In this document: piece by piece, positions 1-32,000 of the stretch
Layout: every line of letters begins with the position of its first letter
How positions within the stretch are numbered: the first letter of the stretch is position 1
DNA from: Cupriavidus necator
Lineage (GTDB): Bacteria; Pseudomonadota; Gammaproteobacteria; Burkholderiales; Burkholderiaceae
Direction of reading: 5' to 3'
Assembly (NCBI RefSeq): GCF_016127575.1
Contig: NZ_CP066019.1
Location: forward strand, 300,001 to 332,000
DNA length: 32,000 nucleotides
Notes under the pieces: model-generated
Databases searched by the model: none
Told to the model about the DNA's origin: nothing
Seen by the model: only the letters and a program-made list of their open reading frames with translations
Position numbers and translations under genes: made by a program

Positions 1-676
1 CGAAGCAGGAGGCCTTCATCTGCTCGACGAACCGCCGTAGCCATTCCACGGCTTCAGCGCTGCGGGCTATGGGGAGGCCCATGGCTTGCTGTATGACCAT
101 AAACCGGCCCGGCAACAACCTCAGGCCCGCAGTGCGCTTGGCATCTGCTTCCAATTGCTGTCGCACCCCTGCAGCCACGTCCGCGCTTTGCTCCAGGAAT
201 GTTTGCACAACGGCCGGGGACGTCGGCGCGCGCACGATGTGTGCATGTTGCAGCGTACGAGTGAGATAAAGATCGTAGGCGCTCCCTTTTCCTACCACGA
301 CACGGCGTCCGGCAAGATCGACCTCTTCGTTGGCCTTGACGGTGGATTCCTCCTTCACCAAATACGCGCCTTCGATCAGCACGTAGGGTTCGGAGAATGC
401 GATGCCGGCCCCCCGGACCGGGTCGACGGCAAAGAATCCGAAGTCCGCCTGTTCGGCCGTGACGGCCTCGACCGACTTCCCCGCTGAGTCAAATACGACA
501 AGCTCAAGCGGAACACCCAGGCAACTGGCAAGCTCACGGGCGAGGTCCACTGAAACGCCGAATGGATTGCCGCCGGCATCGAGGTTTGCCAGGATAGGGT
601 TGCCTACGTTGATGGATGCGCGAAGGATTCCCGTCGGCGCAAGCTCCGCTGCGAGCCTTGCATATTGACTTGTCAT
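1..676 (-). CDS. Type-2 periplasmic-binding-fold (SBP_bac_3-like) protein without signal peptide; C-terminus cut by the window edge
   Basis: Absent from the ORF track because it runs off the window. The reverse complement from ATG 676..674 stays open to position 1 and reads MTSQYARLAAELAPTGILRASINVGNPILANLDAGGNPFGVSVDLARELASCLGVPLELVVFDSAGKSVEAVTAEQADFGFFAVDP...GKGSAYDLYL. GGAAG lies 5 nt upstream. It starts 22 nt after the stop of the upstream Ldh_2 gene. Confidence 0.55.
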   Translation of the reverse strand, partial: MTSQYARLAAELAPTGILRASINVGNPILANLDAGGNPFGVSVDLARELASCLGVPLELVVFDSAGKSVEAVTAEQADFGFFAVDPVRGAGIAFSEPYVLIEGAYLVKEESTVKANEEVDLAGRRVVVGKGSAYDLYLTRTLQHAHIVRAPTSPAVVQTFLEQSADVAAGVRQQLEADAKRTAGLRLLPGRFMVIQQAMGLPIARSAEAVEWLRRFVEQMKASCF

Positions 677-698
677 GATGCTTCCGGCGTGTGCCATT

Positions 699-1742
699 TC
701 AGTTCGTCTTTGCGTTGGCATGTCGATCCAGTAGCGCCTTCACCGCTGGATCCATGGCAATGCCCTTTTCGCGCTGACGCGCCAGCTTGTCGAGTTCGAT
801 CTCTCCGGGAACAATGACAGGCTTGCCAGGCTCCGCGGGTGCGCTACCGTGGAGGATCGCCGCAAAGTCTTGCATGCGGGCAGCCAGCCATTGGGCCGAT
901 CCCAGTCGCCGGGTATCAACCAGGATAAAGAAATGGCCCAGGTTCTGGGGCTGGTCGGGTGCATCGACCCACGACTTGACGTGAGTCAGGTACGCCGCAT
1001 CCGACAGCAGTCCTGCGAAAAGATCGACCATCAGTGCCAGTCCATAGCCCTTGTGCCCGCCAATCGGAAGCAGGAAGCCATCGAGGGCAGCCTTGGGATC
1101 GGTGGTCCGTCGTCCTTGCGCGTCGGTAGCCCATGAATCCGGGATGGATTGTCCTGCCTTGAGCGCATTGCGAATCTTGGCGCGTGCGGCCACGCTCATG
1201 GCCATGTCCAGCAGGAAGTGGCGGCCGTCATGCCCCGGTACGCCGAAACCCAGCGGGCTGTTGCCCAGGCGTGCGTCGCTTCCACCCCATGGCGCGATGG
1301 TCGTCGTGGCGTTGCTGCCAATCATGCTGGCGAATCCTGCTTCCGCCGCAATGTAGCTGTACGGTGAAACTGGCCCGAAATGATTGCTGCCCCGGACGAA
1401 GGCCATGCCGATGCCGAATTCTTCGGCGACTTCCATGGCGGCGCGCAGCGCCTTCATGCCAGCGAGCGGGCCGACTGCGTTGCCACCATCGACCTTCACC
1501 AGCGCTGGCGCGGCGCGCTCGACTGTAATGGTGGGGCGTGCCGAGATACCGCCGGACTGGAGCCGTTCGCCATAGGATTCAATGCGAGACAGTCCATGGG
1601 TGCTGAGCCCGAAGAGGTCTGCAAGTACCAGGATGTCAATGACATCGATGGCGTCCCCTTCGGTCAGGCCCAGGCCCTGGAACGCGCGCACTCCGAGCTG
1701 GCGGAGTTCGGCTTCGGATACAGTGATTCGATCTTGTTGCAT
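699..1742 (-). CDS. Ldh_2 family oxidoreductase (malate/L-lactate/ureidoglycolate dehydrogenase-like)
   Basis: The real part of ORF 699..1985 starts at the internal ATG 1742 (MQQDRITVSEAELRQLG...). Family-typical blocks are LSTHGLSRIESY, FVRGSNHFGP, IAPWGG and LLPIGGHKGYGLALMVD. The upstream 81 codons overlap the neighbouring gene's 3' end. Confidence 0.85.
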   Translation of the reverse strand: MQQDRITVSEAELRQLGVRAFQGLGLTEGDAIDVIDILVLADLFGLSTHGLSRIESYGERLQSGGISARPTITVERAAPALVKVDGGNAVGPLAGMKALRAAMEVAEEFGIGMAFVRGSNHFGPVSPYSYIAAEAGFASMIGSNATTTIAPWGGSDARLGNSPLGFGVPGHDGRHFLLDMAMSVAARAKIRNALKAGQSIPDSWATDAQGRRTTDPKAALDGFLLPIGGHKGYGLALMVDLFAGLLSDAAYLTHVKSWVDAPDQPQNLGHFFILVDTRRLGSAQWLAARMQDFAAILHGSAPAEPGKPVIVPGEIELDKLARQREKGIAMDPAVKALLDRHANAKTN

Positions 1743-1762
1743 GCTGGATATTCTCGGAAGAC

Positions 1763-2770
1763 TTAGTTTGCCTGGATTCCCGCGCTGCGGATGACGGTGC
1801 CCCAGCGTTGTTGCTCGGCACGAATGAATGACGCAAATTCGGCGCTGCCCGCGCCGACAGGCGTGCTTGCGTCCTCGGCAAGTCGTTGTCGCACCAGCGG
1901 GGTGGCCAGGGCCTTGACTGCCTCGGCATGCAGGCGGCTGACCACCGGCGTTGGCGTGCGCGCTGGCGCCATCAGCCCAAACCATTGCGAGCTTTCAAAT
2001 CCCGGGTAGCCTTCCTCGGCAATGGTGGGAACGTTGGGAATCGGCGCGAGGCGCTGTGACGATCCAACGGCGAGGATGCGCAGCTTGCCCGCCTTGGCGT
2101 GTTGCAGGATCCCCGCCAGGCCCGCCGATGCGGCGTCGATGTTTCCGGCGAGCAAGTCGGAAATCTGGGCGCCGGTGCCCTTGTATGGCACGTGCACAAG
2201 ATCGATATGCGCAGTCTGCTTGAGCATCTCGAAGGCAACGTTGCCAGCGCTTCCGTTGCCCGCCGATCCATAGGTCATGGCACCAGGCTTCGTCTTGGCC
2301 TGGGCGATGAATGCCTTGATGGAATCGCTATGGACGGTAGGCCCCACCGCGAACACCATCGGCACTTTCGCCAGCAAAGTCACCGGCGTGAAGTCCTTCA
2401 GAGGATCGTAGGGAAGCTTGCGCATCATGGCGGGATTGACGGCAAGCGTGCCAACGTGGCCGAGAACCAGTGTGTATCCGTCAGGCGCTGCGCGTGCGGT
2501 CTCCTGCATGGCGATGACACCCTGGCCGCCGCCCTTGTTGTCCACCACGATCTGTTGGCCCAGATTCTTCGACATCTCTGCCGCGATGACGCGGGCAATG
2601 GCGTCCGAGCTTCCGCCGGGCCCATACGGGACAATCAGCCGGATCGGCCTGGCGGGTGTCCAGGTCTGCGCCTGTGCGGGAATCAGTGCAGTGGCTAGCG
2701 GGATCGCGAGGGCGGCTAGGGCGTTACGGCGCGACATGCGCCGTAACGGCTCTTGTACTTTGTTGGGCAT
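1763..2770 (-). CDS. Bug family (TctC-like) tripartite tricarboxylate transporter substrate-binding protein
   Basis: ORF 1763..2827. I prefer the start at ATG 2770, preceded by AGGAGA. The product reads MPNKVQEPLRRMSRRNALAALAIPLATALIPAQA followed by PIRLIVPYGPGGSSD, YGSAGNGS and HVPYKGTG, which are typical Bug motifs. The signal peptide carries an SRRNAL twin-arginine-like n-region. Confidence 0.85.
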   Translation of the reverse strand: MPNKVQEPLRRMSRRNALAALAIPLATALIPAQAQTWTPARPIRLIVPYGPGGSSDAIARVIAAEMSKNLGQQIVVDNKGGGQGVIAMQETARAAPDGYTLVLGHVGTLAVNPAMMRKLPYDPLKDFTPVTLLAKVPMVFAVGPTVHSDSIKAFIAQAKTKPGAMTYGSAGNGSAGNVAFEMLKQTAHIDLVHVPYKGTGAQISDLLAGNIDAASAGLAGILQHAKAGKLRILAVGSSQRLAPIPNVPTIAEEGYPGFESSQWFGLMAPARTPTPVVSRLHAEAVKALATPLVRQRLAEDASTPVGAGSAEFASFIRAEQQRWGTVIRSAGIQAN

Positions 2771-2883
2771 TGTGTCTCCTGCTTGGTCAGGACAGTGTTT
2801 CGTTCCATCCATAGGGCGAATGATCACGCTGACCGGATTCCAGTGTAAAGTGCAAAGATCACAAGTATTCTTGCGTAAGACAC

Positions 2884-3780
2884 ATGAATTTCGATTTGGC
2901 GGACTTGCGAGCGTTCCTGGCCGTAGCCGATCTGGGCAGCTTCAAGGCGGCATCCGATGCGATGTTCCTGTCGCAGTCGGCACTGTCGCGTCGCGTCGAT
3001 AAACTGGAAGAAGCGCTTGGCGTCGCGCTGTTCACGCGGACCACCCGGAAAGTCGAATTGACTACCCTGGGCCGCATGTTTGTGCACAAGGCGCGAAACG
3101 TCATCAACGAGCTGGAAGAGGCCATGCTCGGCATCCAGACCGTTGCCGATCGGCTGTCGGGCGAGGTGACGCTTGCATGCGTACCGTCTGCGGTCGGGCA
3201 TTTCCTGCCCTCTGTCGTGGGGCCGTATCACGAGCGCTATCCGGGGATACGGATCCGCATCATTGACGAGTCTTCCGGGGATGTCCTTCTCGCGGTCACG
3301 CGCGGCGATGCGGATTTCGGCCTGACCTATATCGGGACGCAGGAGCCTGACATCGATTTCTGCCCCTTGATTGAAGAGGCGTTCGTTGTCGCCTGTCGCA
3401 AGGGGCATCCGCTGGCGACGCGAAGAAGCGTCAAATGGAAAGACCTTGAAGGCTTTGACTACATTACGCTCGCGCAAGGCAGCGGCAACCGCTTCCTGAT
3501 CGACCAGGCCCTTGCGCGGCTGCCGGTAAGACCGCGATGGTACTGCGAGGTAAATCATGTTCCCGCCTTGGTAAGCCTGGTCCAGGCCGACCTGGGAATC
3601 GGTGTTGTGCCTCGAATGGCTTTGCCGCCGAAGTCCAGCAGTGGTCTGCTTGCGATCCCGCTGACTGACCCAGTGATAACTCGAACGTTGGGATTGATCT
3701 CGCGACGAGGACGCCCGTTGGCGCCGGCCGCTCAGTTTCTCTTTGACATGCTTATCCGAAGAGGAACAGCGAAACCCTAG
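2884..3780 (+). CDS. LysR family transcriptional regulator
   Basis: The 298-aa ORF has the N-terminal HTH MNFDLADLRAFLAVADLGSFKAASDAMFLSQSALSRRVDKLEEALGVALFTRTTR. It is divergent from the Bug/Ldh_2 operon across a 113-bp intergenic region. Confidence 0.9.
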   Translation: MNFDLADLRAFLAVADLGSFKAASDAMFLSQSALSRRVDKLEEALGVALFTRTTRKVELTTLGRMFVHKARNVINELEEAMLGIQTVADRLSGEVTLACVPSAVGHFLPSVVGPYHERYPGIRIRIIDESSGDVLLAVTRGDADFGLTYIGTQEPDIDFCPLIEEAFVVACRKGHPLATRRSVKWKDLEGFDYITLAQGSGNRFLIDQALARLPVRPRWYCEVNHVPALVSLVQADLGIGVVPRMALPPKSSSGLLAIPLTDPVITRTLGLISRRGRPLAPAAQFLFDMLIRRGTAKP

Positions 3781-3879
3781 GCGCGTGGCACGAAGTTACT
3801 GCCGTGTCAGTGACCACCGGTGTCAGAGCACCCATGGTCACTCGGGAAGGAAGCGATGATCGACCGAGAATGGCCGACC

Positions 3880-4169
3880 CAGGCTCGTCCGGGCGCAGTT
3901 TGGCCTTGACGCCATCCACGTTCAGGCCCCCGACGTGATCCATGTGCATATGCGTAATCACGATGTCGGTGACCGCAGCCAGGCCTCGACCGTCGCACGT
4001 CTTGTGCAACCATCGTTGCAACCGATTGTAGGCAGCGGGGGCGAACGCCAGTAGCATCGCGAAGGCCCTCAGTATGTTGACCGAACGGCAACAATTGCTC
4101 CTGCGTCAGTACGAGCGCATGCGGAAATATCACGAACGCATCCACGCCATGCGTGGCATGCGGATTCAC
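3880..4169 (-). pseudogene. Remnant of an MBL-fold metallo-hydrolase (frameshifted and 3'-truncated)
   Basis: Frame of ORF 3752..4057 contains ...GLAAVTDIVITHMHMDHVGGLNVDG, the HxHxDH zinc motif. The N-terminal part sits in a different frame (ORF 3807..4169). No downstream MBL motifs follow the motif. Boundaries are approximate. Confidence 0.45.
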
Positions 4170-4209
4170 AGACGCGCCGAATCACGCGTGATTGACCCGA
4201 TCGCACCAG

Positions 4210-4252
4210 GCGGGCCGGAAGCCGGGAAGCTGCCGGCCCGCTTCTTATTTCG
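4210..4252 (+). terminator. GC-rich hairpin followed by a T-tract (intrinsic-terminator-like)
   Basis: GCGGGCCGG (4210-4218) pairs perfectly with CCGGCCCGC (4233-4241) around a 14-nt loop, followed by TTCTTATTTCG. It is canonical only in the + orientation. It lies between the argC stop and the MBL remnant, so it may act bidirectionally or be a relic. Confidence 0.4.
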
Positions 4253-4266
4253 ACGCTGGGTAGGCT

Positions 4267-5220
4267 TCAGGCGGCCCGGTGAACCTCCGCCGCCACCCCG
4301 GCCAGCATGAGGTCGAGGTTCTGCACTGCCGCCCCCGAAGCACCCTTGCCGAGGTTGTCGAACACCGCTGCCAACAGCACTTGCCCGTGCTCGCAGTTGG
4401 CGAACACGCCCAGGCGCAGGTCGTTGGTGCCGTTCAGTGCCTGCGGGTCGAGGTGAGTAGCGGCGGCCGATTCGGCTAGCGGCATCACCTCGACATGGCG
4501 GGCGTTGGCGTAGTGGTCGAGCAGGCAGGCGTGCAGCCTGCCGACGTCCGTGCCGGGTGCCAGCAGGTCCAACTCCAGCGCCACCGTCAGTACGATACCT
4601 TGCCGGAAGGCGCCGTAGGCCGGCACGAAGGCGGGGCGCCGTGCCAGGCCCGCGTGCTGCCGGATTTCAGGCGTGTGCTTGTGCGCCAGGTCCAGGCCGT
4701 AGACCTGGAAGGGCAGGGCCCGGGTGGCCTCCGGTCCCTCGTAGGTATCGACGGCGATGCGGCCGCCACCCGAATAACCCGACACCGCATGGATGGCGAT
4801 GGGGTAGTCGTGCGGCAGCAGGCCGGCCTCCGCCAGGGGGCGCAACAGGCCGATCGCCCCGGTGGGATAGCAGCCCGGATTGCTGACGCGCAGCGCGCCC
4901 GCGATGCGCTGCGCCTGGCCGGCGGTCATCTCGGGAAAGCCGTAGGTCCAGCCGGGCTGCGTGCGGTGTGCCGAACTGGCGTCGATCACACGCACCGCAG
5001 GGTTGACGATGGACGCCACCGCCTCGCGTGCGGCGGAGTCCGGCAGGCACAGGATGGCGATGTCGCAGCCGTTGATGGCGTCGGCGCGGGCGCGCGCATC
5101 CTTGCGCTGGCCGGCGGGCAGTGTCAGCAGGCGCAGATCGTCGCGTCCGCGCAGGCGCTCGTGGATCTGAAGGCCGGTGGTGCCCTGGTCGCCGTCGATG
5201 AAAACAAGAGGGTAGCGCAT
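4267..5220 (-). CDS. argC: N-acetyl-gamma-glutamyl-phosphate reductase, short type-2 form
   Basis: The 317-aa ORF reads [23 protein letters not shown]..., with [17 protein letters not shown] (catalytic Cys), AVSGYSGGG and [19 protein letters not shown]. These blocks and the length match type-2 ArgC. Confidence 0.9.
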
Positions 5221-5421
5221 GGGATGGATCCTTGGCAGTGGCGTGAAAGTGGCGGCCCCGGCCGGTTCAGCATCAGCTCTGCGTTGGTGCGGCCGGTACA
5301 GGAAGCGCCATCTTGCGCCACCGGCTAGAATCGAAGAAGTTGAATTTCATGACGATGAAATTCACGTTTCCTGAACGATATTCCTCGTCAGCAGATACGC
5401 CCTTAACCGGAGTGCCGCCCC

Positions 5422-6306
5422 ATGCGCGAGATCAGCCTGGACCGCCTGCGTACCCTCGTCGCCATCGCCGATCTGGGTTCCTTCGCCGAAGCCGCGCGCG
5501 CGTTGCACCTGGCTCCGCCCACCGTCAGCCTTCACATTGCCGAGCTGGAAGCCCGTGTCGGTGCGCAACTGCTGACGCGCAGGCGCGGTGAGGTGCGTCC
5601 GTCGTCCATTGGCGAGACCCTGGTCGATCGCGCCCGCCGCCTGCTGGCCGATGCCGACCTTGCGCTGGACGACGTGCAGCGTCAGGTGCAGGGGTTGACC
5701 GGCCGCGTGCGCCTCGGCGCCTCGACCGGGGCCATCGCCCACCTGCTGCCGCAGGCGCTGGCCATGCTGGCGGAGCGGCATCCCGACATCGACGTGCAGG
5801 TGGCCGTGCTTACCTCGGAGGAGACGCTGGCGCGGCTGGCCGCCGGCACGCTGGAGATCGGTCTGGTGGCACTGCCACAGGCGCGCGTGGCGGGGCTGAC
5901 CATCCGCCCTTGGCGGCGCGATCCGGTACGGGCTTTCCTGCCAGCGAGCTGGCCCTGCCCGGCGCGCATCACGCCGGCCTGGCTGGCAACGCGCCCGCTG
6001 ATCCTCAATGACGGCACCACGCGCCTGTCGCGCCTGACCGCCGAGTGGTTCGCCAGCGGTGGCCACAGGCCGGCGCCGCGGATTCAGCTCAACTACAACG
6101 ACGCCATCAAGAGCCTGGTGGCGGCCGGCTATGGCGCGGCCCTGCTGCCACACGAGGTCACCACGCCGGCGCCGGATGCGCGCATAGTGATGCGGCCGCT
6201 GCGGCCGGCGTTGTGGCGGCGACTGGGGTTGGCGCACAGCGGGGAGCGGGTAGAACGCGCCACGGAATACGTACGGGAGGCCCTGTGGGCGCTGCGGGCG
6301 GGATAG
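5422..6306 (+). CDS. LysR family transcriptional regulator
   Basis: The 294-aa ORF has the HTH MREISLDRLRTLVAIADLGSFAEAARALHLAPPTVSLHIAELEARVGAQLLTRR. It is divergent from argC across a 201-bp intergenic region. Confidence 0.88.
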   Translation: MREISLDRLRTLVAIADLGSFAEAARALHLAPPTVSLHIAELEARVGAQLLTRRRGEVRPSSIGETLVDRARRLLADADLALDDVQRQVQGLTGRVRLGASTGAIAHLLPQALAMLAERHPDIDVQVAVLTSEETLARLAAGTLEIGLVALPQARVAGLTIRPWRRDPVRAFLPASWPCPARITPAWLATRPLILNDGTTRLSRLTAEWFASGGHRPAPRIQLNYNDAIKSLVAAGYGAALLPHEVTTPAPDARIVMRPLRPALWRRLGLAHSGERVERATEYVREALWALRAG

Positions 6307-6526
6307 TGCCGTTGGCCACACGTCGGCCGGCGGCTGTGCGCGGCGCCGCCACGCGTTGATCGTGTCCTCGATTGCATTGATGGAGACATTTGCCGCGCCT
6401 GTCTGCATGTTGCGGTCATGGGCCCCTCACTGGTGAGCGCCCCAAGCTCAGCGCCCATGGGGCTGCTAGCGACGGGCGGCATAAGCGCCGTGCAGTTTCG
6501 GACTAGAATCCTCTGAGGAGGTGTCA

Positions 6527-7030
6527 GTCATGTCAGCTATCAAGCGCATCGATCCGGGCCATTCCGCCCATCAGGCCGCGCCGCACAGGACCCCCCGCTA
6601 CCCTGCGGAGCACGTCACGCTGACGGCTGGCTCCAGGAAGAGGCTACGCCCCAGTGTGCCGCATCGAAAGGTCGGGCGCGGCAAGGTCGGCGTCGGCGGC
6701 AAGTAGGGACCTGCAGCGGCTGGTCGGCTTCGCGCCCGGCGGCTCGGTCGATGGGCCGGCCGGTCCCGTACAGGCACTCGATCACTTCTTCACGATCGAA
6801 GTACGCGCCGGCGCGTGACGTTCAGTTCGTTGCCATAGTCTGTGTCGGCATCAGCGATCACCGGTACCACTACCGACTGCGCGATGACGCGTGAACAAGC
6901 TGGGCGTGGGGCAGATCACGCACGATGTGTCGTCGGCGCCGGAGGGTCAGCGTCATTCTTGAACTCGCGTGCACCCTCATCGCACGCCGGCGCGGAGCAG
7001 AGTTTGCAGCTACTTGAGCGCTATTGGGTT
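6527..7030 (-). pseudogene. Decayed isocitrate lyase/PEP mutase family gene (PrpB / carboxy-PEP mutase-like)
   Basis: Minus-strand codons 6891..6811 read RVIAQSVVVPVIADADTDYGNELNVTR, which matches the family's P-[VL]-x-x-D-x-D-x-G-[YF]-G-N..NV.RT block. The frame stops at 6790. A shifted frame continues RAGAYFDRE... where the intact family has AGAAG.H.EDQ. No ORF of 60 aa or more survives. The outer limits are uncertain. Confidence 0.5.
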
Positions 7031-7096
7031 CGCAGGCTTGTGTTTACAGCGCGAGCGTCTACCGTGAAAGGCGATCCCACAGGAAAGGAGACAGCA

Positions 7097-7378
7097 ATGA
7101 AAAAGCTAGCTTTCCTCGCCGCCCTTTCGCTAACGGCCGTTGCGGCGTGGGCGCAGGGCGGTCGCTACGGTTCGCCTCCAACACCGGGGACTGACACTGG
7201 CAGGCGCGCGGAGCCAACTGTGCAGGCCGCCAGCGGAGCTTCCGGCGAGAGTGCCAAGAAAGACAAGAGCGAAGCGCACGGCAAGGTTGACCGCAGCAAG
7301 GGGCGTGCCGGCGGCCAAGGCGCTTCCGCCGCGGCAACGCGTGGCCGTCCTGCATCGGCGCCCGAGAGCCAGCCCTGA
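7097..7378 (+). CDS. Small secreted low-complexity protein (hypothetical)
   Basis: The internal ATG of ORF 6842..7378 is preceded by AGGAAAGGAGACAGCA. The product starts MKKLAFLAALSLTAVAAWAQG, a Sec signal with AWA-Q cleavage. It is followed by a Gly/Ala/Ser/Lys/Arg-rich 70-aa tail. Confidence 0.55.
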   Translation: MKKLAFLAALSLTAVAAWAQGGRYGSPPTPGTDTGRRAEPTVQAASGASGESAKKDKSEAHGKVDRSKGRAGGQGASAAATRGRPASAPESQP

Positions 7379-7466
7379 GCTGGCCACCGCGAGTTCTTGT
7401 TCCCCAATAGGGATTGCACAACCCTTGACTGGGTGATCGCTTGCGCCTGCCCGCGGGCAGGCGATG

Positions 7467-8705
7467 CTAAGTATCGTGCCCGGTCAGATCGCGGATGCGG
7501 GGGTAGACGTCGGTGCACCAGCGAGGCCCGCAGAACAGATCATAGTGGCCGCACTGGCGGGCCGTGAGGTGCCGCTTGTCGCATGCGGCGATGCCTTGGC
7601 ACAGATCGTGCGCGGCCTGCGTCTGGCCCCGGCCGGAAATCTCATCCTGTTCGCCCTCGATGGTCAGCAGTGCGGTGGTACGGATGTCCTGTGGCCGTAC
7701 TGCCTCGCCCCGCACCTGCCAGCTGCCGCGCGCCAACTGAAATTCCTGGAACACGAGCTGGATGGTGTCCAGGTAAAACTCGGCCGCCATGTCGAGCACC
7801 GCGTGGTAGGCATCGCAGGCACGCCGGTGCTCCTTGGCACGCACGGGGTCGCAGCGAACGAGATCCAGGCAATAGTCCCAATAAGCCTCCCCCAGACGTT
7901 CTGGCTGTGCCGCCGCCAAGCCGGCAAGTTGCAGAAAGCTTGGGCACACCTTGCGTCCGGCACCCGGGTAGGGCTGCGGTACCGCATAGATCAGGTTACG
8001 CTGAAACCACGCGAGAGAGTGGCGCGCGGCCAGACGTCCGAGTGCAGTCGGGCTGCGGCGTGCATCGACCGGGCCGCCCACCAGGATGAGGCTCCTGGGC
8101 GTCGGCTCACCCGCGCTCGCCAACAGGGAAACCGCAGCCAGCGCTGGCACGGTGGCCTGACAGATGGCCAGCACATGTAGCGGTTCCGCCCCGATCCGAC
8201 GGATAAAGGCCTGCAGGTGGGCCACCTGGTCATCGAGGTGGAACGGTCCTTCGGCCACCGGCACGCGACGCGCATCGTTCCAATCCGTCACATACACGAC
8301 ATGCTCGGGCAGCAAGGCCTGCACGACTTCACGCAGCATGACGGCATGATGGCCCGCCAGCGGCGCACAGACCAGCACCGGCGGCGTCGGTGCGGTGCAA
8401 GGGTCAAGCGCGCCCATGTCGGGTGCGAAGCGCAGCAGCCGGCAAAACGGCCCTTCCACGATGACCTGCTCAGCCACCGCGATGACGTGGCCGTCGCGCC
8501 GGATGGCGGTGATGATGCCAAACGACGGCTTCTCGCAGGTCCTGCCGAGCCGGTAGAGCATCTCATAGCCAGCAGCAAAGCACGATGCGCCCGGGACATA
8601 CGCGAAGGGGCTGGCCGGATCGATGAACGCATTTGCTGCGCTCGCCGCCCATGCGGTGAATGGCGCGAGCAGCGCGCGCTGATACTCGACGAGCTGGTAC
8701 AGCAT
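7467..8705 (-). CDS. phaZ: Intracellular poly(3-hydroxybutyrate) depolymerase, PhaZa type
   Basis: The start is at ATG 8705, preceded by GGGAG, giving MLYQLVEYQRALLAPFTAWA..., 412 aa. LAICQATVP places Cys182 at the nucleophile position. D354 (EGEQDEISG) and H387 (CGHYDLF) align with the Cys183/Asp355/His388 triad I recall for R. eutropha PhaZa1. Confidence 0.85.
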   Translation of the reverse strand: MLYQLVEYQRALLAPFTAWAASAANAFIDPASPFAYVPGASCFAAGYEMLYRLGRTCEKPSFGIITAIRRDGHVIAVAEQVIVEGPFCRLLRFAPDMGALDPCTAPTPPVLVCAPLAGHHAVMLREVVQALLPEHVVYVTDWNDARRVPVAEGPFHLDDQVAHLQAFIRRIGAEPLHVLAICQATVPALAAVSLLASAGEPTPRSLILVGGPVDARRSPTALGRLAARHSLAWFQRNLIYAVPQPYPGAGRKVCPSFLQLAGLAAAQPERLGEAYWDYCLDLVRCDPVRAKEHRRACDAYHAVLDMAAEFYLDTIQLVFQEFQLARGSWQVRGEAVRPQDIRTTALLTIEGEQDEISGRGQTQAAHDLCQGIAACDKRHLTARQCGHYDLFCGPRWCTDVYPRIRDLTGHDT

Positions 8706-8867
8706 GAAGACTCCCGTAGGAACGCGCACAAGATTCCGGCTGGCAATGACATCCGCGCTGTGTTGCTCACGGCGATGGGCATGCTGCCGGGGTCGATGTG
8801 CCTCTCCATGGCAACAGGTGTCACCGCGGGGGGGGAACGTGCAGTCATAAACACGGGCCAGGATTTC

Positions 8868-8895
8868 ACTATATGTCGGACAGGCCTTGCTGCAA
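8868..8895 (-). promoter_or_regulatory. Candidate sigma70 promoter upstream of phaZ
   Basis: On the minus strand, TTGCAG (8895-8890), a 16-nt spacer, then TATAGT (8873-8868). This implies a 5' leader of about 155 nt. Pattern match only. Confidence 0.25.
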
Positions 8896-9041
8896 CGCCA
8901 AACATCAAGCGCCGCGCCGCTGGCGGGGCCCGCTTGCTTGCGACCCCGTACCGGTCTTCCGCATCCTGTTACGTGAACGGCCGGAATTCGATGGTTCACC
9001 GCCGATCCGATAGGGCGTGACCAGCCATCCCGCCGCCGCCA

Positions 9042-9929
9042 TCACACTGGACGCAACGCCTCAAGCATGATGTCAGCCAGGCGCTGCGATACCTCGGACG
9101 CGGGTCCCGGCGCGCGCAGCAGCATCAGGGGCATCTTGCCGAGCGGCGGCAATCCTTCGGCAGCCCCAAGTTGCCGCAGCGATGCCGGCAAGCCGTAGGG
9201 CGTGCGGACCACCAACCCAAGTCCGGCTGCCGCGGCGGCCCACAGGCCACCAAGGTTGGGGCTGGTGAACGAGACGCGCCAGGGGATTCCGGCGCGGTCC
9301 AATGCCGCCGTGGCGGCATCGTGGAAATGGCAGGGCCGGTCGAACGCCGCCAGCGGTATCGGCTGGCCGGGCTCGATGTGCCACGGCAGCGCAGCCGGTC
9401 CGACCCAGCACATCGGCGGTTCGCCGACCACGGCGATATCGGCGCCGGGCTCTCTTGCCGTCCGAGCGCCATCCGCGCCGCCCCAGACCAGCGCGAGATC
9501 CAGCGTCCGCGCCTGGATGCGGGCGAACAAATCGTGATTGCGCGCCACCATGGCTTCGACCCGGACCTTCGGATGCGCTCGCGCAAACCGCCCCAACACC
9601 TCCGGCAGCATTGCCTCGCCGAACTCTTCCTGCAGTCCCAATCGCACGCCGCCGGACAGGTCCACCCCTTTCACGGCCGCGGCAGCTTCGTCGTTCAGGG
9701 CAACGATTCTGCGCGCGTAGCCAAGCAGCAGACTCCCCGCCTCGGTAAGTTCCAGGGTCCGGCCGGCCTTGCGAAACAGCGGCGTGCCTGCCATGTCCTC
9801 GAGCTTGTGAATCTGCGCACTGACGGCCGAAGTGGAGCGCCCGACCTGCTCCGCAGCGCGCGCGAAGCTGCCCAGGTCGATGCCGGCGATCAAGCTGCGC
9901 AGCGCGGCAATATCAAGATTCGACGTCAT
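9042..9929 (-). CDS. LysR family transcriptional regulator
   Basis: ORF 9042..9965. The likely start is ATG 9929, giving MTSNLDIAALRSLIAGIDLGSFARAAEQVGRSTSAVSAQIHKLEDMAGTPLFRKAGR. It is divergent from the MFS gene. Confidence 0.88.
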   Translation of the reverse strand: MTSNLDIAALRSLIAGIDLGSFARAAEQVGRSTSAVSAQIHKLEDMAGTPLFRKAGRTLELTEAGSLLLGYARRIVALNDEAAAAVKGVDLSGGVRLGLQEEFGEAMLPEVLGRFARAHPKVRVEAMVARNHDLFARIQARTLDLALVWGGADGARTAREPGADIAVVGEPPMCWVGPAALPWHIEPGQPIPLAAFDRPCHFHDAATAALDRAGIPWRVSFTSPNLGGLWAAAAAGLGLVVRTPYGLPASLRQLGAAEGLPPLGKMPLMLLRAPGPASEVSQRLADIMLEALRPV

Positions 9930-10037
9930 GGCAATCGTGCGGAAAAACGAAACAATTGGTCCCAAACTTTCTGATTTTCAAGACGAATATTGGTTGCAAT
10001 ACTGACGCCCTGTCAACAGCCTTATCGGAGGGCCGTC

Positions 10038-11306
10038 GTGGCCGAGTCCGTCTGTTTTGCCCGCCCTGGTGGCAATTCCCTCGCGGCTTCCGCCGCTTCG
10101 CATCGCTGGAAAGTGTTGGGCGTCGGCGTTGCCGCGAACGCCAGCTTCATCGCTGCCGCCAACGGGTTGCCCGCCACCGCGGTGTGGCTGCGCAGCGCCT
10201 ATCAGATCGACAACGGGGGGCTTGGCCTGCTGCTTGGTGCGTTGGGCATCGGCGCCGCGTTGTCCGAACTGCCGTGGGGCGCAGCGGCCGACCGGTGGGG
10301 CGACCGTCGCGTCCTGCTGTACGGGCTCGGCGCCACCGCTCTCATACTGGCGGTGATGGCACTGTTCCTGGCCCCAAGGCCGGATCGCGTGCCGTCCTTG
10401 CCGGTGGCGATGGCCTGCATGGCGCTGCTGGGACTGGCGGGCGGCAGCGTCAACGGGGCCAGCGGGCGGGCGGTGATGCGATGGTTCGCCGACGGCGAGC
10501 GCGGCCTGGCGATGAGTATCCGCCAGACGGCGGTGCCCCTCGGCGGCGGGCTAGGGGCGCTCGTGTTGCCGTGGCTGGCCTTTGCCATGGGCTTTCGCTG
10601 GGTGTACGCAGTCCTGGCCGCGTTCTGCCTTGCCTCTGCCTGGCTGACCTGGCGATGGCTGCACGAACCCACGCATCTCGCTGCCCCCGCGTCGGCACGA
10701 CGCCATGCGCATGACAATGCCAGCCCGTTGCGCAGCCTGCGGGTCTGGCGCATTGCGTTGGCCATCGGCATCCTGTGCGCGCCCCAGTTCGCGGTCTTGA
10801 GCTTCGCCTCGGTGTTCCTGCACGATGCGGCCCATGTGGCTGTGTCGGGCATCGCCGCCACCCTTTGCGCTGTGCAGCTCGGCGCGATGGCGATGCGGAT
10901 CTGGAGCGGCCGCCATACCGATCGGCGTGGCAACCGCCGTGCATGGCTGCGCCATTGCACGCTGATCGCCGCGCTGATGTTCGTGCCGCTGGCCCTCTGC
11001 GCGGCGGTCGGGCAGGGTGTTCCTGCGACGCTGACCATGGTCGCGGTCGTGCTGGCTGGCATCGCGGTTTCGGCCTGGCATGGGGTTGCCTACACCGAAC
11101 TGGCGACGCAGGCGGGCGCGGAGCGGGCGGGTACGGCCCTCGGACTGGCCAATACGCTGGTCTTCGCCGCGTACTTCGCTGCCCCTGCGGCGATTCCGCT
11201 ACTGCTCGATAGCGGCGGCTGGGCCGGCGTCTGGCTCCTGGCCGGGGCCTGCGCGGCGACGGCGTGGCCGCTTTTTCCCCGGGCTGGCGATGGTCCCGGC
11301 AACTGA
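10038..11306 (+). CDS. MFS transporter
   Basis: ORF 9990..11306. I prefer the GTG at 10038, which sits 7 nt after GGAGGG. About 12 hydrophobic segments are visible, plus the MFS loop motif AADRWGDRRVLLYG between TM2 and TM3. The end coordinate is firm and the start is uncertain by 48 nt. Confidence 0.8.
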   Translation: MAESVCFARPGGNSLAASAASHRWKVLGVGVAANASFIAAANGLPATAVWLRSAYQIDNGGLGLLLGALGIGAALSELPWGAAADRWGDRRVLLYGLGATALILAVMALFLAPRPDRVPSLPVAMACMALLGLAGGSVNGASGRAVMRWFADGERGLAMSIRQTAVPLGGGLGALVLPWLAFAMGFRWVYAVLAAFCLASAWLTWRWLHEPTHLAAPASARRHAHDNASPLRSLRVWRIALAIGILCAPQFAVLSFASVFLHDAAHVAVSGIAATLCAVQLGAMAMRIWSGRHTDRRGNRRAWLRHCTLIAALMFVPLALCAAVGQGVPATLTMVAVVLAGIAVSAWHGVAYTELATQAGAERAGTALGLANTLVFAAYFAAPAAIPLLLDSGGWAGVWLLAGACAATAWPLFPRAGDGPGN

Positions 11307-11499
11307 CTGACGTTTCCAGTCACTGCTTCGACCGGCGAGCAGCTTCCCATTAATAGGCATGCGCAGGGTTCTGAAAAGGAGAACCACTGCGACGGGATTT
11401 CGGAACTCGCCATATCAATCACGAGGCGCTCAATGGCGACCTTCGCGCTGAATCCTGTAAAGCTCATGCCTGGGTCCCACCATTTCAGGCGATGACCTT

Positions 11500-13164
<1,665 letters not shown>

Positions 13165-13278
13165 AGGGAGCTACTTCAGAGAGGATTCGCATGATAGCCG
13201 ACCGGATGTGCAGGGCTGTAGTCTGATGCGTTGACGTTTGCGCTCATGGCTGAGATCCATCCTGTAGCGGGGGCATGC

Positions 13279-13303
13279 CCGCGGGGGAGGGTTTCCCCCG
13301 CGG
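13279..13303. other. Perfect 10-bp GC-rich hairpin between the mini-ORF and the ABC-F start
   Basis: CCGCGGGGGA (13279-13288) pairs with TCCCCCGCGG (13294-13303) around the 5-nt loop GGGTT. Neither strand has a U-tract, so it is not a canonical intrinsic terminator. It could be an insulator, a REP-like element or a Rho-assisted stop. Confidence 0.4.
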
Positions 13304-13312
13304 AGGGGACGA

Positions 13313-13426
13313 TCATGCGATCAGCGCGTTGGCGACGATCGCTGCCGCCGCTACGCTGGACGTGCTGATGGCCAGCCAGCATCCCAGCAGGAAGGCGCCG
13401 TTGGCCACGCTTCGACCTGGAATCAT
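13313..13426 (-). CDS. Possible 37-aa hydrophobic mini-protein
   Basis: It lies 38 nt downstream of the isochorismatase stop. GGAG sits 8 nt before the ATG, and the product is MIPGRSVANGAFLLGCWLAISTSSVAAAAIVANALIA, one predicted TM helix. Support is the RBS and hydrophobicity only. Confidence 0.3.
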   Translation of the reverse strand: MIPGRSVANGAFLLGCWLAISTSSVAAAAIVANALIA

Positions 13427-13464
13427 CTTGTGTGCTCCGAGGGATGGCTGGTGGCGGACATGCA

Positions 13465-14163
13465 TCAGCGCTCGATGACCGGTGCGTGCACGGGAGCCAG
13501 CGATTCGTGCGTGGTTGCCGTGCGTTGCGCGGCTTTGTGGACCATCGTATAGGCATAGTCGACCCCCATGCCATAGGCGCCCGAGTGCTCCTTGACCACG
13601 GCCATCACGTCGTCGTACGTCTCGCGGTTCTTCCAGTCGCGTTGCCATTCCAGCATGACCTGTTGCCAGGTCACGGGCACCACGCCTGCCTGGACCATGC
13701 GCTGCATGGCGTAGTCATGAGCTTCCTTGGTCGTGCCGCCCGAAGCGTCGGCCACCATATAGATCTCGTAGTCGCCCTCAAGCATTGCGCACAACGCGAA
13801 GGTAGTGTTGCAGACCTCGGTCCACAGGCCGGCCACGACGATTTTCTTGCGGCCATTGGCGGCCAGCGCGTCGCGCACCTTCTGGTCGTCCCAGGAGTTC
13901 ATCGAGGTGCGTTCGAGCGTTTGCTTGCCGGGGAAGACGTCGAGCAGTTCGGGGTAGGTATAGCCGGAGAATGAATCGCTCTCGACCGTGGTGATGGTGG
14001 TCGGCACATCGAAGATCTTCGCTGCCTTGGCCAGGCCCACGACGTTGTTCTTCATGGTCTGGCGGTCCATCGACTGCACACCAAAAGCCATCTGGGGCTG
14101 GTGGTCGATGATGATCAGTTGGCTGTTGCGCGGGGTCAGGACTTCCAGCTTGGCGTTCGACAT
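13465..14163 (-). CDS. Isochorismatase-family hydrolase (YcaC-like)
   Basis: The 232-aa ORF reads MSNAKLEVLTPRNSQLIIIDHQPQMAFGV (catalytic Asp in IIDHQ). KKIVVAGLWTEVCNTTFAL contains the family's conserved catalytic Cys. Overall layout is like E. coli YcaC. Confidence 0.85.
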   Translation of the reverse strand: MSNAKLEVLTPRNSQLIIIDHQPQMAFGVQSMDRQTMKNNVVGLAKAAKIFDVPTTITTVESDSFSGYTYPELLDVFPGKQTLERTSMNSWDDQKVRDALAANGRKKIVVAGLWTEVCNTTFALCAMLEGDYEIYMVADASGGTTKEAHDYAMQRMVQAGVVPVTWQQVMLEWQRDWKNRETYDDVMAVVKEHSGAYGMGVDYAYTMVHKAAQRTATTHESLAPVHAPVIER

Positions 14164-14310
14164 GCTGCTCTCTCCGATGAAATTTATTCAATGATCTTGA
14201 GTTCTCGTTGGGCGGCGCTTTGTTCGCTGTGTTGCGTTGTCGTGCCGTCCATGTGACGAACTATAGCGGAGGAAAGTGCGGAGGCAGTCAGCCAGAGTTG
14301 TAAGTATTAT

Positions 14311-14323
14311 TCAAAAAATTTGA
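14311..14323. promoter_or_regulatory. AT-rich palindrome TCAAA-AAA-TTTGA in the divergent intergenic region
   Basis: A perfect 5-bp inverted repeat with a 3-nt spacer. It sits in the most AT-rich stretch (TAAGTATTATTCAAAAAATTTGATTAAAT) between the isochorismatase and patatin genes. Candidate operator or UP element. Confidence 0.2.
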
Positions 14324-14779
14324 TTAAATCGGGACATGTACGACCCTGGCTCCGGTGGGCGTTTGGTTCCTGAAGCCCGCGAGCGTGGCGGGCTCCGACA
14401 TGGAGGAGATCGAAAATGACCGCCAGCGGCGCGGCACCAGGCGAACCAGGCAAGCCCGGTCGAGTTAGCATTCAGTATCTGATTGATCTTCGTCCGCCCT
14501 CCGACTTTCTCCCGACGCTACTCAGGCGCCATCTGCGGGTCGCGCGGCCCCATGGCGATGCCGTAAGATTCCGAGGGAGCCGGACACACCGGATCCTGGC
14601 GCCAACGAAGCTCGACCTTCCCTTCCCGCGGGCCGCCACCACGCCGAGCACCTTTCTGACCTAGTCCAATGTGGAAGTTTCGACATGACCAGACTCTTTG
14701 CCGCAAGAGCAGCCTGCCTTGGCGAGTTGGGGAGGCAGGGAGAGAGCGGCACGCCCGCGGCAGGGCCTGCCACGCTCTG

Positions 14780-16147
14780 ATGCTGCTTCTGCTTGCGGGA
14801 CTCAGTGCCTGTGGGTCGCTTTCTCACAATGCTCCGCGCAATCTGCCTCAGGCAGCGGCTGGCAGCGCATCCGCGACCATGCGCGAACCCACCGACGTCG
14901 TTGGCCCGACAACCGTCGCCATGTCGTTCTCTGGCGGTGGCACGCGAGCCGCAGCTTTCGCCTTCGGCGCGCTGCAGGGGCTCGACGCCATGAGAGGTCC
15001 CGGGGGCGCGTCCCTGCTCGACGACGTCTCATTTATCAGCAGCGTGTCCGGAGGCTCCATCACCGCGGCGTACTACGGTCTGCACGGCAAGGCCAGCCTG
15101 GCGACCTTTCGATCAGTGCTCTTGAAGGACGGAGAGGCGGGACTTCGCTTCAGTCTCCTGAATCCGGTCAACCTTGCGCGCCTCTTCGCGGGAGGCCTCA
15201 ACAATCGGGAAGATCTCCAGACATGGCTCGACGAAGACGTGTTCAAGGGCGCGACGTTCGCCGACATGTTCCGCCGCGGCAAGCCGCTCGTCTGGATCAA
15301 CGCCACGAACGTCTACTACCGGGTCGCGTTCCCGTTCAGCCAGCTGGCATTCGATGCGCTATGCAGTGATCTCGCGAGCTTTCCCGTTTCCGAGGCCGTC
15401 GCCGCATCCATGGCGGTCCCGCTCTTCTTCGCACCGATCGTCCTTCAAAAATATCCCGAGGCTTGCAGTACACCGCTGCCGAACCTTGACCACGCCCAGA
15501 GGCCCGGGCAATCGCTGCTGCTTGGCGCGTTGGCAACCGCCGTTCGCGGTCACCGGGACACTTCGAAGGGAAAGTACATCAAGCTGGTCGACGGTGGGGT
15601 GACCGACAACTACGGCCTGGCCACAATTTTGCAATCGCGCCTGCTGCTGGGCACGGCTTACGGTCCCATGAGCGAGAACGACGCGATCAATGTGCGGCGG
15701 CTACTCTTCATCGTTGTTGACGCCGGTCAGGGCCCGCGCGGCGATTGGAACCAAAGCCCGGGTGGCCCATCCGGAATCGAAGTCGCAAGCGCAGCCATCG
15801 ACGCGGGAATGGCGACCAGCGTTCGAATGACCTATGACGCCTTCGTTCCCATGATGCAACGGTGGCGCGATGATCTCGTGGCGTATCGGTGTGCGCTGCC
15901 GCATTCCCGGCAGCAGGAGATCGCTGCACGCCGCCCAGGCTGGCGGTGCAATGAAGTCGAATTCTTCGTCACGCGGATCTCGTTTGAGGCCCTCGACAAG
16001 GAGCGAGCTGCAAGCCTGAACGATCTGCCGACCAGGCTTCGACTGCCCGAGAAGGACGTCGATCGCCTGATCGAAGCGGGAAGGGATGTCATCCTTGGCA
16101 ACCCGGTGATCCGCGAGTTCGAGCGCGAATCGACCGAGGCGCGATAG
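14780..16147 (+). CDS. Patatin-like phospholipase, predicted lipoprotein
   Basis: ORF 14669..16147. The oxyanion motif is FSGGGTRAAAF, the nucleophile elbow is SVSGGS and the Asp dyad motif is VDGGVTDNYG. MLLLLAGLSAC is a lipobox (L-S-A-C), which favours the ATG at 14780 over 14669. The end coordinate is firm. Confidence 0.8.
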   Translation: MLLLLAGLSACGSLSHNAPRNLPQAAAGSASATMREPTDVVGPTTVAMSFSGGGTRAAAFAFGALQGLDAMRGPGGASLLDDVSFISSVSGGSITAAYYGLHGKASLATFRSVLLKDGEAGLRFSLLNPVNLARLFAGGLNNREDLQTWLDEDVFKGATFADMFRRGKPLVWINATNVYYRVAFPFSQLAFDALCSDLASFPVSEAVAASMAVPLFFAPIVLQKYPEACSTPLPNLDHAQRPGQSLLLGALATAVRGHRDTSKGKYIKLVDGGVTDNYGLATILQSRLLLGTAYGPMSENDAINVRRLLFIVVDAGQGPRGDWNQSPGGPSGIEVASAAIDAGMATSVRMTYDAFVPMMQRWRDDLVAYRCALPHSRQQEIAARRPGWRCNEVEFFVTRISFEALDKERAASLNDLPTRLRLPEKDVDRLIEAGRDVILGNPVIREFERESTEAR

Positions 16148-16249
16148 TCCCGCGGCACGCGGCGTGGGTGAGGCCGCGTTCTTGCTGCTCGGCCGCGGCG
16201 CTCTGACGGTGGCATGCGTCCGGCATGGCGAGAACGCCCGGTACTCCGT

Positions 16250-17173
16250 TCACGCCAGCCGCCCTCCATGCACCGGTGCACCGCCCACCGACATGTCGGC
16301 GCACAGGATCGTCCCGGTGGTCGACTCGGTCATGAGTAGCGTGGCGCCCTCGGTGCCGCCAAAGCACAGATTGGTCAGCGATGTGCCATCCGGGCTACGA
16401 ATCACCTCCACAGGCTCGGCGCGATGATTGAGCACCCAGACATAGCCAAGTCCGGGATTGGCCACCAGCAGATGGCCATCCGATCTCATTGCCAGACCGT
16501 CGGGGCCGCTCGGGCCGTAAGAGGTAAAGAACTGCCCGACCTTGCTGACCGAACCGTCGGCCTGCAACGGCACGCGCCATACGCTGTTGCCGCGGGTCAT
16601 CGCGACGAACAGCACCTTCTCGTCAGGCGACAGGACGACACCGTTCGGGCTCGGTGCGTTGTCCAGCAGGACGTCCAGCTTGCCGTCGGGCGTCAGCCGA
16701 TAGACGCGGCCCGTCGGATCGTGCAAGCCGGTCTGGCCCTGGTCGGTGAAGTAGAGGTTGCCCTGCGAATCGAAGGTCAGGTCGTTGACGCCCCGGAAGC
16801 GTTCGGAATTCCTGCGCTCGAGAAACGGGGTGACGGTTCCCGACTTTGCATCCAGACGCACCAGGCCGTTGCGATAATCAGTGATCAGGAAGTCACCGCT
16901 GGCCAGGCGCTTCATGCCATTCGGTTCACCGTCATACTCGGCAACAAGCTCCCAGTCGCCCTGCATCGAAACACGGAAAATGCGGCCGTAGGGGATGTCC
17001 GTTACCCAGAGTTGGCCATCGGCCCAGACCGGCCCCTCCAGGAATGAGTCGATCGTCGCCCCGCCGCGATTGGCGTGTGCCCACGCGTTGTCAGGGTCGT
17101 GCCGACGGAACGACTCCGGAAGCCGGGTGAGCACCTGTGCATCGCGTACGGCCGGTTGCTGAAGTAGGAACAT
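16250..17173 (-). CDS. SMP-30/gluconolactonase/LRE family lactonase (six-bladed beta-propeller)
   Basis: The 307-aa ORF contains EGPVWADGQLWVTDI, NDLTFDSQGNLYFTD, PNGVVLSPDEKVLFVA, GPDGLAMRSDGHLLVA and TNLCFGG. AGGAG sits before the ATG, which lies 12 nt after the Bug stop. Confidence 0.85.
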   Translation of the reverse strand: MFLLQQPAVRDAQVLTRLPESFRRHDPDNAWAHANRGGATIDSFLEGPVWADGQLWVTDIPYGRIFRVSMQGDWELVAEYDGEPNGMKRLASGDFLITDYRNGLVRLDAKSGTVTPFLERRNSERFRGVNDLTFDSQGNLYFTDQGQTGLHDPTGRVYRLTPDGKLDVLLDNAPSPNGVVLSPDEKVLFVAMTRGNSVWRVPLQADGSVSKVGQFFTSYGPSGPDGLAMRSDGHLLVANPGLGYVWVLNHRAEPVEVIRSPDGTSLTNLCFGGTEGATLLMTESTTGTILCADMSVGGAPVHGGRLA

Positions 17174-17185
17174 CGCCGCTCCTGG

Positions 17186-18151
17186 TTATTGCTTCTCAAT
17201 ATGCGCCTTTTGCGCAACCGTTGCCCATTGCGCGGTTTCGCGCTGGATCAGCTGCGCGAACGCGGGGCTGTCCAGGTTGCCCGGCTGCGACCCCATCTGC
17301 GCAAGGAATGCCTTCATGTCGGGCGCCTGGAGCGCCTTCTGGATTTCCGTTTGCAGGCGCGTAATGACATCGTTCGGCGTGCCCTTTGGCGCGGCAAGGC
17401 CTGACCAGTTGAACAGGCTGAAGTTGGGTACACCAGCTTCAGCGAACGTAGGGACGCCCGGGAACACATCCACCCTGGTCTTGCCACTGATGCCCAGCAG
17501 ACGCATCTGATTACCCTTGACCGGCGCCAGCGCGGTCGGGGTCGACACGACCAGCAGATCCACGCTACCGGACAGCAGCCCGACCATGGCCTCGCCAGCC
17601 CCCTTGTACGGCACATGCATCAGCTTGATACCTGCGGCCTGTTGGAACGCCTCGGCAGAAAAATGCGGCGAACTACCGGGGCCGCCGGTGCCAAACGTCA
17701 CTTCTCCGGGATGCGCCTTGGCATAGCTGATGAGGGAGGCCAGGTCCTTGAAGCGCGAATCGGCCTTGACGCCAAGCACCACCGGCGAAAATGCGAACGG
17801 CGCGATAGGGATCAGAGCTGTCTGATGGTCCCAGTTCAGTTTCTTGAAGACATAGGGGAGGGTGGTATAGGAGTTGTCGTTCGCCAGAAGCGTGTAGCCA
17901 TCGGCGGGTGCGTTCACGACCAGGGACGTGCCGATCGTGCCGGACGCGCCCGGTTTGTTCTCCACGACGAAGCTCTGCCCTGTCTGCACGGAGAGCTTCT
18001 GCGCAACCTTGCGCGTCACGACGTCGACGGCGCCGCCGGGAGGATTCGGCACGATGATGCGGACCGGTTTGTCCGGGTACGCCGCCACAGCGGACAGGCT
18101 GACAAGCAGCGTCGTTGCTGCCACCAGGCAGCCAATGGTTCGATAAAACAC
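17186..18151 (-). CDS. Bug family (TctC-like) substrate-binding protein
   Basis: ORF 17186..18298 has no internal ATG. The in-frame GTG at 18151 is preceded by AAGGAGACAAAG. It gives VFYRTIGCLVAATTLLVSLSAVAA, a signal peptide, followed by PVRIIVPNPPGGAVD, FGTGGPGS and HVPYKGAG. Product is 321 aa. Confidence 0.8.
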   Translation of the reverse strand: MFYRTIGCLVAATTLLVSLSAVAAYPDKPVRIIVPNPPGGAVDVVTRKVAQKLSVQTGQSFVVENKPGASGTIGTSLVVNAPADGYTLLANDNSYTTLPYVFKKLNWDHQTALIPIAPFAFSPVVLGVKADSRFKDLASLISYAKAHPGEVTFGTGGPGSSPHFSAEAFQQAAGIKLMHVPYKGAGEAMVGLLSGSVDLLVVSTPTALAPVKGNQMRLLGISGKTRVDVFPGVPTFAEAGVPNFSLFNWSGLAAPKGTPNDVITRLQTEIQKALQAPDMKAFLAQMGSQPGNLDSPAFAQLIQRETAQWATVAQKAHIEKQ

Positions 18152-18242
18152 CTTTGTCTCCTTGTGCTGGGGGGAGGCCTGACTGTCCGTCGGCTCCTCC
18201 CGCGACACTTCTGTTCTAGTTGATGATGCAGCCGTGCGTCGT

Positions 18243-19178
18243 TCAGGCCGGCGTCGCCACGCCTTGCAGCACCGCCAGGACGTTCTTCGCCGCCCCAACC
18301 CCCATGTTCACGTACGCCGCGTTGCTGACGCCGCCGATGTGCGGCGACAGGATGAGGCTGGGAATGTCGCGGAACGGATGCGGCACGGGCATCGGTTCCA
18401 CGGCAAAGCTGTCCAGGCCAGCGGCATACAGTTTGCCGCTCTGCAGCGCTTCGGCCAGTGCAGGCTCGTCGATGAGCCCGCCTCGCGCCGTATTGACCAG
18501 GATCGCGCCGTCCTTGAACGTCGCCAGTGTTTCACGGTTCAACATGCCACGGTTCTCTTCCGTCAACGGGCAGTGCAGCGACACCACGTCCGATTCCCTG
18601 AACAACCGAGGCAGGTCGACAAGCGTTACGCCTTCCGGGACTGTCGTCGCATAAGGATCGAAAGCGGTGACATGCATGCCCATCGCCACACCAATCACGG
18701 CGGCGCGGCGGCCGATCTCTCCGAGCCCCACAATACCGAGCGTGCAACCGTTCAGCTCGACGGCCCTATAAGTTGCCTTGTCCCAATGACCCTGGCGCAT
18801 GCGATCGTTGAGATGTGGAACCGCTTTGGCGCACGCAAGGATCAGCGCCCACGCATGTTCTGCCACGGCGGCGGCATTGGCCCCGGCTGCGGCGGCCACC
18901 TTGATGCCGCGCGCCTGCGCAGCGGATTTATCGATGGTGTCAGTTCCGGTGCCGTGTTTCGAAATCACTTTCAAGGCTGGTGCTGCGTCCATGACTTCAG
19001 CGGTCAAGCTGCCGTAGCGCACGATAATGCCGACCGGGTTGTGCTCCTTTGCCAGGGCTGCAATATCGGCGGTCTGGGGCGTTTTCCCCGCGAATACGAT
19101 CTCATAGTCACCCAGCAGCGCGAGGGCTTCCGGCGCGAGGTCGGCACCCGTGACGATAATGACTTGCTTTTTCGTCAC
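18243..19178 (-). CDS. D-isomer-specific 2-hydroxyacid dehydrogenase family, NAD(P)-binding
   Basis: The 311-aa ORF has GIVGLGEIGRRAA (GxGxxG), NTARGGLIDE and SPHIGG (catalytic His). The GTG start overlaps the upstream stop in the sequence GTGA at 19175-19178. Confidence 0.85.
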   Translation of the reverse strand: MTKKQVIIVTGADLAPEALALLGDYEIVFAGKTPQTADIAALAKEHNPVGIIVRYGSLTAEVMDAAPALKVISKHGTGTDTIDKSAAQARGIKVAAAAGANAAAVAEHAWALILACAKAVPHLNDRMRQGHWDKATYRAVELNGCTLGIVGLGEIGRRAAVIGVAMGMHVTAFDPYATTVPEGVTLVDLPRLFRESDVVSLHCPLTEENRGMLNRETLATFKDGAILVNTARGGLIDEPALAEALQSGKLYAAGLDSFAVEPMPVPHPFRDIPSLILSPHIGGVSNAAYVNMGVGAAKNVLAVLQGVATPA

Positions 19179-19858
19179 AGTGCTTCTCCCTGCCTCAGGA
19201 CGCCCGCCGTCACCAGCGATGCCAGCAGCCAGGGCGCGGTGGTATTGCCTTCCCTGATCTGGGCGATGCGCTTGGCTTCCGCCTCTTCCTTCTTTGCCGC
19301 CGCATCGAGCAAGGCTTCGATCTTCTCGCGCTCCACCACGACCAGGCCATCGGCATCGCCGCAGATGTAGTCGCCAGGGTTCACCGTGACGCCACCAACA
19401 GAAATGGGGTGTCCAATACGCCCGCCAACTTCCTTGGTGGGGCCGTTAGGGTTCGTGCCCACCGAAAAGACCGGGAACTGCATTTCGTCCAGCTCGAGGC
19501 TGTCGCGGACCGCGCCGTCGATGACGACACCAGCAAGGCCGCGCTGGCGAGCGGCATGCATCATGATCGTTCCCATCAGCGCAGAGGTCTGGTCCCCTTT
19601 GCCGTCGACGACCAGAACATCGCCCGGCTGCGCCAGCGCCAGTGCTGCGTGGATCATCAGATTGTCACCGGGGCGTACCTCGACAGTGAAGGCGGGCCCG
19701 GCGACTTTCATGGTCGGGCGCAAGGCCCTGATCCGGCCATGCAACGCGCCGCGGCGTCCGCCGACATCGGAGAGGATCGCCGGTTGGAACCTGGCAGCGC
19801 GCGCCACGATCTCGGCGGGCACGCGCTCAAACGATTTGATGATGTTGGGCAAGGTCAT
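19175..19858 (-). CDS. RraA-fold protein / 4-hydroxy-4-methyl-2-oxoglutarate (HMG/CHA) aldolase-like
   Basis: ORF 19175..19873 begins at TTG. I prefer the ATG at 19858, which has GGAG 7 nt upstream. The product contains AQPGDVLVVDGKGD, ALMGTIMMHAARQRGLAGVVIDGAVRD and FPVFSVG, which are typical RraA/aldolase blocks. Confidence 0.8.
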   Translation of the reverse strand: MTLPNIIKSFERVPAEIVARAARFQPAILSDVGGRRGALHGRIRALRPTMKVAGPAFTVEVRPGDNLMIHAALALAQPGDVLVVDGKGDQTSALMGTIMMHAARQRGLAGVVIDGAVRDSLELDEMQFPVFSVGTNPNGPTKEVGGRIGHPISVGGVTVNPGDYICGDADGLVVVEREKIEALLDAAAKKEEAEAKRIAQIREGNTTAPWLLASLVTAGVLRQGEAL

Positions 19859-19900
19859 GATGGACTCCAGCAATATGAAATGGATAGGTAGATAAGGGCG

Positions 19901-20881
19901 TCAATCCAGCTTCGTGCCGGAGGTCTTGATGACCGATGCCCAGCGTCCGATGTCCTGCTTGATCAGCGCGCTGAACGCCTCAGGCGTGCCGGCCAGCACC
20001 GATGCACCTTGTTCATTCAGCTTCTTGGCGAGCTCCGGGGATTTGAGCGCCTTGTTGAACTCGGTATTGAGGCGTACCACGATGTCCTTCGGTGTCGCGG
20101 CAGGCGCGACGAAGCCGAACCAGGTCGCGGTATCAAAGCCGGGATAGCCCAGTTCGGCGACTGTCGGCACCTGGGGCAGGTCTGGCAAACGCTTCGGCGA
20201 CGTCACCGCGAGCGGCCGCAGCCTGTTGTTCTTGATATGCCCGAGCAACGTTGGCACGGATGCCATGTAGAGATCGACCTGGCCGCCCATCAGGTCGTTG
20301 ACCGCCTGGGCTGCGCCCTTGTACGGCACATGGGTGAACTTCACCTTCGCGGTACCTTGAAGCAGCTCGCCGCCAAGGTGCGCCACCGTGCCGTTGCCCG
20401 GCGATGCGAAATTGATCGCTCCGGGCTTTGCCTTGGCAGCCTGAATCGCGTCCTTCATCGTCTTGTAGGGCGAGGTGACATGCGTCACCAGGACGAGCGG
20501 CGCGGAGGCGACCAGACTGATGGGCGCCAGATCCTTCAATGGGTCATACGGCAACCGTTCATACAGCGAGGGATTGATTGCAAGGTTGCTGGTCTGCCCC
20601 ATGACGATGGTGTAGCCATCGGCCGGCGCCTTGGCTGCCGCGTCCACCCCGAGGTTGCCACCGGACCCTGGCTTGTTCTCCACCACAAAGACCCAGCCGG
20701 TCGACTTGGCCACCGTATTGGTCACCTCGCGCGCAATGATGTCCGTGCCCCCGCCGGCGGGAAAAGGCACGATGACGCGGATGGGCTTGGTGGGGTATTG
20801 CGGCGCGGCCTGGGTAGTGGCGGACGCCAGAACCAGACCTGCGGCGAGCATGAATATGCAGCGACGGGAAATTGCCTTCAT
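19901..20881 (-). CDS. Bug family (TctC-like) substrate-binding protein
   Basis: The 326-aa ORF starts MKAISRRCIFMLAAGLVLASATTQAA, a signal peptide. It continues with PIRVIVPFPAGGGTD, FASPGNGT and HVPYKGAAQ. GGAGAC sits 4 nt before the ATG. It is the first gene of the IclR-divergent operon. Confidence 0.88.
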   Translation of the reverse strand: MKAISRRCIFMLAAGLVLASATTQAAPQYPTKPIRVIVPFPAGGGTDIIAREVTNTVAKSTGWVFVVENKPGSGGNLGVDAAAKAPADGYTIVMGQTSNLAINPSLYERLPYDPLKDLAPISLVASAPLVLVTHVTSPYKTMKDAIQAAKAKPGAINFASPGNGTVAHLGGELLQGTAKVKFTHVPYKGAAQAVNDLMGGQVDLYMASVPTLLGHIKNNRLRPLAVTSPKRLPDLPQVPTVAELGYPGFDTATWFGFVAPAATPKDIVVRLNTEFNKALKSPELAKKLNEQGASVLAGTPEAFSALIKQDIGRWASVIKTSGTKLD

Positions 20882-20933
20882 TACAGTCTCCGAATCTCGG
20901 TTTCGTTGTGCTTCGGATTGTGGTCGACCGTTT

Positions 20934-20962
20934 CACGGCATACAATGCTGTTTCATACCGTG
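20934..20962. promoter_or_regulatory. Imperfect inverted repeat, candidate IclR operator
   Basis: CACGGCAT, 13 nt, then ATACCGTG, with 7 of 8 arm positions complementary. It lies in the 97-bp Bug/IclR divergent region. GTTTCGTT also occurs twice, at 20900-20907 and 20969-20976. Confidence 0.3.
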
Positions 20963-20978
20963 CACCGCGTTTCGTTCT

Positions 20979-21749
20979 ATGAATGCGAATAGTGATCCAA
21001 GGGGCGCCTCAAAAGGCGACGATGGCGCTGGGGGCGTCATAGCGGTCACCCGCGCCCTGCGCGTACTCGAGGCGTTCGGGGTGAACGACCCCCAGCTCTC
21101 ACTTGCCGAACTGAGCCGGCGGACCGGCATCCACAAGACCACCGTGCTGCGGCTGGCGCGCACGCTGGCGGCGGACAACTATCTGGTGCAGAAGGAAGAC
21201 GGCAACTGGCGGCTCGGCCGCGCAGCCGGGTGGCTGGGCGCGTGCTACCAGGCCACCTTCAACGTTCAGGAAGTGGTGGAGCCGGTGCTGCGGGAGCTGA
21301 CGATCAAGACCGGCGAAAGCGCTTCGTTCTACGTCCGGGAGGGACAACAGCGAACCTGCCTCGTCCGGGTCGAAGGACCGCAGGCCATCCGGCATCACGT
21401 CAGGATCGGGGCGGCCCTGCCGCTGGACAGCGGTTCGCCAGGCCGCGTCATCCTGGCGTTCTCAGGTGAGCCGGGCGAGCTTTATGAAATGATCCGCCGC
21501 CGTGGATTTCATCTGTCGCTCGGCGAGCGCGAGGCCGAAGTCTCGAGCGTGTCGGCACCGGTTTTCGGATTGCACTGGCGGCTGCTAGGCTCCATGTGCA
21601 TTTCGGGACCGACCGCCCGGCTAAGCGAAGAGCGTTTGCTGGAGCTGGCACAGACAGTCGTCGACGCGGCGAACAAGCTTTCGTATGCCATGGCAGGAAG
21701 CCAACGGCCTGCGATGCAAATTGAAAGGCCGTCGACCTGGCACCCTTGA
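20979..21749 (+). CDS. IclR family transcriptional regulator
   Basis: The internal ATG 20979 of ORF 20631..21749 gives MNANSDPRG...VIAVTRALRVLEAFGVNDPQLSLAELSRRTGIHKTTVLRLARTLAADNYL, a wHTH. This is followed by the IclR effector-domain blocks GESASFYVREG and ISGPTARL. Confidence 0.88.
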   Translation: MNANSDPRGASKGDDGAGGVIAVTRALRVLEAFGVNDPQLSLAELSRRTGIHKTTVLRLARTLAADNYLVQKEDGNWRLGRAAGWLGACYQATFNVQEVVEPVLRELTIKTGESASFYVREGQQRTCLVRVEGPQAIRHHVRIGAALPLDSGSPGRVILAFSGEPGELYEMIRRRGFHLSLGEREAEVSSVSAPVFGLHWRLLGSMCISGPTARLSEERLLELAQTVVDAANKLSYAMAGSQRPAMQIERPSTWHP

Positions 21750-22197
21750 GATTGCAGATGTGGGGCAAGGAGAGCCGATAGAAATCTTAGATGACCTCTG
21801 TCAGTCGCGAGCCGGGCGTCGGTTTTCGACTGCGGATTCAACCGGTCGATTCAGCGTCTCGGCAATGCAGGTGCCGAACGACGCTATATGGCTGCGGCCG
21901 TTGCGATGCTCCATCGTTGGCATTTCAACTGGCTCAAGGGTGCGGAAATCCTGGATCGGGGAGGAAGGCGGGATAGGGTCCGATAACGCTGCCTTATCGT
22001 GTCGTCAGCGAAATACTAGCGCGATGGCACGCCGGGGCATCGTTGATCCAGAATTGCAGCGGCTGCGAAAAGATGTAGTTGCCGAGCCAAATTGCGAATC
22101 GGTATGTGCCAGACAGCGTGAAAGCTGCAGTTGACTGGCAGAACGCACCCACCACTTTCGAACGTTTTATGCAAATCGTCGTTTGCTGAAAGCAGAG

Positions 22198-22764
22198 CTA
22201 GACGTCGTCAGCGGGAACCGCATGACCTTGATCCCGCAAGGCCTTCGTCCAGCGCTTAATGCGTGCACGCAGTCGTCCCTGTGCAGCCCTGTCTATCGGC
22301 ATGTCGTCGACGCGGCTGATCGCTGTACGCGGCAAGACATAGCCAAGCTGTATCAGGGCCATACAGAAGACTCGGTCCTTGTCGCGATCCGCTGCCGCCT
22401 TCGCCATAAAGAGGTCAACAAGGTCAAGGCAATAGCCGACCCGCCCATTCGTGCCCACCGTCTGAATGCGCTGCAAGCGGTTTTCCCAGCCGGTCGGAAG
22501 ACATGCTGTCTCTGGCCCGACGCCCTGCGCGTAGTAACCATACGTCTCGTGAAAGCGCGAGCCTTCGCCAATCGCCGCGTCGATCGCATCCGCCTTGTGG
22601 GTAGCATTGAGCGGGTAGATGTCAGCCTCCGCGGACATCGTGAAAACCGCCGGGGGATTAGGGATCGGCCCCAGGATGGATTGGCTGCCAACGACAACGA
22701 ACTCATATTCGTTCGTGATGTCGGCAGCAGCCCGAATGATGTGTTCCAGATCTTCCCGCTTCAT
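22198..22764 (-). CDS. Minimal nucleotidyltransferase-fold protein (Pol-beta/MNT-like), putative toxin/effector
   Basis: The internal ATG 22764 of ORF 22198..22938 gives a 188-aa product starting MKREDLEHIIRAAADITNEYEFVVVGSQSILGPIPNPPAVFTMSAEADIYPL. This shows G26-S27, then 17 residues, then E45-x-D47, the minimal NTase signature. The start overlaps the upstream stop as ATGA. Many A/T-ending codons contrast with neighbouring genes. It resembles a family I recall as DUF6036, which I have not verified. Confidence 0.6.
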   Translation of the reverse strand: MKREDLEHIIRAAADITNEYEFVVVGSQSILGPIPNPPAVFTMSAEADIYPLNATHKADAIDAAIGEGSRFHETYGYYAQGVGPETACLPTGWENRLQRIQTVGTNGRVGYCLDLVDLFMAKAAADRDKDRVFCMALIQLGYVLPRTAISRVDDMPIDRAAQGRLRARIKRWTKALRDQGHAVPADDV

Positions 22765-23426
22765 TCCTGGTCCCCGAGGACAACGCCTTTTTTCAACGCC
22801 TGAACCTGTGCTAGCACTTCCTGCCGAATGGCATCTGGTAAAAGCGTGGGCAGGGGAGACGCTTGGCGCAGCTCTTGAGCACGCCGAGTTCGGCCAAGCG
22901 CTTTGCGCCACGACTGGTTCGCAAGAATCGTTTCCCACTCGGACCAGAGTGAATCAGACCGTGAGTCTCCCTGCGCGCGCCATCGCCTGAGGACTTCTCG
23001 GGCCCGGTCCAGTAGCGCTGGGTTATCCTGAATCAGGCGGATTGCTTCCTTGTGCAGCGCCATGCTCTGCAAGTCCTGAGCCTCATGGCGGCTTGGATCA
23101 GTCCTTACCCGAACCTGAACCTGCGGAATGGCGCGCTTGGATGAGGCGGCCGCAGAGTTCGCCGGCGCCGGTTGAAAAGTATCGCTGACTAACAGGGCAA
23201 GGTCACCGGCAACCCCCAGCACGGACATAACACGCAGATATGTGCCCATGGTTGGCGCGGGGTCGCCTGCCTCAACGGCAGCGAGGGTCGTCCGCGAGAT
23301 GCCGACGCGCTTGGCCATCTCAACCGTGCCAAAGCCCTGAGCCTTCCGCAGGCGTTTGATGCGGTCGCCGAGTTGCAGGAGCAAATGGCGCTCGAGAACC
23401 GAGGTGGTATCGGTAAAGGCTGGCAT
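22761..23426 (-). CDS. XRE/Cro-type HTH regulator with a C-terminal domain of unknown function, putative antitoxin
   Basis: The 221-aa ORF has the HTH LGDRIKRLRKAQGFGTVEMAKRVGISRTTLAAVEAGDPAPTMGTYLRVMSVLGV. A Pro/Ala/Ser linker follows. The helical C-terminal domain reads ...AIRLIQDNPALLDRAREVLRRWRAQGDSRSDSLWSEWETILANQSWRKALGRTRRAQELRQASPL. Confidence 0.75.
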   Translation of the reverse strand: MPAFTDTTSVLERHLLLQLGDRIKRLRKAQGFGTVEMAKRVGISRTTLAAVEAGDPAPTMGTYLRVMSVLGVAGDLALLVSDTFQPAPANSAAASSKRAIPQVQVRVRTDPSRHEAQDLQSMALHKEAIRLIQDNPALLDRAREVLRRWRAQGDSRSDSLWSEWETILANQSWRKALGRTRRAQELRQASPLPTLLPDAIRQEVLAQVQALKKGVVLGDQE

Positions 23427-23435
23427 ATGTCCAGT

Positions 23436-23464
23436 ATTTTAGACAAAATTCACAGGTTTGACTA
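23436..23464 (-). promoter_or_regulatory. Candidate promoter giving a leaderless or near-leaderless HTH mRNA
   Basis: On the minus strand, TAGTCA (23464-23459), a 17-nt spacer, then TAAAAT (23441-23436), with only 9 nt (ACTGGACAT) before the ATG and no Shine-Dalgarno. ATTTT-AGAC-AAAAT arms overlap the -10 element. Confidence 0.3.
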
Positions 23465-24056
23465 GTTTACTGAACAGATTTTACGTTGGGCAGCGTGTTG
23501 CGTCGGATCCACCTGGACGTATCTCAGTCGACCGCAGAGTTCCTGCGCCACACCCCTGTTATAGGTGGGCTTGCAGCCGACGCGCGTCTCTCTGGCGCCG
23601 CCAGTAGGCAGTGCCTATGGGGCCACGAATAAACTTGTGCAAACCAACCGTCCGTTTGCATGCAGGCGATATTGGACACGGCAACTCTTGCGCCCGCCGG
23701 ATAGTTGGCGGCAACACGATCGACACCTCACAGTGGCCGACCCCGGACGATGGGGCGCTTGAGGGCAATAGGCGTGCCCTATCCTTTGCGAGGAAGCTCG
23801 CAGTGGAGCTATACCTTAGCGGCGCTACCTGGTGGCCATCAAAGCGGCGTTCGCCACACTGAGGCAATAGCGTTAGCAAGCATCAACGCCCAACAAGAAA
23901 GCCGGGCGGCGGACTAAGTTGGCTGGCTGACATGTGTTCGGTATTTCGACGCGGCGAATGATCCGATAGTGCGGACCAGGATGCACCATGGCCTAGTTGT
24001 TGGCCCCGGTTTCCCGGCGCATAGCAAGGTCGGGTGCCGTACCGGACCAGCCGGCT

Positions 24057-25052
<996 letters not shown>

Positions 25053-25080
25053 GTGTTGTCTTGATGGAGGGTTGGAGTAT

Positions 25081-26142
25081 TCATCGTTGGGGGATGGCGA
25101 TGGTGTAATCGAGGTCGAGCACCACATTGGACGGGTGCGCGGCCCGCCCTTCGCCCGGCTCAGGAAAGACGATGGACGAGGCGCAGGCGTTCTTCACGCC
25201 GATCATGCGCAGCCGCAGTGCCCCGATGTGCTCGTGACCGAGGTCGATCTTGTCCAGCACCCGGGTGGCGCAGGCGATGGTGTCGCCCGCGTAGGCCGGG
25301 TTCACGTGGCTGCCGGCGTTGATGGCGAGGATGGACAGGCCGTTCTCCAGTCCGTCATAGGCCAGCGCGCGGCATACCGAGATGACGTGGCCGCCATAGA
25401 CCAGCCGCTTCCCGCCACCGGCGGCCATGGCATGGCCATCGAAATGGGCGCGCGCGGTGTTCTGGTACAGGCGCGTGGCGATGCTATGGTCGCTGTCATT
25501 GATGGTCATCGCGCCGGGGTGGTCTATGCGTTCGCCCACGGCGTAGTCCTCCCACAGGTCGTCGATGCAGGTCATGGCGGTGATCTCGCGCACGCGTGCC
25601 GTGTAGCCGCTCCCGCGCAGGTGTTCGACTGTCACCACGGGCTGGGTGGCCGGCACGACCGGCGCGCCGCATGGCGCCTCGGGATCGCGCTTGTGCACCA
25701 TTACCCAGCGCACCCAGCCGAGCACCTCGCGGCCATACTGGTTGCGAGCCGTGGAGCGCACGTAAACCACCCCGCTCCTGCGGTTGGAATTCTCCTTCAG
25801 GCCGATGACCTCCGATTCGACGGAAAGCGTATCCCCTGAATACACGTGCGAAAGGAAGCGTACTTCCGCGTAGCCGAGGTTCGCCACAGCATTGAGCGAG
25901 ATATCCGGCACCGTCTTGCCAAAAGCGGTGTTGAAAGCTAGCAGGTCTTCCAGCGGCTGGCTTTCAAAGCCCAGTTGGTGTGCATTGGTCTGCGCCGTGC
26001 ACAGCGCCGCGCGGCTGCCTGTCAGGCCGATATACAGGCTGCGGTCGCCCTCAGTCAGCGTACGCGGCGTGGCATGACGGATCCGCATCCCTATATGGAA
26101 GTCCTCGAAAAAATTTCCGCGGCGATTTTTATTCATTTCCAT
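25081..26142 (-). CDS. MaoC-like double hot-dog enoyl-CoA hydratase, mesaconyl-CoA hydratase (Mch)-like
   Basis: The 353-aa ORF contains FFEDFHIGMRIRHATPRTLTEGDRSLY, FGKTVPDISLNAVANLGY, VRWVMVHKRDP, RLYQNTARAHF, LVYGGHVIS and VVLDLDYTI. As I recall them, these blocks are characteristic of Mch / beta-methylmalyl-CoA dehydratase. The second ATG at 26136 has better spacing to AAGGA. Confidence 0.7.
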   Translation of the reverse strand: MEMNKNRRGNFFEDFHIGMRIRHATPRTLTEGDRSLYIGLTGSRAALCTAQTNAHQLGFESQPLEDLLAFNTAFGKTVPDISLNAVANLGYAEVRFLSHVYSGDTLSVESEVIGLKENSNRRSGVVYVRSTARNQYGREVLGWVRWVMVHKRDPEAPCGAPVVPATQPVVTVEHLRGSGYTARVREITAMTCIDDLWEDYAVGERIDHPGAMTINDSDHSIATRLYQNTARAHFDGHAMAAGGGKRLVYGGHVISVCRALAYDGLENGLSILAINAGSHVNPAYAGDTIACATRVLDKIDLGHEHIGALRLRMIGVKNACASSIVFPEPGEGRAAHPSNVVLDLDYTIAIPQR

Positions 26143-26198
26143 TCCTTGTGGCTCAGTAGCCTCCAGCTTCGAACGTGCCCTCGCGGAGACGCCAGTGG

Positions 26199-27425
26199 TT
26201 AGCGGATAGCACCGACCGCGCGCAGATCGTCGATGTCGTCGCCGCTGTAGCCGGCGGCGCGCAAGACTTCATCGGTGTGCTCGCCCAGCATCGGGGCACG
26301 GCGCCGGACCGCCCCCGGGGTGTCGCTCAGCTTGATCGGCACGCCGGCGATCTTCACGCGCTGCGCCGAACCGGGCTGCTCGACATCCACCAGCATCTGC
26401 CGCACCGCATAATGCGGATCGGCAAAGATCTCGGCGGACGTGCAGACCGGCCCGAACGGCACCTTGCCGCCCAGGACGGCCGCGATTTGTTCCTTGGTGC
26501 GGCCGGACGTGAAGTCTTCGAGCAAATCGATGACTTGCTGCATGTTGGCGACGCGCGCCGCATTGGTCGAGAAAGCCGGATCGGTGCCCAGTTCCGGATG
26601 GCCGATGGCGGCGGCCAGCTTCTCCCACAGCGGATCGTTGGCGACGGCGATGGACACGTAGCCGTCGCGCGCCCGGAACAGGCCGAACGGGCACAGCAGG
26701 GGATGGCGGTTGCCTTCCGGCCCGGGTACCACGCCGGTGTAGGAGGTCTGGTAGACGATGCGCTCGCACATGGCCAGCACGGCGTCCGTCATCGCCACGT
26801 CCACGAACTGGCCCTTGCCGGTTTCCTTCACCCGGTGTACAGCCGACAGGATGCCGATGCAGAGCATCAGCGCCGGGATGGTGTCGCCTACGCCGGGGCC
26901 AATCTTCATCGGTGTTTGGTGGTCGGGGCCGGTGATGCCCGTCATGCCGCCCATCGCCTGTGCGACTACGTCATAGGCTGGCCAGTCCGCGTAGGGGCTG
27001 GCGCCCGAGCGCGGATCGCCGAAGCCCCGCACGGTGCCATAGACGAGGCGCGGGTTGCGCTCCCGCAGCCTTTCCCAGCCCAGCCCGAGGCGTTCCATCA
27101 CGCCGGCGCGGAAGTTCTCGACCACGATATCGGCGCCGTCGATCAGCTTGCGGGCAAGCGCCAGCCCCTCGACGGTCTTCAGATCGACGGCAATCGACCG
27201 CTTGTTGCGGTTGACGCTTTGGAAATAGCCGCCATACTCGCGGAGCGTGTCGTCCTCGCAGAAGGGGGCGGTCAGGCGCGTGCCGTCGCCCGTCATGGCC
27301 TCGACCTTGATGACGTCGGCACCGTGGTCGGCCAGGATCTGGGTGCAAAACGGGCCGGCCAGCATCTGGGTGAGGTCGATCACACGCAGGCCGGCGAGGG
27401 CGCCGGGGGATGACTGCTGCATCAT
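26199..27425 (-). CDS. Family III (CaiB/BaiF) CoA-transferase
   Basis: Only the C-terminal 408 aa of the 832-aa ORF 26199..28697 look real. The product starts MMQQSSPGALAGLRVIDLTQMLAGPFCTQILADHGADVIKVE. It contains VENFRAGVMERLGLG and YDVVAQAMGG. The ATG at 27425 overlaps the ACAD stop as ATGA. Confidence 0.85.
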   Translation of the reverse strand: MMQQSSPGALAGLRVIDLTQMLAGPFCTQILADHGADVIKVEAMTGDGTRLTAPFCEDDTLREYGGYFQSVNRNKRSIAVDLKTVEGLALARKLIDGADIVVENFRAGVMERLGLGWERLRERNPRLVYGTVRGFGDPRSGASPYADWPAYDVVAQAMGGMTGITGPDHQTPMKIGPGVGDTIPALMLCIGILSAVHRVKETGKGQFVDVAMTDAVLAMCERIVYQTSYTGVVPGPEGNRHPLLCPFGLFRARDGYVSIAVANDPLWEKLAAAIGHPELGTDPAFSTNAARVANMQQVIDLLEDFTSGRTKEQIAAVLGGKVPFGPVCTSAEIFADPHYAVRQMLVDVEQPGSAQRVKIAGVPIKLSDTPGAVRRRAPMLGEHTDEVLRAAGYSGDDIDDLRAVGAIR

Positions 27426-28591
27426 GCCACCACCACCTTGCCCATCAGCGCGTCGGAGATGATGCGCATCTGGATTTCCGAGGTGCCCTCGAAGATCTTC
27501 GTCAGCCGTGCATCGCGCCAGTAGCGCTCGGCGGCGAAATGCGTAGTGTATCCGGCGCCCCCGTGGATCTGCAGGCCTTCGCTGGTAACGCGCTCGCACA
27601 TCTCGCTGGCGAACAGTTTGACCATTGACGCCTCGGTGTCGGCACGGCCTCCATCGTCGATCTTCTCGCACACCGAATAGAGCAGGGCGCGCGCGGCCTC
27701 GATCTGCGTAGCCATGTCGGCGATCTTGAAGCGGATGGCCTGGAAGTTGCCGATTGGCGAACCGAACTGGGCGCGGTCCCTGGCGTACTGGATCGAATCT
27801 TCGAGCGCGCCTTGCGCGAGGCCGATGGAGCGCGCGGCCGTGTGGGCGCGCGCCGCTTCCAGCCCTGCCGTGGCGAGGTAGAACGCCTTGCCTTCGTCGC
27901 CAACCATCTTCGAATGCGGCACGCGGCAGCCGTCGAACGCCAGTTCCCAGGTGGTCCAGCCGTGGTAGCCGATCTTCGGAATCACGCTGCCCTTGACGCC
28001 CTCGGGCAATGCGCCGCGCGGCTTCTCGACCATGAAGGCGGACAAGCCCTTGTGGCGCGCTTTCGGGTCGATCACAGCATCCGTGCGGCAGATCACGAGG
28101 ATGAAGTCCGCCTCGTCGGCGAAGGTGCACCAGTACTTGTTGCCGGTGATGACCCACTCGTCGCCGTTGCGCACGGCGCGGCAGGAGATGTTGGCGACGT
28201 CGGACCCGGCGTTGGGCTCGGACAGCGAAAATGCGCCGAGGAACTGGCCGGCCGCCATGCGCGGCAGGTATTCGGCCTTCTTCTCGGGCGTGAGCGCCTT
28301 GAGCGCGCCGATCAGGCCGTTGCCGCGCGCGATCAGGCTGCCCACGCTCATCCAGCCGCGCGACAGCTGCTCGGCGACGAGGCAGTACTCGTAGGCACCA
28401 AGGCCGAGGCCGCCGTATTCTTCGGGGATCAGGATGCCGAAATAGCCCAGCTCGGCCATCTCGTCGATCAGTTCGCGCGGAATCTGGCCCTTCTCCGGGT
28501 CCAGTTTGTTGGCCAGTGGCAGCACCCGTTCCATCGTGAACTGACGGGCGGCTTCCTGGATCATGCGCCGTTCGGCGGTGAGCTTCTGCAT
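27422..28591 (-). CDS. Acyl-CoA dehydrogenase
   Basis: The 389-aa ORF contains FSLSEPNAGSDVANI, ITGNKYWCT, QFGSPIGNFQAIRFKIADM, IHGGAGYT and the C-terminal catalytic-base context IFEGTSEIQ. Confidence 0.88.
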   Translation of the reverse strand: MQKLTAERRMIQEAARQFTMERVLPLANKLDPEKGQIPRELIDEMAELGYFGILIPEEYGGLGLGAYEYCLVAEQLSRGWMSVGSLIARGNGLIGALKALTPEKKAEYLPRMAAGQFLGAFSLSEPNAGSDVANISCRAVRNGDEWVITGNKYWCTFADEADFILVICRTDAVIDPKARHKGLSAFMVEKPRGALPEGVKGSVIPKIGYHGWTTWELAFDGCRVPHSKMVGDEGKAFYLATAGLEAARAHTAARSIGLAQGALEDSIQYARDRAQFGSPIGNFQAIRFKIADMATQIEAARALLYSVCEKIDDGGRADTEASMVKLFASEMCERVTSEGLQIHGGAGYTTHFAAERYWRDARLTKIFEGTSEIQMRIISDALMGKVVVA

Positions 28592-28619
28592 CGGAATGTC
28601 TCTCAGCGAATTCTTCTCG

Positions 28620-28643
28620 CCGGCCCGGCGGCGGCCGGGCCGG
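28620..28643 (-). promoter_or_regulatory. Perfect 10-bp all-GC hairpin in the only sizeable intercistronic gap of the CoA operon
   Basis: CCGGCCCGGC (28620-28629) pairs with GCCGGGCCGG (28634-28643) around the 4-nt loop GGCG. It lies between the Ccl-like stop (28652) and the ACAD start (28591). No U-tract is present. It may act as an mRNA processing, stability or attenuation element. Confidence 0.35.
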
Positions 28644-28651
28644 TGCCCACG

Positions 28652-29422
28652 TCAGGGCAGGACGTTGCGCGGGTCGGCCTTCAGGACGAGTTCCCACGCC
28701 TCGCGGGCCATCGGCTGGCTCTTCTCTTCCAGCACATGTGCCAGCAGGCCGGCCGAACGGCCCACCAATGCCAGGCCGCGCCCGATCAGCGGGTCCAGTC
28801 CCATCGCGGCGATGATCGCGCCGATGGCGCCGACCACGTTCATCGGCAGCTTGCGGTTGTGCTCGGTCATCAGCACTGCCGAAATGGCTTCCATCAGGCG
28901 CCAGTGCAGGCCGTAGTAACCGTTCTCGCGCGACAGGTCGCGCAGCGCGGGCACACGCGGGTCGCCGTCGACGTGGATGGGGTGGCCCACGCCGAATACT
29001 TGCTGGCGGCGCTCCTTGTGGCGGCGGATCACATCGCGCGCGGCCTGCATGACATCGGCGTCGGTCGCATCGTCGCGCAGCTCTTTCGCGCCTTCGAGCA
29101 GCATCTCGGCCGCGTTCTGCATCGGGCCGAGGAACACGCTGCCCGCGCCAAGCAGGCCGGTCGCCACCGCGCCCTGCAGCGCTTCAGGCGCGCCGATGTA
29201 CGTCAGGCGGGCGGACAGCGAGCTGGGGGTGATGCCATGGTCGGCCGTGGTCACCAGCAGCGCGTTGACCATGACCTTCTCGCGCGGCGTGGGCATGCGC
29301 GAAAGCGTGGTGAAGAAGATCATGTCGACGAAGTCGAACTTGCCGATGATTTCGGTGGACAAATTCTTGCCGCGCACCATGATGGTGTCGGTCGTCGTAT
29401 AGCCGATGTCGGTCTTTACCAT
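28652..29422 (-). CDS. Citrate-synthase-fold protein, citryl-CoA lyase (Ccl)-like
   Basis: Only the last 256 aa of ORF 28652..30595 look real. The product starts MVKTDIGYTTTDTIMVRGKNL. It contains LLVTTADHGITPSSLSAR (cf. ADHE.N.ST) and VFGVGHPIHVDGDPR (cf. GFGHRVY..DPR). The ATG at 29422 overlaps the upstream gene by 7 nt (ATGGTAA). Confidence 0.75.
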   Translation of the reverse strand: MVKTDIGYTTTDTIMVRGKNLSTEIIGKFDFVDMIFFTTLSRMPTPREKVMVNALLVTTADHGITPSSLSARLTYIGAPEALQGAVATGLLGAGSVFLGPMQNAAEMLLEGAKELRDDATDADVMQAARDVIRRHKERRQQVFGVGHPIHVDGDPRVPALRDLSRENGYYGLHWRLMEAISAVLMTEHNRKLPMNVVGAIGAIIAAMGLDPLIGRGLALVGRSAGLLAHVLEEKSQPMAREAWELVLKADPRNVLP

Positions 29423-31581
29423 TGGGAAGGCTCCGTGCCACGGAAGGCGATGACAGCGTCCAGCGCCACCACGCCCTGGCCCTGCGGACGCACCGCGAGG
29501 GGGTTGATTTCGAGTTCGTCGATGCGGTCGGCGTGCCTGGCGACAAAGTCGGACAGCTTCACCAGCGTGTCGGCCAGCGCATCGATGTCGAACGGCGTCT
29601 GGCCGCGGTGGCCCTTGAGCAGTTCGTGGCAGCGCGTCTCGGCGATCATCGCGCGCGCCGATTGCGGCGTGAGCGGCAGCAGTCGCCGGCTGACGTCCTT
29701 GAACAGTTCGATCGCGACACCGCCCAGGCCGAACGTGCAGACATGGCCGAACACCTCGTCGCGGTGGATGCCGACCACGGCTTCCACGAATGGCGACGGC
29801 AGCATCGGCTCGACCAGCACGCCCTCGATACGGTCCGCCGGCGCGGCCTTGCAACCGTTGGCGTAAATTTCCTCGAACGCTGCGCGCGCGGCGTCTTCCG
29901 ACGCGATGCCCAGGCGCACGCCACCGATGTCGGTCTTGTGCGTGATGGCCGCGCTGACGATCTTCATCACCACCTTGCCGGTGCCTTGCGCAGCTGCATT
30001 GCGGAAGGCCTGCGCCGCTTCGTCGGCCGAGGTGGCAACCACGCCGCCCGGTACGGTCACGCCGGCGCTTGCGAGCAGCGCCTTGCCGGCGGCTTCCGAC
30101 AGGGCCGCACAGGCGCCTGCAGCCTTGCGCGGTGCGGTCTCGCCGAGCGCACGCCAGCTGTGGTCGAACTGCGCCTGCCATTTGCCGTACTCGATGAACC
30201 GCTTCACGGCCAGCACCGCGTTGCCGACCGCGCGCATGGGCATCAGGCCGCCCTCGATCATCTTGCGCTGGCCTTCGCCGGTGCGGTCGCTCATCCAGAC
30301 GGGGACGATCGGCGTGGCTTCCTCTGACTGCACGCGCACCATGCTGTCGGCCAGCATGGCGCTGGTCTTGCCGTACTCGACGGGAATCGGGACCAGCACG
30401 AGGTCGGTATTCGGGTCGCCCGCCGTGGCCTTGAGCGCGGCGTAGCCGACCTCGGCATTGACCAGCACCTCGGCGGTCACGTCCACCGGGTTGTCGAACG
30501 CGGCGTAGCCGGGCAGGGCGCGGGCCAGCGCTTCGAGCGTCTGCGGCGCGAACTTCGACAGCGTCAGTCCGGCGATGCCGACCATGTCGGTGCACAGCGC
30601 CGCCGTGCCGCCGGAGAAGCTGTAGACGGCGAGCTGTTCCTTGCCCGTCGGCGTGGCGCGCGACAGCAGCGAGGCCACGTCGATCAGTTCATCGATGTCG
30701 TCCACTTCGATGATGCCGAGCTGGCGGAATACCGCACTGTTGATCTCGGCCACGCCGGCGATGGCGGCGGTGTGCGAGGCGGCGGCCTTGGCGCCGATTT
30801 CCGACTTGCCGACCTTCAGCGCGACGATGGGCTTGCCCCGTCGCGCGGAGTGCAGCGCGGCGGCCATGAAGCGCGGGCCGTTGCGCACGCCTTCCAGCGT
30901 GGTGACGATGACCTTGATGTCGGGCGCATCGGCCATGTAGTGGATGTAGTCGCTGACCTCGAGGTCGGCCTCGTTGCCGCCCGAGCACCACAGGCCGATG
31001 CCGACGCCGCGGTCCATCGACTGGATGAACGAGCGGCCCAGCCCGCCGCCCTGCGTGGCCACGCCGATGGGGCCCGGCCTGGCATTGTCGATGCGCCAGG
31101 CCGGCGAGAACGTCATGCCGAGGCGCGCGTTCATATTGTTCAGGCCGGGGCAGTTCGGGCCATAGATGCGCATGCCGGTCTTCGCGACGATGGCGCGCAT
31201 CTCGGCCTCGGCGGCGCGGCCTTCCTCGCCGGTCTCGCCGAAGCCGGAAGTGAAGACGATGGCGAACTTCACGCCGCACTCGCCGCATTCGCGCAGCGCG
31301 TCGAGCACCATGTCAGCGCGCACGGCCACGATGGCCAGGTCGGGCACGGCGTCAAGGTCGCGCACCGAGGGGTAGCACGGGCGGCCAGAGATTTCCTTGC
31401 GGCCCGGATTGACGAGGTACAGTTCGCCCTGGAATTGCGAGTAGACCGTCAGGTTCTCGAAGGTGCGGGCGCCGATGCTGTCGGGCTTCTCGGAAGCGCC
31501 CACCAGCACGATCGAGCGCGGCTCGACCAGGCGGGTGAGGTCGCTGAACCAGAGGCCGTTGGCTTCCGGTGTTGTCGTCAT
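29416..31581 (-). CDS. ADP-forming (NDP-forming) acyl-CoA synthetase, fused alpha/beta domains (acetate--CoA ligase family)
   Basis: The 721-aa ORF has the CoA-binding N-terminus PRSIVLVGASEKPDSIGAR. It contains GPNCPGL and the phosphohistidine loop AASHTAAIAG. The C-terminal ATP-grasp region contains VVMKIVS..ITHKTDIGGV. The ATG overlaps the upstream MaoC stop as ATGA. Confidence 0.85.
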   Translation of the reverse strand: MTTTPEANGLWFSDLTRLVEPRSIVLVGASEKPDSIGARTFENLTVYSQFQGELYLVNPGRKEISGRPCYPSVRDLDAVPDLAIVAVRADMVLDALRECGECGVKFAIVFTSGFGETGEEGRAAEAEMRAIVAKTGMRIYGPNCPGLNNMNARLGMTFSPAWRIDNARPGPIGVATQGGGLGRSFIQSMDRGVGIGLWCSGGNEADLEVSDYIHYMADAPDIKVIVTTLEGVRNGPRFMAAALHSARRGKPIVALKVGKSEIGAKAAASHTAAIAGVAEINSAVFRQLGIIEVDDIDELIDVASLLSRATPTGKEQLAVYSFSGGTAALCTDMVGIAGLTLSKFAPQTLEALARALPGYAAFDNPVDVTAEVLVNAEVGYAALKATAGDPNTDLVLVPIPVEYGKTSAMLADSMVRVQSEEATPIVPVWMSDRTGEGQRKMIEGGLMPMRAVGNAVLAVKRFIEYGKWQAQFDHSWRALGETAPRKAAGACAALSEAAGKALLASAGVTVPGGVVATSADEAAQAFRNAAAQGTGKVVMKIVSAAITHKTDIGGVRLGIASEDAARAAFEEIYANGCKAAPADRIEGVLVEPMLPSPFVEAVVGIHRDEVFGHVCTFGLGGVAIELFKDVSRRLLPLTPQSARAMIAETRCHELLKGHRGQTPFDIDALADTLVKLSDFVARHADRIDELEINPLAVRPQGQGVVALDAVIAFRGTEPSQW

Positions 31582-32000
31582 TGCGCTTCTCCGGGCGTGC
31601 GGCGCTTGAACAGGCAGGTGGCGGCCATCTCGGCCACGACTTCGCCGCGCTGGTTCACGGCCTTGCGCAGGAAACTGATGACACCGCGCTCCGGACGGCT
31701 GGTCGGCTTCTGTTCGGTGACTTCGATGTCCACGCGGATGGTGTCGCCGATGAAGGTCGGCTTGGGGAACTTCAGGCGGTTTTCCAGCACGCTGAACAGC
31801 GAGCCCTCGAAGAACTGGTTCGGGATCGAGCGCGAGGTCAGGCCGGCCATGAACGCGGCGACCAGCATGCCGTGGGCGATGCGCTGGCCGAAGATGGTGC
31901 CCTTGGCGTACTCGGCATCGACGTGGACTTTGTTGAAGTCGCCGGTCAGGGCGGCGAAGGCTGCCACGTCGGCCTCGGTGATGGTACGCGACGAGGTGCT
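31578..32000 (-). CDS. MaoC-family single hot-dog (R)-specific enoyl-CoA hydratase/dehydratase; N-terminus beyond the window
   Basis: The frame is open from 32000 down to the stop at 31578. It reads ...STSSRTITEADVAAFAALTGDFNKVHVDAEYAKGTIFGQRIAHGMLVAAF, the MaoC signature. The track lists only the internal Met form, 31578..31967. Confidence 0.8.
   Translation of the reverse strand, partial: STSSRTITEADVAAFAALTGDFNKVHVDAEYAKGTIFGQRIAHGMLVAAFMAGLTSRSIPNQFFEGSLFSVLENRLKFPKPTFIGDTIRVDIEVTEQKPTSRPERGVISFLRKAVNQRGEVVAEMAATCLFKRRTPGEAQ

Follow-up and report, generated by a model that had tools for sequence, protein, structure and literature searches.

Two overlapping genes in a stretch of 32,000 nucleotides from Cupriavidus necator (the whole stretch analysed, referred to below as the window) are best explained, with a probability of about 0.6, as an autoregulated and mobile toxin-antitoxin-like (TA-like) module in which a nucleotidyltransferase (NTase) would be the toxin and a modular DNA-binding protein the antitoxin. 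By sequence comparison, the pair has every comparative-genomic hallmark of a TA module; its physical binding, toxicity and direction of neutralisation are what we infer. The positions of all features are given in Table 1. The ORF list and the sequence agree with the initial annotation on the sizes of ORF1 and ORF2 and on their ATGA overlap. Of 75 homologous loci, 55 share this overlap of 4 nt, and most of the others overlap by 11-20 nt. The pair was also rightly described as standing alone between two metabolic operons (an IclR regulator/TctC-type receptor cluster on one side, an HpcH-like lyase/MaoC-like hydratase cluster on the other) and as rich in A/T-ending codons unlike its neighbours, its GC3 being 0.65-0.69 versus 0.74-0.90 in the neighbouring genes. 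The Rfam scan of positions 21500-24300, covering the flanking gaps, detected no structured RNA at E<=1. No intrinsic terminator adjoins the 3' end of ORF2, the sole candidate being located about 460 nt downstream. As a whole, the first interpretation stands as to a coupled, mobile DNA-binding/NTase module of AbiE/MenAT design and falls as to AbiEii/MenT membership, the argument from size and the support for abortive infection.

Table 1. Features of the ORF1-ORF2 locus, in coordinates of the window.
Feature	Position	Strand	Description or basis
ORF1	22761..23426	-	221 aa, ATG start; candidate antitoxin/repressor composed of XRE HTH, linker and partner domain
Cro/C1 (XRE) HTH, HipB-like	23199..23375	-	ORF1 residues 18-76; recognition helix G-I-S-R-T-T-L
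Helix 74-84 followed by flexible Pro/Ala/Ser-rich linker	23097..23198	-	ORF1 residues 77-110
All-helical partner domain	22788..23096	-	ORF1 residues 111-213; proposed NTase-binding/neutralising domain
ATGA stop/start overlap, 4 nt	22761..22764	-	translational coupling; read directly from the sequence
ORF2	22198..22764	-	188 aa, ATG start; candidate toxin, DUF6036-family Pol-beta-type nucleotidyltransferase
NTase motifs I/II, G26-S27 ... S44-x-E46-x-D48	22621..22689	-	at least 90% conserved in 68 relatives of 36-65% identity
NTase C-terminal motif D117-x4-K122-x4-R127-x-K129-D130	22375..22416	-	conservation in ORF2 relatives
Candidate promoter	23436..23464	-	-35 TAGTCA (23459-23464), 17-nt spacer, -10 TAAAAT (23436-23441); consensus scan
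Four putative operator half-sites, type TG..CA	23428..23476	-	two operators, 12-bp half-site spacing
Half-site TGTTCA	23471-23476	-	positions conserved in 75 loci
Half-site TAGTCA	23459-23464	-	identical hexamer to -35; positions conserved in 75 loci
Half-site TGTCTA	23440-23445	-	overlaps -10; positions conserved in 75 loci
Half-site TGGACA	23428-23433	-	abuts ORF1 ATG; positions conserved in 75 loci
Mobile cassette, extent as common DNA	22185..23644	.	megablast of segment 20900-25200 against plasmids

The nucleotidyltransferase and its partner protein

ORF2 belongs to the Pfam family PF19502 (DUF6036; 34.7 bits, E 1.9e-8, gathering cut-off 23.6), its residues 13-131 being aligned to positions 13-112 of the 164 positions of the model. 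PF19502 is the sole family matched by 67 of 68 diverse relatives of ORF2. The protein represents a divergent, mainly betaproteobacterial subfamily of DUF6036, and a remote full-length member encoded on a plasmid of Polaromonas JS666 (4.4e-41) has the same partner-domain gene upstream. The NTase is not a new family: the name "DUF6036 family nucleotidyltransferase" is already in use in the NCBI annotation. The Pfam entry for DUF6036 gives neither function nor partner. In the searchable literature, we found no paper on DUF6036 or PF19502, and no experiments on the toxicity, binding or activity of DUF6036 proteins.

The signature G-S ... E-x-D noticed at the outset is present in ORF2 and conserved across the 68 relatives. 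G26 and S27 were correctly placed, and the catalytic acidic pair was given with a shift of one position (E45/D47 instead of E46/D48). In the AF2 model of ORF2 (pLDDT 91), the motifs I/II are placed on the beta1/helix and beta2 elements, with VVVG26S27 at a strand-to-helix junction and S44-A-E46-A-D48 on the strand 46-51. This is the motif order of the Pol-beta superfamily, in which [DE]x[DE] comes one strand after hG[GS]. Within the C-terminal motif, D117, K122 and D130 are invariant among the ORF2 relatives (36-65% identity) and R127 is conserved in at least 90% of them; Q80, on the strand 78-81 of the model, is not conserved outside the subfamily. Judging from these motifs and from the model, ORF2 looks like an active enzyme. 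Its best PDB fold match with Foldseek is ANT(2'')-Ia (probability 0.97, E 2.6e-3), with a poor geometry (TM 0.40, rmsd 10.6 Å, 15% identity), and the second-best is MenT1, a moderate match only (TM 0.52, E 0.7). The isoelectric point is 5.8 for the NTase (family median 5.2) and about 10 for the partner ORF1. For toxins targeting nucleic acids and for their antitoxins, the charges are usually the other way round.

The HTH of ORF1, recognized as Cro/XRE in the initial annotation, matches the Pfam families HTH_31 (4.7e-11) and HTH_3 (6e-8) over residues 18-76. The profile search of the PDB led to HipB of P. fluorescens 2P24 (9u9g, E 3.9e-15), and the top matches of Foldseek are likewise 9u9g with 38-39% identity. 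The second half of the protein had been described as a linker followed by a helical domain of no known family, and both the AF2 model and the Pfam search agree with that description. In the model, the pLDDT falls under 50 in two stretches (residues 74-85 and 98-110), as for a disordered linker, and the linker is the most variable region in the alignment of ORF1 homologues; residues 111-213 are modelled as all-helical with a pLDDT of about 85. This partner domain is characterized by the motif RW...W..IL...LRQxSP[LF]..LL..R, where W164, R187 and P191 are invariant. Five divergent copies of the domain have no Pfam match at E<=10, the profile search detected no sequence relative in the PDB, and Foldseek with the whole ORF1 model recovered HTH matches only. 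A HEPN reading of the domain was rejected, there being neither an Rx4-6H (or other conserved R...H) motif nor a HEPN Pfam match at E<=10; the pair had already been noted as having no HEPN partner.

The partner domain is carried by 562 proteins. It is present in 11/11 upstream partners of remote DUF6036 genes, and conversely a DUF6036 gene is found directly downstream of the domain in the 10 of 10 places checked. The domain stands alone or is fused to XRE, HTH_38, HTH_17, DUF6088/AbiEi-like or Phd/YefM domains. The Phd/YefM match (34.3 bits, cut-off 29.8) comes from a fusion that defines a whole subfamily of proteins of about 154 aa; the weak DUF6088/AbiEi_4 N-terminus occurs in one remote relative only (L082). 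In five loci (L070, L079, L081, L083 and L087) the partner domain is retained beside the NTase without any DNA-binding domain, which argues that it is more than a repressor. On this comparative evidence, the core module is taken to be the partner domain plus the NTase. Two apparent partner-NTase fusions (P0249 and P0341) were downgraded as Rosetta-stone evidence, since they are singletons on contigs of about 2 kb and may be frameshift artefacts. The N-terminus of a further "fusion", P0323, is a TnpB-like zinc-ribbon fragment, probably resulting from a merger of gene calls.

Promoter, operators and mobility of the pair

In the window, 9 nt separate the -10 box from the ATG of ORF1, and this interval contains no Shine-Dalgarno sequence. 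The consensus-scan score of the promoter is, taken alone, no better than that of shuffled sequence. In 75 aligned homologous upstream regions, however, a TAnnnT hexamer resembling a -10 box lies within -20..-6 in 71, with the -10 placed at -15..-10, and SD-like 4-mers occur in 0/75. The conserved position of the -10 and the absence of SD therefore support a leaderless or near-leaderless ORF1-ORF2 mRNA, as the initial annotation had proposed. In the four half-sites, the central dinucleotide co-varies with the residue x of the recognition helix [S/T/A]-R-x-T-L, which defines four specificity classes: x=T with GA/AA (24 of 29), x=N with AC/AT (30 of 32), x=M with TA (8 of 10) and x=P with TC/TT (2 of 2). 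This covariation points to an autoregulation of the operon by ORF1 through the predicted operators, which cover the -35, the -10 and the start site.

The searches detected more than 3300 homologues of ORF2, whose relatives form 2819 representative clusters, and 1667 homologues of ORF1. An ORF1 homologue is located directly upstream and on the same strand in 79 of 80 genome loci, the lone exception being cut by the end of a contig. The conservation of the pair across genomes, which had been set as a check, is confirmed, and a chance pairing is dismissed because of the many homologues and of this synteny. The 141 nearest-neighbour ORFs match 152 Pfam families, none of them in more than four loci, and there is therefore no conserved third gene. 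The genomic neighbourhoods of the pair are unrelated between genomes; in 79 genomes, the neighbours of the subfamily are overwhelmingly housekeeping or metabolic genes and no defence family is enriched. The pair has the generic layout of a type II TA system, with two small co-directional overlapping genes, a conserved pairing and a patchy mobile distribution.

The two genes make up a cassette that is complete in itself and moves horizontally, and their GC3, lower than that of the neighbouring genes, is in line with this. In the megablast search, the DNA in common with replicons carrying the pair is limited to about 22185-23644: it spans query positions 1286-2745 and 1286-2726 for the replicons of C. 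necator and KK10, and somewhat less (1299-2577) for C. necator N-1. The flanking IclR and lyase genes match different replicons that are devoid of the pair. The pair is present on 60 plasmids, of which 29 are conjugative. In other genomes it adjoins integrases, IS elements, AbiEii pairs, a Fic gene, a HEPN-MNT pair or CRISPR-Cas. Around the cassette, the search for terminal repeats gave just short two-copy matches that resemble chance. A phage origin was rejected: tblastn gave no match among 50,697 phage records, and neither a PHROG nor a fold in BFVD corresponded. Among the Burkholderiales-dominated relatives listed, both proteins share about 65-70% identity, an unusually high conservation for a TA pair. 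The NTase is broken with an intact partner in 8 of 79 loci and the partner is broken in 1 of 79 (Fisher p=0.034), several of the decayed copies being from MAGs where assembly errors are possible. The NTase disruptions include premature stops at W93 and at E67 as well as the substitution D48H. More split NTases are found in C. necator N-1, C. metallidurans and a Bradyrhizobium.

Toxin-antitoxin reading and its alternatives

In the proposed mechanism, the HipB-like XRE HTH of ORF1 would bind the two operators over the -35, the -10 and the leaderless transcript start, and would so repress the operon, and the ATGA coupling in translation would keep the ORF1 and ORF2 proteins at a fixed ratio. The helical partner domain at the C-terminus of ORF1 would bind and neutralise the NTase, either by sequestration or by an induced inactivating modification as in MenA/AbiEi. 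When free, ORF2 would transfer a nucleotide to a cellular target and growth would be inhibited. One may speculate that this target is the tRNA 3' end, as for MenT. A protein or a small molecule is at least as likely because the NTase is acidic, and this acidity, together with the basic nature of the partner, speaks against a plain copy of the MenT tRNA mechanism. More broadly, DUF6036 and the partner domain could constitute a large TA/defence family with a mechanism unlike that of MenT/AbiEii, a proposal to which we give a low probability. Its acidic NTase would not act on tRNA and would nucleotidylylate a protein or small molecule, or be controlled via the invariant R-x-x-S-P of the basic partner; the neutralisation/activation logic would be new, with an antitoxin domain of new fold recruited by at least five DNA-binding modules.

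A dispensable enzyme without toxicity would likewise be expected to decay while its partner is retained, and to that extent the decay pattern weighs against the TA reading. ORF2 would then be a small-molecule NTase (for example an ANT-like enzyme modifying antibiotics or xenobiotics), ORF1 its dedicated repressor or regulatory subunit, and the cassette would have spread through resistance and not through addiction. The same alternative has been put forward for MNT modules by Makarova et al. 2009 (PMC2701414), and it is compatible with the best Foldseek match of ORF2 being an aminoglycoside NTase, with the acidity expected where nucleic acid is not bound, and with the high conservation of both proteins. 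However, the superposition on ANT(2'')-Ia is geometrically poor, the partner domain stays with the NTase even where the DNA-binding domain is missing, and Phd/YefM, which is specific to TA antitoxins, is fused to the partner domain across a whole subfamily. The stop/start overlap and the leaderless promoter with its predicted autoregulation are likewise hallmarks of TA systems, and we regard a non-toxic enzyme as quite improbable. The same decay pattern tells against a reversed polarity of type VII, in which the basic helical partner would be the effector or toxin and the acidic NTase an antitoxin inactivating it by nucleotidylylation in the manner of MntA/HepT, possibly on the conserved Ser of R-x-x-S-P. 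With the partner as toxin, cells with a broken NTase beside an intact partner ORF would not survive. The charges of the two proteins match the pattern generally known for MNT/HEPN pairs, R187..S190-P191 is almost invariant in the partner, and there are precedents for a toxin domain joined to a DNA-binding one (RHH-HEPN fusions, PMC2701414). Nevertheless, the partner is encoded first, bears DNA-binding domains of antitoxin type including Phd/YefM and is devoid of HEPN features, and its helical domain of about 105 aa has no evident enzymatic or membrane-active feature; we hold the exchange of roles to be very unlikely.

An anti-phage abortive infection of the AbiE type, where phage defence would be the selected function and infection would trigger the release of the NTase, is a functional sub-case of the preferred TA reading and not an exclusive alternative. 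The design parallels AbiEi/AbiEii, the fourth most abundant defence system according to PMC11375011, and some relatives are found beside CRISPR-Cas (L070), AbiEii pairs (L081 and L086) or a DNA methyltransferase (L084), others beside integrases and caspase-like peptidases (L094-L096). Against this, the nearest neighbours in 79 genomes are overwhelmingly genes of housekeeping or metabolism, and in the window metabolic operons flank the pair. In PADLOC-DB v2, ORF2 matches no family and ORF1 has only generic HTH matches, and PHROGs contain no model for the NTase. The abortive-infection reading of the initial annotation is left without direct support because no PADLOC model matches the NTase and its gene is absent from the 50,697 phage records, and we hold this function to be doubtful.

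NTase toxins such as MenT and AbiEii now attract much attention in TA and phage-defence biology, and have revealed unexpected chemistry such as the extension of tRNA 3' ends and antitoxin-induced auto-phosphorylation. The locus represents a second NTase family, unrelated in sequence to MenT/AbiEii and having its own dedicated partner domain; DUF6036 is already catalogued, its partner domain was previously undescribed. If the NTase is toxic, a toxin family and an antitoxin domain, both new, enter the TA repertoire, Pfam DUF6036 gains a function, and the module becomes a clean system for understanding how one neutralising domain joins XRE, Phd/YefM, AbiEi-like and other DNA-binding modules. If it is not, what remains is an ordinary cassette of a regulator and an enzyme. 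With its conserved leaderless promoter and co-varying operator sites, the module also offers a natural series for studies of HTH specificity.

Comparison with known systems

MenA/MenT of M. tuberculosis, MenAT1 above all, and AbiEi/AbiEii are NTase toxin-antitoxin systems of type IV/VII. Like the pair, they are operons of two genes in which the partner precedes an NTase of Pol-beta type. The initial annotation saw this layout mirrored here, which holds for the design and not for sequence membership: none of the 68 diverse ORF2 relatives matches PF08843 (DUF1814) at E<=1, two PDB profile searches recovered no MenT/AbiEii chain at E<=10, and hhalign against one AbiEii sequence gave a probability of 1%. 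A homology to AbiEii/MenT was consequently rejected, all these searches being negative. The proteins had been called much shorter than those families, which is wrong for MenT1, whose PDB chain has 194 residues for 188 in ORF2. The residues T39/D41/K137/D152 of MenT1, which include its catalytic pair K137 and D152 (PMC10435456), follow a pattern similar to E46/D48/K122/D130 of ORF2, a correspondence that we infer and that is not based on superposition. The invariant block D-x4-K-x4-R-x-K-D of ORF2 would be the counterpart of the AbiEii/MenT motifs III/IV with their catalytic Lys and Asp. As in MenA/AbiEi, the antitoxins are diverse and modular, and one partner of an ORF2 relative has an AbiEi-like/DUF6088 wHTH. 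Contrary to MenT, which has a phospho-acceptor [S/T]-x-D, ORF2 has the classical E-x-D, and it further differs from MenT/AbiEii in being acidic. Contrary to AbiEi/MenA3 (COG5340), ORF1 has an XRE HTH and no AbiEi match, as had been noted for the regulator, and it combines this HTH with a domain that no described antitoxin has (no Pfam or PDB match).

The HTH of ORF1 is nearest to HipB, and HipBA also has multiple palindromic operators over the -35 and the -10, as predicted here. The downstream gene is the HipA kinase in that system and an NTase in the present one, and HipB is devoid of the extra C-terminal domain of ORF1 (about 105 aa). The type VII systems HEPN-MNT/HepT-MntA resemble the pair in associating a minimal NTase with a small helical protein and in their acidic-NTase/basic-partner charges. 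They differ in a reversed gene order, the NTase being downstream here, in the HEPN motif and Pfam match that ORF1 does not have, and in the C-terminal helical domain that is proper to ORF2. The decay restricted to the NTase also speaks against an antitoxin role of this enzyme, the role that it has in HEPN-MNT. We found no paper linking NetFlax with a nucleotidyltransferase.

The module Xress-MNTss of Streptococcus suis, an "Xre-MNT" type II TA system, has a minimal NTase toxin preceded by an XRE antitoxin, and promoter binding with autoregulation is reported both for the antitoxin and for the complex (PMC8406773). MNTss differs in that kanamycin NTase served as the template of its model and that its toxicity required export to the periplasm (PMC8406773), and no partner domain is described for Xress, the comparison with ORF1/ORF2 being by description only. 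The best reading of these likenesses and differences is that the module resembles AbiE/MenAT in design and probably stands outside that family.

The gene pair and its genomic setting

The initial annotation had reported two overlapping minus-strand ORFs (221 and 188 aa) with a codon usage unlike that of their neighbours. Both ORFs and their overlap lie where it placed them (see table), and the GC3 of the pair is 0.65-0.69, lower than that of the neighbouring genes (0.74-0.90). In a collection of 5.8 billion proteins, more than 3300 homologues of ORF2 and 1667 of ORF1 were detected, and an exhaustive HMMER search gave 2819 representative clusters for ORF2. A profile of ORF2 recovered 80 genome loci, mostly from Burkholderiales, and the pair proves to be conserved across genomes: an ORF1 homologue lies directly upstream on the same strand in 79 of them, the lone exception beginning 9 nt from a contig end. 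The 4-nt stop/start overlap is present in 55/75 loci. No conserved third gene or neighbourhood was found among the flanking ORFs of the loci examined, the 141 nearest representing 152 different Pfam families, each in at most four loci.

The DNA common to pair-carrying replicons is limited to a short segment (query 1286-2745 and 1286-2726 in C. necator and KK10 replicons; slightly shorter, 1299-2577, in C. necator N-1), so the unit is a mobile cassette of about 1.46 kb. On either side, the IclR and HpcH-like lyase genes have their matches in pair-free replicons. Two apparently non-coding gaps border the cassette, with no Rfam match, no convincing terminal repeat and no adjacent terminator, and we raise the question of whether they may be insertion scars. 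The pair occurs on 60 plasmids (34 from Rhodococcus; 29 of the 60 conjugative) and is absent from phage genomes.

Concerning particular loci, the pair of an Ideonella MAG directly follows a cas9-cas1-cas2 operon and its CRISPR array; in the ORF list, the translated repeats of the array read 'SLGDWEMRSDRN'. The MNT-HEPN pair immediately upstream of the Aquabacterium parvum pair forms with it a small TA island. On an Alicycliphilus and a Mycolicibacterium plasmid, the DUF6036 pair adjoins AbiEii/AbiGii-family NTase genes that each have a partner upstream, small or of HTH type, so that two different NTase modules stand side by side. The setting of the Bradyrhizobium loci L094-L096 may be a defence or mobile island.

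Coordinates of features in the window and in homologous loci
Feature	Position	Strand	Description
ORF1	22761..23426	minus	221 aa, ATG start
ORF2	22198..22764	minus	188 aa, ATG start
Overlap	22761-22764		ATGA common to ORF1 stop and ORF2 start
Promoter-like match	23464..23436		TAGTCA-17-TAAAAT
Operator half-sites	23428-23476
Shared DNA	~22185-23644		common to pair-carrying replicons
Gap	21750-22197		~450 bp, to IclR gene
Gap	23645-24056		~410 bp, between cassette and HpcH-like lyase gene
L070 (Ideonella MAG)	13-5700		CRISPR-Cas setting of HTH-less pair
L079 (A. parvum)	4929-5309		canonical MNT
L079 (A. parvum)	5306-5677		HEPN/DUF86-like (RNRMAHGY motif), upstream of HTH-less pair
L081 (Alicycliphilus plasmid)	2636-3675		AbiEii/AbiGii-family NTase
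L086 (Mycolicibacterium plasmid)	4026-5196		AbiEii/AbiGii-family NTase
L082 (Methylovorus plasmid)	4001-4771		NTase with C-terminal extension
L094-L096 (Bradyrhizobium)	775-2043, 4085-6387		phage-type integrase and large caspase-like (Peptidase_C14) protein around stand-alone-partner pair
L094	3384-4018		decayed NTase, upstream partner gene intact
Decayed loci	about 6001-6560 of each locus		NTase

ORF1, its partner domain and the predicted operators

Residues 18-76 of ORF1 form a Cro/C1-type HTH (Pfam HTH_31, 4.7e-11; HTH_3, 6e-8), as had been read from the sequence, and NCBIfam gives sub-threshold matches to HipB/Y4mF-type antitoxins. In the predicted structure, the HTH is followed by a linker modelled with low confidence (residues 74-85 and 98-110) and by a helical domain (111-213, pLDDT about 85). 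Foldseek matched the HTH only; its closest known structure is the HipB antitoxin of P. fluorescens 2P24 (9u9g, 38-39% identity), in agreement with the sequence-profile search (E 3.9e-15). The helical domain had been called unplaceable, and indeed it has no Pfam match even at E<=10 and no sequence relative in the PDB.

L070 and L079, two of the 80 loci, have an upstream gene that encodes this partner domain alone (about 106-109 aa, no HTH). Remote DUF6036 genes on plasmids (28-54% identity) all have a small, usually overlapping gene upstream, and an alignment and HMM made from the ORF1 C-terminal domain detected the partner domain in 11/11 of these genes. Its motif is RW...(about 10)...W..[IL]L ... 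LRQxSP[LF]..LL...R, with W164, R187 and P191 invariant. The N-terminus is XRE/HTH_3 in the window and two mycobacterial plasmids, HTH_38 in Pseudarthrobacter and Paenarthrobacter, a DUF6088/AbiEi_4-like wHTH on the Methylovorus plasmid and a bona fide Phd/YefM antitoxin domain on the Polaromonas JS666 plasmid (34.3 bits, cut-off 29.8); Alicycliphilus, Rhodococcus and Bradyrhizobium partners have no N-terminal module. With a profile built from the remote partner domains, 562 proteins were retrieved, including a large Phd/YefM-fused subfamily of ~154 aa, DUF6088- and HTH_17-fused forms and many stand-alone proteins (109-134 aa). In the reverse check, based on three different partner proteins, a DUF6036 gene lies directly downstream in 10/10 genomic places. 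A conserved neutralising domain with interchangeable DNA-binding domains is an architecture typical of TA antitoxins. The invariant core of the module is the DUF6036 NTase with a dedicated, previously undescribed partner domain.

Two apparent partner-NTase fusions, singletons on short contigs, may be artefacts. The 392-aa protein P0323 joins a TnpB/IS605-like zinc-ribbon fragment, at the N-terminus, to the NTase, probably through a merging of gene calls beside an IS element. Extensions of 80-130 aa are found at the C-terminus of some NTases (P0244, P0256, P0269, P0287 and the Methylovorus copy); the Methylovorus copy has a KfrB domain (Pfam 8.4e-13) at its end and adjoins a TraI relaxase and a KfrB gene.

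The single promoter-like match in the window is by itself not above chance. The comparison of 75 homologous upstream regions anchored at the ORF1 ATG reveals position-specific conservation at four places: TG..CA (-50/-45), TG..CAAA (-38/-31, the -35 element), TTTG..TAAAAT (-21/-10) and TG..CAA just ahead of the ATG. Of the 75 regions, 71 have a -10-like TAnnnT hexamer between -20 and -6 and none has an SD-like 4-mer, in favour of the leaderless promoter proposed initially; a leaderless transcript, or one with a 1-3-nt leader, is expected from the nine nt that lie between the -10 and the ATG. The four half-sites make up two predicted operators with a 12-bp spacing, over the -35 and the -10/start site. 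In a manner partly confounded by phylogeny, their central dinucleotide co-varies with residue x of the recognition helix [S/T/A]-R-x-T-L: GA/AA for T (24/29, half-site TG(G/A)ACA), AC/AT for N (30/32, TGA(C/T)CA), TA for M (8/10, T(A/T)TACA) and TC/TT for P (2/2, TTT(C/T)CA). The existence of four specificity classes is a strong indication that ORF1 binds the half-sites and represses its own operon. The half-sites of the window and the 80 loci represent a natural specificity series for an XRE repressor.

The nucleotidyltransferase and its decay

ORF2 belongs to PF19502, "Nucleotidyltransferase of unknown function (DUF6036)" (34.7 bits, cut-off 23.6), and its close relatives are labelled "DUF6036 family nucleotidyltransferase" by NCBI; the NTase family is already catalogued and the kind of system already known. 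The NTase signature of the initial annotation is present, with its catalytic residues numbered off by one (correctly G26-S27 ... S44-A-E46-A-D48). In 68 representatives (36-65% identity), G66, D117, K122 and D130 are invariant, and H8, A12, G26, S27, Q28, S44, E46, D48, S69, F71, G76, T86, P90, G92, W93, R96 and R127 are at least 90% conserved. With the classical hG[GS] / [DE]x[DE] pair and a C-terminal D-x4-K-x4-R-x-K-D block, the enzyme looks active. The AF2 model, from a 27-sequence alignment, is confident (pLDDT 91, pTM 0.87) and displays an alpha/beta NTase core at the N-terminus and a four-helix region at the C-terminus. Foldseek found no close relative in the PDB and no match in BFVD. 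The two best PDB fold matches, both of them minimal NTases and of comparable size, are ANT(2'')-Ia (E 2.6e-3, probability 0.97, TM 0.40) and, in the MenAT1 complex, the tRNA-modifying toxin MenT1 (TM 0.52/0.50, E 0.7).

The NTase is disrupted beside a full-length upstream partner in 8/79 loci and the partner in one only (L044; Fisher two-sided p=0.034), several decayed copies coming from MAGs, where some may be assembly errors. The lesions are stops at W93 (L025), E67 (L068) and E85 (L058, with the catalytic change D48H and an insertion), C-terminal frameshifts (L005, L061, L072, L080) and loss of the N-terminus (L065). The NTase is likewise split in C. necator N-1, C. metallidurans and a Bradyrhizobium strain.

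The pair is a real two-gene module, conserved, mobile and predicted to be autoregulated, and more robust than the first reading could know. With a probability of about 0.6, it most likely functions as a toxin-antitoxin-like system whose candidate toxin is the NTase. The decay asymmetry fits a toxic NTase with a harmless antidote as partner; it argues against the reversed, type VII-like polarity of MntA/HepT, which we consider very improbable. The same asymmetry is compatible with a dispensable non-toxic enzyme. The top fold match of ORF2 is an antibiotic NTase and its fold likeness to MenT1 is moderate, which weighs against the toxin-antitoxin reading; a regulated non-toxic small-molecule NTase seems improbable. 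A role in defence, as a sub-case of the toxin-antitoxin-like function, is doubtful.

Comparison with known systems

Nucleic-acid-targeting toxins are usually basic and antitoxins acidic. The charge pattern of the pair is inverted: ORF2 is acidic (pI 5.8; family median 5.2), whereas ORF1 (10.4), its partner domain (9.96) and the remote partner domains (mostly 9.4-11.2) are basic, so it is unwarranted to carry the MenT tRNA mechanism over directly. The pattern of conserved residues in ORF2 is similar to that of the essential residues of MenT1 (D41, K137 and D152; phospho-acceptor T39; PMC10435456), to which they would putatively correspond. The likeness in outline to AbiEi/AbiEii and MenA/MenT first proposed stands, but the pair is not a member of those families, and its NTase is by sequence distinct from DUF1814/AbiEii: none of the 68 NTase relatives matches PF08843 (DUF1814/AbiEii) at E<=1, PDB profile searches retrieved no MenT or AbiEii chain, and an hhalign trial against one AbiEii sequence was insignificant. 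The NTase fits no PADLOC or PHROG model, and the literature searched contains no mention of DUF6036 or PF19502. MNT-HEPN was described by Makarova et al. 2009, where the DUF6036 and partner pair is absent (PMC2701414). Judged by architecture, the nearest experimental precedent is the "Xre-MNT" of S. suis (PMC8406773).

Follow-up and report, generated by a model that had tools for sequence, protein, structure and literature searches.

The short citrate-synthase-fold (CS-fold) protein P0002, encoded within the 32,000-nucleotide stretch of Cupriavidus necator DNA analysed here (the window), belongs to a conserved five-gene module made up of an SDR, an acyl-CoA dehydrogenase (ACAD), a MaoC hydratase, an ADP-forming CoA ligase and the aspartate-less CS-fold protein itself. 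The gene content, coupling and conservation of this module, the fold of P0002, the retention of its His/His/Arg residues and the absence of the catalytic Asp are established. With a confidence somewhat short of even, we read it as a catabolic module akin to beta-oxidation, where C-C cleavage would fall to the CS-fold enzyme instead of a thiolase and proceed by a non-canonical chemistry. In this genome the front module is joined to a second one of mesaconate/methylsuccinate type, consisting of an ACAD, a CaiB transferase, a Mch-like hydratase and a CitE-like lyase.

The genes follow the order SDR, ACAD, MaoC, ligase, CS-fold, and then ACAD, CoA-transferase, Mch-like hydratase and CitE-like lyase; a Bug/TctC receptor gene diverges from the operon, which is putatively under an IclR repressor. 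The MaoC-type (R)-specific enoyl-CoA hydratase (Pfam MaoC_dehydratas, 90.6 bits), whose GDFNKVH motif retains the catalytic Asp and His, runs off the window, which holds its 3' part (31578..32000, minus strand), while the complete ORF reaches a window-equivalent position of ~32078 (seen at L008:578-1078). It ends at 31578, in an ATGA overlap with the ligase, whose ATG occupies 31579-31581 and whose ORF (29416..31581, minus strand) gives a stop-free translation of 721 aa. The ligase stop TAA (29416-29418) in turn falls within the first three codons of the CS-fold gene (28652..29422, minus strand, 256 aa), so that the two frames share the 7 nt ATGGTAA (...CCCAATGGTAAAGACC). An earlier note on this DNA had reported both overlaps, and the junction sequence agrees with it on the 7 nt shared by ligase and CS-fold gene, as do the ORF coordinates on a MaoC gene upstream of the ligase with an ATGA overlap. 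Its description of a 721-aa NDP-forming ligase with AASHTAAIAG and an ATP-grasp domain holds in the ORF translation and in Pfam, and that of a 256-aa citrate-synthase-fold protein in the translation (ADHG and GVGHPIHVDGDPR blocks), Pfam and NCBIfam. Overlaps of ~7 nt are ordinary in operons; what goes beyond chance is the conservation of the ACD/CS-fold adjacency, rather than the size of the overlap.

A 60-nt spacer (28592..28651, minus strand) marks the seam between the front and back modules; it holds a 10-bp hairpin consisting only of G and C (RNA fold -37.4 kcal/mol, z = -2.9) and lacks a U-tract. In most other genomes the conserved module terminates at the CS-fold gene. By its predicted families, the back half (24057-28591) looks like a mesaconate/methylsuccinate set, with all four genes on the minus strand: the acyl-CoA dehydrogenase ACAD2 (27422..28591; Pfam Acyl-CoA_dh N, M and C domains, no NCBIfam equivalog), a family III (CaiB-type) CoA-transferase (26199..27425; Pfam CoA_transf_3, 442 bits) whose nearest NCBIfam model is succinyl-CoA:mesaconate CoA-transferase (452 bits, cut-off 700), a double hot-dog, mesaconyl-CoA-hydratase-like hydratase (25081..26142; Pfam MC_hydratase, 66 bits, plus MaoC) and an HpcH/CitE-like acyl-CoA lyase (24057..25127; Pfam HpcH_HpaI, 37 bits, with a weak RipC/Ccl match). 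The start of this last gene is probably downstream of 25127, since in its longest form the ORF extends 47 nt into the hydratase gene. NCBIfam equivalogs offered no clue to the substrate, the SDR, ACADs, MaoC, CaiB, Mch-like and CitE-like proteins all scoring under the cut-offs.

P0002 matches Pfam Citrate_synt with 77 bits, restricted to the C-terminal half of the model, and has the short citrate-synthase fold (large-domain core, ~260 aa) also seen in H. thermophilus Ccl (6hxp) and the CCL module of ACLY, with which it shares the motifs DHG, GxGH...DPR and GR...AH..EE. Ccl is both its best sequence match (phmmer, E 1.6e-33) and the top Foldseek match of its AF2 model (pLDDT 78; E 2.4e-10), followed by ACLY CCL modules. 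The family label 'citryl-CoA lyase' comes from NCBIfam NF004868, on which P0002 reaches 366 bits (cut-off 193); as that model also takes in Asp-containing and fused proteins, it defines no function, and the equivalog models are failed (NF004867, 181 vs 409 bits; NF004864, 114 vs 261).

His62, His147, Arg156 and Arg222 (CS H274, H320, R329 and R401) are invariant in 81/81 orthologues, a pattern that speaks for a functional active site binding a carboxylated CoA ester. The catalytic Asp column (CS D375, human ACLY D1026, M. concilii ACL D541), however, is occupied by Val197 in P0002, with NVVG in place of the NVDG of 6hxp in an ungapped, well-conserved stretch; across the 81 orthologues it holds Ala (52), Val (28) or Gly (1), and never Asp or Glu, a loss that spans a large, old clade. 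Of the two catalytic residues that matter for the lyase proposed in the earlier note, a proper alignment thus retains the His, but the Asp is missing, both relative to H. thermophilus Ccl and in every orthologue. The host genome's own citrate synthases read NVDFY and NLDWF at this column. A column comparison of 58 Asp-less with 16 Asp-containing representatives revealed no specifically conserved compensating acid/base residue, just T65, S67 and L90 differing between the sets, with no plausible base among them. In citrate synthase, Ccl and ACLY the catalytic Asp protonates or deprotonates C2, and its replacement by Val in P0002 counts against cleavage. Because the catalytic aspartate is absent, the 'citryl-CoA lyase' label is probably wrong, and with the canonical general base/acid gone the textbook citryl-CoA retro-Claisen reaction is impossible for P0002.

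It is therefore extremely improbable that the annotation is right and P0002 a bona fide citryl-CoA lyase of a reductive TCA cycle or citrate fermentation, even though it scores above the NF004868 cut-off and has H. thermophilus Ccl as its best solved relative. Apart from the missing Asp and the low score on the equivalog NF004867, the genome has an Asp-containing short CS-fold gene (NIDG) elsewhere, at C2:2436069-2436758. Ccl, ACLY CCL and P0002 are alike in their genetic coupling to a CoA ligase of the succinyl-CoA-synthetase/ACD superfamily, but the partner is of CcsAB or ACLY-beta type in the former and of ACD type here, without a CcsAB citryl-CoA synthetase; unlike a reductive-TCA Ccl, the P0002 gene lies among ACAD, MaoC and SDR genes in the catabolic CoA-ester operon of an aerobic heterotroph. 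On these grounds (Asp, CcsAB, context), reductive TCA function and citrate cleavage were rejected.

The ligase belongs to the ACD superfamily in its fused alpha-beta form and has the five-subdomain architecture with CoA-binding, flavodoxin-like ligase and ATP-grasp domains (Pfam CoA_binding_2, 22-149; Succ_CoA_lig, 169-306; ATP-grasp_5, 493-711). Its translation contains AASHTAAIAG, the phosphohistidine loop of the alpha part, and THKTDIGGV, the second His motif in the ATP-grasp part, which we take to be the canonical ACD motifs. The closest solved structures are the ADP-forming 3-hydroxypropionate- and 4-hydroxybutyrate-CoA ligases 9y43 and 8wzu, and the alignment is full-length to 8wzu (residues 18-711) and to the DddX structure 7cm9. 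With all three it shares the fused domain order, the SHTAA loop and the HKTDxGGV motif; unlike them, it stays under every NCBIfam equivalog cut-off, including those for acetate-CoA ligase (ADP-forming) (NF045494, 389 vs 1200 bits; TIGR02717, 343 vs 567), and succinate-CoA ligase models give merely 29-34 bits. Ligases beside CS-fold genes in other genomes are 45-94% identical to it, compared with 30-37% for the six other ACD paralogues in its own genome, and it constitutes a separate orthologous group that travels with the CS-fold gene.

Neighbour counts were made over 75 related loci from other species, some clustering counts over 80. Immediately upstream of the CS-fold gene lies the orthologous ACD ligase in 38/75 loci, with junction gaps that are all <=41 nt (approximate, as distances were taken from tblastn ends), and MaoC in 23/75. 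Ligase and CS-fold protein are thus a genuine coupled pair, as the earlier note had supposed, but the partnership is not obligatory: in 32/75 loci the ligase is missing within 8 kb of the CS-fold gene, and the CS-fold tree shows at least 11 gains or losses of the adjacency. In the same-strand chain around the CS-fold gene we counted an SDR in 64 of the 75 loci, MaoC in 58, an ACAD in 54, ACD in 40, an AMP-forming ligase in 31 and CaiB in 24, and at least one CoA-activating gene is present in 70/80. That SDR, ACAD and MaoC are steadier partners than the ligase points to a beta-oxidation-like module and not to a two-enzyme citrate-type system. Clustering of neighbours over 80 loci also yields IclR, TctC and TRAP components, and the module is found in Burkholderiales, Rhodobacterales, Steroidobacteraceae and Actinobacteria. 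Minimal variants composed of TctC, AMP-ligase, SDR and CS-fold genes, without ACAD and MaoC, tie the SDR to the CS-fold protein, yet perhaps not through one conserved function, since their SDRs are only 29-39% identical to the host SDR. Thiolase was considered as a hidden core member and rejected, unbiased neighbour clustering placing a thiolase-like gene in only 10/80 loci, often on the opposite strand. The pathway could also be completed by a housekeeping thiolase from another part of the genome, a point against cleavage by the CS-fold protein.

The earlier note had proposed a split ATP-citrate-lyase-like pair, in which the ACD ligase would activate a citrate-like hydroxy- or unsaturated tri- or dicarboxylate and the CS-fold protein cleave the ester by retro-Claisen chemistry. 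We find this model, with retro-Claisen or retro-aldol cleavage and with ACAD, MaoC and SDR serving side branches or products, rather unlikely. The coupling stands, with the ligase immediately upstream in frames that overlap or nearly abut in the 38 loci mentioned, and in Arthrobacter, Microbispora and Steroidobacteraceae there are loci with ACD and CS-fold genes alone; the carboxylate-binding arginines are kept. The pair is also consistent with fusions in other lineages, where the CS-fold domain is found at the C-terminus of AMP-forming CoA ligases in the domain order of ATP-citrate lyase (at least 28 clusters with an aspartate-less domain, NGAGA, behind the ligase). Among proteins of 449-2000 aa, however, we found no ACD-CS-fold fusion, in itself weak evidence, and P0002 and its ligase differ from fused or two-subunit ATP-citrate lyase in the ACD branch of the ligase, the separate genes and the missing Asp. 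The cleavage step fares worse, the Asp being absent from every orthologue, whereas the equivalent D1026A substitution inactivates human ACLY (PMC10115795) and ACL D-to-A mutants were solved with (3S)-citryl-CoA bound (PDB titles 6znw, 7rig); the ligase, non-obligate as judged from the 32 loci without it and the repeated changes in adjacency, adds to the difficulty.

Loss of the Asp throughout a large, old clade, together with translational coupling or fusion to ligases, would also suit a CS-fold protein that cleaves nothing and acts as an accessory of ligases or hydratases, a module for CoA/acyl-CoA loading and unloading or for oligomerisation; one school holds that the ACLY CSH module has such an allosteric CoA-handling role (PMC10115795). 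We regard this as distinctly unlikely. A simple scaffold would have no need of the two catalytic histidines and the substrate arginines, yet these are strictly conserved; in 23/75 loci the CS-fold gene follows MaoC with no ligase adjacent; and stand-alone copies are fused elsewhere, one to a dienelactone hydrolase and one to LigB.

In the beta-oxidation-like module that we prefer, the cell would take up an organic acid, most probably with two or three carboxylate groups, and turn it into its CoA thioester by means of the ACD ligase here and of an AMP-forming ligase or CoA-transferase elsewhere. ACAD and MaoC would then introduce a beta-hydroxy group, which the SDR would probably oxidise to the beta-oxo level, and the CS-fold protein, in the place of thiolase, would split the C2-C3 bond to give acetyl-CoA and a carbonyl compound or free acid, the latter, if released, being re-activated by a ligase or transferase. 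In what order the steps run, that C-C cleavage is the work of the CS-fold protein, and what kind of substrate is used are what we infer from the gene set. Cleavage of a beta-oxoacyl-CoA, via its hydrate, is mildly favoured over retro-aldol cleavage of a beta-hydroxyacyl-CoA; in the loci with ACD and CS-fold genes alone, however, an aldehyde dehydrogenase is encoded near the CS-fold gene, and retro-aldol cleavage to an aldehyde fits these better. Some ACD-plus-CS-fold loci lie within aromatic-acid operons (Rieske oxygenase, LigB, aldehyde dehydrogenase). The citrate-synthase fold hydrolyses a thioester by nature, and without the enolising base C-C chemistry would presumably be the first to go, so P0002 could be a thioester hydrolase that performs only the second half-reaction of citrate synthase, of the citryl-CoA hydrolysis type, and sets free the acid and CoA as the last step of the module. 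This seems very unlikely to us, as in citrate synthase the catalytic Asp also participates in hydrolysis and a thioesterase fused to a CoA ligase would run a futile cycle.

Hydrolytic cleavage of a beta-ketoacyl-CoA to an acid and acetyl-CoA has precedents in other folds, namely CouO (PMC4737184) and Atu1421 (PMC7797058; bioRxiv 10.1101/160747). The beta-oxidative deacetylation of hydroxycinnamates, by CouL/CouO in Rhodococcus jostii RHA1 and Atu1415-1417/Atu1421 in Agrobacterium fabrum, follows the same logic as the module described here, with a ligase, a hydratase and an SDR dehydrogenase followed by a non-thiolase split of the beta-ketoacyl-CoA into acetyl-CoA and free acid (PMC4737184, PMC7797058). 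CouO belongs to the amidohydrolase superfamily and P0002 has a citrate-synthase fold, so any resemblance is functional only; those systems act on aromatic substrates, whereas the present module has an additional ACAD. The benzylsuccinate (Bbs) and itaconate/methylsuccinate (Ict-Ich-Ccl, Mcd-Mch-Mcl) pathways likewise bring together a CaiB-type transferase, an ACAD, a hydratase, an SDR and a C-C cleaver, but the cleaver is a thiolase (BbsAB) or a CitE/HpcH-fold lyase, and neither a citrate-synthase-fold protein nor an ACD ligase takes part.

A full-text literature search found no paper on the function of this CS-fold family or of the gene set, in keeping with the earlier note's statement that the trio of MaoC, ligase and Ccl-like protein has no assigned pathway. 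Genome pipelines nevertheless name thousands of family proteins "citryl-CoA lyase", and metabolic reconstructions have relied on the label, for example as a sign of reductive-TCA potential in Thermobifida (PMC9198275) and Delftia (PMC3318190). An Asp-less clade that keeps the rest of the active site and is accompanied by SDR, ACAD, MaoC and interchangeable CoA-activating partners makes this label unsafe, and the gene set defines an orphan pathway. A wider and more doubtful proposition is that Asp-less short CS-fold proteins, all of which currently carry the 'citryl-CoA lyase' label, are an unrecognised enzyme class that ends thiolase-free beta-oxidation-like pathways in physical partnership with a CoA ligase. 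Their substrate would be a beta-oxo- or beta-hydroxyacyl-CoA, their products acetyl-CoA plus either a carbonyl compound or a free acid, and the ligase (ACD here; AMP-forming and even fused elsewhere) would make the substrate or re-activate the acid.

If P0002 is indeed a new C-C cleaving enzyme, it would add to the chemistry of the citrate-synthase fold and give the beta-oxidation-type degradation of aromatic or dicarboxylic acids a new end step. A non-catalytic P0002 would offer a natural counterpart to the allosteric function that has been proposed for the ACLY CSH module. Should the proposition of an unrecognised class be true, these natural, ligase-coupled, Asp-less modules would bear on the dispute about the citrate-synthase-homology module of ACLY.

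The two genes that the earlier note singled out as a possible split ATP-citrate-lyase-like module are present as it described them. The first, P0001 (29416-31581, minus strand), encodes a 721-aa ACD-type ligase that carries the loop AASHTAAIAG besides CoA_binding_2, Succ_CoA_lig and ATP-grasp_5 domains. Among solved structures it is closest to ADP-forming 3-hydroxypropionate-CoA and 4-hydroxybutyrate-CoA ligases, and the alignment with 8wzu spans its full length. The second, P0002 (28652-29422, minus strand), is a 256-aa protein of the citrate-synthase (CS) fold, which matches the C-terminal half only of the Pfam Citrate_synt model and reaches 366 bits with the NCBIfam model NF004868 'citryl-CoA lyase' (cut-off 193). 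The couplings claimed for these genes were also borne out, with the P0001 stop codon lying within the first three codons of the P0002 gene in a 7-nt overlap (ATGGTAA) and the preceding MaoC hydratase gene ending in an ATGA overlap with the P0001 start. Among the best 80 of 271 matches in other genomes, ligases adjoining CS-fold genes share 45-94% identity with P0001, whereas the other six ACD paralogues of the source genome share 30-37%, indicating one orthologous ligase lineage.

The closest solved relative of P0002 is the citryl-CoA lyase (Ccl) of H. thermophilus (6hxp; phmmer E 1.6e-33), and a Foldseek search with its AlphaFold model (pLDDT 78) returned 6hxp as the best match, followed by the citryl-CoA lyase modules of ATP-citrate lyase (ACLY). 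P0002 retains the CS catalytic histidines and substrate arginines (His62, His147, Arg156 and Arg222). Within an ungapped, well-conserved stretch, LNVDGAIAAI in Ccl reads MNVVGAIGAI in P0002, and the aspartate replaced there by Val197 corresponds to CS D375 and human ACLY D1026. The latter is essential, the D1026A enzyme being inactive and trapping (3S)-citryl-CoA (PMC10115795), and the PDB titles of 6znw (D541A) and 7rig (D1026A) agree with this trapping. Fourteen family members with 36-87% identity have V, A or S at this position. Among 81 orthologues from 80 other-species loci (the best of 271), it is Ala in 52, Val in 28 and Gly in 1, never Asp or Glu, and the two histidines and two arginines are invariant. 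By this comparison the loss of the aspartate is not a private mutation of P0002. Judged from its sequence, P0002 is not a canonical citryl-CoA lyase, since it lacks the residue that defines membership; that it acts as one, as its NF004868 match would have it, is hardly credible. As the remainder of the active site shows strict conservation, we read P0002 as a neofunctionalised enzyme or ligand-binding module and not as a decaying gene. No substitute acid/base residue specifically conserved in the Asp-less group was found. P0002 could instead be a non-catalytic partner that handles CoA, as proposed for the ACLY CSH module, which we consider quite unlikely.

A search of 1.84 billion representative proteins for relatives of P0002 gave 2,428 matches at E ≤ 1e-3 and 120 at E ≤ 1e-30. 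A tree of 71 full-length representatives and the paralogues of the source genome, with that genome's citrate synthases as the outgroup, places the Asp-containing proteins in a basal grade, which includes P0240 (a search representative with 452 bits on NF004869) and the fourth paralogue of the source genome. P0002 falls within a large derived group (64 rows, SH-aLRT 93), where the position is mostly Thr/Ser or Ala/Val/Gly, and there within a well-supported 15-row clade (96) of the Ala/Val/Gly type. Two further Asp-less paralogues of the source genome exceed the NF004868 cut-off. One, at G000:C2:399892-400665 (L009 7889-8665; 67% identical, NAVG), follows a MaoC gene and has its own IclR and no ligase; the other, at G000:C1:181981-182673 (L010 7912-8700; 36-40% identical, NVSG), overlaps an AMP-forming ligase gene by 4 nt, with a TetR gene and an intradiol dioxygenase gene alongside. 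The fourth short homologue, at G000:C2:2436069-2436758 (L004) inside a 432-aa open frame, keeps the aspartate (NIDG), and if any gene of this genome encodes a true citryl-CoA-lyase-type enzyme, its sequence makes it the candidate. Across the order the family has a patchy distribution, being above cut-off in 14 of 201 sampled genomes, a tally that includes one genome (G026) with citrate-synthase-level matches only, on which none of our claims depends.

The source genome is 7.4 Mb in three replicons, the window being G000:C2:300001-332000, and the nearest relatives of the window's proteins come from Cupriavidus. DNA beyond the window end was added to read the whole transcription unit, which runs on the minus strand, 5' to 3', through IclR, an SDR of the FabG/acetoacetyl-CoA-reductase type, a first acyl-CoA dehydrogenase (ACAD1), MaoC, the ACD ligase and the CS-fold protein and, after a 60-nt spacer, a second dehydrogenase (ACAD2), a family III CoA-transferase nearest to succinyl-CoA:mesaconate CoA-transferase, a double hot-dog Mch-like hydratase and a CitE/HpcH-like lyase. 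Divergently from IclR lies a Bug/TctC receptor gene (G000:C2:335001-336116). All of the operon's proteins score below the NCBIfam equivalog cut-offs. For the CitE/HpcH-like lyase, the longest ORF (24057-25127) opens with low-complexity sequence and shares 47 nt with the hydratase gene before it; translation probably begins at an internal Met near 'MITPT'. The spacer (28592-28651), the sole real intergenic gap of the operon, can form a hairpin with a 10-bp all-GC stem and a tetraloop, lacking a U-tract (-37.4 kcal/mol, z = -2.9). In most other genomes the conserved module of five genes stops at the corresponding point, and the spacer may thus be where two formerly separate operons were joined, or an element for mRNA processing or stability. 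Elsewhere in the window, an XRE-HTH and DUF6036 nucleotidyltransferase pair (22198-23464) forms a lower-GC islet between two catabolic operons. Just beyond the window, in a region dense in Bug-linked acyl-CoA operons, a further CoA-ester gene set (L008:7113-13775; G000:C2:338113-344775) consists of a nitroreductase gene, two TctC genes and genes for a second CaiB transferase and for another ACD-type ligase, of 718 aa and 36-47% identical to P0001.

The neighbourhoods were taken from a species-representative genome collection as the best 80 of 271 confirmed matches with 8-kb flanks, a set that over-represents Burkholderiales and Rhodobacterales; operon proteins were placed on them by tblastn, and the counts use the 75 loci whose upstream sequence reaches 3 kb or more. 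The gene directly preceding the CS-fold gene (CCL in the layouts below) is an ACD ligase in 38 of these 75, MaoC in 23, SDR in 8, an AMP-forming ligase in 3 and TctC in 1; in 2 there is none. The same-strand chain contains SDR in 64, MaoC in 58, ACAD in 54, ACD in 40, an AMP-forming ligase in 31 and CaiB in 24 of the 75. Recurring layouts are SDR-ACAD-AMPligase-MaoC-ACD-CCL-CaiB-ACAD (Rhodobacterales, with TRAP transporters), SDR-MaoC-ACD-CCL-ACAD (Bordetella, Achromobacter, Comamonadaceae), SDR-ACAD-MaoC-CCL with the ACD gene divergent, downstream or absent, TctC-AMPligase-SDR-CCL, and ACD-CCL alone (Arthrobacter, Microbispora, Steroidobacteraceae). On the CS-fold tree, ACD adjacency changes at least 11 times, at least 7 of them forced by well-supported branches. 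The direct pair of the earlier note, a ligase followed by a lyase, would fit the layout of ACD-CCL alone and has to accommodate these changes of partner; we regard it as unlikely. Clustering the neighbour ORFs of the 80 loci without a preset gene list added IclR (23 loci), crotonase (17), TRAP DctM (13), ABC ATPase (12), DctP (7) and aldehyde dehydrogenase (7), and a thiolase-like gene occurs in only 10 of the 80. In Cupriavidus, Paraburkholderia and Variovorax, ACAD2 and CaiB orthologues remain no more than 8 kb from the module even where genes have been rearranged, often together with the Mch-like and CitE-like orthologues, which hints that the product enters a branch of the mesaconate/methylsuccinate type.

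Among longer proteins, a search yielded at least 28 fusion clusters from metagenomes and Acidimicrobiales (P0274-P0301; 725-912 aa), all with NGAGA, in which a CaiC-like AMP-forming acyl-CoA ligase precedes an Asp-less CS-fold domain; the order is that of ATP-citrate lyase, but the ligase is from a different superfamily. Such fusions are Rosetta-stone evidence that the ligase and the CS-fold module would act on the same CoA ester. In P0189 a dienelactone hydrolase is fused to an Asp-less CS-fold domain (NAAGA), and in P0270 a LigB-like part follows a CS-fold domain. With the dioxygenase next to the C1 paralogue, these fusions point to a link with the final steps of aromatic ring cleavage, such as intermediates of the 3-oxoadipate type. 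The loci with ACD-CCL alone in Arthrobacter hankyongi (L061:4832-13396) and Peristeroidobacter soli (L068:1704-11344) carry aldehyde dehydrogenase, Zn-ADH, P450 and SDR genes upstream and a Rieske (LigXa-like) oxygenase, a GFO/IDH/MocA dehydrogenase, a ferredoxin reductase and LigB downstream, a putative aromatic-acid operon common to Actinobacteria and Steroidobacteraceae. Asp-less CS-fold proteins thus recur not only in the SDR/ACAD/MaoC module but also near routes of aromatic ring cleavage.

The components seen are a receptor for carboxylate uptake, a regulator of the IclR type, an ADP-forming ligase that looks competent, an ACAD, an SDR, an (R)-hydratase bearing the Asp/His motif and a CS-fold protein that lacks the Asp and keeps its His/His/Arg site intact; the core contains no thiolase. 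Our tentatively preferred reading, which may well prove wrong, is that the CoA ester of an imported acid would be processed in a beta-oxidation-like sequence and that the CS-fold protein would perform the terminal C-C cleavage, releasing acetyl-CoA. That the CS-fold protein is instead a thioesterase we hold to be very unlikely. Under the preferred terminal cleavage, the MaoC product might be cleaved in a retro-aldol reaction; the aldehyde dehydrogenase of the loci with ACD-CCL alone speaks for this. Alternatively, the SDR product, a beta-oxoacyl-CoA, might be cleaved hydrolytically via its hydrate, which is favoured by the near-universal SDR link, by the existence of minimal ligase-SDR-CCL operons and by the abundance of CoA-activating enzymes that could re-activate an acid once released. 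We speculate that the proton given by Asp in Ccl could come from the nascent carboxyl group. Hydrolytic beta-oxoacyl-CoA cleavage has precedents in enzymes of other folds: R. jostii CouO (PMC4737184) and A. fabrum Atu1421 (PMC7797058; bioRxiv 10.1101/160747).

The pairing of a ligase with a CS-fold module is shared with ATP-citrate lyase and Ccs-Ccl, but P0002 lacks their defining aspartate and P0001 belongs to a different ligase branch. The gene set resembles the CoA-dependent Bbs, itaconate and hydroxycinnamate routes, none of which is known to use a CS fold. The CS-fold family and its annotation are already known. A full-text literature search returned no description of a systematic absence of the catalytic Asp or of a conserved SDR/ACAD/MaoC module, nor of interchangeable activating enzymes or ligase fusions of Asp-less CS-fold proteins. 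What is new here, as judged by this search, is the systematic loss of the aspartate, the conserved SDR/ACAD/MaoC module in which these proteins occur, the interchangeability of their activating enzymes and their fusion to ligases.
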